Assembly (NCBI RefSeq): GCF_963676685.1
Contig: NC_092344.1
Location: 20,150,001 to 20,214,000, forward strand
Source: Mytilus edulis
Taxonomy: Eukaryota
Reading direction: 5' to 3'
DNA length: 64,000 bases
The notes beneath the pieces are model-generated. The model worked only from the letters and a program-made list of their open reading frames with translations, was not told the DNA's origin and did no database searches. This document shows positions 1 to 64,000 of this stretch, piece by piece. Each line of letters begins with the position of its first letter. Positions within the stretch are counted from its first letter, which is position 1. Both the position numbers and the translations under genes were made by a program.

Positions 1-32
1 TTGTTTATAAATTAGCAGTGCTTTTTCATGTT

Positions 33-790
33 CTGACATAGTGTGTTCGTCTGATTTGGTTATTTACTTGTAATTCCATGTGATCGTCCGACATAGTGTG
101 TTCGTCTGATTTGGTTATTTACTTGCAATTTCATGTGATCGTCCGACATAGTGTGTTTGTCTGATTTTGTTATTTACTTGCAATTTCATGTGATCGTTCG
201 ACATAGTGTGTTCGTCTGATTTTGTTATTTACTTGCAATTCCATGTGATCGTCCGACATAGTGTGTTCGTCTGATTCCGACATAGTGTGTTCGTCTGATT
301 TGGTTATTTACTTGCAATTTCATGTCATAGTCCGACATAGTGTGTTCGTCTGATTTGGTTATTTACTTGCAATTTCATATCATAGTCCGACAGTGTGTTC
401 GTCTGATTTGGTTATTTACTTGCAATTCCATGTGATCGTCCGACATAGTGTGTTCGTCTGATTTGGTTATTTACTTGCAATTCCATGTGATTGTCCGACA
501 TAGTGTGTTCGTCTGATTTGGTTATTTACTTGCCATTTCATGTCGTAGTCCGACATAGTGTGTTCGTCTGATTAGGTTATTTACTTGCCATTCCTGATGT
601 GATCGTCCGACATAGTGTGTTCGTCTGATTTGGTTATTTACTTGCAATTCCATGTGATCGTCCGACATAGTGTGTTCGTCTGATTTGGTTATTTACTTAC
701 AATTCCATGTGATCGTCCGACATAGTGTGTTCGTCTGATTAGGTTATTTACTTGCAATTCCATGTTATCGTTCGACATAGTGTGATCGTC
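33..790. repeat. 55-bp tandem minisatellite, about 14 copies
   Basis: Unit CCGACATAGTGTGTTCGTCTGATTTGGTTATTTACTTGCAATTCCATGTGATCGT; GACATA recurs at 35 and 90 (period 55). Confidence 0.95.
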
Positions 791-1219
791 ATATTCTGTA
801 ATTGATAGCCGTGATTTTTTATTAACAAATCTATTGATATCATGTACATCAACAAATCAAAGGTTATCTGATAGCAACATTTGGTTGGACGATAATGCAA
901 TGACAAATTTACTCCCAAACAAAATCTGAGTGGTATTTCATGTTGTTTGAAAACAGGTTTTAGTGAAGTATACCCACAATTCCCGTTTTCTTATGGGAAG
1001 GTCAAATTTTGGTATAGCTCCATTGAGCAATTTTTGTTGAATTACTAATCAGAACTGAATATTTATAGATGGAAATCTATAGAACTTGATGTTTTCGGAA
1101 TTTTCTTGCACAGATTAGCCGGGTCAGTCCATATAAATGATACATTTGTATAAATTTAGAAAAATCTGTAATGTCAAAAGAAATACGAAAGTTTCAAAGG
1201 AGTACTTTAAACTCATAAA

Positions 1220-1550
1220 TCGAAAACAAACTAACAATGACGGCAAAAAAAAACCGACGAAAAGACGATCAAAAGTGCATAAAACTGAGCAACATGAACC
1301 CAACCAAAAACCGGGGTAGATCTCATATGCTCTGAAAAGGTGAGCAGATCATGCTTCATTTGTGGCACCCGTCGTGTTGCTCATATAAACACAACCCGGT
1401 GATAAATCTAATTATGTGGGTCACATTCAAGGAAAAGAGGTTGATGTTACGACAATTGGAACATATCCGTCGTCCTCTGTGAAACATATATTCCATAACG
1501 GTCAACCAACTCGTATATGACTTCGGTCAAATTTTTGAAGGTGTGATTTG
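1220..1550 (-). mobile_element. Decayed 3' tail of an RT retroelement (same family as 23920-24190)
   Basis: The reverse complement contains GAGTTGGTTGACCGTTATGGAATAT...GACGGATATGTTCCAATTGTCG, matching GAGTTGGTTAGCTGCTATGGAATAC...AACGGATATCTTCCGATTGTCG near 23935-23996. Confidence 0.55.
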
Positions 1551-4500
1551 AAAATAGTTGTCAGTTATACATTATGTACAATAAATTAATCTTGAACCTT
1601 TCGTCTAAATACCAAAGTGTTCTAAGGTTTAATGTTGCTAGTCTTCATGTTTGTATTTTTATAAAAAAAAACCAAAAAAACATCAGTTTCCCTTATCAAA
1701 CGTATACCCACTTTGACCACATAATTTAAAAAATTGAATCACTTTCTCTTGTTTCCGATGACGTATTTTATTCTTCACATCGGTCCTTTCAAAATGTATT
1801 GTGATCAGCGTCTGATTCCAATCTACAAATCTGAAACGCATTACATTTAAAGTTATATCTTACTTGCAATAAATGCAAATTCGGGATTTTTTTCCCTCTT
1901 ATTGTCACACAGAATGTATTGACTACAACCATCTGTTTGATTTTTATTTACAGGTAAAATTAGTCATTCAAATTACCATTCATTCATTAGAATTCTAAAC
2001 ATGCAGAACTGCTATTCTAGCTGTAAACCATTGTCATTTTATGTAAATAATAGAATCACAACAACTCGTGTAATTTACTGGGGTTACGTCCTGCACTGCC
2101 ATACCGCCCCGTGGGTAACACATCGCCCCATGGGTCAGGACTTACTCTGCCACATCGCCCTGTGGGTAACGTCTTGTACTGCCACATAGCACCGTGGGTG
2201 ATCGTCTGAAACTTACCTGTTTTTGAGAGCATTTCTCAATATATAATCATAAATTTCATGTATAATGATCAATGCTCTGTTCAATTTTTTTATATAGACA
2301 TATAAGAGCTTAAACAAGAAACTGATGTACAATTGTCGGCTTTGTTTGACTATATGCGTGTAAAATCATATAGAATAAGCGGTGACTTCAAGATGTCTTA
2401 GCATATGATTATCTTTAATGCAAATAAGAAATTGTGGTATAATTTCCAAAGAGGAAACTCTCAATCAGAGACCAATTGACGTTATTTGCGATGTTCTCTT
2501 ATGATTTATAGAATATATAAACAGCTATTTTCATAATACGTTCATAGTTAAGTCATAAGAGTTTTCTTACATGTATAATGACAAAACATTCTTTGAAGTG
2601 TAAGCATGCTATTACGCCTTCATCATTTTTGTTTGACTCCAATTTTAACGTCTTGTGAAGAAAAAGACATAACTACAGCGATTAGATATGAATTGTTTCA
2701 GAAGTATCAGCATATATGAGACCGGGTTAATTAACTTTGACCTCCGCTGTAATTATCATTTGTTGATTAGAGAAAAACACTTATCCTTCGTTTTTTGTTT
2801 CTGAAATGTCTGTTGAACTCATCATGCAGCATAAAAGCATGCTATTAAAACAAGCCATGCGGTTAGAACCATTCTGCAGTAGGCTATAATCTGCAAATTA
2901 AAAGTCATATTATTGTGCACATATTGTATTTGTACCGAAAAGTTCTTCTGATGAAAGATCAAAGACGACGTAAAATTGAAGATTAAATGTATGATTACCA
3001 ATCATATTGGGTCTTAAATCATATTTATTAAACATAAATGCTTTCGTTATTTAATAATCTATGTTCGTTTACCGAAATTTATGAGAAAATCGGAAAACCA
3101 CATTTTTATTATTATTGGACGCAGCAGGGCATAATTTGTCTTTTAGTTTTCTAATTGAAAGCTGTTCAAGTTGTATGAAATTCAGTATTGCATGTCTATT
3201 TGCTAAAGAAGACATTTTCCTTGTTTATGTTTATATTTTATAATTTTGACATTACACTTCTTGTGTGAACAGAGAGAGAGAGCGTTAAAACGAGCGGATA
3301 AAGAAAATTAGATGACATTTTGTACTTTTAGTTCATCTCAGAATAATACTTTGATTTTTGTTTGAACTTATCTCAATTCTACCAAACCGTATATTAAACA
3401 ATTGTGACTTGGGACAGATGCACAATTTTTTGGCAAGTTTAAAGTAGTTGTGGGAGTTTTCGATATTGCACTTGTATTATTACGATCAGAGGTTAAAAGA
3501 ATTACATCGTTAAAACGCAGACCAAAAACACTTGTATATAAGTGCAAATTGTAATATTATGAAAACAAACTGAAGGTACTGTTTTTTAAAATTGCATCTA
3601 ATATCGGTTGTTGACTTGTAATTTATAATATATTTCATACAACACCCATAGTAGATCTGTGCACACAAATCAATCGTTAACGATGATATAATATTTTCTT
3701 TATTTCAAAAGTTTAAAAGCGATTCAATCCCCTCCTCCCCGTTTCCTCCAAATTGGAGAAGAAATAAGATTTGAAGATTTAAAAAAATGGTGTTCTGGTT
3801 ATTAGATCGATTAAGTGTTTGCTTACCGTCAAGTGGCAAACATTCAGGACGAGAGCAAGTAAAGATAGGATCTTCAAAAAGAAGCGATAGGTATGAAGAG
3901 CCGGAAATATCGAAAGCCACGGGGAATAAGGTATACATTTTGGATCGACCGGGTAGAAATTCGTATTGCATCAGACTTCCTACCGACCCCTCAATGAGTT
4001 AATGCATGAAGAGCCTGCATGTGACTGGTAACTTTACTCTTTGTCAATGAGTCAAGTTACCATATAGAAAATCAAGCGAAGATATAATTTTGTTTTGAGG
4101 TTTACGGTTTGTTCCTTCAAACCCATTAAGTATAAGCTTTAGTGTTGAAAAATCATTTTTTGTAATCAATTTCTTTTCCTCCCATTTTTTAAATGAAATG
4201 TGCACGAAATTTGTCTCTTTTGGAGCCCAATGGAATCTTGTATATACTAATTATGAACTGAAGTTTTTATATATGTATCTATCACAAAGGGAGCAGGTGT
4301 TTAATGTACATATTTATTACGCATTTGTTCTTTTATTATCTCATACAATAACTTGTACGAGATGGTGAAATCGGTTCTGAATTATGAAATACATTTACTA
4401 TGCAATAATACTTTTGGTTTGCTTTATATATATATATGTTCAGTGTAGTGTTGTTCATCTTGCTCTTTGACGAGGGTCCAGTTCTTTCTTCTTTGATTTA

Positions 4501-5429
4501 GACATCAAACCCCCGTAGGTATTGTCTTGCTTTTGTCCAGTGTCAAACTAGTTTTTTGCCATTCATCTATGACTTTTGACGATGGTCCAAAAATATTTAA
4601 CTTTATAGAAATAAATTATCACACAATTATTTTCAAGCTTTATTCATCTTTGACTTTTTGTATACAAATTTTAGAGAACACGTATGCGTTGTAGGAAGAA
4701 CAAATTACATTGAAGAGACCAATGAATCAAATATCAAACTCAAATATTTTACTATTTATAAAAAATACCAAGTTGTTGCTTTTTCAGAGGCATATCAAGT
4801 GAAGTTGATATACGAGTCCTGTAATCTTTTAAAACGTGAACATACGTAATTCCAAATTAAACTTTTTTTTCGGTGGGTATAATACCTATGATTTAGACTT
4901 TGAATGATACACATTCTGGCTATCAAGATAAGATAATTTTAGGTAATAAAAGTTTATTTATTGATCAGTGTTATAAGAGGTAACCTATGTATCCAGTCAA
5001 TAAGATTTGCTCGTCAATTACCCTTGACTATTGTTACTATTAGACTGATCATAGAGACTTATCTCCCCTTACTTGTCTGATGAAGTACCTATACAACTAC
5101 ATAGTCAATATTGACTCAGCAGATACCAACAAGTAATAGTGATAACATACAGGAACTTAGAGATATATTGTACGACAAAACTAGGCAGGGTCTGGTGGTC
5201 GGACATAAACAAAACATTTTCTCATCAAACAGCTTATGGTATGACGCGTGAGATGTGAACTCAAAAAAGTTCAAAAAGACATTGGATTAAAAATAGCTTT
5301 AGCGGATATACAATTTTTTGTATTTAACATTTTATTGTATCAACCAGCTTTTTGTTTTTACTAACCAATCATGAATCTATTCACATTGTTCCACAAATAT
5401 TTGCAAACGAGAACTCTTTCAATCAAAAT

Positions 5430-6180
5430 TGCCCATGTGGATCAATTGGACAAACAATAATGGTCTTTCAAATAAAAGTAGATGACAACATGTTTGACAT
5501 TTCACGTTCTTGCCAATAAATCTAGTTGACAGAATGCCAGACAGTTCATTGTATTGCCAACAATGACAGCTTGTAAAACAATTTTACAGAAGGCAAGGTC
5601 ATTCACGGCCTTCCCAATGAAACTATATGACAGACAGTAAGACATCCTTACAGACTGCAAGGTCATTCACGGCCTTCCCAATGGAACTAGTTGATAACAT
5701 ACAAGACAAGTCAAAGACTTGCTAATTAGATAGATGACATTATGTAAGACAATTCTTCGTATTGCCAATTAAACTAAATGGCAGCTTGGAAGACAATATA
5801 ATATCTTGAAGATAAAACGATACTGGTTGACAGCGAGCAAGCCAATTTTCTCCCTTGCCAATAAAACTAGTTTACAGTATCACGGCCTTGCTTATAAAAC
5901 AAGATGACAGCATGCAGGACAATCCATGCTAATTAAACAGAGTGACCTTTTGTAGCCGACTATACGGTATGTTTTTTTCTTGTTGTTGAAGGCCGTACGG
6001 TTGCCTATTATTTCTTAAATTCACTTTATTCCTAAGTAGTTGTCTCATTGGCAATCATAACACCTCTCCTTATTTTTATATCTACAGCATGTAAGATAAT
6101 ACTTAATATAAGGCCTTGCAATAAAACTAGTTGACAGCTTGCAAGATAATTCACGGCCTTATAATAAAACTAGTTTCGAC
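5430..6180. repeat. Degenerate ~45-bp tandem repeat interrupted by a family-B repeat (5943-6080)
   Basis: Recurrent AAACTAGTTGACAG..GCAAGACAATTCACGGCCTTGCCAAT-like motif. Confidence 0.65.
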
Positions 6181-8289
6181 AACATCGTGTTGGTAAAGAA
6201 ACTATTTTCGTCCATGTGGCATTAGTATGAAAGATCTTTCCTTAAACCTCACACCGTTTAAACAACCGGATCTCCAGATTTTTGCAAGACAGTGTATTCG
6301 ATAAAAAAAAAGCTGGGATGAAACAAACATTTCAATTTGTAAACAAATCGTAGAACGAACGATAAAGCAGCCGAGAACAAAACATAAGTAATAAATATTG
6401 TCTAAAATAAGAGCATTGGGCGACTTAAAAGAATCCAAGTGCTGGTAGATTTTATGTGTCGATGAAACGGCGTAGAAAGCCAGCATACATTTGTAGTTGT
6501 CTAATTTGATGTTATTTTTGGAAGGTTGGCCTCATACGGGTATAGAATGACGTTTTGCTAAAAAGGAACACGATGATTTTGTTTGATCCTGTTGTATCCC
6601 AGGGGTTTATAACTATCTGGCTATAAAATATACGCAATTAATTCAGTGCATTACCATTACCATCCAAATATAATTGAATTTTCAAATGATAAAATCATCC
6701 AGTGAAAGTGTTTTATCATTATGTATTCAACAATAAAGTCAATTTTAAGGTAAAAATGAATGAAGAGGAAGCCTGGACTTAAAAAGTAAATGCCAATCGC
6801 TGTGAGAACGGATCTTGCTTTAAATAGACTTTGAAGTTTACACTGGTATATTTGTACATTACTGTATTTGTATATATAAGATCAAAAGAACTGACAGGTA
6901 TTAAATTTATTCAAAATCACTCCCCGTCTGTGTACATAATTGTAGCAAATAATGTTGACCTGTCGCTCTTCAAATATACTTAATTCAATAAGGACCACAA
7001 AGTATGCGCCTTCTCAACTTTTCTGCATAGGAAAATGTAAATTTAAAACACCAGATATTATCATGCATTGAGTGCGAGTTTAAATCATTTTCATACGAAT
7101 ATGAATTTAAACAAAAAGATAAAAGCGATTAACATTTCATATTAAACTAAAAAGGTTTGTTCAATCACGAGAAAACGTTTAACTGATATAAGAATGTAGT
7201 TTCCAACCGTTTTCGCACATGAAAGCTTGAAAGGAATTAACTCAAACGCCCGGAGTACAAAATGGATGCTTCAAGAAAGCACAAAACTACGACTTCGAAG
7301 TCATGTGTACATAGGACAGCAACCAATTGCCCGTGAGAATAAACACGAATGAGCAACTCGTATAGGTTTCGTTTGCGCAGAACGAAGCAATATTTATGAA
7401 TCTAAGTAATTACTATAGTGGCCAGTTCTCGATTGATAATATCAGTGTACTTGTATGACAAAACATTGTATGAAAAACTCGACTTTAGTAATTATACATG
7501 TAAGTGTGAGTAAATCGTCTCAGTATAATATGTAAAAAAATATCTTAATTCATAAATCATTTGCCCAAAAAGACAACTACAGCCATAGGACAAAAGTAAG
7601 TTCCCACTCAAAAAATGTCCAATAATTTCAACTAAAATCAATATTTTAAAAAATATATTACCACGATAATCTATGAGCGATTTTTATGAAATAGATACCT
7701 GTATATGAATCAGCACGCGATAGAGTGACGACATAACAATAGGAAAGATTTAGTGCGTATGAGGGAAGTTCGTCTCCAAGTAGATTGGTATTTCAAGTGG
7801 TCAACTTGTATAGAAGAAGTAGATGTATATTAACCTTGAAGAATGAAGTCTTTTAGTGCAAGAGAAAGGAAACCTTACGACTTTAAAAAAAAGAAAAGCT
7901 ATAAAAATGACAAAAACGAATAAAGCGGTATACTTTGACGAACTGGGCGATAAATGTATGGATTTATTCAATCATTGTGGCTGTCATATTTGGATTATAA
8001 CGTCTTTATTGCTTTTTTAATCCTGTTATATTCCAAAAAGGCAGTCTATATTTGTTACGGGAAGATTTCAATTCACCTTTCATTTATTACTTTCGTTCAG
8101 GAGTAAAATCAACATTGAAAGAAACAACAATCTTATGGGTATTTATTAAAAACTGAATACCAAACTTTAAAACTATCCGAGCTATGTTTGGGAAAGCGTT
8201 ATATTAACGAATAAAATAAGCAATTATTGCAATGTTATTGCATTGGAATGGTAGGTCAATAAGGATGTTACAAAAATAATGAAAACGTT

Positions 8290-8705
8290 GAACCCACCGC
8301 ACCAAATTCTTCTACACGTTCAATTACACCGCATCGAATTTGTGTACACGTTCAATATTACCGCATCGAATTCCTGTACGCGTTCATTCAATGTTCCTTA
8401 AACCCACCGCGTCGAATTCCTATACGCGTTCATTCAATGTTCCTTGAACCCAACGCATCGAATTCCTGTCCACGTTCAACCATACCACATGGAGTTGCTG
8501 ACACGTTCAATCACACCGCATCAAATTCCAGTACGCGTTCAAACAATGTTCCTTGAACCCATCGCATCAAATTCCTGTACACGTTTATATGCCACATCTT
8601 ATTTAATTCCTGTACAAGTTCAATCATACTGCATCAAATTCCTGAACACGTTAATCAATGTTCCTTAAACCCTACGCATCGAATTCCTGTACGCGTTCAA
8701 TCAAT
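8290..8705. repeat. Degenerate tandem repeat with 33-46-bp units
   Basis: Recurrent CCGCATCGAATTCCTGTACGCGTTCAATCA; explains ORF 8444-8668. Confidence 0.8.
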
Positions 8706-9209
8706 GTTTCACATTTACACTCTGTACATGAAAATGCTGCTGTGTTTGTTTGTGATGATGAATTCACGAGACAGAAATATCCCTGTTCCCGAAGACCCAT
8801 ACAATCATCAGAGGTCAGTTAAGTTTACCAATTGATGTTCTATGTATCTCGTATTTTCCATGATCGTCTTTACGTGTTAATTAATTAGATACATATGTAC
8901 CCTTCATTATGTACACTGAGACAAAATCTGTACAACACAAAACACTTTGACCGTTGTTTATCAAATGCAATTTTATGATACTGTCATACAAGTGAGAGGT
9001 TTCGCTAGCTATAAAACCAGGGCTAATCCACCATATTCTACTTAAGAAAATACCTGTACAAGTCATGAATATGACAGTTGTATCTATTCGTTTGATGTGT
9101 TTGGGTTAATGCTTTTGCCATCAAGGGACTTTCCGTTTTGAATTTTCCTCGGTGTTATTTTTTTTTTTTGTGATTTTACTCTTTATATATTTGTGTTATT
9201 TGTTTGTAG

Positions 9210-9493
9210 GTACCAGAGAGACTGCTTTTATCTATTCCATATTAAGTGCTGGTGTGACTGATTCTGTAACCAGAGCTTGTAGTGCCGGTAACCTTACAGA
9301 TTGTGTATGTGATCCTACCAATGATGGCAAGAATTCTGTAGAAGGATGGGTGTGGGGTGGATGCAGTGACAATGTACAGTATGGACTACATTTTAGCCGC
9401 AAGTTTGTTGATGCACCGGAAGTGCTTAAACACCAAGATACGCAAAGTGTTAGAAATAAAATGAATATTCATAACAACGAAGTAGGACGACGG
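9210..9493 (+). CDS. WNT16: Wnt16, penultimate coding exon
   Basis: Acceptor TTTGTAG|G at 9209/9210 and donor CGG|GTAAGA at 9493/9494. Translates GTRETAFIYSILSAGVTDSVTRACSAGNLTDCVCD...EGWVWGGCSDNVQYGLHFSRKFVD...MNIHNNEVGRR, closely resembling vertebrate Wnt16 (GTKETAFIY..VTRSCSAGN..EGWHWGGCSD). Upstream exons were not found in the window. Confidence 0.92.
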
Positions 9494-12400
9494 GTAAGAA
9501 AATATTTTTCATTACAATTTTCTTGTAAATAAGTAAACGTTGTCGTTAAAAGGACATAGTCGAAAACCCTGCTTAAGCACTTCAGGTTAGATAATATTTT
9601 CAGAAAAATTGCAGGTATGTCAATCCTGTCAGTGGTATTCAATAGTGTCTTCTTTAAAACCACAAGAATTAACAGGAGTACAGGAAAAAAACCTGTTTTA
9701 ATCTCCTAAAAAAATGGAAAAATCAAAGTTTCTGGTTTCGACAATTGTGAGTTTAAATTCAGACGAAGAGAAACACTAAACTTCAACGTGTGCTATCACA
9801 GTCACTTGACACCGTGTAGGTATCTCTATCATACCACCAACACTCAACATTCAATTTGTCGATCTTTATCACAATTGTTTACTGTTAAAATGATTTTGTT
9901 CGATTTGACAATAGATTTTGGATAAATACCCGTAAACAGGGTGTTAAGTGTTACGGGTATCGCTCAATCACAGTAATGAGTCTTAAATAAGTCTATTTTA
10001 CCGCCCCTTAGAAATATGCACGGCTGATCAAAGAGGAGGTTCCACAATGAAGGAATTTTAACAATTGTTATAATTCATCAATTCTACCGCGTCTCAAATT
10101 TTTAAGTGTTATGGTTATGTCGAATTTATCAGTGAAAATGATTTAATTTCTTACCACTACGAAATAACCAATAAAACATTACAACTGTCCTTTAAGTCAT
10201 AGCATGTTTTAATAGCACTTAATCTTAGCTCGAGGACTACAGTAGATTTTACAAATCACAAAAAGGATATGCAAAAACTCAAACAATTTCCACTGGAAAA
10301 TGTAAAATCCAATAGCATATGTCATAATACTAGTCATCAATAACTTGTTAGAAATTCCATTCGTCTGAAATTACAGAAATAAAATACGAACCTGTTGTTA
10401 AAAGTTAATGGCGTCCATAAGTTTTGTATAGTCATAAAAGAGAAATGTTTGACTGATACTCAGAAGCGAAAAGAATTTGACAGCTAAAACATCTCGCTGA
10501 ATGTTGTAATTTGTGATCAAGCATGCACCGTCACAAAAGACGTAGCACAGTCTTCAAGTTACTGGAATACTGTTGAATATTAAAAGAATTAATGAGACAA
10601 CTATATATATCCACCAATGAGCAAAAGATTAGGCCCCTTAACAGACTACCAACGTATTTCCTTTTATTTTAGAAGTTGTAAATCGTGTCGCTTTACACCT
10701 AGAATTCGTATCGAAATGAGCCTTCTAAAATTCATATTTCCTTTAAATTATTTGCCGTTTGCAATTTACAATTAATTTAATTTTCAGTATTTTTTCTGAA
10801 AAATAACCCAATTCTAAACAAAATGAAAATTCTATCAAAAGTAAATTTAAAGTTTGAATTATTTTCTATGAAGGTTGATAGGAAAGCTATGTTTTACCAT
10901 TCGTGTTGTAAAAAAAGCCGCTATGTCATGGTAAATAAGGTTTGAAGGAAAACTGCGTTTTGCAATTCAGGTTAAATGGAAAGATATGTCTTGTCATTCA
11001 GTTTTAAACTAATTCTTTTAGGGTAAAATGTCGTATGAATTTACAGACGATATACATTTGCTATATTTTCTTAATTGGTTCATGAATAGTCCTGATAAAT
11101 ACAAAAATTTAGACTCCTTCATATTCAAATTCCACTCGGTTTCATTAGCTTTCTAATTTACACCTACTGATGGAAAGATAAACAAGTGAAAATGAATATT
11201 GGCCGTCTTATTTTTACAATTCGTTTTTGGTATAAAATAGGGTAAAGAGGTTTACATGTAGGTAAAAATAAAAGGGATTTTTTTGTTTGCTTTAATATAT
11301 GCGTCAAAACCCGCATATCATCTCCGGATAAAGAACATTTACTTAGTAAATTGAGAACAAAAAAATATTAAGAGAAAAAAATAATGCATGGAGAAGTCAT
11401 TTTACATCTGTTCTTTTTAAAATTCATTCATTTATGTATGTTTTGAATATGTCAATTAACTTTGTAATGTTATCGTATATAGATCAGAAGACTTTCTATT
11501 CCAGTTTGAATTTTATAAAAACTTTTACTTAAAATTGTAATGACAATTTTTGAATGAAATTTAATAACAAAACACGACTTCCCGACATTAGATTGTCAGC
11601 ATTTATACGATCTTTACAAAATTGTTGACAGATATTAATGTTTTAAATTCAAAAATATGTTTTCTTTTTATAATGCAGTGTGAACAATGTCATGTAAATT
11701 TTCATCACATCCCCATTAAGTTTCCAACCCATTAAATACCAATATAAGTGGTTATATTTAATAAAGTCAGAACTGAATCTGTATATATGGAGATTTTACT
11801 GGGTCGGTAAATCTGATCGTAGTTTGAGTCTCCAACTGTTTATCTATAGAAATATTACATTATTTAGCTTTTAAAGACAGAAAGGCGTTCGTGCAGAGAT
11901 GTATTGACAGCTACCCAAGTAAACATAATTATACACTGATATTAATAAATATTAAGCGCCCTTTCAAGTTAAAATAGACAGATACCCACATCCTGATGTT
12001 GATGAATAATTCTACGTTTTATAACTGTAGTTATAATAGACTATAATTTAATTAAACATCAGAAATTGAGGGGTAGGTGTTTTTATCGCTTATTTCTAAG
12101 TTCGTTTTACAGTATTTATTTTCTAAACAAATTCAATTCTGGGTACATTTTTATCCATTAAAGGTTGATAAAATGATTTGCTAGAAGAGTTTTCCAAGTT
12201 AAAATATTACAATTTGAACATGATGGCATGAATCAAGTTGTAAAATGCACGTTCTTACGTTCTACTGCCTCCAGCAAAATGTTTCATTTATAGAGTTATT
12301 TGTTCACGGTTCTATTGAGGTGCATTTTAGTAATTCTCTCCAATGTTTTTATTAACGCTTTCGAAACGGGCTCTTTATCAAGTTCTGTCGCGTGTCAAAT

Positions 12401-13673
12401 TTGGTTTATGATGCAGTATACATGTATAAACAAAATAAATGTTTGAAGAGATGTCATGCAAAATATTATTTATGATATGATACAGTCAGTTTTTATTTGT
12501 AAAAAGTTAATTTATGGGAATGTTGTTATATATTTTTTTTAAGATGCATACATGATTGATTGTTGCTTAACTTTCAGTAGCAAATATTTCATGCATGTTC
12601 AGGACGACCATATACATATACATGTTAAGCGTTCGTTAATATACCCCTTTTCAAAGATTGACAAGAGGACCTCCATGAATAAGATCCTCACATGTATCCC
12701 ATTTCCAAATGAAAGTGACCTTTGGGAGTTCAATTTATACCCGTTGACAAAAGGCACTCCAATATATCCCCTTTTAAATCCAAGTAAAATTCATATAACA
12801 AATGCCACGTTTGGGTGGATTTTAGTTTTTGATAGTTCGGCTACTTCATCTCAGTATGAATTTTGTCTTATCTTCCTTTTCATAAATTGTATTTTTTCAC
12901 TTAAGCAAACAATTCTTTTTTACAAATATCACTTTTCCAATCTTGCGTACATGGAAATCAACACAAAAATCACATTTTAAAATCACTGATGTGAATAAGA
13001 CTACTTTATTTCTTTCAATCTGACGATCTCATCTCTGTAGGAACTCGCATCATGTGAGGAAATTTATTTCAAAATTTAGTTTAAGTATACTATTATGATG
13101 TGTAAAATAAATACATCAAGCATAAGGTTGTCGTAGTTAGCACTAGGACGTCCGAATCTCTCTTTTCGTATTTATCCGCGCCAGTAACCAATTTCGTTTA
13201 CATTGATGATATTAATGCAAAGAGGTTGAATAGTTTTTGAGCTATTTAAATGCAGGAATGTGATTGAAAGACCGAATTATATTTTATGGAAATTTTGTTT
13301 AGGGTAAGAGGATTAAAAAACGGTCCTATATTTATCCTGAAACGAATTTAAAGTCGAAATATAAATTGTGGTTATATTCCAAAGATACGGTTTAAAATTG
13401 TAATTTTTTAAGCAGTGCTAATCTCCATTTTTCTTGTTAATAAGTTAATAGTTACACAGCCAACAAAATCTCGCTAACGTATACTGGGTCGTGTAATAAA
13501 TGCACAACACACATATTATAACGAAATGATTTAAAGGAACTCCCTTTTAAAGGGTACAAGTTAACTCATCAAACAAGTGTTTAATACTATTTTTAAGATG
13601 TTTAGTAAACACCCAGGTTTTTTTTATATGTCACACATTTGCATTATTGTAATGTTGTTGGTTTCATTTTCAG

Positions 13674-14159
13674 ACTGTGAGAGATATGATGAGGCTTCGA
13701 TGTCGTTGCCATGGTGTTTCAGGATCATGTGAAATTCAAACATGTTGGAAGAGTTTACCAAAATTTAGCACTGTTGGAGCGAAACTGAAAGAAAAATACG
13801 AAATTTCAGTAAGAATAGCTGGTAGATCGAAAAGAAAGCTTAGACCCAAAACACCAAAACGTCATAGACAAGCCCGAACCGGACGTAAGAAAAGATTATC
13901 AAAAGACGATATGGTGTTTGTCCATAAATCTCCTAACTTTTGTACGCCGAATCCTATAAAAGGTATTTTAGGTACTGAGGGTCGCCTTTGTAATAGAACA
14001 GGCTCAGGACCTGAAAGTTGTGATTTGTTGTGTTGTGGTCGAGGATATAATACTCAGGTTGTGAGACTAACAGATAGATGTCAATGTAGATTTATTTGGT
14101 GTTGTTATGTTGACTGTAAAACTTGTGAAACATTGTTTGATAGACATACCTGTAAATAA
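13674..14159 (+). CDS. WNT16: Wnt16, last coding exon
   Basis: Acceptor TTTTCAG|ACT, phase 0 and compatible with the previous exon. Contains CRCHGVSGSC (lipidated Ser motif), SPNFC, CCGRGYNT, CRFIWCCYV and HTCK-stop, typical of Wnt16. Confidence 0.93.
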   Translation, partial: TVRDMMRLRCRCHGVSGSCEIQTCWKSLPKFSTVGAKLKEKYEISVRIAGRSKRKLRPKTPKRHRQARTGRKKRLSKDDMVFVHKSPNFCTPNPIKGILGTEGRLCNRTGSGPESCDLLCCGRGYNTQVVRLTDRCQCRFIWCCYVDCKTCETLFDRHTCK

Positions 14160-16375
14160 AATATAGGACTGGTAATTCAAATGAAAATCTGGCGATTATT
14201 CATTATGCAGTAATTGTATCATTTATATAGACTGTTATCAACGTTGCCTGCCGAATCAGGGTACTGTTTTAGGTAACCGTAGTATCAGCTAAGGACAATA
14301 GACCTTTCAATGGATTCACTGAACACACGTGAACGTGTAAGGCAAATTGAAAATTGTATAAATCGATACATTTCACGTGCGACTTTCGATGGATAGTAAA
14401 TAGACTGTTTGAACAGTGATACCTCATGATTTGTCAAATATGTAATAAACTTGCAGCAAATGCATGCACATATGTTCTTTTCAACATCGAATAACGTTTC
14501 GACTTAAACCTATAATGATGCAATTTCTGATTATATTTACTAAGTTATATATAGTTGTTTGGAGTAATACAAACGAATTCAGTAATCTCATTTCAATTCG
14601 ATTTCTCAACTTTACAGTACGTTGCAATAGTAGATGGTGGAAAACCGTGGTATTTGACTGGATTGTCTCCCCTTGTTTAATTCTTGGTTAATATTGCCCG
14701 TCACCTTTATCTAATGTTCTTATGATTAATGTTAAATCACTGAGATCAAAGGATGAAAATTAATTTTAAGATCGTTTAGATATTGTTGTCCCAACGTTGG
14801 TAAAAAAATAGGGGTTTTGTCATTGGGAATGGGTCCGAATACCGGACCCTGTGGAATGCCAGAAAAATCTATGCTGTGTACTTGAACAGGAATGATGTTC
14901 ATTTGAAGAAAAAAGAAGTATCACATTGTCCTTTCTGCTTGGTAACAAAGATGAAAAACGAAGATGTATTGAATTTTTATGAGGATAATGTAGTTTACCT
15001 TAAAATATAAACAATTCAGACCGATTTTATTGAAAAGTAATTTTACATTTGTTTACTTTTAAGCTTCAGTACACAAGTGTCGAGGAAGTAGGTTAAGACT
15101 CGGATAATTTCTCTGGATATTATTTTCAAAGATGCGAGCTAAACTACTGTATCTACCTCGGTATTTTTTTTTTATAGACATCAAGTTTTATATTCAGCAA
15201 TGCTATAAGAGAGGCAGGAATTTAACCAATGAGAAAAAAAGTAAAGGTCAAGGCAGTCAAGGAGTACTTGTATGATAGGGAGGAGGGGGAAATAAAAAGT
15301 TGTTTTTTTACAATCAACGTATATATGATTAGTATGCGAGTACTAGTATATATATAATATGATAAGGTCGGCAATAAGATAAGTATGCGAGACAAACTCT
15401 ACGAATATAATAAAATCGGTATGTCGCATTTGAATAGAAAAAAAGTAATTAAACTAATCCCGCAACTGTGCAAACCATGGTCATAGAAATGAGGAAGGAA
15501 ACGGAGAAATGCATGCTTTCTTAATTTTGAGTGTTTACTTATCACCCTTCAGCATAGACGAATCCGATTTATTTGTGTATTTAAAGATCTGAAGTTAATT
15601 TGAGGATTCTCGATTTCTTGGAAGAGAAGATGATATATTACATAATAAGATAGAGTATTGGACTGTAATAATAAATTGATTCTACTTAAATTAGAATACA
15701 TTTTGTAAAATATGATTTTAAGAGGAGAGATTTTAAGGTTGCCACAGTTCTTCATAGACAGTTTTTTCCCTCTGATTTAGATGATTATATATGTTGTAAC
15801 ATATATTGCACAATCCCTGTAGAATAGAGCTACTCGAAACAATTGTTATTTATTGTTGCTGTAAACAGAATTTTTTGGCAAACTTTTCAGGTTTCAAGGG
15901 CGTCATTATTTATATGGGGTTTAACAAAAACTATATCCCAAGTGTTAGCTTACATAACTAATAAAAATAACATCTTTGTTGATGATCAAATTGGAAAAAA
16001 AAAAGATTTTATGGTGTTTGTTAGAAAATGTGTGATCATAATAGTGCATATTTTCAATCGGGATTTGAAAACGTATAAAATTGACAGAATTATAACTCTT
16101 CTTGAATGTGGCAATACTATTACAATTATATCAACACCATGTGCTTGACATTAATGGGAAAATCATCTTTAAATTGTTATTGTGATCATCATTTAGAATT
16201 TTTGCCTTGTATACATGTATATTTATGTTGTTTTGTTTTTTCATTGTCATTTTACATAGTGCATTCCTTCATTATCATTGTATTTTATACATGTTTAGTT
16301 TTTGTTAAGTTATTTTGTAAAAAAAATAATAGTAAAGTTTTATCTATGAAAGAAGTGTTTTTATTTGTAAAGTGC

Positions 16376-16381
16376 AATAAA
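16376..16381 (+). terminator. Candidate distal polyadenylation signal of Wnt16
   Basis: AATAAA after a U-rich stretch and just before repeat-rich DNA. Other AATAAA motifs occur nearer the stop codon, so this is uncertain. Confidence 0.25.
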
Positions 16382-16803
16382 ACCATTGGAAATTTGATAT
16401 ACTGTTTCATAGCGTAAAATGGTTTATCCAAAATCTTTGTTTGTACATCAAAAACCGACAAAACCGCAAAATAAAACTTGAATCGAAAAAATTTGGTTAA
16501 CGAGCCTAAATTTGAATTCCTTTATTTATGAACTATTCGAATTAGATGCGGGTACATATGCGATCACATGCATACACATTTGCATTTTTATTTAGAATTC
16601 AAACATGTTATTTGTTGGTTGTGTCTTTTTTGATTGCTTGCATCACTCTTAAGTTCAAAGGCGGGGTTGGTCTTTTGTACTTTCTGCAGCGAAAATGTTC
16701 AAATTACATTACCTGTTGTTATCAAGAATTGCCTCCTTGTTGGTCATGTTCGGGTCAGTTAAAACTTTGTGGAAAATTATGCCACCTGACCAGAACGAAA
16801 CAA

Positions 16804-17440
16804 TAAAATTAAGAAGGGAAATGTGTAATGTGTTAAAGAAACAAAAACAACCCGATCAAACAGCAGAAAACAGCCGAAGGACACCAATGTATATGTCTTC
16901 AAAACAGCGAGAAAATCCCGCACCCGGAATTGTGTTCGGCCTACCCGTAAACAAAATGTGTACAAGTTCAGTAGTAACGGACGTCATACCAAACTCCGAA
17001 ATATATAAAATAAGACAATTGTACAAAGGACAGAGGCACCCGACTTGTGACGGGCGTGAAAATGTGGGTGTTCAGTGTGAGATCTATACATCTAGCCAAT
17101 CATAGATAAAAAAACAAACAAACAACAGTATAACTCAGTTCAAAAGAAGTCCAGAGTCCGATGTCAGAATCGTTAATAAAAGAAAATAAACAAAAAGACA
17201 ATGATACATAAAGAAAGGACTAAGCTAAAACTAGACATGCCAACTCGAGACATAATTTTAACTGATTGAATGATTATGGGTTCGTCATATGAATATCAAG
17301 TACACTCCCTCTCGTTAGGGATTTAGTATCGTACCAATATAAAAAATATGAGGAGAACAGAACCCGTATCATGCCAACAACTGGTTTAAGAATAAATTTG
17401 TTCCTTTCCGATGCAAAATCAATATTAAAACGCCAACATA
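16804..17440 (-). mobile_element. Diverged family-A retroelement 3' fragment
   Basis: Colinear with 62321-63010 (AAATCCCGCACCCGGA, GAGTCCGATGTCAGAA, ATGCCAACAACTG, TCCGATGCAAA). Confidence 0.8.
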
Positions 17441-19879
17441 AAAATCTGTCACATTTTTATCCTAACTCAAAAGATGATTTGCACAAAATTGCCAGAAATA
17501 CGGTATTCAAGCTCGTTGGTAAAAAAAGAATAATAAGTTCAGACGAAACAATCTTATTTCATTTACTATTTGTACTACTATGTGTTCAGCATTGCCAGAA
17601 ACAGGAATGTTAAAAAGAATTTTGGAAACGGGTGTTTAGAGTTAAGAAAATTTAACACTTACATTCCTGTTAAAAGGAGTGAGTTGTTCAAAAGATTTTA
17701 CGGAAATAAACATCAATTATTATCAGATGTGATGTATAAACCAGTTAACTGTTAGAGTATATTGGGCTCTCTTGCTTCTTGCATTGCCTACGTATCTTGG
17801 AACTACCTGACAAGCCGGTTGAAGTGGTTTTCCACATTTCTTACGTTAAATTACCACCTTTTAATAACAAGTGTTATGCATAAAAAGAAACATCAGTACT
17901 AATAGATAGACCACACCATTCATCAATAATGAACAACACATGGTCCAGATGGCTTGAATGGGTTAACTCACAAAATTGTGTGGGTTAAACCAGTTTACCA
18001 TGTACAAATCCTACTCATATGCCTATATAGACCAGAGATGGGCACGATAACACTGATTTTTGTGAGTAATCGATTGTAATAAATGCATTATTTTTCAATT
18101 ATTGTCAATTACACATTCTGAAAATTATTTTAAAAAGTACTATAGAAAGCTTACCGCAATTTCAATGGTCAATGAGTTTCTTAATGGAAATTAAGAACTT
18201 TACAAAAGCACTACTTCTAAATGTCATGTTTTTAACGTTGTTGCCTAGACCGATAAACCAAATAAATTACAAATTCTTGAAATATGGGTTAACAAGAGAG
18301 ATTGGTTTTAAAGTTCTTCATTGACTACCAACAATGCACCAGTCACAACTTTTTTATTATTGTCATTTGCTTCAAATTTTGCAAATATTTTATGACATAC
18401 TGTCTTACTGACTTAAATTTTGTTGCTCATTTAACTCTTTATTGGCAGATTATAAATTTTAATTTATAGATGAACATTTGAAACTTTTATTACTATTAAA
18501 AAAATTGATTCTGTAAAATAAAAATGTGATAATTTGTCTATATTGTAGATAATACCATGTCGTAAAAGACAAAAACACAATACAAAATCTAAACTATCAA
18601 GTAACCATCAGAATAACCAGTAAATTGCTGATTGACAGAATATGTGACAGTTATGATGCCACCTAGCTTTCAAAATAAGTTTATGATAAATAAGTTTGAT
18701 TTCTTTCTCTGTAAACGCAAGAATAATCAGAAATACAATACAGAAACTTAACATAAAATCGAAGGACTTACGGTACTGGAACGTAATATTAACAAGTAAA
18801 TTTTGACTAACAATTCAGGATACTAAAACTCAGTGTAAAAACCAGCTGGTCCACAACAATAGAAACATAACTGTTAAACCGACTAAGGAGGTAAAGCCTA
18901 TTTTTTCGTCGGTAATCACACTGTCATTAAAGATTTTCAAAAATAACAGTTACATCATTCTATTGTTTAAAACATATATGCAAATGCAAACTGTATTTTT
19001 GCCTTTAGAAATCTTTTTTCCACTGATATGTTAAAGATATTAATGTTTGCCGAAAATGGAAAAAGAAACACAATATTCTGTGCGCACAGAATCTTATGTT
19101 CTTTTCGTACGTTAATGTTCAAAGTTCTCCACATAATTTTAGCATGACTCAAAGTTCTGGAGTATTTGGGACCAATGTTGACTTTTTTTTATTAAAGTTC
19201 TGGTTGTGTAAGTCAAGTAAAATGAAGAAGTGCTGACATTTCTAAGGTATGTTTTGATGGGTTTGTTGCACATTGTTTATGTCATGTTATGTGTCTTGGA
19301 TGAGAAAGGAAGGGTCATACTTCTGGAGCACATGAGTTAAGTGTCGAAATTTATTGTCTAAGTCGTCATTGTTTGTGGAATTATTTCATATTTAGATTGT
19401 TATGGACAATTACTTTTAATATATTCAGTCATGTAATAAATGTTAAATAATAAAAGTTTTAAGTATTTTTAATTAAAAAAAGGCCCAAATTCGTTGATAA
19501 TCGATTTGGAACATTGGCAGTGACCAACTTTGATTTTTTTCATTGAACTGCCAAGTGGGGAACAGATATGTTCGCTGCAATGAAAATAGAAACTCTAGCG
19601 GTGCAGATTGAAATAAATATAATGCTCAATATATGTATAGCTCAGTGCTGAAGAAATAAAGGCATGCGCTGGAGACTTTAAAGTAAGGCTTAACAATAAC
19701 CGTTTGATTGTTTTTATCCTCCTAATGACGTTTTACGTTTAATTGTTTTGACTCTTTTTAAAGACTTTAAGATTGCGTGAACATTAAACATAATTGTTAA
19801 TAAACTACCTGTGGCCACCAAGTCTTTCTTTAAACTATCAATGCAAAACATAAACAGCAACGCACTATACATAATTCAG

Positions 19880-20690
19880 AAGATAAACTTTACATATCCA
19901 GCCGAAAACCAATACATATCCAGCGATAGACTTTACACATCTAGCCGATAGACTTTACATGTACAGTCGAAAGTCTTTAACATTTCCATCAAATAGACCA
20001 AAATATATATCCAGCAATAGACTTCATATCCAGCGACAGATTTTACATATTGAGTGAAAGACTTGATACATTCTGCCGATAGACTACATATCCAGCCGAT
20101 AGACTTAATAAGAAACAATAAACCTGGATAAGAATTAGAATTTTCTTTTTCTAATCAAGAACCTATAAAGGGGATAATTTTACAACAACAATATGACAAT
20201 ATGATTTATATATCCAGCGATAAAGTTAACATATCAAGTCGATAAATTTTACACATCCAGCCGATGAACTTGACATATCCAGCCGATGCACTTTACATAT
20301 CCAGCCGATATTTTTTGCATATCCAGTCGATAGGCTTTACATATTCAGCCGCTAGACTTAATATATCCAGCCGAAATGTTTTATAGATGAAGCGACAGAC
20401 TTAACATGTCCAGTCGATATACTTTTCATATCCAGCCGATAGACTTTATGTATTAAGCCTATAGACTTTACACAATAAATATGTATTCTTGCATATATAG
20501 ACTTTACATATTCTGCATTTAGACTTTAGTACTTTATATATCCAGTATACAATCATACGATAAACTTGACATATCATGTGATATGCTTTACATAAATACA
20601 TATCCAGCCGCTAGATTTTACATATCCAGCCGATACGCTTTTCATTATTAGCCGATAGACTTTGCGTATCCAGCAATAGACTTTACATAA
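19880..20690. repeat. Degenerate 22-bp tandem repeat
   Basis: Unit GATAGACTTTACATATCCAGCC repeated many times with decay. Confidence 0.85.
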
Positions 20691-20734
20691 TGCGTACACT
20701 TTCAGAGGTTGGGTTAACCATTTTTTAATCCATT

Positions 20735-21778
20735 TTTAGCTCACCTGGCTCAAAGGGCCAAGTGAGCTTTTCTCATCACTTGGCGTCCGTCGTCCGTCGT
20801 CCTGCGTCCGGCACCCGTCGTCCGTAAACTTTTACAAAAATCTTTCCCTCTGAAACTACAGGGCCAAATTAAACCAAACTTGGCCACAATCATCATTGGG
20901 GTACCTAGTTTTAAAAATGTGTCCGCCGGTTACCCGGCCAACCAAACAAGATGGCTGCCATGGCTAAAAATAGAACTTAGGGGTAAAATATAGGTTTTGG
21001 CTTATAACTCTGAAACCAAAGCATTTAGAGCAAATTTGACAGATGTAAAATTGTTTATAAGGGCAATATCTATCTGCCCTGAAATTTTCAGATGAATCAG
21101 ACAACAGGTTGTTGGGTTGCTGCACCTGAATTGGTAATTTTAGGGAAATTTTGCCGTTTTCGGTTATTATCTTGAATATAATTATAAATAGAGATAATCT
21201 GTACACAGCAATAAAGTTCAGCAAAGTAACATCTACAAATAAGTAGACCCCTTCAGGAGTTATTGCCCTTTATAGTAAATTTTACCAATTTTTCTTATAA
21301 ATTTTTGTAATCTTTTACAAAAATCTTCTCCTCTAAAACTACGAAGACAAAACTTAACCAAACTTGTCCACAATCATCATAAGAGTATCTAGTTTAAAAA
21401 TGTGTCCGATGACACCGCCCGTGAACCAAGATGGCAGACATGGCTAAAAATAGTACATAGGGTAATATGCAGTTTTTGGTTTATTTCTCTGAAACTGAAG
21501 CATTTAGAGCAAATCTGACTGATGGCAAAAATGTTCATCAGATTTAGATATATCTGCCCTGAAATTTTTAGACAGATTGGACAACCAGTTGTTGGGTTGC
21601 TGCCCCTGAGTTCATAATTTCATGGAAATTTTGAATTTTTTTGCTATTATCTTAGATATTATTATAGTATCTAATGATATCTTATACTATAAATTATGAT
21701 TTTAACCTTATTTTACATGAATTCCAGTAGCATGAGTAAATGCAGGTGAGCGACACAGGCTCTGTAGAGCCTCTAGTT
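20735..21778. mobile_element. HINE/DINE-1-like non-autonomous Helentron-associated element with an internal ~483-bp dimer
   Basis: Subterminal inverted motifs GCTCACCTG/CAGGTGAGC, a (CGTC)-type microsatellite, terminal hairpin AGGCTCT..AGAGCCT-CTAGTT, and T-rich flanks. CTTTTACAAAAATCT occurs at 20829 and 21312. Confidence 0.75.
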
Positions 21779-23449
21779 TCATGTTTCTTGGAATAATTTT
21801 GCACTCCTCTGTTTTCAAGAGATAATATACGTAGACTGGATTGCCTGCTTTCCTATGCTAACAACAAACAAACCTCCCAGAAACCAGTTATTTCATAAAA
21901 TCATAAATAAGCACTTACTCTAGAAATTGACCGACAGCATTTCGAAGTTCAAAGATCGACTGAGATTCGTGACCCCATGTTTTTGGTTGGGTTCGAGTTG
22001 CTCAGACTCAATTTCGTCTATGTTATGTTTTGTGTTCTATTGGTTTTTTTTAATTTTTAGCCATGGCGTTGTCTGTTTATTTTCGACATATGAGTGTGGA
22101 TGTATCTCTGGTATCTTTCGACCGTCTTTTGTAGGTACGGATTCAGCAGTTACAGATGGGAATATACTTACAAGATAGTCAAAATTTCGAACCAAAGTAT
22201 TAATCGAACATAGAGATTGAAAGCTAACACAACTCTCACCTAAAATGAATCCCGAAATCTTACTCCAACTCACAGGCACTTGACTTTGCTCGAACTCCAT
22301 GCCATGAACTCGGAACTCTCACTCGTATCACTACTGAGTCCCTTTTGTTGGACTCAATTTATGATGAATTGCTTTCATCTCTGCATATAGAAACTGACGT
22401 CATTAATAGCACAGGTAAGTCGTTGGCTCAAGCTTTATTAAAGAATCAAAAGCTAAAGTACTTTAATATCTTCATCAAAAAGTGCAATTATCTTCTGCAT
22501 CGAGGAACCAGAGGAAATGATACAGTTGGATAACGGTGCACCGACTGATTAAATAGAAGAAAATGTAATTTTGAGTCGCAGTATTAAATTATTTTTTGCT
22601 ATTTCCAATAACCTTTTCAAACATGAAATTGATAAATTATCTGATCAAACTTACTAGTACATGTTAATATCAAATTTTCAAACGCTTCAAAGAATTGACT
22701 GCATGTAGATGCAAATCTCACTACAGTTTATCAGACATTAAGGAGAAGCAATAATTCAACATCAGACAAGCATCTGTTTACAGATTTAAGAACATGATTT
22801 TATATTGAAAAGATCATTTTCTCGTTATATATAAATATGTACAAGACATTAATATGTTACATGATATCTCATAAACCAATCTCGTTACCTAGGGTGTAAT
22901 ATTATATTACTGTCAGATATTGCCACCATTAAATATCATGGTTAATAACCAAAGCAACCTAAGACTTTTTCGTGACTTTTACAAATTCGACAGAAAACGT
23001 GTCTATATATATATTTAAGAACATCATAGACTTTCTATAACATCCATGTTTTTAAGAAAATGATAAAAGAAAGGAGTTCTTAAAGATGATAAAGAATGGA
23101 GTTCAGTATATTAATCGAGCAAAACACTTTGTGACTTAATTTCGGTTTTGTCTTGATTTATTTTTTAATAGACCTCGTTAATTGTCGTCTTTGTTATAAC
23201 TCTTTTTTTACAGAAATTGTGTGAGTGAAAAAAGTCATGATACTCACAATACAAGCTAAAAATGGAAAGGCTATTTCCTCTAAATGCATTGTTTCACAAG
23301 AGAATAAACAAGATAATCAAACTTTATAGTGTTGTGGATGGACAGGGAGCCATTGGTAGACTAGACAATGAAAATGATATACATGTACCCTACCCTTTTC
23401 GACAAGTATAAGACCCGACAATGGAAAAAACGTACTAAATTCACAATTC

Positions 23450-24190
23450 CGTTGTTGATGATAATTTCAGCTTTCCAATTGTAAACTTTCCATTTGTGTT
23501 AAGCAACATTTCAGCAGCGCCTGCATATAGGATGCCGGTGTTTATCTCCCAGTTGATAAGATATTCCATTTTGTTTTGTTTCATTTCATGATTTCCTTGA
23601 TAGAGTGTTGCTGCTAACAAGGAATATATTCAACTGAGCTACCAAGTAGTAAAGTGGATGTTATTATATTTCTATTTGTTTCGTAAGCTTTAGACGAACA
23701 AGTAATCTTTGTCATAGTATGGCTATGTGGGCCTGGCGTGTCTGTTAAAACAGAACCGAAGTTTCTGATGTTTTTTTAAATTTGCATCAGCACCGAACTT
23801 TATGAATTGTATTTACAATTTCGCTTTCCTGTAAAATATACGAAAATTATGGATTGCCCGTTTTAATCAAATTAAAGTAAAATGTATTTTCTCACATCAT
23901 CACATGTTTTACAGACACCATCCGGACGCCATCACGAGTTGGTTAGCTGCTATGGAATACCTTTCACCAATGACAACGGATATCTTCCGATTGTCGGAAC
24001 CGCAATTTCGTCCTTATTTCATTACATAACGAACAACTTATCACCGAGTGTGCACATACCATGAGCAAAATGTAGATGCCACTCGTTGAACAGTATATGA
24101 TTACCCTTCCGAAGCACCTAAGATCATTCCGTTTTTTTGTGAACGGTTGCTTTGGTTTTAGTTTTCGATGTAGTGCTTTGTGAACTATGA
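23450..24190 (+). mobile_element. Decayed RT C-terminus and tail of an invertebrate retroelement (probably Penelope-like, Naiad-type)
   Basis: Frameshifted peptides DNFSFPIVNFPFVLSNISAAPAY..VFISQLIRYS, DFLDRVLLLTR and GRHHELVSCYGI. Interrupted by unrelated DNA at about 23660-23915. Confidence 0.6.
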
Positions 24191-27100
24191 CTGTCGTAAA
24201 AGTCTTTTCTCTACTACTTTTAAGTTTTAAATGTCCCTTTATATTCTCTTGTCTCCTTTTCAAGAAGGCAATAAACATGATATTCATTTCTCAACTTACG
24301 ATTTTGCCCTAGATAATAGTCATGAAATTTACTTTGCTGCTTAGCTCTTTTAAGAGATTATTAGACCAAGGAGTAAAACTCAAACCACAGTCAGCTATAA
24401 AAGATCCCGAAATTTCTTAGGCGAAACCATTCTAACCAGAAAACTGACGCATGTATATATTTTATTCTGGGTTTGCTAGACACTTATGGTGGTAATTTTG
24501 CAACAAAGATTACTGTAATTTTGAAATTGCCAGAGAATTTTTAATTTTCAATTTCTTTTCATATCACATGTGTCTTTTTGAATGAAATTTCAATATATAT
24601 TTCCATATAAAAAACGCAGAAAAGGCCGTCGTGTTTTTCTCGCTCCAGATAGTTTATAAACTAACCAGCATGTGTCTAAAAGATACAACGACCATCAATG
24701 GGGACCACCAACATGTTTGTCGTCTTAAACCACTTTTATTGTACTATTACCTGCCAATAATATCATATTATTTGTTTAACCTTTACCTCATATTTAGAAA
24801 GGGGTTCGCTATGGGATCTTAACAAAGCAATTTTCTGCTGCCGAAGTGCAATATCGCTTCAAATGCTGACGTCGGTATACTTGCTATTTTTTTCCATGAT
24901 ACAATACCAATGATTTGTGATTATCATAAAAGAAGATGTGGTATGATTGCCAATTAGACAACTCTCCACAAGAGACAAAAATTACCATATTAAATGTAAT
25001 ATTAAAAAAATAGTCATGATTCAAGTTACGGTTTTCAGCCGAAAAAATACTAACCATGACTCTGAATGCTATTCATAATGATACAGAGGTCTAAATCAAT
25101 AGTGTGCACACAAAATAAAACACCAATAAATAACAAATTCATTGCCTTTTTTTTTTGTATTTAAAGTTTTGTAGTAATCTTACTGAAGATATATATTATT
25201 ATTCATAGGAAAGGTTATAGTCTCCCATGATAGTTGACAAATAAAAGAGTTCTTGTGCCCGTTGATGGCCTCTTATCATGAATATGATGGTGGATATCAT
25301 TTAATATTGTCAGTTTTATGATTATATGTTATTTTACCTGATTAAAGGCATCCCGTGTAAAATGAACTCAAAGACCCAATTTTCCGTCCTTCAATATGCT
25401 TTAATATACAATTAATTGAATTCTTCAATTTAATTGAAATATCTGGAGTACATAGCCCGTAATCTAATGTTTTCAACAAAAGGACAACTGAGTGTAAAAA
25501 TCCCTTGCAATTTTTATTTGTGATTGCATTGTGTTTAGCATATTAATTGTACAGAATTATCACCTGTGCATGCAACAGTGCAAATATGCAGTTTTTATTG
25601 TTGAAAATGGGTTTGATAATGAATCATAGCAATTTTGAGTAGTAGAATTTGAGGTAACTTACACTTGTTTAAAAGGTACTCATGAAATATTACTGCTTTT
25701 TTTTAATTTATTTTAAAGGTCGAAATGATTATACCATTTATATCCACCAAAACCAAACTCTAAGGGACGCTGGAGTATCTCTCTATACACCTACATGTAT
25801 ATATCGCCATAATATATCATCTATGGACAACTAAACAATGCATCGAGGAATGCTTAAATGAAATTAAAAATTAAACCCAAAATATGGTTAATTTCTTGGA
25901 GATAAGGCCATAAGCGATCAAACATTAGTTAATAATTCATGAAGTTCGACGCGTACTCTTTTCGGTTGGGAAATTCACATTAATCAAAATTGAACATTAT
26001 GTTTTCAACATCCTACTATCATAGAACAGTGGTGTAACAACAAAACCATGCAATCAACTGAAAAAGTCCAAATGGGATATCTCGTGAGATGTGTTCGTTT
26101 CTAAATTTAATCAGTATCGATCTTATAAGATTATTCGGAATTTCTGAAAAATGTTGATCAGTTCATAAATAATGTAGATGTGATATTCCATTGAAATACC
26201 CATGTATGCTGTCTACAAACGCCGGTAAAATGTTGAATGCCACTGGAACATGAGGGTATATTGGATAGGGACAAATACTTTGCCTTGCAACTGGCAAAAT
26301 ACGAACCCCTAATGGTCTTTAAGGAACAGAGCACGTGCCAATCTATCTTCACGCCCAATAATGACCGGACATGGCTGTGTACGCGTTCATCCAACTCCAT
26401 ACTTTGACAAGAATTTTACTGACGATCGAAAGAGGAGGCTAAGTGACAACAATTCCAGTCCACCTTGGAGGTAAACAATTTTAAAAAGGTTTGTTATGAA
26501 TCACCCAGTACTGAAGTTCTGACTACTCTAGAGATGACGATAACCTTGGGAACTTATTAAACCAATGTAGTAAATAAACAATAAAATTAAAAAAATCTAT
26601 AACCTTGGGATAAAAGAGTATATAATATGTGCACACCCCACAAATATACAGTGACAATTTTTATTCTTTGAATTAATGATGGTAAAGAAGCTATGATGGT
26701 GCTTTACATCTGTGTGACCAAGCATAACAGACGCTTGATCAGGATCATGTGAAATTGTTCCTTTTTTCTTTATTTCTAGACCGAAAAAATAGATCTATAT
26801 TACCATCATAGAAAGAAAATGAAACATTTGGAATACTGGAATACATTTTCTGTTCAATAAAAACACACATTTACACACTATATGTACCTACATCTTACTC
26901 CAACATGTCTGTGCTCCCAAGCAGATTTTTACATCACGAAATTTATACGATATGTATAAAATCCATATCGGTTCACCAACACGTGTATTGAGAGTATGGA
27001 ATCAACCTCGACATACTTATTTGGTCCCTCAGTTTGGGCCCAGGCATATTTGATATATCAAAGCAAAGAAGACGCATGCTGGTGTCTATGTAATCTACAA

Positions 27101-27870
27101 GACTTGGAAACAACTTATGGAAATGAACGTCGCCTTTTATGGAGTGTATTTTAATACAGCATTATTAAAATGGTTTAATGCATTGGTTTCCTGTTTTGAA
27201 CAGTACTTTATTTGAGCCTTTTTATTCACGTTTTGTTAAGCAAATGCACTAAACTATAAAATGTAAGTTGTATGAAAAAAAAAAATATTCGCTCTATTAA
27301 ACATGGACGCACTTCAAAAAACCTTGACTGATTTGATAACAGGCTTTTAAAATGAATTTACCCTCCAAAATGTGCTTATAAATTCAATAACAAGATTTTT
27401 TTGTGTAAAAAGTGTGCATATCTAAGTATGTGTCAATTCCATATATCGTTTCCTTTGACATTTGCATTGGTATGTGGTTAAAAATGGACTTAGTCTATAT
27501 ATGGAAAAAAGGCTTAATTAAACAAAATAAAGTAGGATTGATGATATATAATTTTTTTTTTATCAGAAATACTTATTTATCTTGAATGATATTTCATATT
27601 AGGTTCTTTCTTTTTTTTTACGTCCTTTGATTCAAATTCTGTGGTCAGATCTGGTAAGCTGTGGTGGACAGGGACAGGGTGGGAACAGAGCATCACCCTG
27701 TCAAGGAAACTAACTTCCTATTTGCCTGACCATTGGTGGCTATTTTGATAAATGCATCTGACATTATGTAAAACACGTTTTTTTTTATAAATATTTGATA
27801 TTATGTCAGTGTTGTTCATCATCAGTAAAGCCATAGTTTCCATTGTAAATACATATATATATATATATAT

Positions 27871-28287
27871 AAGTACGTCTGAGTCAGTGACAACTCTACA
27901 ACAGATGTATCCATCGGATCGCCATCAATGATGGTGATACATGGCTGTGTACATAATGTATATACAACTCGTCTAAACATCAACCCAACAATGTTAGATC
28001 TGTAAATTTGCTTTCGCAAATTTTTGGTTCTTCCCTCGCCGGGATTCGAACCCATGCTACTGTGATATCGTGACACCAAATCGCCTGCACTGCAGCCGTC
28101 CCGCTAGACCACACGACCACCTGGGCTCTCAAAAAAGAGCTTTCGCTGGCCATGTGTTACCTTTCCACGTCAGTTTTAATCTAGCGGCGTACTACAGTAC
28201 ATGATATATAAGGCATGAAGATGTTATTGTTACAGATCAGCTAAATTATCTATAGTAAAGGATCCTACAAATTAATGTAAGATACAG
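27871..28287 (-). mobile_element. Hammerhead plus tRNA-like Pol III repeat unit (retrozyme/SINE), circularly permuted near-monomer
   Basis: Reverse complement of the unit at 29687-30258. Contains a hammerhead (28177-28133) and A/B boxes, and ends in (TA)n at 27853-27871. Confidence 0.85.
28133..28177 (-). ncRNA. Minimal type-I hammerhead ribozyme motif (core variant)
   Basis: AAAA-CTGACGT-GG aaa GGT aacacatg GCC a GC-GAAA-GC-TC-TTTT. Stem I is perfect and the site is UC, but there is an A9>U change and one stem II mismatch. Confidence 0.7.
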
Positions 28288-28289
28288 AT

Positions 28290-28832
28290 TATAGCAGTTT
28301 TACAAAGTTGTGAAACTGTAATCTTTAAGCTATTTATTGGAAAGTAGAATGCTTTTGCTACATAAATATAGGCTGTTTTTGACGATACCATGTACATATA
28401 TCGTGTACTAACATCATAAAGTCGTGCTAAATTACTGAAATCTTCACAATTTTAGCATTTTAGTTAAATTTGAGACGGTTTTCGACTTAAATGAAAGTGG
28501 CCGCATTCGTGTTCATCCATAATATTTAAATATAAGTTGTAATTGATGATAATACATAACATATATAAAGGTTGAGGATGAACACGGATGCGGCCACTTT
28601 CATTTTTGACAAAAACCATCTCAAAAGTGACGTTTTTTGGCATATTTGATAGATTTTTCATATTAAAGCTTGAATCGGAGCGTTTTTAATGACAAAACCA
28701 GTTAAAATCTTTCACAAAAACTAATCAAATCAATTGAAATAGACATTTAAGTGTTTAAAAAGCGTCCAAAATCTTTCGTTAGATGAACCTGAAATTTGAG
28801 GCCAAAATCAGCCCTTACCGGACCTACCCCTT
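28290..28832. mobile_element. One-ended non-autonomous DNA transposon fragment (possibly Kolobok-like)
   Basis: Internal palindrome GAAAGTGGCCGCATTCGTGTTCATCC...GGATGAACACGGATGCGGCCACTTTC (28493-28601) and a terminus CCCTTACCGGACCTACCCCTT. The second TIR is absent. Confidence 0.5.
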
Positions 28833-28869
28833 TACAGATCTAACATTGTTGGGTTGATGTTTAGACGAG

Positions 28870-28906
<37 letters not shown>
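28831..28906 (+). repeat. Short retrozyme-unit fragment followed by (TA)18
   Basis: TTTACAGATCTAACATTGTTGGGTTGATGTTTAGACGAGT, then a TA run at 28871-28906. Confidence 0.85.
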
Positions 28907-28910
<4 letters not shown>

Positions 28911-29501
28911 TCTATAAAAACGACCAACCAGCAAATTTACTATGTACCGGATCGTCTAGAATAGGCGATACTATGCAGATAAGGAAAAAATTATATCAGT
29001 CTAAAGATTTGCACAACGGTACTGATATAAGATGTTATAATACGAAAATGTTGTTATTAAATCGTGCTGACAAATATTTCGGCTCAACAAATGGCCTTCT
29101 TCAAGTGTCACAAGTTTTAACAATAGTGATACATAATGTATAAGGTGTAAAAATAGATCAGTAATAATACAGATAAGTTTTGGTCGATTGATTTTAATCC
29201 AAAATCTTGAATATCATAATATAAACAAAACACTATAATTCAATATACGTGACTGTGTATATTATCAATAAAAATGAGTGAAAAAACAAAACCGTTAGTA
29301 TTTCTTATTGATGCCGTTTGGATGGTGTACATTAAGTTCCTTTATCCAAAAGCTTTCCCGAACCTGTCGCTGGGCATCACTCCAGTGAATATTCTGTTCA
29401 ATCACTAGAATTTTCATGCGGTTAAAGTCATCAGGTTTGTGACCCGACTGTCTGAAGTGCTGAAATACTGGGAGAAGTGGCTTCTTAGAGATATCACTCC
29501 T
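28907..29501 (-). mobile_element. 3' fragment of a Penelope-like retroelement (GIY-YIG endonuclease C-terminus plus 3' region)
   Basis: Stop-free frame 29501-29295: RSDISKKPLLPVFQHFRQSGHKPDDFNRMKILVIEQNIHWSDAQRQVRESFWIKELNVHHPNGINKKY*, matching the PLE endonuclease pattern HF...H...RExFWI..L....PxG(L/I)N. Flanked by (TA)n on both sides. Confidence 0.85.
29068..29110 (-). ncRNA. PLE-type minimal hammerhead-like motif
   Basis: TGACA-C-TTGAAGA-AGGC catttgttga GCC-GAAA-TA-TT-TGTCA. Stem I is TGACA/TGTCA, stem II is GGC/GCC, stem III is the palindrome AATATT, and the core is a UUGANGA variant. Confidence 0.6.
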
Positions 29502-29513
29502 ATATATATATAT

Positions 29514-29604
29514 AGGGAAGAACCAAAAATTTGCGAAAGCAAATTTACAGATCTAACATTGTTGGGTTGATGTTTAGACGAGTTGTATATATATATATAT
29601 ATAT
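29514..29604 (+). repeat. Retrozyme-unit fragment ending in (TA)n
   Basis: AGGGAAGAACCAAAAATTTGCGAAAGC...GACGAGTTG followed by a TA run. Confidence 0.85.
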
Positions 29605-29973
29605 TTGAACGTAGTTTTCAATTTAGACTCGTTTATATATACAACTCGTCTAAACATCAACCCAACAATGTTAGATCTGTAAATTTGCGGGACGGCTACA
29701 GTGCAGGCGATTTGGTGTCACGATATCTCAGTAGCATGGGTTCGAATCCCGGCGAGGGAAGAACAAAAAATTTGCGTAAAGCAAAATTACAGATCTAACA
29801 TTGTTGGGTTGATGTTTAGACGAGTTGTATATACATAATGTACACAGCCATGTATCACCATCATTGTTGGTGATCCGATCGATAAATCTGTTGTAGAGTT
29901 GTCACTGACTCAGACGTACTTATAACTATAATTATTTTCTGTGACTGTATCTTGCATTAATTTGACGCTAGAT

Positions 29974-30020
29974 TAAAACTGACGAGGAAAGGTAACACAC
30001 GACCACCGAAAGCTTTATTA
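29974..30020 (+). ncRNA. Minimal type-I hammerhead ribozyme motif
   Basis: TAAAA-CTGACGA-GG aaa GGT aacacacg ACC a CC-GAAA-GC-TT-TATTA. The CUGANGA and GAAA cores are canonical, stem II is GG/CC plus GGT/ACC, and stem III is the palindrome AAGCTT. Confidence 0.8.
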
Positions 30021-30027
30021 TTGTGAA

Positions 30028-30120
30028 GCCAAGGTGGTCGTGTGGTCTAGCGGGACGGCTACAGTGCAGGCGATTTGGTGTCACGATATCTCAGTAGCAT
30101 GGGTTCGAATCCCGGCGAGG
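30028..30120 (+). promoter_or_regulatory. tRNA-Leu-like internal Pol III promoter (A box and B box) of the repeat unit
   Basis: A-box-like TGGTCGTGTGG(TCTA) at 30035-30045 and a perfect B box GGTTCGAATCC at 30102-30112. No complete cloverleaf or acceptor stem. Confidence 0.75.
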
Positions 30121-31036
30121 GAAGAACAAAAAATTTGCGAAAGCAAATTTACAGATCTAACATTTTTGGGTTGATTTTTAGACGAGTTGTGTATACATAA
30201 TTGCTGGTGATCCGATGGATAAATCTGTTGTAGAGTTGTCACTGACTCAGACGTACTTATATATATGTTTTCAATTTAGACTCGTTTATATATATTGAGG
30301 ATGTGGAAAGGTAATATAAGGTATAATGACTTGTCATTTATTTTACCAAATCATTTTAAGGTGTAAACATGGTATTAAAATTTGCTATTAGTCCATAGAA
30401 AATTAAAATTTTGATGCACGAAAGTCAGCGACAGCCACAAAAGAATAAAATGTACATTTGTTTTGGTCTACTTATTACATAAACATTTCATAAACTTTTT
30501 ATCGATTTAATCATGACTTCGTTGCCAGATATTCCTTATTGGTATGCCTTTTTTACTGGTCTAAATACTTTAACAATTTGTTTATGGCTAGTTTACAGAC
30601 TCCGATATTACAATTAAAATATCTATAAAGAATTCACAGATGAGGGGAGATAACTCTGAACACAAAAATGACAAACAAATGTCTAATGGAAAGCTAGGAA
30701 TTATTACACAGATAATGGTTAAAGAAGTCGATAGTGATCTTTTTAACATAAAATAATTTAAAGGAGCTCGATTTTACTATGAAAAACTTTGTTTTTGAAA
30801 GGATTTTTTTTAAATTTATGATATATAAGAATTTAGTATTTAAAACATCTCTTTCCGTACATCATAAATATAAGTATAAATGTATATATTTATTAGCTAT
30901 AAATGCAGAAATGTTTATAATAAAAAGATAACAATGGATTTCTTTGAAAAGACAGCTGAACATTCAGTGTTAACTATTTCATCTTTCATTGATATTCACT
31001 GTATTCACTGCATCGTGACTCGTAACTTTATGGCTA

Positions 31037-31257
31037 AACTAGAGCTCTAAACTGTGATCAAGTGTCGCTCACCTAAGTCTATGTGAAAAGCATCTTCAGC
31101 ATTATAGATATTTTTGGGCAATTTCATATTACTGAAACCTTTTTGGTATTTGAAGTTTGTTTCAATTTATTATAATTTTATAAAATTAGCCAAAATCATA
31201 AATAATTGATTATCAGTTCATTGGGAAATAACTCCTATATGATATCAACTGACAATT
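31037..31257. mobile_element. HINE-like terminal fragment related to 20735-21778
   Basis: AAACTAGAGCTCTA...GTGTCGCTCACCT resembles the reverse complement of the terminus at 21743-21778. Confidence 0.5.
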
Positions 31258-31528
31258 ATTTGTATGTATCTTTGTATTTACAGTTTGTTACTTGATGTGT
31301 TAAGATTAAAGTTGTACAGAGAACATTTGAGTCATTTACAGTCATTTAAAAGTGATGGAAGAGCTCACAACATCCTGCGAGATGTCAACTAAGAACCCAC
31401 CAAGCTTGACAACAGAGAAATAATATCGGCAATTGAAGAACAACGTGACGATGTGGCAACTAGTTACAGAATTGAACAAGAACAAGTGTGACCTACCTCT
31501 TACACGGAAGCCAAGAAAAATAGCATAA

Positions 31529-32486
31529 TAAACTAGATTTGCCATTGCAAGCAATAGCGGATGTCACCCTTCCCCCTATTGCCACTAAGCGACAGCCATT
31601 TCTATGGCAACGGCAGCCATTTTCAAATTTTCAAAGTCATAAGTCTCATCTTTACTTGTCAGTTAACAATAATATCAAGTTTCATTAAGTTCAAAGCATT
31701 TTGAAAAATTTTGACATTTTTGCAGTTTCCATGGCCACGGTAGCCATTTTGGAAATTCCAACTTCAAAAGTCTCATGCTGACTTGACAGTCAACAATCCT
31801 GTTAAGTTACATCAATTTTGGAGCATTTTGAAATTTTTGAAATTTTTGACATTTTGATTGGTTCCTATGGCAACAGAGACCATTCCCAAAATTTAATGGC
31901 ATATACCACATTGGTACATGGGACATCAATTTGACCTACCATTTTAAGAAAGTAAATGCCACTTTAAGATTTTTGGACCATTTTGACCTGTTTTGCATTG
32001 TTTCCATGGTAACGGCAGACATTTTCGAAATTCCAACGCCAAATTCTACATCTACCAATGTTGCTCATCGTTACTGTGAAGTTAAATTAAATTTGGAGCA
32101 TTTCCATATTTTTGAAATTTTCGGTATGGTATCCGTGGCAACATAGAAGTTCCAATGATTGCCAAAATCATCCAAAAAGCAGTATATAGTGGGCACCTAC
32201 ATTTTATTAAAATCTAAAGATTTTAAGCTTAAGCATTCTCAAACAATTCACCTAACTCCAAAATTATATTTTTTCACCATTTTTCCGTTTCCATGGGGAT
32301 GGCAGCCATTTTTTAGTTCCAAAGTTGCACTGCAACTGGAAAGTCAGGGTTCCTTGTTATAGTGCACCATCGTTTAGATTGGTTCCTTTGGCTCTGAGAA
32401 AACTGCCGGACAAAATTAGGTGGAAGAAAAATAATAATAAGAGGAAAAGCAATATGTCACCCGACATTGTCGATCGGGTGACATAA
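31529..32486 (+). mobile_element. HINE-like element nested in the Copia gag
   Basis: AAACTAG start, ATGTCACCC subterminal motif, internal CCATGGCAAC repeats, and 3' hairpin TATGTCACCCGA...TCGGGTGACATA. Gag-like sequence resumes after it. Confidence 0.7.
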
Positions 32487-32647
32487 TAACATCAGAAGAT
32501 TTGAATGATGATGAAGGAGTTGCCAAACTAACAACAGCGTTATTGTTTGAAAAGGAATAGATATATCTAGCTTATGCAGCATGTACAGCTTTAGATAAGT
32601 TTCATCGGGAGTCTTCGATGAAAATGTCTGTGTAACTATATAATTGA

Positions 32648-32777
32648 TGAAATTGAGAATGGAAATGGGGAATATGTCAAAGAGACAACAACCCGACCAT
32701 AGAGTAGACAACAGCCGAAGGCCACCAATGGGTCTTCAATATAGCGAGAAAGTCCCGCACCCGGAGGCGTCCTTCAG
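32648..32777 (-). mobile_element. Family-A 3' tail nested in the Copia
   Basis: AAATTGAGAATGGAAATGGGGAA...CCCGCACCCGGAGGCGTCCTTCAG, as at 62321. Confidence 0.85.
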
Positions 32778-35700
32778 TTTGAACAAAAGTATAACAGGTG
32801 CAAGACATATGATATGGCACTTCCACGTGTAATATAAGAATTAATACAGGACTCGGTCAAAGTGACAGACATTTAGCTCTTATTGCATGTTCTGATTTAA
32901 AATGTGATACTATGAAGGCAGTCCACATTAGAATATTTGCATCTGCTAATGAAAAAATAGTATGCAAGGAAAGTCATACACCTTTCAAATTTGGTGATGG
33001 CTAAACATTGTATTCCTAACAGTCTGTTAAGTTACCTTAAACTGTTACATAGAAATAGAAGTAGTTAAAAAGAGCATAAACCGTTTTTGATCTCAATAAT
33101 ATTAAATTATTACATAATCATTTAAGACAGAAAACTGGACAGAATGATACTGCAACGAGTGAGGTGGAAATCCTTAAGGTTGATTCTGGATTCTCTAAGA
33201 AAAGAAAGATGGATATTATATAAGAACTGCATAAACAATTTGGTCACGCCCAATTTGAAAAGTTGTTATCCCTATTGAACGTCTCAGTTGACTCAGATAC
33301 AAAGGCAATAGTGAACCATGTTTGCTCAAAATGCATTGACTTTGTGTGTTTCAACTTTCAACGTCCAAAGCCAAAGCCAGTGGTGACATTTTCTCGATGC
33401 AAGCGATTTTAACCAAATTACTGCTATGGATTTACATGAAATTGATCATAATTTCTACTATTTGCACATAATTGACTTGTATATCCGTCTGAGTGCAGAA
33501 GCCATTATCAGGAAAAGATTCATAGATAGTAGTTGACAAATTCATGCATATATAGGTTAGTGTATACAGTGCACCTGGAGTTGGGACTACACTGACAATG
33601 GTGGGGGTACAATTCTCAATTTTTGTGTGATATGGATGAAAATCTCAATATCAGCATGATTCAGTTCGTGGTCAAATGGAATTCTAGGACGACATAATGC
33701 AACTCTAACTGAAACAGGTCACAAAATCAGAGAATGTTCAAATCTATCTTGGAAACTACAATTAGTTAGGCTGTGAATGCCAAACAAAGTCGTATAACTG
33801 TGTATGGATAAAGTCCTTATCAGATTCATTGTGTTTGGAAGAAATCCTAACCAGGCATCAGCACCAGTCAATTACCTCGAGCTCTTGAAGGAGAAACAAT
33901 GATTAAAACAATGGGAAAACACTTAGTTGGTCTTCCCTAGGCAAGAAAAGCATTTGTAGCATTAGAATCCGCAGAGAAAATTAGACGTGCTCTTCGAAAG
34001 CAGGTTCGTCCCTCAGGTGAGAATTTCAAAAATAGAGATTAAGTATACTTTTTTTAGAGACAATCAATGGAAAGGAACGGGTACAGTTATTATGGACAGG
34101 ACAATGTTGTTGTGTTTATAAGGTATCGAGGAACTTATGTAAGAGTACATGAATGTAGGATTTTAAGAGATGTTAATGAACAACAAGATAAGAAAAACAA
34201 TCAGTAAGAGAGGGTAACATTGAATGAAAGTCTAAACACTTAAAACTTTGTCGAGAACAAGGCTCAGCCTTTATTATAATAGTGATGAGTATAAAGACTC
34301 CCATGTCAACAATCAGTCAGACAACGAATATAATAAAAGTGACAATGAAGCAGGACGAGAAACTGAGTTGAAAAGTCAGATAGGTGACTCCGACCTAGAC
34401 TGCGATAGTCCTGTGAATCAAGGGCATGCATCTTGTGAGGAAAGTCCATTTGGAGGTGACTCTCAACTTGAAAATGATAATTAAGTTGTGAATGAAAGGC
34501 ATTGAATTACCCTGGACCATTATGATACTCCAATGAGAGAACAGAGCAATGAGCAAGTAACTTCCCTAATGCATTTAAGGAGAGTTAAATATAAACGTAA
34601 TAAAGCTATACTTTTAAAAAAGGACCAACACGTAAACTTTAAAATGGCAGGTGATGATACTCCAAGAGAAGGCGTTGTTCTGGAGAGTGCTGGTACAGCA
34701 TCGTCGAACACTAAAAATTGACACATTGCCTCACTGGAATGCTGGATTAGTGAAGTACATTGTTAACAGCAGAAAGTGCAATTTCGGTTGTTGAATAAAT
34801 TAAAAAAAAAAAAAAAAGAATTTGTACAGTGTAGAATATAGGAAACCAGAAGACCTTAGACGTAACAAAATGTCAATAGACTTAATATCAGTTGATGAAT
34901 TGGAACGACTTAAGTTCAGTTGATGAATTGGAACTTAGCCAGTCTTACACAGAACAGGCTAGAGACTGACGAGGAATTAGAAGAAGCATTCTTCAATGAA
35001 ATTAACTTTTGTGCTGCTCGTAAAGTTGAACTTGAAAATGGGAAGTCACATAATATTTATAAAGAAGTTGAAGTTTGGTCAGTTTATCCACAAGATGAGT
35101 ATTTACAAACAAAGAATTAGATAATGAAATACACAGGAAAGCAAGACTCGTTTGCAAAAGCTTCGAAGAAGATTGTTTGGATGAAATACAGAAGAACTCT
35201 CCTACTTGTGACAAACAATCTCTTAGACTTATTCTGTCCGTCAATTCCATTGACATTAAAACTGCCCTTCTACAAGTAGATAAAATAAGGAAAGAAAGAA
35301 ATGACCCAGTGTCCCTTCATTTCAAGAACTTGGAGAACATGTAGAACTTTTGTTATATACTGATGCTTCTTTTGGAAATCTTCCAAATGGGGGAAATCAA
35401 GGAGGGTTTATGATTATGGTACTTGGAAAAATATGAAAATCAACCCAGTTACATTGCAATATAAGAAAATAAGAAGTCGCAGAAGTACACTAGCTACAGG
35501 AACATTTGCTTTAACAGATGGTCTTGATTATCCTACATCACTAGCTACTTTGAATAATGAACTTATTTTCCATAAATTTACTTATGGGGATATTCCAGCG
35601 AGATTTTTAATGGATAAGGACCTTTTTGATGCTGTACATTCAAAGAAAAAATGTATGTGAAAAGAGAACGAGACTGGAAATAAGTTCCATCAAGGGGATG

Positions 35701-37751
35701 ATCCAAAAAAGGATAGTTAATTGTTCATTCGAGTGAAACAAATGAAAAATAGCTAATGTGTTGACTAAGCACGGTGCGAGCGCACAGAACCTTTAACATT
35801 GTTTTGAAACTGGACTTGTTAATACCGTTTTCATGAGGTATCTTTACATTGATTGTGTGACAATTATAAAGGACTTTCATGTATGTATTTAATCTAGAAC
35901 CGTAGTTAAAAATCGATTACTTATGATGTTACTAGTCATATCTATAAAACTTTTATTTTCATTAATAAAATTTACATCTCAAGAAAGAGAAAGGATCAGA
36001 CTGCTTTAGTTTAGTAGTTTAGTTATTAAGATTTGTCTGTATCTTTGCATTTACAGTTTGTAACTTGGTGGCCGGTTTAGATTAAAGTTGTACAGGGAAC
36101 ATTTAAATTATTTACAGTCATTTGAACACCATCTTGGTACAAAACTTGACTGTCAATTGTATGCAAATAATTGTGCTCATTACACAACACATGCCAAGTA
36201 ATATATATACATGTATATAGGTAGACCTCAGATGATCTAAATATAAGCTTTTGTGTGCTGTCCTAGGTTGTTTTACATGTTCATTTTTATTCTGTGGTTA
36301 GCATGTCAAAAGGTACTATTGTATTGTTTATTTGTGTACTTCTCTGTCCTGAATGTTCTTTAATTTATTTGTACTGTATTCCTGTCATGAAATGTTGTCA
36401 TTTTAGTGGTAAATTAAACAGTGTCATAAAAGCATGAGGTTTGACTAGCCACAAAACCAGGTTCAACCCACCATTTTTTATTAAAATGTCCTGTCCCAAG
36501 TCAGGAAAAGGGCAGTTGTTATCTTATAGTTTGTTTCTGTGTGTTGCATTGTCGTTCGTTTTTTGTTGCACTTCAGTGTGTCTGTTGTTGCTTTGTTTTC
36601 CTCTTATAGTTGTTGTGTTTCCCTGTTTTAGTTTGTAACCCAGATTGGTTTTCTCTCAATCGATTTATGACTTTGAACTTCTTCTGTTGCCTTTATTAAA
36701 ACAAAAGCGGTTGAAAAAAATAATAACTGTCTATAAGTGATTTTTTTAATAGTTCATATGGTAGACATGTCTCTTTGACACATTCCCCATTTCCATTTTT
36801 AATTTTATCATAAATCAAGAACTTTTACACTGGTATAGTTTCAACTGATCAAGAGATTTTAAGAAAGAAATCAAATTGTATAACCTTTACCAATTAAAAA
36901 TATTTATAATGACCATAATTCTTAGCCACAATTGTAAGCTCATAGATTCTTTTTATTTGGTGATGTAATCTTAACAATATATAATTATTCAAATAACAAC
37001 ATACAATATATGATGAATAAATTTATTTTGTATGTAAAATATAGTGAAATATAGTGATTGAATAATGAGATTACAAAAAGGAAGACTAGTATAAGTTATA
37101 AACAATTTGAAACAGAAAAGAATCTCAACAATTATAAACATTTATTTAGTTAAGTTTATTAACATATGTCCTATTATTCTAAGCAATAACTTAGTTCAGT
37201 AAAATATGAAACAAATGAATCTATGCTGTTGAAGTTTTATTGATTACAAATGCTAACATGGCTGAATCCCAATTAAATTGTTGTTAACCTGTACAATCAC
37301 ATAATTATACAAGCAATTATGAAGGATAAAAAGCTACAAAACTAAACATAATTGCAACTGGCTTGGATTCCCTGACATGGATAAAATTCTTCAGACAGGA
37401 ATTGGATTTCAAAAATATAAATTAAAAAAAAAACAAGAGCATGTTTCAAATAAAAGATTCTTTCAATAAATATAAGTCTGGTGTAAAGCAAAGTAACACA
37501 TTCGTTGGATTTCTAGTTAAAATTATAAATCTTTGGGTAATATCAAGAAATTGAGATTATACATGTAATTCAAATCACAGTCAAAAAACATATATGATGA
37601 ACATGATAAAAATATGAGATTCTGTATCAATTTAATAATAATGTTTTATCACGCAGCCTCTATTGTCTGAGTTTGACAAGACTAAAACTTCAGTGCTTTA
37701 TTAAAATACTGGGTTTGTCAATGTATATGTGTTCTGCCTAACACTGGAATC

Positions 37752-38090
37752 TTTGTTATAAACAATGTCATAATATCTGTTCCTGTTGGAACAAATATTC
37801 TATACCATTTATTAAGTATCAAAAGAAAAACCATTTTTACAACACTAATGGAAGGTCTCCAACCTTAAAAGGTTGGATAACTCCCTGTTTGTTATAAACA
37901 ATGTCATAATATCTGTTCCTGTTGGAACAAATATTCTATACCATTTATTAAGTATAAAAAGGAAAACAATTTTTACAACACTAATGGAAGGTCTCCATCC
38001 TCAAAAGGTTGGATAACTCCCTGTTTGTTATAAACAATGTCATAATATCTGTTCCTGTTGGAACAAATATTCTATATCATTTATTCAGTT
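37752..38090. repeat. 136-bp tandem repeat, about 2.5 copies, in the probable CHST 3' UTR
   Basis: TTTGTTATAAACAATGTCATAATATCTG at 37752, 37888 and 38024. Confidence 0.9.
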
Positions 38091-39508
38091 AGGAAAATAG
38101 TCTATACTGAACATTTAAAAAGAATAAAGTATAAAAAGAAAAACAATTTTTACAACACCATAATGTCCATAGATTTGTGTTAACAATAATTGTGACTATC
38201 TTTTGAAACTTTTTGCTGAAAAATTATTTGAAGTTCTATATCTCATTAACATTTGATTAGTTTTTTTAAATTGAAAAGAAGTCTTTCTTATTTCAGAAAA
38301 CAGTCTAACTGTTAGATTTTAAAATGCAATATTTCATTACATATTTCCTTGTATTATATACTTTAAACAATTTTAAAAAAATATAAAAATGTAAAAATCA
38401 TTGATTACAGTTTATGTATAATTTCAGAAGGATTTCTGTACAATTGGCAAAAATATTGCATTCCTGAGATCAGAAATATAATTCTGATAAAATGACTCAA
38501 TACAAATATGAACAATAAGATAATAAAGCTCTACAAAAATATACTATGCATGCATCATACATATGTTTAAGTACAATCAAAACGGAAATGTAGAAAAAAG
38601 TTTTATTCACATTGGACTATAAAAATAATAGGACTTTGTAAAAATAATGTAAATAATTTTGATTCTTCCAAAAAAAGAGATAAAACATCACAGAAATTTA
38701 TGGATCTCTACTGTTATTACATCCCAAAAATATGCCACATAGATATTTTGTAACAAATATTTTTAAAAAAATTATTTTTCTGGGCATACCAGACAGAAGC
38801 AGAGTCAGATAATAAAACATTTCAGTTTAACCTGTTGCTTTGAACCTTTGTAAATAGAAGGTAAAATCCATAATTCATTGATGTCATTAAGCTAGTTGCA
38901 TGATTTTGAAAGCAGTAAAGCAGTCATGTTTTAAATAGAAGCAATTGAATTTTTCGGCATAACATAAAGCTTACAGGCCAGTAAAAGCTGGTTTCTTTCA
39001 TTCAGAATGACAATGGTTAAGTTATAATGTATGGTAAAAAAGCGTTCAAACCAACTGTTACAGTAAGAAATTAACTGCATTATTATTTAGTACTCAAAAT
39101 TTATATGGATCAAAACAGGAAACAGTACAATTTTAAAAATTTGGTTTTTATTATAATTTAAAAAAGTGATGTACTGACCCACCATCTGTTTTTTGCAACT
39201 AATTGTGTATCTCTTTGAAGAATGATATGATTTTTGTTTGGAGGAAAATTCTCATAGATAGCTTACAACATGTATGTGTAAAAAATTACTTCTGGCTGGC
39301 AAAAATATGTCTCAAAAAACTTCTGGATTACAATGTAATTTCAACATACAAATTAACAGTATCTAAAAATAAATCATAATTTGAAATTATCAAGTTGAAC
39401 TTGAAAAAGAGTAACTTAGCAACAATGAAGAGAATAATGTTTAACATTTTCTGCAATCAAATAAACAACAAGAACATTTTGGTTTTACAAAAATATTTTA
39501 AGACAACT

Positions 39509-40399
39509 TCAAAAATCATCAGCTGCTTTGATTATATCTGGGTATGCATAAGAAAATAATTTGTAATCCTGTCTATAAGTTTTCCAAAGTTTCCCTAGAT
39601 CAAGTTTTGATATATTGCTATAAAACTGTTCAAAGGTGTCTTTAGTTCTTTTCTTTTTATATGCAGCACCTCGTTTTGGAAATTGTATAAACGTATCAAT
39701 TCCTAAATCATGCATGATATAATCTATATCATCGTCAAGGGTTTCATATTTACCAACAAAATCATAATTTATTAAGCATGGTTGGCATAGAGATGAATAA
39801 AGATCCCAATGCTCATTTAAACCTTCTGTTTCTATAGTAACAGGATCTGTTATGTACCGTACAAATTCATCAAATTTAGCATTCTTTCCTAACTCTATAT
39901 CTTCTTGTTTTGGATTATTTCTGTACCTTCTAATAATTTTACGACCAAACCTTTTGTGGAAATATGGACTTTTTTCTGTGAATTTGTTTCTGTATGCTGA
40001 AAGGAGTCTTTCAAAAGGTTCCCTAACCATGATAATTTTCTTGTAATTTTGTAATTTAAACTGCACTTCCTCCTCTGTATAACTATCTAAATAAGTGAGA
40101 TACTTGTCGTAAGTTAAATGTACATCTGCAGCTTTTAATGCCATAGGATCCGTAGCATTCATTTTACCCGTTAATAATAAAAATACTCTCTTAAGATTTG
40201 TACATGCAACTTTTGGTATGTAGCAAAATAATACTTTGTAGCGGTCATCTACTATAATGTGAGATAAGGATTTCTTTGTAATGCTGTTCTGTACCAAACC
40301 TTTGCTTTTTAACTGTTCGCAGGAGGACAGTAGACTTTTGTAACGAAATTGACGGATTTCTGTCAGATTGACTAACTGATTATTTTGGTTGATGAATAT
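39509..40399 (-). CDS. CHST11: Carbohydrate sulfotransferase 11-like (Sulfotransfer_2 / HNK-1ST family), catalytic exon
   Basis: Acceptor TTTATTTCAG| at 40400/40399, phase 0, frame open to TGA at 39509. Motifs: 5'-PSB CYIPKVACTNLKR, 3'-PB VREPFERLLSAYRNKF, NEHW and CQPCLINYDFVGKYETL. The exact paralogue assignment is uncertain. Confidence 0.9.
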   Translation of the reverse strand: MFINQNNQLVNLTEIRQFRYKSLLSSCEQLKSKGLVQNSITKKSLSHIIVDDRYKVLFCYIPKVACTNLKRVFLLLTGKMNATDPMALKAADVHLTYDKYLTYLDSYTEEEVQFKLQNYKKIIMVREPFERLLSAYRNKFTEKSPYFHKRFGRKIIRRYRNNPKQEDIELGKNAKFDEFVRYITDPVTIETEGLNEHWDLYSSLCQPCLINYDFVGKYETLDDDIDYIMHDLGIDTFIQFPKRGAAYKKKRTKDTFEQFYSNISKLDLGKLWKTYRQDYKLFSYAYPDIIKAADDF

Positions 40400-40604
40400 C
40401 TGAAATAAAACAAATTTACATCAAAAAGTGTTAAACGAAACAAAGACAGTTTTCTCAGCATATTTTACAAGATTTTTTACAGTACACCATGAAGATTTAT
40501 TAATTAGTATAAACGAAAAGAATATTCAAAATACAGAAGCAATTCAAGAAATTCAGGTTATGCCCACTCTGGTCACAATAAACATTCTGATGAAATAATA
40601 AATA

Positions 40605-40811
40605 CTGTAAATTCAGAAATTATTGCGTGCATTTATTATTGTGATTTTGTAATTTTAGACTTAAATGCGATTTTAATTTTTACGAGTTTTGAGAAAAATC
40701 CTGTTTAATTCATATAAAATATTTCAAAATGCACGTTTAAATTATTGCGTTTACAACTCTGTCCCATTTTTCACAATAATAAAAACCTCACAATAATTTC
40801 TGAATTTACAG
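40605..40811. mobile_element. MITE with 21-bp TIRs
   Basis: CTGTAAATTCAGAAATTATTG ... CAATAATTTCTGAATTTACAG. Confidence 0.85.
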
Positions 40812-41011
40812 GAGATGCGACAAAATATTCTTTCAAGACTTCACTTTTTTAAAAAGAATATAGCCAAGATTTAATCATAAAAAATTTTGTTTCCAACTTA
40901 TTTGATTATAAACAATTACAAGTATGAAAATCATGATAAGAAGCATATCAAAAGTAGGTGAGCTGCTTTGTGCATTATATGTTTCAAAATTTGATTTCTG
41001 CAGTTTCTTAA

Positions 41012-43063
41012 TGCCCGCGTCACACTGTCCCGATTTTTATATACGATGGACACCCGAATGCGAAAATTGTAAGTTCGTACGAAGTTGGTCCCGATCTCGT
41101 TAAAATACCAAAAAGTGACCGAAGCAAGTACGATGAATAACGAAGTCTATACGATGGTGCCGAAATTATATACGATAGCAAAAGATGGACATACGAAGGT
41201 TAACCGAAGGCGGGTATTAAAGCTTCATATCTCAGCCGAAACCTACACGATGGATCACGAAGGCTACACGATGGATTACGAAGGCTACACGATGGATTAC
41301 GATGATGGCGCGATGGCCATACGATGTCTAAAAGATACGAACAGAGTTTCGACAACATATCGTTTCTGTACAAGTCTGCCATGCATGGCGGGAAATCGAT
41401 CTTTTTGTCTAATTCGTATAAAACTTAGTTTATTATCCCCTCGCCTACTACATGTAAGTTACGTGTAGATAAAATTGTTATGGACACTCTAGAACCAAAA
41501 TCCTCAAAACTTGGTATGGTGTTACTCGTTAAGAATATCTAAAGCGCTACTGACTTTAAAGTTCAAAGGTCAAGGTCACAGTGGCAGTTGTAATACAAGG
41601 CAATATCACCCTTGTGGACACTCTTAAACCAATATGCTTCAAAAGATTTTAACCACATTTGGTATATTGTTCCTCTTTGTAATGATCTGACATTTTTTAC
41701 GTTCAAGGCCAAAGGTCAAGGTCATGCAGATTGACTTGTTTTTTCTCCTTGAAATAGCATATTTACACAGGAAATTGGTTGCTCATTTTTTTACCTGCTG
41801 GTTCTAAAGACAATATTAAAGGTATTTACAGTTACTGAATGTTTTGGTTGATTTCTAAAAAAAATTGTTTATGTATCAAATATGCATATATTCAATTTAC
41901 CATTTTCTGCATGTGTCATATACAAATATAGTGTCCATTTTTGTCCCCAATATGTTACATACGAGGGGATGCCAGGTTCGGCATTGCCTTGTTTGAACTG
42001 TAAAATGAGTTCACTAGTCTGAATAATCACCCATAATTATGCCCATGTTTACTGGTCTATCTTAAAGGTAAGGTAATGGGTTCGTTGGTCCCTTTTACTC
42101 AAAAAGAGCTCTTTCCAGGAGAATATCATAATAATATAGACAAAAGGAAGGATGTGGGGAAAGCAACAAATGCGGCAAAATATGACATATAAAAAACAAA
42201 ATGGAGTAAACATTCGTGTGACAACAACTCAGACAATACATAAAAAATCAGAATAATGAAGAAAAAGTTGGTTTCCCTATATACGTGTACCTGCAGTGTT
42301 GGTGTACGAGGCGCGTTTATGATTTTCATTATGTTACTTGATATAAAAAATTGACAAAAAATAATATTTTACTTGTAAAAGTAAATCCTGAGCCTGTAAT
42401 AGCTGCTCTTTGCATTTGAATTAATAGAAACAACACTGTCGCCTTTCTTGTTCTCATAGAATCATATGATATTAGCTCCATGTTTTGTGAACGTCTTTTT
42501 TAACTGTCGTATTAGACTGACCAGTGCATATCGCGCATGGCACTTTAAATGTATTTTAGCGCGAAAATTAACTTACATTTAGCTGGATTTATTATCGTCG
42601 TAGTTCCATCTTGTCGCCTTCGTACTTTTATTCGATGGCAACACGACGGGATTACGAGGTCTTCACGAAGTCGTGTTGCCATCGTAAGACCTTCGGGTAT
42701 CTTCGTGATTCATTCGTGTAGACATCGTAATGTCAAAACTGCCCGATGGAAACGATGGAAACACGAATGCAATACGATGTGCAAAGATGCATTCCCGGTG
42801 ACATTACGATGGTGAGGATGGTGATACGAACTCAATACGAACCCTCAACATCGGACGCACCTTCGGGGATTTTTTAACATGTTAAAAAATTTAGAACCCT
42901 TCCCGAAGTTGTCCCCGAAGCCTAGAAAAAGTGGCCGATGGTTCTACGATGGTTAAAGATGGCACTACGAATAGTCCGATCTGGATACGATCAGTCCCGA
43001 TTTTGAAAATTTCCATTATCGTGTTGCCATCGGCGTAAAAATCGGGACAGTGTGACGCGGGCA
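41012..43063. mobile_element. Non-autonomous PIF/Harbinger-like element with a nested HINE-like insertion (~41468-41995)
   Basis: Perfect TIRs TGCCCGCGTCACACTGTCCCGATTTTTA / TAAAAATCGGGACAGTGTGACGCGGGCA, TAA and TTA flanks, ACGATGG-rich subterminal regions, and no transposase. Confidence 0.85.
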
Positions 43064-43261
43064 TTACAGAGTCCCTTATAATTGCAATATAGATCATGAT
43101 GGATAAAGTACTCCCATTTCTCTTGTGATAATTATAATAATATACAGCATATAATCATCCCCTATCATGTTAGTAACATAAATCTGGAACAAAATCCTAC
43201 CAGGCTTATCTGTAAAATGAAGGAAAATAATAACAGTTTGTATAGCAATGTATTTTCTCAC

Positions 43262-43311
43262 CTTATCAGCACTTTTGGTCTGGACTTCATTTGGGATCAG
43301 TCTTAATTTTA
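43262..43311 (-). CDS. CHST11: CHST11-like 50-nt stem exon
   Basis: TTATTTTTGCAG|TA AAA TTA AGA...GAT AAG|GTGAG. Reads (V)KLRLIPNEVQTKSADK and bridges the phase-1 donor of the first coding exon to the phase-0 acceptor of the catalytic exon. Confidence 0.72.
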
Positions 43312-44290
43312 CTGCAAAAATAACAAATTTATGTTATTTCTATTTCTGTCAAAACTGTGAATATACTTTTGAAATGTCAATCCTTGGCTTAATAATTCTG
43401 TGGTTACATTACTTATTTGGCTAAAAATAGTTTCAAATGAACGACTGCAAAATCCATAAAAGTTGGCCAGGGTCATCGATGAGTGAAACATAAAATGCTA
43501 TTACAATATATATAAATCTTTCAATTTTCTAACTTCTTGGGAAATAAGCAAATTAGAACTAGTTATACTGATTACTTCTTCATATTTTCATTTTTTATTG
43601 ACACTTTTGCTTCTATGATTTCCAGCATATAATGCTGCATATTGACCTCTTTTTTCAAAAACAAACCAGTTACCTTCTAACAAATGTTATGTTTTTAGAT
43701 CAACAATAAATGAAACAAATCTACATACATGTAGCACAAACACTCACAGTATATATAAATCATCAAAGTGCTTGTGAGCACTGGCATGGCAAGCGAAGAT
43801 TGTTTTCATTTTACAAAATTGAATTGAATTAAGCAATTTTCCCCATTTAGAAAAATTATATTATTTTAATTGGAGTTATCTTCCTTTATTCATTATTGAA
43901 CATTTATGATCACTTATAGTTGAACCTTTTTCTATAACATAGAAATACAGTATGTACAACTTATGTTATTCATATTAAAATCGTTTTCTAGTACGATTTC
44001 TCAAGATTGATTGATTGGAGTTTAATGCCTCTTTCAGCACTATTTTGTGGCGGTAAGTTTTTATTGTTGGAGGAAGCCAGAGTGTTCAGAGAGAACCATT
44101 GAATTCACAAGAAAATCTAACACTCCTAGTAAAATAAGATTGGATCCGAGAGCATCTGCCACATGCTTGATTTGGACTCACAACCTGAGTGTTGAAAGGC
44201 TAGTGACACAGTTGTTTGACTTCTTAGACTACTCAGTCACAGAGGACCTTAACATCAAATACACATCATTTTGTAACTTGAATATCTGAG

Positions 44291-44562
44291 TAAAATTGAG
44301 AATGGAAATGGGGAATGTGTCAAAGAGACAACAACCCGACCAAATAAAAAACAACAGCAGAGGGTCACCAACAGGTCTTCAATGTAGCGAGAAATTCCCG
44401 CACCCGGAGGCGTCCTTCAGCTGGCCCCTAAACAAATATATACTAGTCCATTGATAATGAACGCCATACTTATTTCCAAATTGTACACAAGAAACTAAAA
44501 TTAAAATAATACAAGACTAACAAAGGCCAGAGGCTCCTGACTTGGGACAGGCGCAAAAATGC
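44291..44562 (-). mobile_element. Family-A 3' tail (young copy)
   Basis: Nearly identical to 62321-62592. Smaller copies lie at 36768-36807, 47221-47340 and 57085-57186 (+). Confidence 0.9.
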
Positions 44563-46483
44563 TAATGGCTGAATTGCATCTAAAGAATCTTCACCTTGGA
44601 AATAGATATTAAGTCAGTACCAAACATAGAACAAGAGCTGCTTACCATGACAAGCACCTGATGAATCCACAGTTTTTGGTAGGCTTTGTCATACCTGCCA
44701 GCTTTTCAGGCGATTTTAAGCTCAAGAGGACCTACTTCTCCTACTAAGTGTGTTTAAACAATTACTACATAGTTTGAATGAATAAGTATATGCTTATATA
44801 CCTTTTTAACACATTGCAGTGCCTGTTTTTCTGTGTTTATTTTATATAAATTAAAATTTCAAAATTCGTCAACACCTCTCATTGAGGAAATCCCCATACA
44901 TCATGTAAGTTATATTTACAGGTCTGCTTCAAGTTGCTCAATCTCTAGTTTCCATTATAACATTTTATGAACTGTTAATTGTCTGTTTATCTGTATTTGT
45001 TATCTTAAAAAAATCTTTTGATCTGTTTTTCTATTATTCATTCTGATGATTTTATTTTTGGTCTTTTAACATTTTATTGACCATTTTGTATTGACTCCCT
45101 ATTTCCTAAAAATAAACTTGACCTTGACTTGCACGTTCAGTTGCATTATGGGTAATTTGAGCATATCAAGCATCACAGTTTTTGTAGATAAAAACATCAT
45201 ATTTCATAAAATTTATGAAAGATCAATTTTCCATGCTATATTTTATACATATCTTAAATATTTGTCCTTTAAATTATTCAAATTATATATTCGCATTCCT
45301 ACCTAAATCAATCATTTAAGCCATATGTTAAATTTCAGTTTAATTCATGGTAATCAATCTATGCAAAAAATATCTGTAAATATATGATGCATGCAAAGCA
45401 CCACCAATTAAAGTAACTTTGTTAATAAATATATTGTTTTAAATAAAAACTATAATAACAATAATATAATCTATGATCTCCATTTTTGAAAACATAAGGA
45501 GATGTGGTATGATTACCAATGAGCATCTATCCACCACCACAAAGTTCAAACGAAATGAATGTAAATTCAAAATTTAAGATATAGAAAATATGTAATAATA
45601 AAAACTTTAAGTAGACAGCTCTATCACAAGCAAAAAACTTATAACTTTAAAATATAATGGCATACATGTATCCAAGCACGGAGACACATTCTGCAGCATC
45701 TACACAGCACGAGCAACAAACCCTGCAGTCAATGTATATGTACTTATTCATTATCATTTTTTGAGGTTATATACTTTAACAACTTATAACTGTGTTTTTT
45801 AAAATATTCAAAGTAACTATTGTAAACCTTTTGTGTGCATATCAATATCTGGTTATTTACAATGTGTATACGGAGTAGTAAGTAAATCAAAATATTGATT
45901 TGCTGATCACAGATACCCCTGGCATGCTTGTAGAAAAAAATCTTAAACAGTAAATTCCAAAACCAAAGTTCAAAATTGACCTGCCTTTTTTTTTATAATG
46001 GTTCATAACTTTGTCTTAAAATCTAAAATACAATTGTTGTCAAATGGTTAATTACCAACTGGAAAACAAACAAAACTTTTTAAATACATTTTAACAGCAT
46101 ACTAGAAATGTACTCTGGAATGGTAAATGTATAAGCATCACAATTTAATATAACATGACCTATATGTTATGATTCATGCAATTTTATTAAAATTTTAATA
46201 TTTGGAAAATTGTTTTTATAATCATTGTGAATGTGAATTACATTGTATCACAGGAAAACAAACTGGTGATTGACAGAAGAAAGGATGAAAATGTACATCC
46301 CTATATACATGTATCCTTATCTTCTTTGAGGTGGGCATACAAATTTAAATATACATTACGTTCATTAAAAAAATAAATTTCATAATTTTCATAAAATCAT
46401 TGCAGAAAGATGAAGTAACAAACCTTTAGACACAGGAACAGATACCACTGATTATAGGACTATAACAATGGAAGGAAACAAAC

Positions 46484-46595
46484 CTTTCGACACAGGAACA
46501 GATACCACTGAGTATAGGACTATAACAATGGATGGAAATAACAAAATGGCCACCAGACTCCCGTACCATCGTCTTAACTTCATCATCCGCCACAT
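46484..46595 (-). CDS. CHST11: CHST11-like first coding exon (type II signal anchor)
   Basis: TTTTATAG|ATG start. MWRMMKLRRWYGSLVAILLFPSIVIVLYSVVSVPVSK is a basic tail plus a hydrophobic helix. Donor AAAG|GTTTGT. The joined protein is 350 aa. Confidence 0.78.
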
Positions 46596-47737
46596 CTATA
46601 AAATACAAATTCTGCAAGTCTTATAACATTAAATATTATCTGTAAATTGCAGGAAAAAATAATGCAGCCACAAAGAAACTTTCTACAAAGCACATGTTAT
46701 AAACTTATATATGCCAAATATGGCCATTGGAAGACATGGAATTGCTACCATTAACAAAAAGTCTCCCCTCCATTGGCATATAATTAAATATTTCACTTTG
46801 CTTTAAAAAAAAATTCCGTCAGATCCCATAATTAAAGTGCTTGTATTACATGTATTAAAGCACTGAAAGGTAAAGATTGCTTTCAGATTCTAGTGAACCA
46901 TAACACATACATTTGTTAGTAAAGTAGATATTGCATTTATATATAAACATTTTCTTATGTTAAAATTTTCATTTCTTGACAGTAACAGTAAAATTATCGA
47001 TCATCATTGAAATTGTTAAAAGTAAAAAAATTAATTGTACGCAATTTTACCTGGCCAAGTTTATGACCCAAAGCTAATCAACGGTTACAACAGGTGTCAT
47101 AATCTGTTGAATGCTTCAATGAGCAACTTCGGAGACCACAGCTGTAAACAGAAACCACCTGTTTTTTTAATTGCACTTGTAAATTTTTGTAAATACTGAT
47201 GACGAGCACAGCAGAATCTGCCTTCTGGTGCGGGAGTTTCTCGCTACATTGAAGACCAATTCGTGGCCTTCACCTGTTGTCTGCTCTATGGTCAGGTTGT
47301 TGTCACTTTGACACATTCCCCATTTCCATTCTCAATTTTATGTAGATGTAAAAGTGGTTCTGCATTACCTGACCTTATCACAAACTTACTTTGATCTGTA
47401 ACGTATGCAAATTTTCTACAGTCAATTTCAGAACTATTAGTTTTATAAATGTAAACGGACAATTAATTATAAATCTACATGTATGGATAGGATGTATGTG
47501 ATTATGCTAAATCCAACTGCTTCATGTACATGTATGCTAAGCTGACCTCAACTCAAACTTTAACAAAATATGTTTCCAAATGCTGCAGCCAAAAACAGCA
47601 GCTACTTCAAGAGCAGACACAAATGATTACATTTGAAAGCTCATTTAGGTAGCACCTGTCTTTTGTAATATTTAAGTAGATGAACTGTACATCGTAACAT
47701 GTATGTATAGCAGTGGCAGATCCAAACATTTTCATAA

Positions 47738-47969
47738 GGCAGCAACCATTTGATTTTCTGGGGGGGGCTATGGTTTTTTTTTCTGGACAAATTTTTTTTT
47801 TCGCGACAAGTCGAAAACAATTTTTTTCTTTCAATTTTAACATAACATATAGTGGCAGCTGAGGATAAAACAAATTATTTTTTTCTCCAAAAACTGGAAA
47901 CAAACTTTTTTTTCCAAAAAAAACCATAGCCCCCCCCCCCCCCCCCCAGAAAATCAAATGGTTGCTGCC
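47738..47969. mobile_element. PIF/Harbinger-type MITE nested in an older small element (~47711-48106)
   Basis: TIRs GGCAGCAACCATTTGATTTTCTGGGG / CCCCAGAAAATCAAATGGTTGCTGCC, with TAA duplication at 47735-47737 and 47970-47972. Confidence 0.9.
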
Positions 47970-48360
47970 TAAGAGGCGACCACTGACTGCCAAAGAGAGG
48001 GGCCATTCTAGTCATGCTTCAGTGATTTCCTATATGATCAACCAAATGTTATCACAAAAGCCTTAGGGGAGGTGCAAGCTAGGCCTTTCTCTAAATCCAC
48101 CTCTATATAATCTTTTTTTTACATGATAAGATCAACATGGTCAAGGAACACCATAAACACAGTAGATGTCTTCTACTTTTTGTTTTCTACAGATAAAGTT
48201 CTGATGTTGAACTTCCAAACTTTTTTACTCCTTCAAAATTGATTTGTTTTTGTTTTATGCATAAAAGTTAAAACTGTTCAAAGTTAAAACAGTACAGTAC
48301 ATGTATAAACATGATCATAAAGTACGGGATGACAGTAGTCAGTACATGTATGTATAAAGT

Positions 48361-51216
48361 GGGTTACACTAATGACTGGACCGAATGACAGGACCGAATG
48401 ACAGGACCAAATGAAAAATGCTAATAACTTTTTCATTTCTCAAAGGATTGATCTCAAATTTGAAATATAATAAGATTTCATCTTTTGATAATTAAATTTA
48501 AGAAGAAAAAAATAAAAAAAATTGTAAGAAACTTTAGAAAACGTGACATGACCAACTCTGATAATGACAGGACCAACATCGAGAATGACAGGACCAGATA
48601 AAAATGCTAATAACTTTTTTATTTTTCAAAGGAATTATCTCAGATTTGAAATATAAAATGATATGTCATATTTTGAAACCAAAATGTTATAAAAAATATA
48701 GATTTATTTTCAAAAACTTTCGAAAACGTGACATGACCATCGCTGACTGACATGACCAACCTCGACAATGACAGGACCAGATGAAATTGCTAATTTCTCT
48801 TTCATTTCTCAAATTTTTTTTCTGATATTTGAAATATAATAAGATTTTATCATTTGATAAATAGATTTAAGAAAAAAATTAAAGAAATATGTAAGAAACT
48901 TTAGAAAACGTGACATGACCAACTCTGATAATGACAGGACCAACTTCGACAATGACAGGACCAAATGAAAATGCTAATAACTTTTTTATTTTTCAAAAGA
49001 ATTATCTCAGATTTGAAACATAAAAGGATATGTCACATTTTGAAACATTTATGTTATAAAAAATATAGATTTATTTTCAAAAACTTTCAAAAACGTGACA
49101 TGACCATCGCTGATTGACATGACCAACCTCGACAATGACAGGACCAGATGAAATTGCTAATTGCTCTTTTATTTCTCAAAATATTTTTCTGAAATTTGAA
49201 ATATAATAAGATTTTATCATTTGATTAATAGATTTAAGAAATAAAAAGAAAAAAATTGTAATAAACATTAGAAAACGTGACATGACCAACTCTGATAATG
49301 ACAGGACCAACTTCGACAATGACAGGACAAAATAAAAATGCTAATAACTTTTTTTTTATTTTTCAAAGGAATTCTCTCAGATTTGAAATATAAAATGATA
49401 TGCCATATTTTGAAACATAAATGTTATAAAAAATATAGAAAGTTTAAACGTGACATGACCATCGCTGTCTGACATGGCCAACCTCGACAATGACAGGACC
49501 AGATGAAATTGCTAATTACTTTTTATTTCTAAAAAATATATCTTATATATGTTATATCTATCATTGTAATATCTTCTCTGCAACTATAGGTAGGACAGAA
49601 AGTCACAGGACAAAAAGTCACAGACAAAAAGTCACAGACAAAAAGTCACGGACAAAAAGTCACAGGACAAGAAGTCACAATTCATTTTAAATTTCTGAAT
49701 ATTTTCTTTGAATAAAAAACACTTATTTCTACAAGAATAGTTTTGTATTTTTTTTTTAACTATTGTATATAAACCAACATTGTTAGCAAAATTTATCCAA
49801 AAAATATCAAAGATGATCAAGTAATTGTTAAAAAAAACAAAATGTCAACGTGGCTTTGCACTTAAATGGCTTCATGGTGTCAAGAAATATACCCTTTGCA
49901 TGATTAAAATTAAATAAATCTTCATTTTTGATGTATAATGACACATTTCCTACACTTTAATATGAATATATGTATTAAAAAGTAAATATTTCAAGATATT
50001 TTTCTTATATATTCAAATAATTGTCAACAGATTATTTGTGACATTATAAATAAACATTTCTTGAAGTATGCCCGACCCTTGGCTGCATGCATGATTTCTG
50101 GGTAGTTTTAAATATTTTCATAAAATATACTGAAGCAACCATTTTCACGGACTACTTTAAAAGGTTTGATACCTTTCCAAAGTGGCTTAAATTGGGCTTC
50201 ATGATGTCAAGAAATATTATGATGATAATTCAATAAATCTTAATTTATTTATAGTTTAATGAACTATCTCTTAAACTATAAAATGATTATATGTAATAAC
50301 ATATAAATATTTCAAGATCTCTTTCTTAAATATAGTGATCATTCGCGTCTTTTTATTCTGTGATTCTGCATGTCCTGTGACTCTCCGCCAACATACGTTT
50401 AGTAGCTAGGTCAAGATTTTAAACCACCATATAATATATTTTCCTGAATTTATAAGATATATCTTACTAATTATGGATCAGAGTTGAACAATTTCAGTAA
50501 AATAAAAAAGAAATTATGATTTTTCATCGGCCAGATCATAGTCGATGTTAGTCAGGTCACACAACCGCAAGCTTTCAATACGTTTTTTTTTTCTATATTT
50601 TTCTTATATGATGTGCGAAATGGTCTAAATTGTCATTATTTCAAATTTGAGAGGATTATTCTAACAAATGTTATGCATAAATATCATTTTTATTTGGTCC
50701 TGTCATTAATTGTCGAGGATTGTCCTGTCATTGACAACGTTAACCAGGTCACATTTCAGCAAGCTTTTTATACCTTTTTCTTGAAATAAAAGAGTAATTA
50801 GCAATTTTATCTGGTCCTATCATTGTCTAGGTTGGTCATGTCAGTCAGCGATGGTCATGTCACGTTTTTGAAAGTTTTTGAAAATAAATCTATATTTTTT
50901 ATAACATAAATGTTTCAAAATGTGACATATCATTTTATGTTTCAAATCTGAGACAATTCCTTTGAAAAATAAAAAAGTTATTAGCATTTTTATTTGGTCC
51001 TGTCATTCTCGATGTTGGTCCTGTCATTATCAGAGTTGGTCATGTCACGTTTTCTAAAGTTTCTTACAAATTTTTTTCTTTTTTTTCCTTAAATCTATTT
51101 ATCAAAAGATGAAATCTTATTATATTTCAAATTTGAGACCAATCCTTTGAGAAAAGAAAAAGTTATTAGCATTTTTCATTTGGTCCTGTCATTCGGTCCA
51201 GTCATTAGTGTAACCC
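48361..51216. mobile_element. Foldback/Mutator-like non-autonomous transposon with modular long inverted arms
   Basis: Termini GGGTTACACTAATGACTGGACCGAATGACAGGACC and its reverse complement. A 9-bp TSD GTATAAAGT lies at 48352-48360 and 51217-51225. The arms are built from ~185/182-bp subunits. Confidence 0.92.
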
Positions 51217-51429
51217 GTATAAAGTGTTAAAAACATTGAGTCATAAATAATAAAGTAGTGAGTGAAAAAAAAGCAAGTGAATTTTTTAAAATTTGCATTT
51301 ATTGCGCATCCACTGTACTCGGGTCAACATTTTCATAGTAATCTCGTAAACTGGTAAAGGTGGTCAAAATACAAATAGTTCTGATTCATTTTATCTGTAC
51401 AGACTGCACTGTCTCTAGAAATATCGTCT

Positions 51430-51680
51430 TGGTACCTGTTTTGACGCGGACCAGAAATGACGCACCAATTTAGTTTTGGGTTTTATATTTCTAAACAAAA
51501 GCTGTGACGTCATCGATAATTACTATTCATAACATGATGGTGAAGGTCATATGACTACAACATAGATGCCTCAAACTCTGTCCAGAAATGTTATTATTGC
51601 TTGAATTAGTAAAGATAATGCAATTTCCGCCATTTTATTAAGGTCAAAAACAGTCTACCCTTCCCAGAATGATTATCAGT
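51430..51680 (-). promoter_or_regulatory. Probable promoter and 5' non-coding exon of the CHST11-like gene
   Basis: ZNF143/Staf-like CTACCCTTCCCAGAATG at 51655-51671, YY1 AAAATGGCGG (minus strand) at 51636-51627, full CRE TGACGTCA at 51505-51512, and candidate donor CAG|GTACC at 51436/51435. Confidence 0.45.
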
Positions 51681-52789
51681 CCTAAATCCACTTTGGCCGG
51701 CAAAAGTATGTAAGCACATGCTGCCCCAGTTTGTGTTTTTCAAATCATATGACTGTCATGTGACATGGTTTTACATTTAAGCGGGAATCACTGTAGAACA
51801 AATGATCGTCGCTTATATAATTTTCTATTGTTTATCGATTTTTTTCATTCATTGTACGAAGTATACATTGATAAATGTTTTAATGTCAATGTTGTTTTAT
51901 GAATGCAATTATTTCTTATTTTCAAGTATATGGAATATATATGTCACTTTGATAAATTTTGAACAATTTTATATAAAATTTGAAATAAAATATAGGTTAC
52001 ATTTAAATTAAAGAAAAAAATTGTGTTGCTATCAACATGATCATAAAAGTGACTGTAAATGTCAAAATTTGTTATTAAAATTAAATTTGTTGAATAGTGT
52101 TAACTTTAAATTATCCGGATTGAAGCAATTTTTCGAACATCAGGTACACTGCAAGTGGTTTTTACTGGTTTGTTTATAGTGCGTCATTACTGGTACCCAT
52201 CATAAGTTGACAGTCCGTTTGTAATGTTAGCAAACATGATTTTTATTGCTTTTACTGTTTCAAAAATCAACTGTTTAATGATTGAAATACATTAACAAGT
52301 CATCAATCTTTCATTCTGTTCCGTGTTTCTTTTTCTTTTAAATGGTAGATTAAATGCAGAGACAAACACAACGTTAGGTGCGTCATTACTGGTTCCTCGG
52401 GGATAGTTGCATGTGTACACTTATCATAAAAAGACATACAGCAAATATAACTATCTCAGGGTTGATTCTTTTACCATCGTACACAGCCAAAACTGGCCTA
52501 CACCTCCTTGGGTTGGCTAGGCTTCTCGAATTGCAAAATAATTTTCATCAACAAAAAGTTACACCGGAAATCATAAAAGTAAATGGAATCCAAATCGGAT
52601 ATTGTTTTCCGGAAAGAAATCTTGTGATGTAAATTAAATACTGGATTTTTAAAAACTTTTGAAATCAGAATGTTGTACTTTTGTGTATTTTGTATCTACC
52701 CTTGTATTTTGACAGATAATTGTATATTGTATTCTAACGAAAATTAAATGCAATTTGCAGTTTCCTTTTAATTCAGCATCAATGCTTTA

Positions 52790-52987
52790 TATAGATTAGA
52801 CCGTTGGTTTTCCCGTTTGAATGGTTTTACACTAGTAATTTTGGGGCCCTTTATAGCTTGTTGTTCGGTGTGAGCTAAGGCTCCGTGTTGAAGGCCGTAC
52901 TTTAACCTATAATGGTTTACTTTTTAAATTGTTATTTGTATGGAGAGTTGTCTCATTGGCACTCACACCACATCTTCCTATATCTAT
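52790..52987 (+). mobile_element. Family-B interspersed repeat 3' tail
   Basis: TGTTGAAGGCCGTAC..ACCTATAATGG..GGAGAGTTGTCTCATTGGCACTCACACCACATCTTCCTATATCTAT. Related copies occur at 5943-6080, 24926-24980, 54989-55625, 57467-57660 and 63541-63616. Confidence 0.8.
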
Positions 52988-53327
52988 TTTAAGACTGCTC
53001 GGCAGTACGATGATTGGTTCGTGTTGATTGTGAGTAGTAAACATGCATACACATATGGTATATTGGTACAAATTAGTAATATATATATGGGGAAAATCTA
53101 GAAAGACAGCTGGATATAACATATTTACCAGTCCAAGGAGACAAGGAAAAAGGTAAGATAATGTAAAGAGGACTGATAGGCCGGCGAAGGGAGACTGGAG
53201 AGGAAAGATCAACAGCCCATCACATGTACACCAAAACTAAAGGAATTCGAGCAAAAAATACAAGGATCCCGTCGTGCATATGAAATTACATAAAAAATAT
53301 AGTAATACCTAAAGAGGAAATCTACTA

Positions 53328-54428
53328 ACACAAGTAATAATAAACAGCTGCGCCATGAGCGCATGATACGCCCGACGTCTTGTGTGGAAGTTTTATGCAA
53401 TAATTATAAACTAGTTTCTAAGAAAGTTTTAAGCAATAACCATATATTGTTTTTGAGACACGACAGGACATGTGAAACCCCCAACCCTGTTTTATTTTAC
53501 AAAAAACTAAATATCACTAAAATAAAATTTTGAATCAAAACCAAAAAGTATACAGATCTTTAGATTAATATAACAAAGAAGTGTGTAAAGTTTTAAGCAA
53601 TAATCATAAATTATTTTTGAGATACGGCGCGACATGTAAAAAAAACCTCCCCTGTTTAACAAAATACTCAATAACTCCAAAATAAAGTTTTGAATCATCA
53701 CCAAAAAGTATACAGATCTTTAGATTAATATAACAAAGAAGGGTGTAAAGTTTTAAACAATAATCATAAATTGTTTTTGAGATACGGCACAACATGTAAA
53801 AAAAAACCCTCCCCCTTTTTTACAAAATACTCAAAAACTCAAAAATGAAATTTTGAATCATCACCAAAAAGTATACAGATCTTCAGATTAATATAACAAA
53901 GACATGTGTAAAGTTTTAAGCAATAATCATAAATCGTTTTTGAGATATGGTGCGACATGTAAAAAACCCTCCCCCTTTTTTACAAAATACTCAATAACTC
54001 AAAAATAAAATTTGAATCATCACCAACATGTATACAAATATTAAGATTAATATAACTAAGAAGTGTTTAAAGTTTTAAGCCATAATCAAGAATCGTTTTT
54101 GAGATACGGTGCGACATGTGAAAAAAACACACCCCTGTTTTACTTACAAAGTGCCGTAACTCAAAAAGTTTTAATTTTATTTTCACCAAAAAGTATACAG
54201 ATCATTTGACCATCATAAGAAACAACTATGTTAAGTTTCATGAAATTTGGATAAGTCGTTCTCAAGTTACGGTGCGACATGTTTACGCCGGACAGACAGA
54301 CAGACAGACGGACGGACAGACTTACAGACAGACGGACGGACGGACGGACGGACGGACGGACGGACGGACGGACACCGGACATTTGTATACCATAAAACGT
54401 CCCGTCAAAATTTTGACGGGCGTATAAA
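53328..54428 (+). mobile_element. HINE/DINE-1-like element with ~160-bp internal tandem repeats and a (GACA)/(GGAC)n microsatellite
   Basis: SubTIRs ATACGCCCG / CGGGCGTAT; GTATACAGATC at 53548, 53708 and 53871; microsatellite at 54290-54372; 3' hairpin CCCGTCAAAATTTTGACGGG. Confidence 0.85.
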
Positions 54429-54988
54429 AACTGTTAACCTGCTGTTTTCAACCCACTGTCTTTCATCTGTTCTGTTAGAACTGGCGAGTTTCCTATTATC
54501 TGTTACTTTATACTTAAAGTGTTCACTGTTTTTGACATAATTTATCTCTGTTACATGTTTTTCCGAGGGAAAAAAAATGAAAATTATCAGTTCTAAGACA
54601 GGTCCTATAGTGCTATCCATTCTCTTTTAGAGACATGATATAAGGAAAAATGCTTCGCTTTAAGAGATATACAAAGGATCCAGAAGATTTGCAAACGCAA
54701 TGTGTTTTTTTTTCTAGACGCCCGAGGAAAAGGGGATATAATAAAAATGAAGTTAAAACTGTTTAAAGAAAATGACACAATTTGAATTGTTCAACCCAAA
54801 TTTGAAGGCTGTAACAGCTGCCTCACAGTGTTTTCATGACAGAAAAAACCCTGAAAGAACACAATTTTAATCACTGGGATGAATTAAAAGATTACTGTGA
54901 CGAAGAATCGAATCTTTTGATAAAAGCCCTCTTATAATACTTCCATGGTGTAACTATGTCTACTTGTGTTAACTTATGTCTTTTGATT

Positions 54989-55625
54989 ATAAAAAAAGAA
55001 GATGTGGTATGGTTGCCAATGAGACAACTCTCCACAAGAGACCAAAATCACACAGAAATTAACAACTATAGGTCACCGTACGGCCTTCAACAATGAGCAA
55101 AGTCAGCTATAAAAGGCACCATTTCAATTAATATTTCAGTTATAGTGTGTCTTTCTATGTTGTGATGTTACACTATTGTTGTACTAAGAGTGAATAAAGG
55201 TTTGGTACCATTAAAACGTTTAAACCCGCTGCAATTGTTTGCGCCTGTCCTAAGTTAGGAATCTTATGTTCAGTAGTTGTCGTTTGTTGGTGTGGTTCAT
55301 AAGTATTTCTTGTTCCTTGTTTTCTTTATAGATTAGACCGTTGGTTTCCCGTTTGAATGGTTTATAGTAGTAATTTTTTAGGGCCCTTTATAGCTTGCTG
55401 TTCGGTGTGAGCCAATGATCCGTGCTGAAGAACGTACTTTGACCTATAATGGTTTACTTTTATAAATTGTGACTTGGATGGAGAGTTGTCTTATAGGCAC
55501 TCATACCACATCTTCTTATATCCCTAAAGACCATACTTAGACCTTTAATGATTATTTTTTTACAAATTGTGACTTATATGGAGAGTCGTCTCATTGGCAC
55601 TCGTACCAAATCTTCTTATATCTAT
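54989..55625. mobile_element. Two family-B copies in opposite orientation, the second with a duplicated tail
   Basis: 54989-55118 (-) abuts ~55125-55625 (+). The GACCT..AATG..GGAGAGT..CATCTTCTTATATC tail is repeated at 55440-55522 and 55540-55624. Confidence 0.7.
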
Positions 55626-55968
55626 TAAATGTCATTTCATAGCACGCTGGTGTTTAAATGCCATTTCATTGCACATTAATATACTGTAAGTAGTTATATT
55701 TATATATCATGAGCTAAAAGTAAAAATCCTAAAGACATATAAAAGTCAAGACACATATAGTCATCACGGTTCAGTTTTTGCATGATATCTCAAGCACAGC
55801 GAATAAACAGCTCTTTTTATCTATCTGCATTGCCCATTGTACATTTTCTAGTTTTTCTCTCTATCCCTGTTCGTCAATATAACTATATTTAATGTTATAA
55901 ACCGACTGTTGTTCAGTGATCGTGACATATTCAATATTTCCTTCGCTAGTCGATAACTTTAAACTCTA

Positions 55969-56150
55969 CTAGAACAAACCCGTGATATCACGGGTCTGTG
56001 ACTGAATTAAAGAATATAACTATGCGTAAGCCTTATTTTAGTATTGGTATTGTCATCTGATAAAGTCATGCCGATTATAAGATGCTCAGTTTTCTCTGCT
56101 TTCAACATCTTTCTGTTTGAACCCGTCGACCTGGAACATATCAATTATTG
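55969..56150 (-). mobile_element. Helitron 3' terminus fragment
   Basis: On the minus strand, hairpin ACCCGTGATATCACGGGT (55995-55978) is followed by TTGTT-CTAG|T. Confidence 0.6.
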
Positions 56151-56559
56151 ATTTTCTTTTGTCTGGTGATTCAAGTTTATATTCAACCTCTTAAGTAAAG
56201 CTAAAAAAGATTTGATTTTTTTAATTATATGATCAATATGAGAAGACAAATTAAGAAAGAAAGTGATGCGTCAACAAAAATACCTAAAACCTTTTTCACT
56301 TGTGCATTACTTTCTTTTATTTGTTTCCGATAATGGCTAGATCAAATATATATTCATCTGATGTAACAGAAAGCTTCTGTTTAGAGCCAATACATGTAAC
56401 TATCGTCTCAGATGCATTTACAGCCATGTAATTGTCATCACACAAGCGAGAAATATCTTGTAAAACCGTAAAAATAAAAGAAAATAATTTGTAATAATCA
56501 AAAACAGCACTAATCCTTTAGAGGTTCACCCGGGTTTTTTTTTTTGTTACTTCTTCGTC

Positions 56560-57010
56560 TATTAAAAATGTATTTGAAGTTGATGTCATTTGGTATCTGT
56601 CAGTCAACTGTGATGTAAACCAACGTAGCGAAGTATAAGCAACTTTGTATTTTTTTTTTTTAATTTCGCAAGAAGCATTTCGATCATGATTGATAAGATC
56701 AAAGGCTTTTGCTAGATCGAGAAACAACGCCCCATTAAGATCACCACCCTCTTTATCCATACATAACAAGAAAGCTGTTAACGCAGTCTGGTAAGAAGTT
56801 CAGTTGGCGCGAAAGCCTGACTGCATTCGATAAAATAAGTTGTATTTATTAAGATAATTCACAAAGTGTGTTTTCACATGTTTTTCTTGGTTTTAGAAAT
56901 GAGTGGCAAAGTTACAATTCATTATTGGTCTGTAATTAAAAACATCCTGTTTTGAACCTTTGGTCTTATGCACTGGTACGACTTGAGCAAGTTTAAATAA
57001 AGATGAAAAA
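56560..57010 (-). mobile_element. LINE (CR1/L2-type) reverse transcriptase fragment, decayed
   Basis: Peptides NYRP, QSGFRAN, GALFLDLAKAFDLINH and LRWFTSQLTDRYQ, with frameshifts. Confidence 0.85.
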
Positions 57011-57763
57011 ATACATTTTTCTTTCTTAAATTAACACGCTGAATGTTTCACCTGCTTTACTGGCCAATGATTTTATGTTGAAAAGTTTCGCTGCATTGAA
57101 GACCAATTGGTGGCCTTCTGCTGCTGTCTGCTTTGTGGTCGGGTTGTTGTCTCTTTGACACATTCCCCATTTCCATTTTGATTTTATGCTAAATAAACTA
57201 AAAACATCACAAAAACTTAACATCTTTAAAGCTCTATGGCAATGAGGTCAAGGTCACTGAGATAAATCCTGTTAGACAGACATATACACCTTACAATGTT
57301 TGTATACACTAAATAGTTAACCTATTGTTAATAGTAATTAAAAAACCAGATCAAATCACAATGACTTACCATTGAACAATGAACTATGAATATAAGGTAA
57401 AGATCACATGATACCTAACAGTCAGACATACATTGTATACCTTACAATCATTCCATGCAATACATATATAAAAAAGAAGATGTGATATGATTGCCAATGA
57501 GACAACTCTCCACAAGAGACCAAAAGGACACAGAAATTAATAAATATAGGTTACCGTACGGCCTTCATCAATGACCAAGGCCCATACCGCATAGTCAGCT
57601 ATAAAAGGCTCCGACATGACAAATGTAAAACAACGAAACACACAACAAAAAACGACAACCAGTGACCTGATTATTTCAACCATAACCCTGTTAAACTTTA
57701 TACTTGAATAGATTTCAAGATTAACATATTTTTTTAAAAGAGAATAGATCTTCGTCTTGGACA

Positions 57764-57769
57764 TTTATT
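57764..57769 (-). terminator. Polyadenylation signal of the SCP gene
   Basis: AATAAA on the minus strand about 125 nt after the stop codon. Confidence 0.45.
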
Positions 57770-57894
57770 AGTAAACTATAGTCATAACTGAAAAATACAC
57801 TAGAATATTGACGTAAAACAATTCAAATAAACACAGATAACTATACATACAATTTGAAACTGAAAAACGAAGTAAAACCTTTAATTAAAGTAAT

Positions 57895-58518
57895 TTACTG
57901 TCGACACAAAACACTAGCGATGGCTGCATCCTTGCGAGTTCCAAGCATATACTCAACCCATTCACTCACATAAACAGGTTTTGTTATACTGCCCATTTTT
58001 TCCGTGTCCATATTAGCAAACATTATTTTCACAGCTTCATCTTGTTGAATTCCTAGACAACGTAAACCTCTAATCATATCGTCGGCGGTTATTTTTCCGT
58101 CGTGGTCCGTATCATAAATGTCAAAAAATGAACCAACCATCATTTCAAAATTATTTTGAAACAGACCTTGATTCACTTCAACAAGCTGTTCAAACGCATT
58201 GGCGTACTGATCCTCTGTAATTGCTTCACCTTTATTCAATGTTTCGGAAACGTCGAAAACCGACGCTGCGTTGTCAGGCGTCAATCCCCCTTTTTTGCCA
58301 GAATTTGCCAAATCTTGTCCCTCCTTCACTAAAATATCCCATCCTTCACACAACCATTTCTTCAATAGCGAATATTGTGGATCTTTTAGTTCATATTCAC
58401 GTTTGAAAATGTCTGCTATTTCTTCGAAATCGGTTTTGCCCATTCTTCCGTTTCCTTTGATATTGTTCATTTTGAACCATGTCCTGATTTTTAAATCCAT
58501 AAACTTTTTGTCGGTCAT
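57895..58518 (-). CDS. Sarcoplasmic calcium-binding protein-like EF-hand protein, intronless, 207 aa
   Basis: First ATG at 58518 (MTDKKFMDLKIRTWF). EF loop FFDIYDTDHDGKITADD, MFANMDTEKMGSIT, C-terminal EWVEY; SCP/calexcitin-like layout. Confidence 0.85.
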   Translation of the reverse strand: MTDKKFMDLKIRTWFKMNNIKGNGRMGKTDFEEIADIFKREYELKDPQYSLLKKWLCEGWDILVKEGQDLANSGKKGGLTPDNAASVFDVSETLNKGEAITEDQYANAFEQLVEVNQGLFQNNFEMMVGSFFDIYDTDHDGKITADDMIRGLRCLGIQQDEAVKIMFANMDTEKMGSITKPVYVSEWVEYMLGTRKDAAIASVLCRQ

Positions 58519-58605
58519 CTTTTTCAATTTGTATGCAACTTGACTGGCTATTTTTCCTTCTCGATAGAATCTGTGATACGCTATGGATGAAATTGGTCAT
58601 GTGGG

Positions 58606-58613
58606 CTTTTATA
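58606..58613 (-). promoter_or_regulatory. TATA box of the SCP gene
   Basis: TATAAAAG on the minus strand about 90 nt upstream of the ATG. Confidence 0.5.
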
Positions 58614-59202
58614 ATGATTTGAAGCTGAAGCAAAGTAAGGCGATTGGGTATAATTATACGTCTTGTAGGTCGTAGCCAGTGCGTAAATTAAAATACAATC
58701 CGATTTCATGGTGTTCCGTCGAGTCAAATTAATCAGATTTAAAATATCATGCAACAACCTCCCTCGTTAAAATGAAACTTCAAGAAGATACATCACAAGA
58801 GATAACGGTATCAGGAATGGATGGATTAAAGATGACACTGAGCAACTACATAGAAAAATAAATAAATAAAGGGCTAGATATTTATAACCGAAGTACTTTT
58901 AGTATTAAATATCTCGATAGTTAGATTACACTATAAAGTCAAATCAATCCTTGAGTATTGGGCATGATATGTGAAATTTGATTACAGTCTGTTTTTAAAA
59001 ACATGTATTTATAAGTGTTATCAAATTGCGTTCATTGATGGTCAATTTAAAATAGATTGCGTTTATTGACCGGTCAATTAAAAAAAAAAGACTAAGTAGA
59101 TGAACTACCATATCCTACTACATATTTTTTCGGTGTCTTCCTTCTGTTCTCTCTAAAACGTAAAATCACAAAAATTTTGAACTTCGAAGAAAATTCAATA
59201 AA

Positions 59203-59760
59203 TTGCGTCGCCGAGCGCAGCTGGATACGACCGCAGAGGTCCAACCCTGAACAGTTGGGGCAATAATGGACACAATATTCGCGCTTGATGCAGGTCTGAA
59301 TTTGGATTGTAATTAAATATTTGACACATAATAGGTTTCTGACACAGAATTACTGCAGTAAAAAAACTTAGAATTGGTAATATGATTTGAATTTATATTC
59401 AATTTTTTGCTTTTGTGCAATACACTATGCTGTTGCGAATTGCACTTTTTTTTTTTTATCTCTTGTGCAATACACGATACTGTTGCGAATTGGCCTCCCC
59501 CCCCAAAAAAAAATATCCCCCTTCTTTGGCTTTTGTGCAATACACTATGCTGTTGTGTATTAATCCCCCCCCAAAGATACCCCATTTTTTGGATTTTGTG
59601 CAATACACTATGCTGTTGTGTATAACCCCCCTCCCCCCATAACAAATTTTGTATCCCCCTTTTTAAAAAAATGTCCTCCCCTCCCCCATTTTTTTTAATT
59701 TGTCACCCCCCCCCTATTTTTCCAAAAATAAAATTCTTTCCATCAAGATATGGTCATTAT
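59203..59760 (+). repeat. Interspersed element with internal 50-70-bp repeats
   Basis: TGTGCAATACACTATGCTGTTG-type motif at 59414, 59465, 59534 and 59597; explains the overlapping ORFs here. Confidence 0.65.
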
Positions 59761-59946
59761 ATTAATTCAAATTTTCAATGGAGTTTGCAACCATAATTTA
59801 AATACATCATAAACGTCTTAAAATAGAAAATGACATACAATATCATGGCTAAAATCAATATTCTTTAATCAGCATTTAATAGTAACTTCTAAAAATAAAT
59901 TGAAAGCTAATCACCTCAAGACAATACAACATGTCTTTATACATAA

Positions 59947-60393
59947 TAGAATGAAATTCAAAACAGTGTAGCCGTGGCCATTGATTGATACATTAAATTT
60001 GTCCATTAACTTGGAAAATTTAGGTAAACGTTTGTATGTAACGACCACTGTTCACTGTGCACTTTTTAAAGGCACTCAAACTATGGGGTCACCAAAGGTT
60101 CTCAACACCTAAATAAAGTAATTCGAACAATTAATCAGAAATAACACGATGTTTTGATTTTTATCAATTATATAAATCAAAACATAAAAGTTATTCCTGA
60201 TTAATTTTTCAAATTATTTTATAATTAAAGGCGTTATGAAACCTTTGGTGACCCCACAGTTTAAATGTCTATCGTAGGTACGTTGTGAACTGTGGTCGTT
60301 ACAGACAAACGTTCACGTAAATTGTCTCAGTCAATGGACGAATTTAATGTGTCAATCAATGGCCACAGCTACACTGTTTTGAATTTCATTCTA
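59947..60393. mobile_element. Palindromic MITE (near whole-length inverted repeat)
   Basis: TAGAATGAAATTCAAAACAGTGTAGC... / ...GCTACACTGTTTTGAATTTCATTCTA. Pairing continues inward through GGGGTCACCAAAGGTT / AACCTTTGGTGACCCC. Confidence 0.85.
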
Positions 60394-61416
60394 AAAAATC
60401 AGTTTAAGGGAGGTAATCCAAAAACAACATTGTACCTGCTTTTAAATTTTAAAAGTTAATAGAAACAAATAAAATGACAATTTTCTTCTCTATTACGAAG
60501 TGTTTTATTTTAAAAACACCATTTGCCTAAGGTTTCAATTTATCTATTACATAGTTAAGCAGAACAATTAGATATCAAGTCGACGACATGGGTATCTATC
60601 AAGTTGGATGTAGAAAATGCATAACCTCCGATTAAAAAAAAATTACCACGGACGGAGAACATATCAATCTATTAGTTCAGTAATTTTCGTGTCTGCCTTT
60701 CCATTATGTGACTCAAGAAATAAATTTCTAAAAAATGGGTAACAATTGTATCGAAAAGAGAAAATTCAGATTCTATCATTTTTATATATCAAAGCTACAG
60801 GTTGACTTTATAACATAAAAAAATCACAGAACTAAAAGATGAAATATATGGGTCAAGTGAAATATCTATCTAATGAATCATAAAAACAGAGTAGGGTGTG
60901 TTCGAATAGCTATTTTTTTACTAAAAGTACTTGACAACAGTCTTTTTAGTTGGATGATGAAAATGCATAGCTTCGAAAAAAAAAAATTGTGTGTGATAAC
61001 TAAGGTTTATAGTCATCAACCACTAAAAAAATCTAGCCTGCCCTTCCACGAAATATTAAATTAGATTTTTTTTAAATGTTTATGAATTTTCAAAAATTCC
61101 ACCTGACAACCGATTAGACAATAGTTTTCAGTTGAATCAATGGCAGACAAGATCATAAACTGATGCTCATTAGCTAGTAGATACATTTGTATTTTAAAAT
61201 TTGTATTTTAAAATAATTACATTAGATGTATGTTTCATTTTAATACTTTATTCTGATTGGCTAATTGCACATCACGTGTTATTCCTTCAGCAACTGCATC
61301 ACTCAATAAAACTTATCATCCATTATAACACGTGGTCCCACAATAAAGTGCACAGGTGAATTAAACAAAAATAATCAAATTCGTGTTTTTATGATCATAG
61401 CTAAAAAATGTAATTA

Positions 61417-61575
61417 TAAGTATTGAATGCTTCTTTTTGTAACTTCATAGGGTTTTAAAAGCGTTGACCGTGCGTACATTTTTAGAATGAAGCGCTTCCG
61501 CGCTTCATACAAAATGTACTTCGGTCAACGCTTTTACACCCCAATGAATTTACAAAAAGAAGCATTCAATTCTTA
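61417..61575. repeat. ~160-bp imperfect hairpin, probably part of a small transposon
   Basis: TTGAATGCTTCTTTTTGTAA..AAAAGCGTTGACCG..ATGAAGCGC / GCGCTTCAT..CGGTCAACGCTTTT..TTACAAAAAGAAGCATTCAA. Confidence 0.85.
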
Positions 61576-61756
61576 AATACAACTGACATATAAGGATCGT
61601 AATGGTGCTATGCGGATAAATTTATCGGTTTTCAAGAGCAAAATTGGCTGCACGTCACCCCTACAATGGCACCCATTTTTTGCGATTGTGAAAATTAACT
61701 GGCGTAATGGGGAGATAATTTTGACAAAGTAGAATCCTGACTGAGTAATTGTTCAT

Positions 61757-62162
61757 TAACCAGGAAACCCTTGTTTTTCCACCTTTTTTGCCCTTAATTC
61801 CAAAACAGTTTTAGCCATAACCCCACAAAGCCAATCCTAACCATCCCTTTGTGGTAGGGAAACTTGTGGTATTATTTCAGAGAGATGCATAAACCGTTAT
61901 TGTCTGGAAACTAGAAAAATGCTTATTTGGGCCCACTTTTTGCCCATAATTCCTAAACTGTTGGGACCATAACCCCCACAATCAATCCGAACCGTCCTTT
62001 TGTGGTTATAAACCTTGTCTTTAAATATCATAGATTTTTATTTACTTATACGAAACTTTATTATTGTCCGGAAACCAAATGTCTTCGGACGACGTTGACT
62101 ACGCTGACGACGTGATACCAATATATACGACCGAAAATTCAAGTTTTTCGGTCGTATGAAAA
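61757..62162 (+). mobile_element. HINE-like 3' fragment
   Basis: Internal ~165-bp duplication, a GACGAC microsatellite remnant, and terminal hairpin TACGACCGAAAA..TTTTCGGTCGTA. Confidence 0.55.
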
Positions 62163-62320
62163 GGAAAGTCCCTAATCAAATGAAACAATCAAAGGCTAAA
62201 ATACTAGTACCTCAAATGCAGATAGCAATGAAATTTTAAAAGTATTTATTCTTTGATATAGTAATTTTAAACACATTTATTACGATTTTAAAAGGATGAG
62301 ATATGAACGCAAATTATTAA

Positions 62321-63195
62321 TAAAATTGAGAATGGAAATGGGGAATGTGTCAAAGAGACAACAACCCGACCAAATAAAAAACAACAGCAGAGGGTCACCA
62401 ACAGGTCTTCAATGTAGCGAGAAATTCCCGCACCCGGAGGCGTCCTTCAGCTGGCCCCTAAACAAATATATACTAGTCCAGTGATAATAAACGCCATACT
62501 AATTTCCAAATTGTACACAAGAAACTAAAATTAAAATAATACAAGACTAACGAAGGCCAGAGGCTCCCGACTTGGGACAGGCGCAAAAATGCGGCGGGGT
62601 TAAACATGTTTGTGAGATCTCAACCCTCCCGCTATACCTCTAACCAATGTAGAAAAGTAAACGCACAACAATACGCACATTAAAATTCAGTTCAAGAGAA
62701 GTCCGAGTCTGATGTCAGAAGATGTAACCAAAGAAAATAAACAAAATGACAATAATACATAAATAACAACAGACTACTAGCAGTTAACTGACATGCCAGC
62801 CCCAGACTTCAATTAAACTGACTGAAAGATTATGATTTCATCATATGAACATCAGGCACAATCCTTCCCGTTAGGGGTTTAGTATCATACCATCATAACA
62901 TATATGAGAAGAACATATCCCGTGTCATGCCAACAACTGTTTTTAGACGGAATAAATGTGTTTAGTTCCGATGCAAAGACCTTATCAGTGACTCAATATT
63001 AACGCCAAAATATGCAATTTTTAATGACTTGACAACAGTATCGTAATTATATCCCTTCTTAATAAGTCTATTCAAAGGTTTTGTAAGTTTCTGAGGTGAA
63101 TACTGACACCTTTGTGCTTTATAAAGAATATTTCCATAAAAAATTGGATGTGAAATACCTGAACTTATTAGAAGTCTGCATGTTGAGCTATATTT
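62321..63195 (-). mobile_element. Longest family-A copy: 5'-truncated retroelement with an ORF C-terminus and a ~640-nt 3' UTR
   Basis: Open frame 63192-62962 reads YSSTCRLLISSGISHPIFYGNILYK...LNRLIKKGYNYDTVVKSLKIAYFG...RSLHRN*. All copies share the end CCCCATTTCCATTCTCAATTTTA. Confidence 0.8.
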
Positions 63196-63344
63196 ATTAA
63201 AGCGTTATTTGCACACAGTTTAACAATCTATAGTCAGAAATTGGTTTTGTTCTAAAATTATGATATGGATTCGCATTGAAGAGTTTCATTCGGAAAGCAT
63301 GAAAACAACAAAAGTTATAAATGAACAATGGTGCATACCTATGA

Positions 63345-63540
63345 GAGCCGATGTGTAGTGGTTAGCGCATCGGACTACAAAGGTTCCTGGTTCGATCCTC
63401 GTTCAGGGGTGAAAGTTTCATATCAGGGACTGAATTTTCGGCTCTATCTTGACACCATTTACGAGTATGGTCATGAGAAACGACGATAGTCCGTCGGAAG
63501 GGGACGATAAATGGCTGACCCGTGTTAAGAGAGAGCCATA
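63345..63540 (+). mobile_element. tRNA-derived SINE
   Basis: A-box-like GTGTAGTGGTTAGC and B box GGTTCGATCCT at 63389-63399. The anticodon arm is collapsed, and a non-tRNA body follows with GTCCGTCGGAAGGGGACGATAAATGG. Confidence 0.75.
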
Positions 63541-64000
63541 TTGACCTATAATAGTTTACTTTTTTAAAATGGAGAGTTGTCTAATTGGCACTCACGCCAC
63601 ATCTTCCTATATCTATTTGCAATAACTTGTTTCCCAATCCACTATAAATAAATATGCTTAAATTAAATTATGAAGTAAATATACCAACGTTGTTCCTTGG
63701 AGATTCTGTTATTGTTATTTAGTTACTATACTATATATAAAAATATTAATTTTCGCGAACCATTTAGGTCACGGAAATTCCAAAATATGGCATCAGTAAG
63801 GAGAGTTGTGCAAATAATGTGAATACACAGAACCCCCATCCAAATTATCTTTACTGCTAAAAGTATTCATCATTTTCTATTTTATATGTACTAACAACAT
63901 TCCATTTTTCTATAATTTCGATTAAAATATTCCAAAATCTGAGTTAAAAAAAGTCAAATGCCCAAAATAAACATTGTCTGATTGGTTGAAGTACTGTGGC

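Follow-up and report, generated by a model that had tools for sequence, protein, structure and literature searches.

A retrozyme-like family of tandem non-coding repeats, apparently undescribed, in the company of Penelope-like elements in Mytilus edulis

In a 64,000-nt stretch of the Mytilus edulis genome (GCF_963676685.1, NC_092344.1, 20,150,001-20,214,000; hereafter the window, in whose positions all coordinates below are given), repeat copies in both orientations join a hammerhead-like motif to a tRNA-like module. This raises the question of whether they belong to a mobile RNA that transcribes and cleaves itself, as the original prediction held, or to a family that is mobilised by another element. 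The features of the locus are collected in Table 1. Both hammerhead-like motifs, as well as the A box and perfect B box of each copy, were found where they had been predicted, and the plus- and minus-copy arms are 89% complementary. In the plus motif, AAAA (29975-29978), CTGACGA (29979-29985) and GAAA (30008-30011) are followed by GC-T-T; in the minus motif, CUGACGU (28173-28167) is followed by GAAAGCUC at 28144-28137 and then by U6. The minus copy, which is included in the genome-wide pattern listing as G000:C1:20178134-20178173, is of the U9 / ..CCAGC / GCUC-U6 type and stops at the minor 3′ end of the unit. The head-to-tail spacing of 363 nt and the 80-nt deletion proposed to explain it are likewise borne out, the local period being short because the 79-nt 5′ segment (unit 1-79), which the minus copy retains, is deleted from the plus unit at 29964-30266.

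Table 1. Positions in the window of the family copies and their neighbours
Feature	Position	Strand	Remark
(TA)n microsatellite	27853-27871		abuts 3′ end of minus-strand family copy
Family copy, unit 1-405	27862-28267	-	94% to reference unit; BLAST map
tRNA-like module, minus copy	28036-28127	-	B box 28042-28052, A box 28101-28111
Hammerhead-like motif, AAAA-CUGACGU-..-GAAA-GC-UC-U6	28133-28177	-	A9-to-U; G at 11.2
5′-truncated family fragment, unit 261-312	28831-28882	+	runs out into (TA)n 28870-28911
5′-truncated Penelope-like element (PLE), distinct from the family	28905-29505	-	C-terminal end of GIY-YIG ORF (stop 29295) and 3′ UTR
5′-truncated family fragment, unit 231-312	29514-29595	+	(TA)n at end
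3′-terminal fragment of second, ~555-bp hammerhead-bearing tandem family	29606-29641	+	..TTTAGACTCGTTTA + TA
Inverted 5′-truncated family fragment, unit 256-308	29636-29688	-	head-to-head with next copy; PLE-style inverted structure
Family unit 163-439	29687-29964	+	5′-truncated within tRNA-like module
Next family unit, 80-404	29964-30266	+	TA repeats after unit 404
Hammerhead-like motif, AAAA-CUGACGA-GG..CC-GAAA-GC-UU-UAUUAUUG	29975-30020	+	core intact; position 17 = U; helix I weak
tRNA-like module, plus copy	30027-30125	+	A box 30043-30053, B box 30102-30112
Further fragment of ~555-bp second family	30267-30294		

Genome-wide, arrays with periods of 439 and 441 bp set the full unit at 439-441 bp, so that the predicted tandem unit stands and its length of ~443 is slightly revised. 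The unit consists of a leader of 80 nt, a hammerhead-like motif of the minimal dimer type, a U-run, the tRNA-like module with its A and B boxes, and a body carrying two TA-rich 3′-end sites; the tRNA-like module is its best-conserved part, and the 3′ half of the hammerhead-like motif its most variable one. A genome-wide count of the pattern CTGACGWGG..GAAAGCTNNTT gives 3,029 matches, as opposed to 0 for its reversed control, and at such numbers the hammerhead-like pattern at the locus is beyond chance; the bare CUGANGA..GAAA string occurs 8 times in the 64-kb window, and hence is meaningless by itself. The family comprises at least 3,000 copies in this Mytilus-type genome, and its youngest subfamilies, with 1.0-1.2% divergence, have the CUGACGU core (A9-to-U). 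The defects noted earlier in the two hammerhead-like motifs are indeed present; they are subfamily-diagnostic variants rather than private mutations that together restore a perfect consensus, and the combined type (A9 + ..ACC + GCUC/UUUU) is found only in rare copies, e.g. L040. In one L018 unit, an internal deletion is replaced by TA. The predicted fold of the circular unit has an MFE of -134.6 kcal/mol, vs -106.7 +/- 6.6 in shuffles (z = -4.2), and pairs 68% of its bases.

In both copies the tRNA-like module carries an A-box-like TGGTCTAGCGG and a perfect B box GGTTCGAATCC, with about 47 nt between them. It begins about 11-15 nt past the predicted cleavage site, in agreement with the ~12 nt originally given, and directly upstream of it lies a U6-U7 run. 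ARAGORN and the Rfam tRNA model left the head unrecognised, giving only a spurious-level call at a very lax threshold, and the label tRNA-Leu-like is dropped, as no isotype is assignable. Promoter activity of this module, as judged from its boxes, is putative.

The hammerhead-like motif combines conserved with degenerate features. Its core, C3-U4-G5-A6-N7-G8-A9...G12-A13-A14, is intact in the window plus copy and in roughly one third among the matches listed (first 100 pattern matches). Across 65 distinct sequences, A15.1 and U16.1 in GAAA-GC-U-C/U are invariant, the AGCU is palindromic and the predicted cleavage site has the spacing of a hammerhead; moreover, 82% of helix cells are paired vs 38-66% in slid registers. 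The same 65 sequences contain 0 two-sided changes in helices I/II and score no higher for covariation than shuffles do; 32 of them lack pairing at 7-47 and 22 at 17-36, and in a third pair 10.2-11.2 is broken. Helix I consists of four A-U pairs only, and helix II has an irregular build of 2 bp, an internal loop and 3 bp. With the Rfam hammerhead covariance models, neither the window region nor the best copy (211 nt searched) gave a match at E<=10, and the positive control, a classical mussel hammerhead, was found with 33 bits and E = 7e-7 (Rfam Hammerhead_1); the models also miss the dimer-type hammerhead of the second family, so their sensitivity for such variants is low. The motif is best described as a weak hammerhead-ribozyme look-alike with putative catalysis, and the predicted self-cleavage finds no support in its sequence, given the missing Rfam match, the variable 3′ half and the A9-to-U change in active lineages.

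How the copies arose can be read from 92 independent, dispersed insertions on many chromosomes. Their main 3′ end is a fixed, internal TATATA, the last unit stopping at unit 312 or 405 (59% of 3′ ends at unit 300-314, 17% at 400-414), and by coverage half of genomic units stop at unit 312. The 5′ starts are scattered over the entire unit, the first unit being cut short at arbitrary points; they are slightly more frequent at unit 120-179 (15/92) and around the tRNA-like head, at unit 133-165. Few copies start near the head, about 100 nt upstream of the head are part of the repeat unit, and among 17 starts read near the head 0 fell at the predicted cleavage site. Insertions are 0.45-2.7 units long, with a median of 462 nt. 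Stretches of (TA)>=4 occur at 65% of 3′ flanks, at 82% of canonical 3′ ends and at 46% of 5′ flanks, the background being 3.6%. Inverted neighbours number 38 among 128 chains (21 head-to-head and 17 tail-to-tail). Divergence within arrays averages 3.0% and mostly lies at 0-3%, with one array at 18%, vs 6.1% between loci, and since junction variants are identical within any one array, units were not joined singly. No TSDs, including none of 4-5 bp, were discernible at insertion ends in (TA)n, and no LTR pair, PPT or complete terminal repeats were seen in the insertions. Multimeric or circular RNA templates, when copied, would be expected to leave permuted partial tandems of this kind, constant in 3′ end and variable in 5′ start, which supports the original view of a non-coding mobile family on such templates that is no plain SINE.

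The same anatomy links the family to Penelope-like elements, which have been described with partial tandems, inverted 5′-truncated copies and (TA)n targets (PMC8557442), and on which animal retrozymes have been proposed to depend (PMC7229834; bioRxiv 10.64898/2026.07.22.740005). Full-length relatives of the PLE fragment at 28905-29505 encode RVT_1 together with GIY-YIG at the C terminus, and at 8 of 11 PLE loci the family lies within 1.5 kb. The 3′ UTR of this fragment terminates in ..AGACTTTTA(TA)n, and the motif AGAC-N4-6-T(T)A-(TA)n is common to the PLE, the ~555-bp second family and both 3′ ends of the unit; the second family, moreover, occupies the same microsatellite nest. The PLE association of metazoan retrozymes is thus found here in the choice of (TA)n as target, in an architecture with partial tandems and inversions, in the 3′ end and in the adjacency. 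The 3′ UTR of the neighbouring PLE contains no hammerhead, and the apparent tie between family and PLE lies in the common target, the architecture and the short 3′ motif, not in a long common tail. In its behaviour, the family resembles a non-autonomous partner of PLEs. The PLE fragment sits inside the interval covered by the original prediction, which overlooked this mobilising machinery.

Stranded RNA-seq from two runs (X21, X22), with the strand call presuming a dUTP-type library, showed family RNA to be very abundant, with strand depths of 860-2,590 and 13-178, i.e. about 20-40:1 sense-biased with genomic copies lying in both orientations. Coverage is even across the whole unit, SNP mixtures point to expression from several subfamilies, and A9-to-U (CUGACGU) is present in 84-88% of the RNA. 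Unit-junction reads ('go back 438') numbered 475 and 643, the RNA being continuous through every junction, and reads entering the (TA)n flanks amounted to a few dozen per site among the sites listed. Because reads traverse every junction with almost no flank reads, we infer that the RNA is circular or long multimeric, as the original prediction had it; junction reads also fit multimers, the genome having tandem arrays. The U7 run upstream of the tRNA-like head is crossed by most reads (566/887 and 747/791 with spanning indels, plus clipped reads). In both X21 and X22, any pile-up of starts or ends at the head, and of read ends at the predicted cleavage site, stayed below one fifth of local depth, the level from which pile-ups are reported. 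The lack of such a pile-up at the cleavage site is also to be expected of an RNA that is mostly circular. Since U7 is read through and no 5′ pile-up is seen, the bulk RNA, with its conserved tRNA-like module, does not appear to be a Pol III monomer: it neither starts near the A box nor stops at the first strong T-run, as a type-2 Pol III transcript would, and the proposed Pol III self-transcription is not supported for it. A minor Pol III precursor may be compatible with these data.

Based on these findings, we consider it moderately probable that the copies form a non-autonomous, non-coding retroelement family of the retrozyme / Penelope-dependent kind with a 439-441-nt unit. A rather unlikely alternative is a SINE-like RNA without any ribozyme, whose Pol III transcription would start at the tRNA-like head and go on to the U-run before the next head, and which the PLE machinery would concatenate or copy, the hammerhead look-alike being irrelevant. 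It would suit the A and B boxes in the best-conserved module, the U6-U7 run directly before the head with just one other T4 run per unit of the young subfamily, the mutated hammerhead core of active subfamilies and the mild excess of 5′ starts near the head; however, most reads at the U-run cross into the head, unit coverage is even with no pile-up above threshold, and the identical junction variants within arrays indicate that units were not added singly. It is unlikely that SINE and retrozyme are combined in one hybrid, wherein the tRNA-like module would be the Pol III promoter and the U-run in the 3′ strand of helix I the terminator, so that start, stop and cleavage would coincide, and a Penelope-like RT would insert copies of the circularised RNA into (TA)n. 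The original prediction in full, with an own Pol III promoter, an active self-cleaving hammerhead and circularised monomers as retrotransposition templates, is quite unlikely: circular or multimeric RNA, permuted insertions, the existence of copies with an intact core and UC/UUUU site, the AGCU palindrome of helix III typical of dimer-type animal hammerheads (PMC4209133) and the Sm-alpha precedent (PMC2770079) speak in its favour, but U7 is read through with no 5′ ends, and the motif has A9-to-U in active lineages, no covariation and no Rfam match.

The units could also be a satellite-like tandem repeat spread as DNA, by unequal exchange, eccDNA or TA-microsatellite recombination, with the RNA as passive read-through and the resemblances as relics or chance. 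Recombination-prone TA repeats do flank and interrupt the units, as in the TA-replaced deletion of L018, no TSD proves retroposition, and the hammerhead region is the most variable; yet the fixed 3′ and variable 5′ ends of insertions dispersed over many chromosomes, an architecture and a 3′ motif in common with the PLE and another family, the strand bias despite both copy orientations with almost no flank-junction reads, and the strong conservation of the tRNA-like module make this origin improbable. That the family belongs to a known class, either the Helenus-type TRIMs with a tRNA-like sequence inside LTRs or ordinary LINE-dependent tRNA SINEs, is highly improbable, even though A and B boxes are present and Helenus families able to form tandem arrays occur in Mytilus (PMC10886601). 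A Helenus TRIM (two TG..CA LTRs, PBS, PPT, 4-bp TSD) was rejected on the arbitrary truncation of the first unit, the TATATA ends at unit 312/405 inside (TA)n flanks, and the lack of complete terminal repeats and of a 4-5-bp TSD in the insertions; a tRNA-derived, LINE-dependent SINE was rejected on the starts over the whole unit, few of them near the head with its upstream ~100 nt, on the (TA)n ends and on the lack of discernible TSDs.

For the favoured Penelope-dependent reading, we propose that the family RNA would accumulate as unit-length circles or long concatemers, and that a Penelope-like RT/GIY-YIG enzyme would nick (TA)n. Priming of the cDNA may then take place at the internal UAUAUA that follows the common AGAC motif, mostly at unit 306-312 and more rarely at about 400-405, and reverse transcription would make 0.5-3 turns of the template. 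Processing to unit length, if any, would most likely involve the hammerhead acting as a dimer through the palindromic AGCU of helix III, followed by RtcB-type ligation; hammerhead processing is the weakest step, because the motif is degenerate (A9-to-U) in currently active lineages. The tRNA-like module may drive transcription of a minor precursor, or have a role in structure or recognition.

Among known systems, the family is apparently analogous to Sm-alpha / Sj-alpha of schistosomes, which likewise join a tRNA-derived Pol III-box module and a type-I hammerhead motif in a short, non-coding, highly repeated and tandem-prone unit, in another phylum and with unrelated sequence. Whereas tRNAscan assigns >2,300 Sm-alpha copies to tRNA-Gln (PMC2770079) and activity has been reported for the Sm-alpha ribozyme (Ferbeyre et al. 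1998, going by the title cited in PMC2770079), the mussel tRNA-like part is unrecognised by tRNA finders and its hammerhead is a minimal variant, missed by Rfam and with A9-to-U in active subfamilies; (TA)n targeting and PLE-style insertions, on the other hand, are demonstrated in the mussel family. Mg353, the non-LTR retrozyme of Mytilus galloprovincialis (PMC7229834), resembles the family in its few-hundred-nt non-coding tandem units with one hammerhead or hammerhead-like motif each, its abundant heterogeneous RNA over the whole unit, its highly self-paired predicted fold and its proposed PLE dependence. A hammerhead of the Mg353 type coexists in the same genome with about 27,000 occurrences. 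Mg353 differs in its unrelated sequence (PMC7229834 supplement), which agrees with the earlier suggestion that the present family may be undescribed, in its unit of 350-390 nt vs 439-441 nt here, and in its canonical hammerhead, matched by Rfam Hammerhead_1 with 33 bits, whereas the motif here is unmatched. Its circularity was established by Northern blot and RNase R (PMC7229834), that of the present RNA being putative. Retrozymes are said to carry no promoter (PMC7761336), with which the conserved A/B boxes of the mussel unit contrast.

The minimal hammerheads of PLEs (PMC4209133) share with the motif a short helix I (4-5 bp), a helix III of A15.1-U16.1 plus a small palindrome, implying dimer action, the conserved G10.1-C11.1 and a high sequence variability, and their published in vitro activity is low (PMC4209133). 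However, they lie in pseudo-LTRs rather than in a non-coding tRNA-bearing unit and have a helix II of 6-8 bp instead of the irregular one here, where compensatory changes are lacking and the neighbouring PLE 3′ UTR is without a hammerhead. Helenus TRIMs (PMC10886601), reported from Mytilus, also place a tRNA-like A/B-box sequence in a short, non-autonomous, array-forming repeat; here, by contrast, no LTR pair, PBS, PPT or short TSD was seen, and the copies are 5′-truncated permuted tandems in (TA)n.

Retrozymes and PLEs are both poorly understood, as regards retrozyme transcription, minimal hammerheads in vivo and PLE template choice. The family offers a tractable case, with very abundant RNA, amplified natural A9 and U9 core variants, a conserved tRNA-like module, and a defined priming site (UAUAUA behind AGAC) that is common to a young RT + GIY-YIG element and a second hammerhead family. 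Repeat annotation would probably tag its units as SINE or satellite and overlook the link to PLEs. If the hybrid reading were true, the family would be a PLE-dependent, Pol III-promoted mollusc retrozyme, a natural case of a retrozyme with its own promoter, which retrozymes lack according to reviews. As a tractable case, the family lets one test directly if circle formation and mobility require the ribozyme or by now do without it.

Both hammerhead-like motifs of the original prediction were recovered by direct reading of the sequence. On the forward strand AAAA-CTGACGA (window 29975-29985) is followed by GAAA (30008-30011) and then GC-T-T, and on the reverse strand the copy at 28177-28133 carries CUGACGU, with G replacing C at 11.2, then GCUC and U6; complementarity between the two motifs is 89% (inverted pair I12). 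A tRNA-like stretch with an A-box-like sequence and a perfect B box lies 11-15 nt past each motif, two units stand head to tail at a spacing of 363 nt (direct pair D3), and 79 nt of the reverse-strand copy are missing from the downstream unit, in line with the proposed deletion. Although the bare CUGANGA..GAAA string has eight chance occurrences in the window, which contains no N stretches, a family-specific hammerhead pattern matched 3,029 times in the genome (1.37 Gb, 14 chromosome-scale contigs) and 0 times with a reversed control, which confirms the sequence observation. The repeat unit measures 439-441 bp by TRF, close to the full length of ~443 first estimated, and its parts are numbered on one reference unit, positions 1861-2299 of locus L018.

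Coordinates of the features of the 440-bp family and of associated elements
Feature	Location	Strand
A-box-like TGGTCTAGCGG	window 30043-30053	+
A-box-like TGGTCTAGCGG	window 28111-28101	-
Perfect B box GGTTCGAATCC	window 30102-30112	+
Perfect B box GGTTCGAATCC	window 28052-28042	-
Leader	unit 1-80	
Hammerhead-like motif	unit ~81-130	
U-rich spacer, variable	unit 131-140	
tRNA-like module	unit 141-235	
Body, terminating GACGAGTTG-TATATA	unit 236-312	
Body, terminating GACGTACTTA-TA	unit 313-405	
Linker	unit 406-439	
5′-truncated Penelope-like element (PLE): C-terminal end of GIY-YIG ORF and 3′ UTR terminating AGACTTTTA(TA)n	window 28905-29505	-
3′-end fragments of second tandem family, ~555 bp	window 29606-29641; 30267-30294	
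~555-bp non-coding tandem family	L076:345-1482	
Mg353-type hammerhead, example	L035:303-346	

Unit chains were mapped at 81 loci (128 chains), and 92 complete independent insertions were obtained. Of these 92, 59% have their 3′ end at unit 300-314 and another 17% at 400-414; the 5′ start occurs at any unit position, and the length ranges over ~0.45-2.7 units with a median of 462 nt. Such a pattern, in which the 3′ end is constant and 5′ truncation varies across more than a unit length, is the hallmark of target-primed reverse transcription from a template longer than one unit. At least four TA repeats adjoin 65% of the 3′ flanks (82% of canonical ends) and 46% of the 5′ flanks, compared with 3.6% of random windows. 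The 128 chains include 38 adjacent inverted copy pairs, of which 21 are arranged head to head and 17 tail to tail, and one inverted pair lies in the window (29636-29688 on the reverse strand against 29687 on the forward strand); partial tandems, inverted 5′-truncated neighbours and (TA)n targets have been described for PLEs (PMC8557442).

Units within an array diverge mostly by 0-3% (mean 3.0%, with one array at 18%), compared with 6.1% between loci, and a private spacer variant is common to all units of an array, indicating that each array arose by copying of a single multimeric or circular template. Together with the fixed 3′ end and the scattered 5′ starts, this identity within arrays upholds the earlier inference of copying from circular or multimeric templates. 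One array of the youngest subfamily (L065:1407-2240; G000:C1:27775562-27776395) has a 417-bp period, an internal deletion copied through all of its units and thus further evidence for a single template per array. In another array, one unit has positions 313-431 swapped for expanded (TA)n (L018:1401-1421), which suggests that the internal TATATA site is also a hotspot of deletion or recombination.

The neighbourhood points to the enzyme that may be involved. The PLE of the window is inserted in (TA)n, and its 3′ UTR of ~390 nt is without a hammerhead; with 97-98% identity among copies and at least 888 candidates, the family to which it belongs is, judged by sequence, young, and longer copies (such as the one at locus L075) encode RVT_1 and GIY-YIG domains. 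The 440-bp family occurs within 1.5 kb at 8 of the 11 PLE loci. Short 3′ fragments of the ~555-bp family, which ends in ..TTTAGACTCGTTTA(TA)n, adjoin many copies of the 440-bp family, and a 33-nt sequence beside many copies, once considered a "tail extension" of the PLE, is instead this 3′ end. The ~555-bp family has a dimer-type hammerhead, CAUCA-CUGAAGA-GA..UC-GAAA-UCCGGA-UC/UGGUG, with a palindromic helix III (UCCGGA) and a 5-bp helix I, and its motif reads as more convincing than that of the 440-bp family. The order AGAC, 4-6 nt, T(T)A and (TA)n is common to four 3′ ends, namely that of the PLE, that of the ~555-bp family and the two ends of the 440-bp unit; it may serve all of them as a priming or recognition site, and the proposed connection with the PLE enzyme rests chiefly on it.

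Raw reads from two stranded runs of one study (~6% of each run sampled) were mapped to one old-type unit with the predicted cleavage site at its centre, yielding 4,646 and 5,887 family reads, or about 530 and 710 for every million records. Coverage spans the entire unit, with a depth dip at 2402-2446 because the reference unit is of the old type. Depth reaches 860-2,590 where the first mate maps to the reverse strand vs 13-178 where it maps to the forward strand, so that, assuming the usual dUTP chemistry, the RNA has the hammerhead/tRNA sense. SNP mixtures indicate that several subfamilies are expressed, and the marker of S1, the youngest subfamily, is present in 60-73% of reads. Reads that extend into (TA)n flanks number no more than a few dozen at each listed site, although unit 312 is where half of the genomic units end. 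This near lack of flank reads and a strand bias of 20-40:1, from genomic copies in both orientations, speak against passive read-through and point either to transcription from an internal promoter or to stabilisation of the sense RNA, for instance in circular form. Reads crossing the unit junction ("go back 438") numbered 475 and 643, and in neither run did read starts or ends pile up to a fifth of the local depth at any position. The RNA probably takes the form of either circles or concatemers, and short reads fit both because genomic arrays exist. In a model of the fold as a rod, CGCUAGA upstream of the hammerhead is predicted to pair with UCUAGCG of the A-box region, and the predicted circular MFE of the unit is -134.6 vs -106.7 +/- 6.6 for shuffles (z = -4.2). 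A random-primed run of another study (X24) gave low, unstranded, chimeric-locus coverage; on L018:2207-2645, ~47 of its reads join 2224/2226 and 2494/2496 on opposite strands, with several fixed chimeric junctions, and these look like transcripts of inverted-repeat copies embedded in host RNAs.

Among the rival explanations, a TRIM (Helenus) or an ordinary SINE is contradicted by the insertion anatomy, and both readings were rejected. Satellite-like spread at the DNA level is a less likely rival, given the constant 3′ end and variable 5′ starts of the insertions. Transcription by Pol III, either of a unit without a ribozyme or, as the original prediction had it, of a unit with its own promoter and a self-cleaving hammerhead, draws on the tRNA-like module, which is the best conserved unit part and has suitable box sequences and spacing. 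In the expressed variant, U7 lies directly upstream of this head, and spanning indels at U7 (566 of 887 and 747 of 791 reads in the two stranded runs) reveal that most reads cross it; moreover, starts did not pile up at the head in either run. Therefore, the abundant RNA is not a Pol III monomer, and the claim of Pol III transcription is not supported for the bulk RNA; the module may act structurally or may give rise to a Pol III precursor that is short-lived. The tRNA-Leu label was dropped, as ARAGORN (normal and pseudogene settings) and the Rfam tRNA model found nothing. At the gathering threshold and at E<=10, Rfam matched neither a hammerhead nor a tRNA in the window or the best copy, and its matches at inverted repeats there were hairpin-driven miRNA look-alikes only. 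An unrelated inverted repeat (window 28466-28625; 65-nt arms, 83% complementary, 27-nt loop) with sub-threshold miRNA-precursor matches is probably MITE-like.

Regarding the self-cleaving hammerhead, all core nucleotides are present in about a third of copies among the matches listed, A15.1-U16.1 never varies, G10.1-C11.1 is conserved, H occupies position 17, and all that is left of helix III is the AGCU palindrome, as in the dimer-type hammerheads of animals and PLEs (PMC4209133). The motif sits in exactly the element type where hammerheads are expected. The proposed checks went against it: the Rfam Hammerhead search returned no match at E<=10, the best copy included (211-nt search), compared with 33 bits for the Mg353-type hammerhead, and helices I and II displayed no compensatory change in 65 distinct sequences, two helix pairs being disrupted in between one-third and one-half of these. 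The Rfam models also leave the ~555-bp family hammerhead undetected and are hence insensitive to such variants. Unit 101-140 is the most variable part, with 9 of 25 shared variant sites and a divergence of 7-16% vs 1.3-4.5% over most of the remaining unit. A9 is an invariant nucleotide of the hammerhead core. The oldest copies (3.4% divergence) keep it with a poor helix I (GCUU/UAUUAUG), intermediate copies combine it with GCUC/U6-7 and a G-G mismatch at 10.2-11.2, and the youngest (1.0-1.2% divergence) have CUGACGU, the form of 84-88% of the RNA; the subfamily history runs the wrong way for a working hammerhead. Most core mutations are strongly deleterious as a general statement (PMC3088659), and a literature search returned no A9U-specific data. 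By descent, the motif probably represents a hammerhead of a weak minimal dimer-dependent kind, and putative ribozyme activity is doubtful for the lineages that are active at present.

Retrozymes lack promoters according to reviews (PMC7761336), and schistosome Sm-alpha is a known case of a short repeat that unites a hammerhead with a tRNA-derived module (PMC2770079). Retrozymes have already been described from mussels, and a dependence on PLEs has been proposed for them (PMC7229834; bioRxiv 10.64898/2026.07.22.740005); comparison with the published Mytilus retrozymes ruled out identity, the 440-bp family being distinct in sequence and hammerhead. The Mg353-type hammerhead (query from the PMC7229834 supplement) has about 27,000 genome copies, often ~355 nt apart, and its score with Rfam Hammerhead_1 is one bit below the gathering cut-off, so that default annotation would miss it. 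A recent bivalve SINE survey mentions neither PLEs nor hammerheads (PMC11481361), and a literature description was found neither for the 440-bp family nor for any mollusc retrozyme that has a tRNA-like module. The 440-bp family itself is apparently undescribed.

The anatomy of units and insertions, the targeting of (TA)n, the proximity to PLEs and the abundant unit-spanning sense RNA are observed, and we propose the following mechanism. The PLE RT/endonuclease would nick (TA)n, the TA 3′ end would anneal to the internal UAUAUA behind AGAC, and circular or concatemeric RNA would be copied for 0.5-3 turns, with inverted fragments possibly arising as in PLEs. Least certain, and by analogy with other retrozymes in which hammerhead cleavage and RtcB-type ligation were shown (PMC7229834), is that dimeric hammerhead cleavage and such ligation could provide unit-length circles; of the 17 starts read near the head, 0 lie exactly at the predicted cleavage site, and they scatter over unit 133-165. 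The 440-bp family may be a non-coding repeat copied from circular or multimeric RNA by the PLE enzyme.
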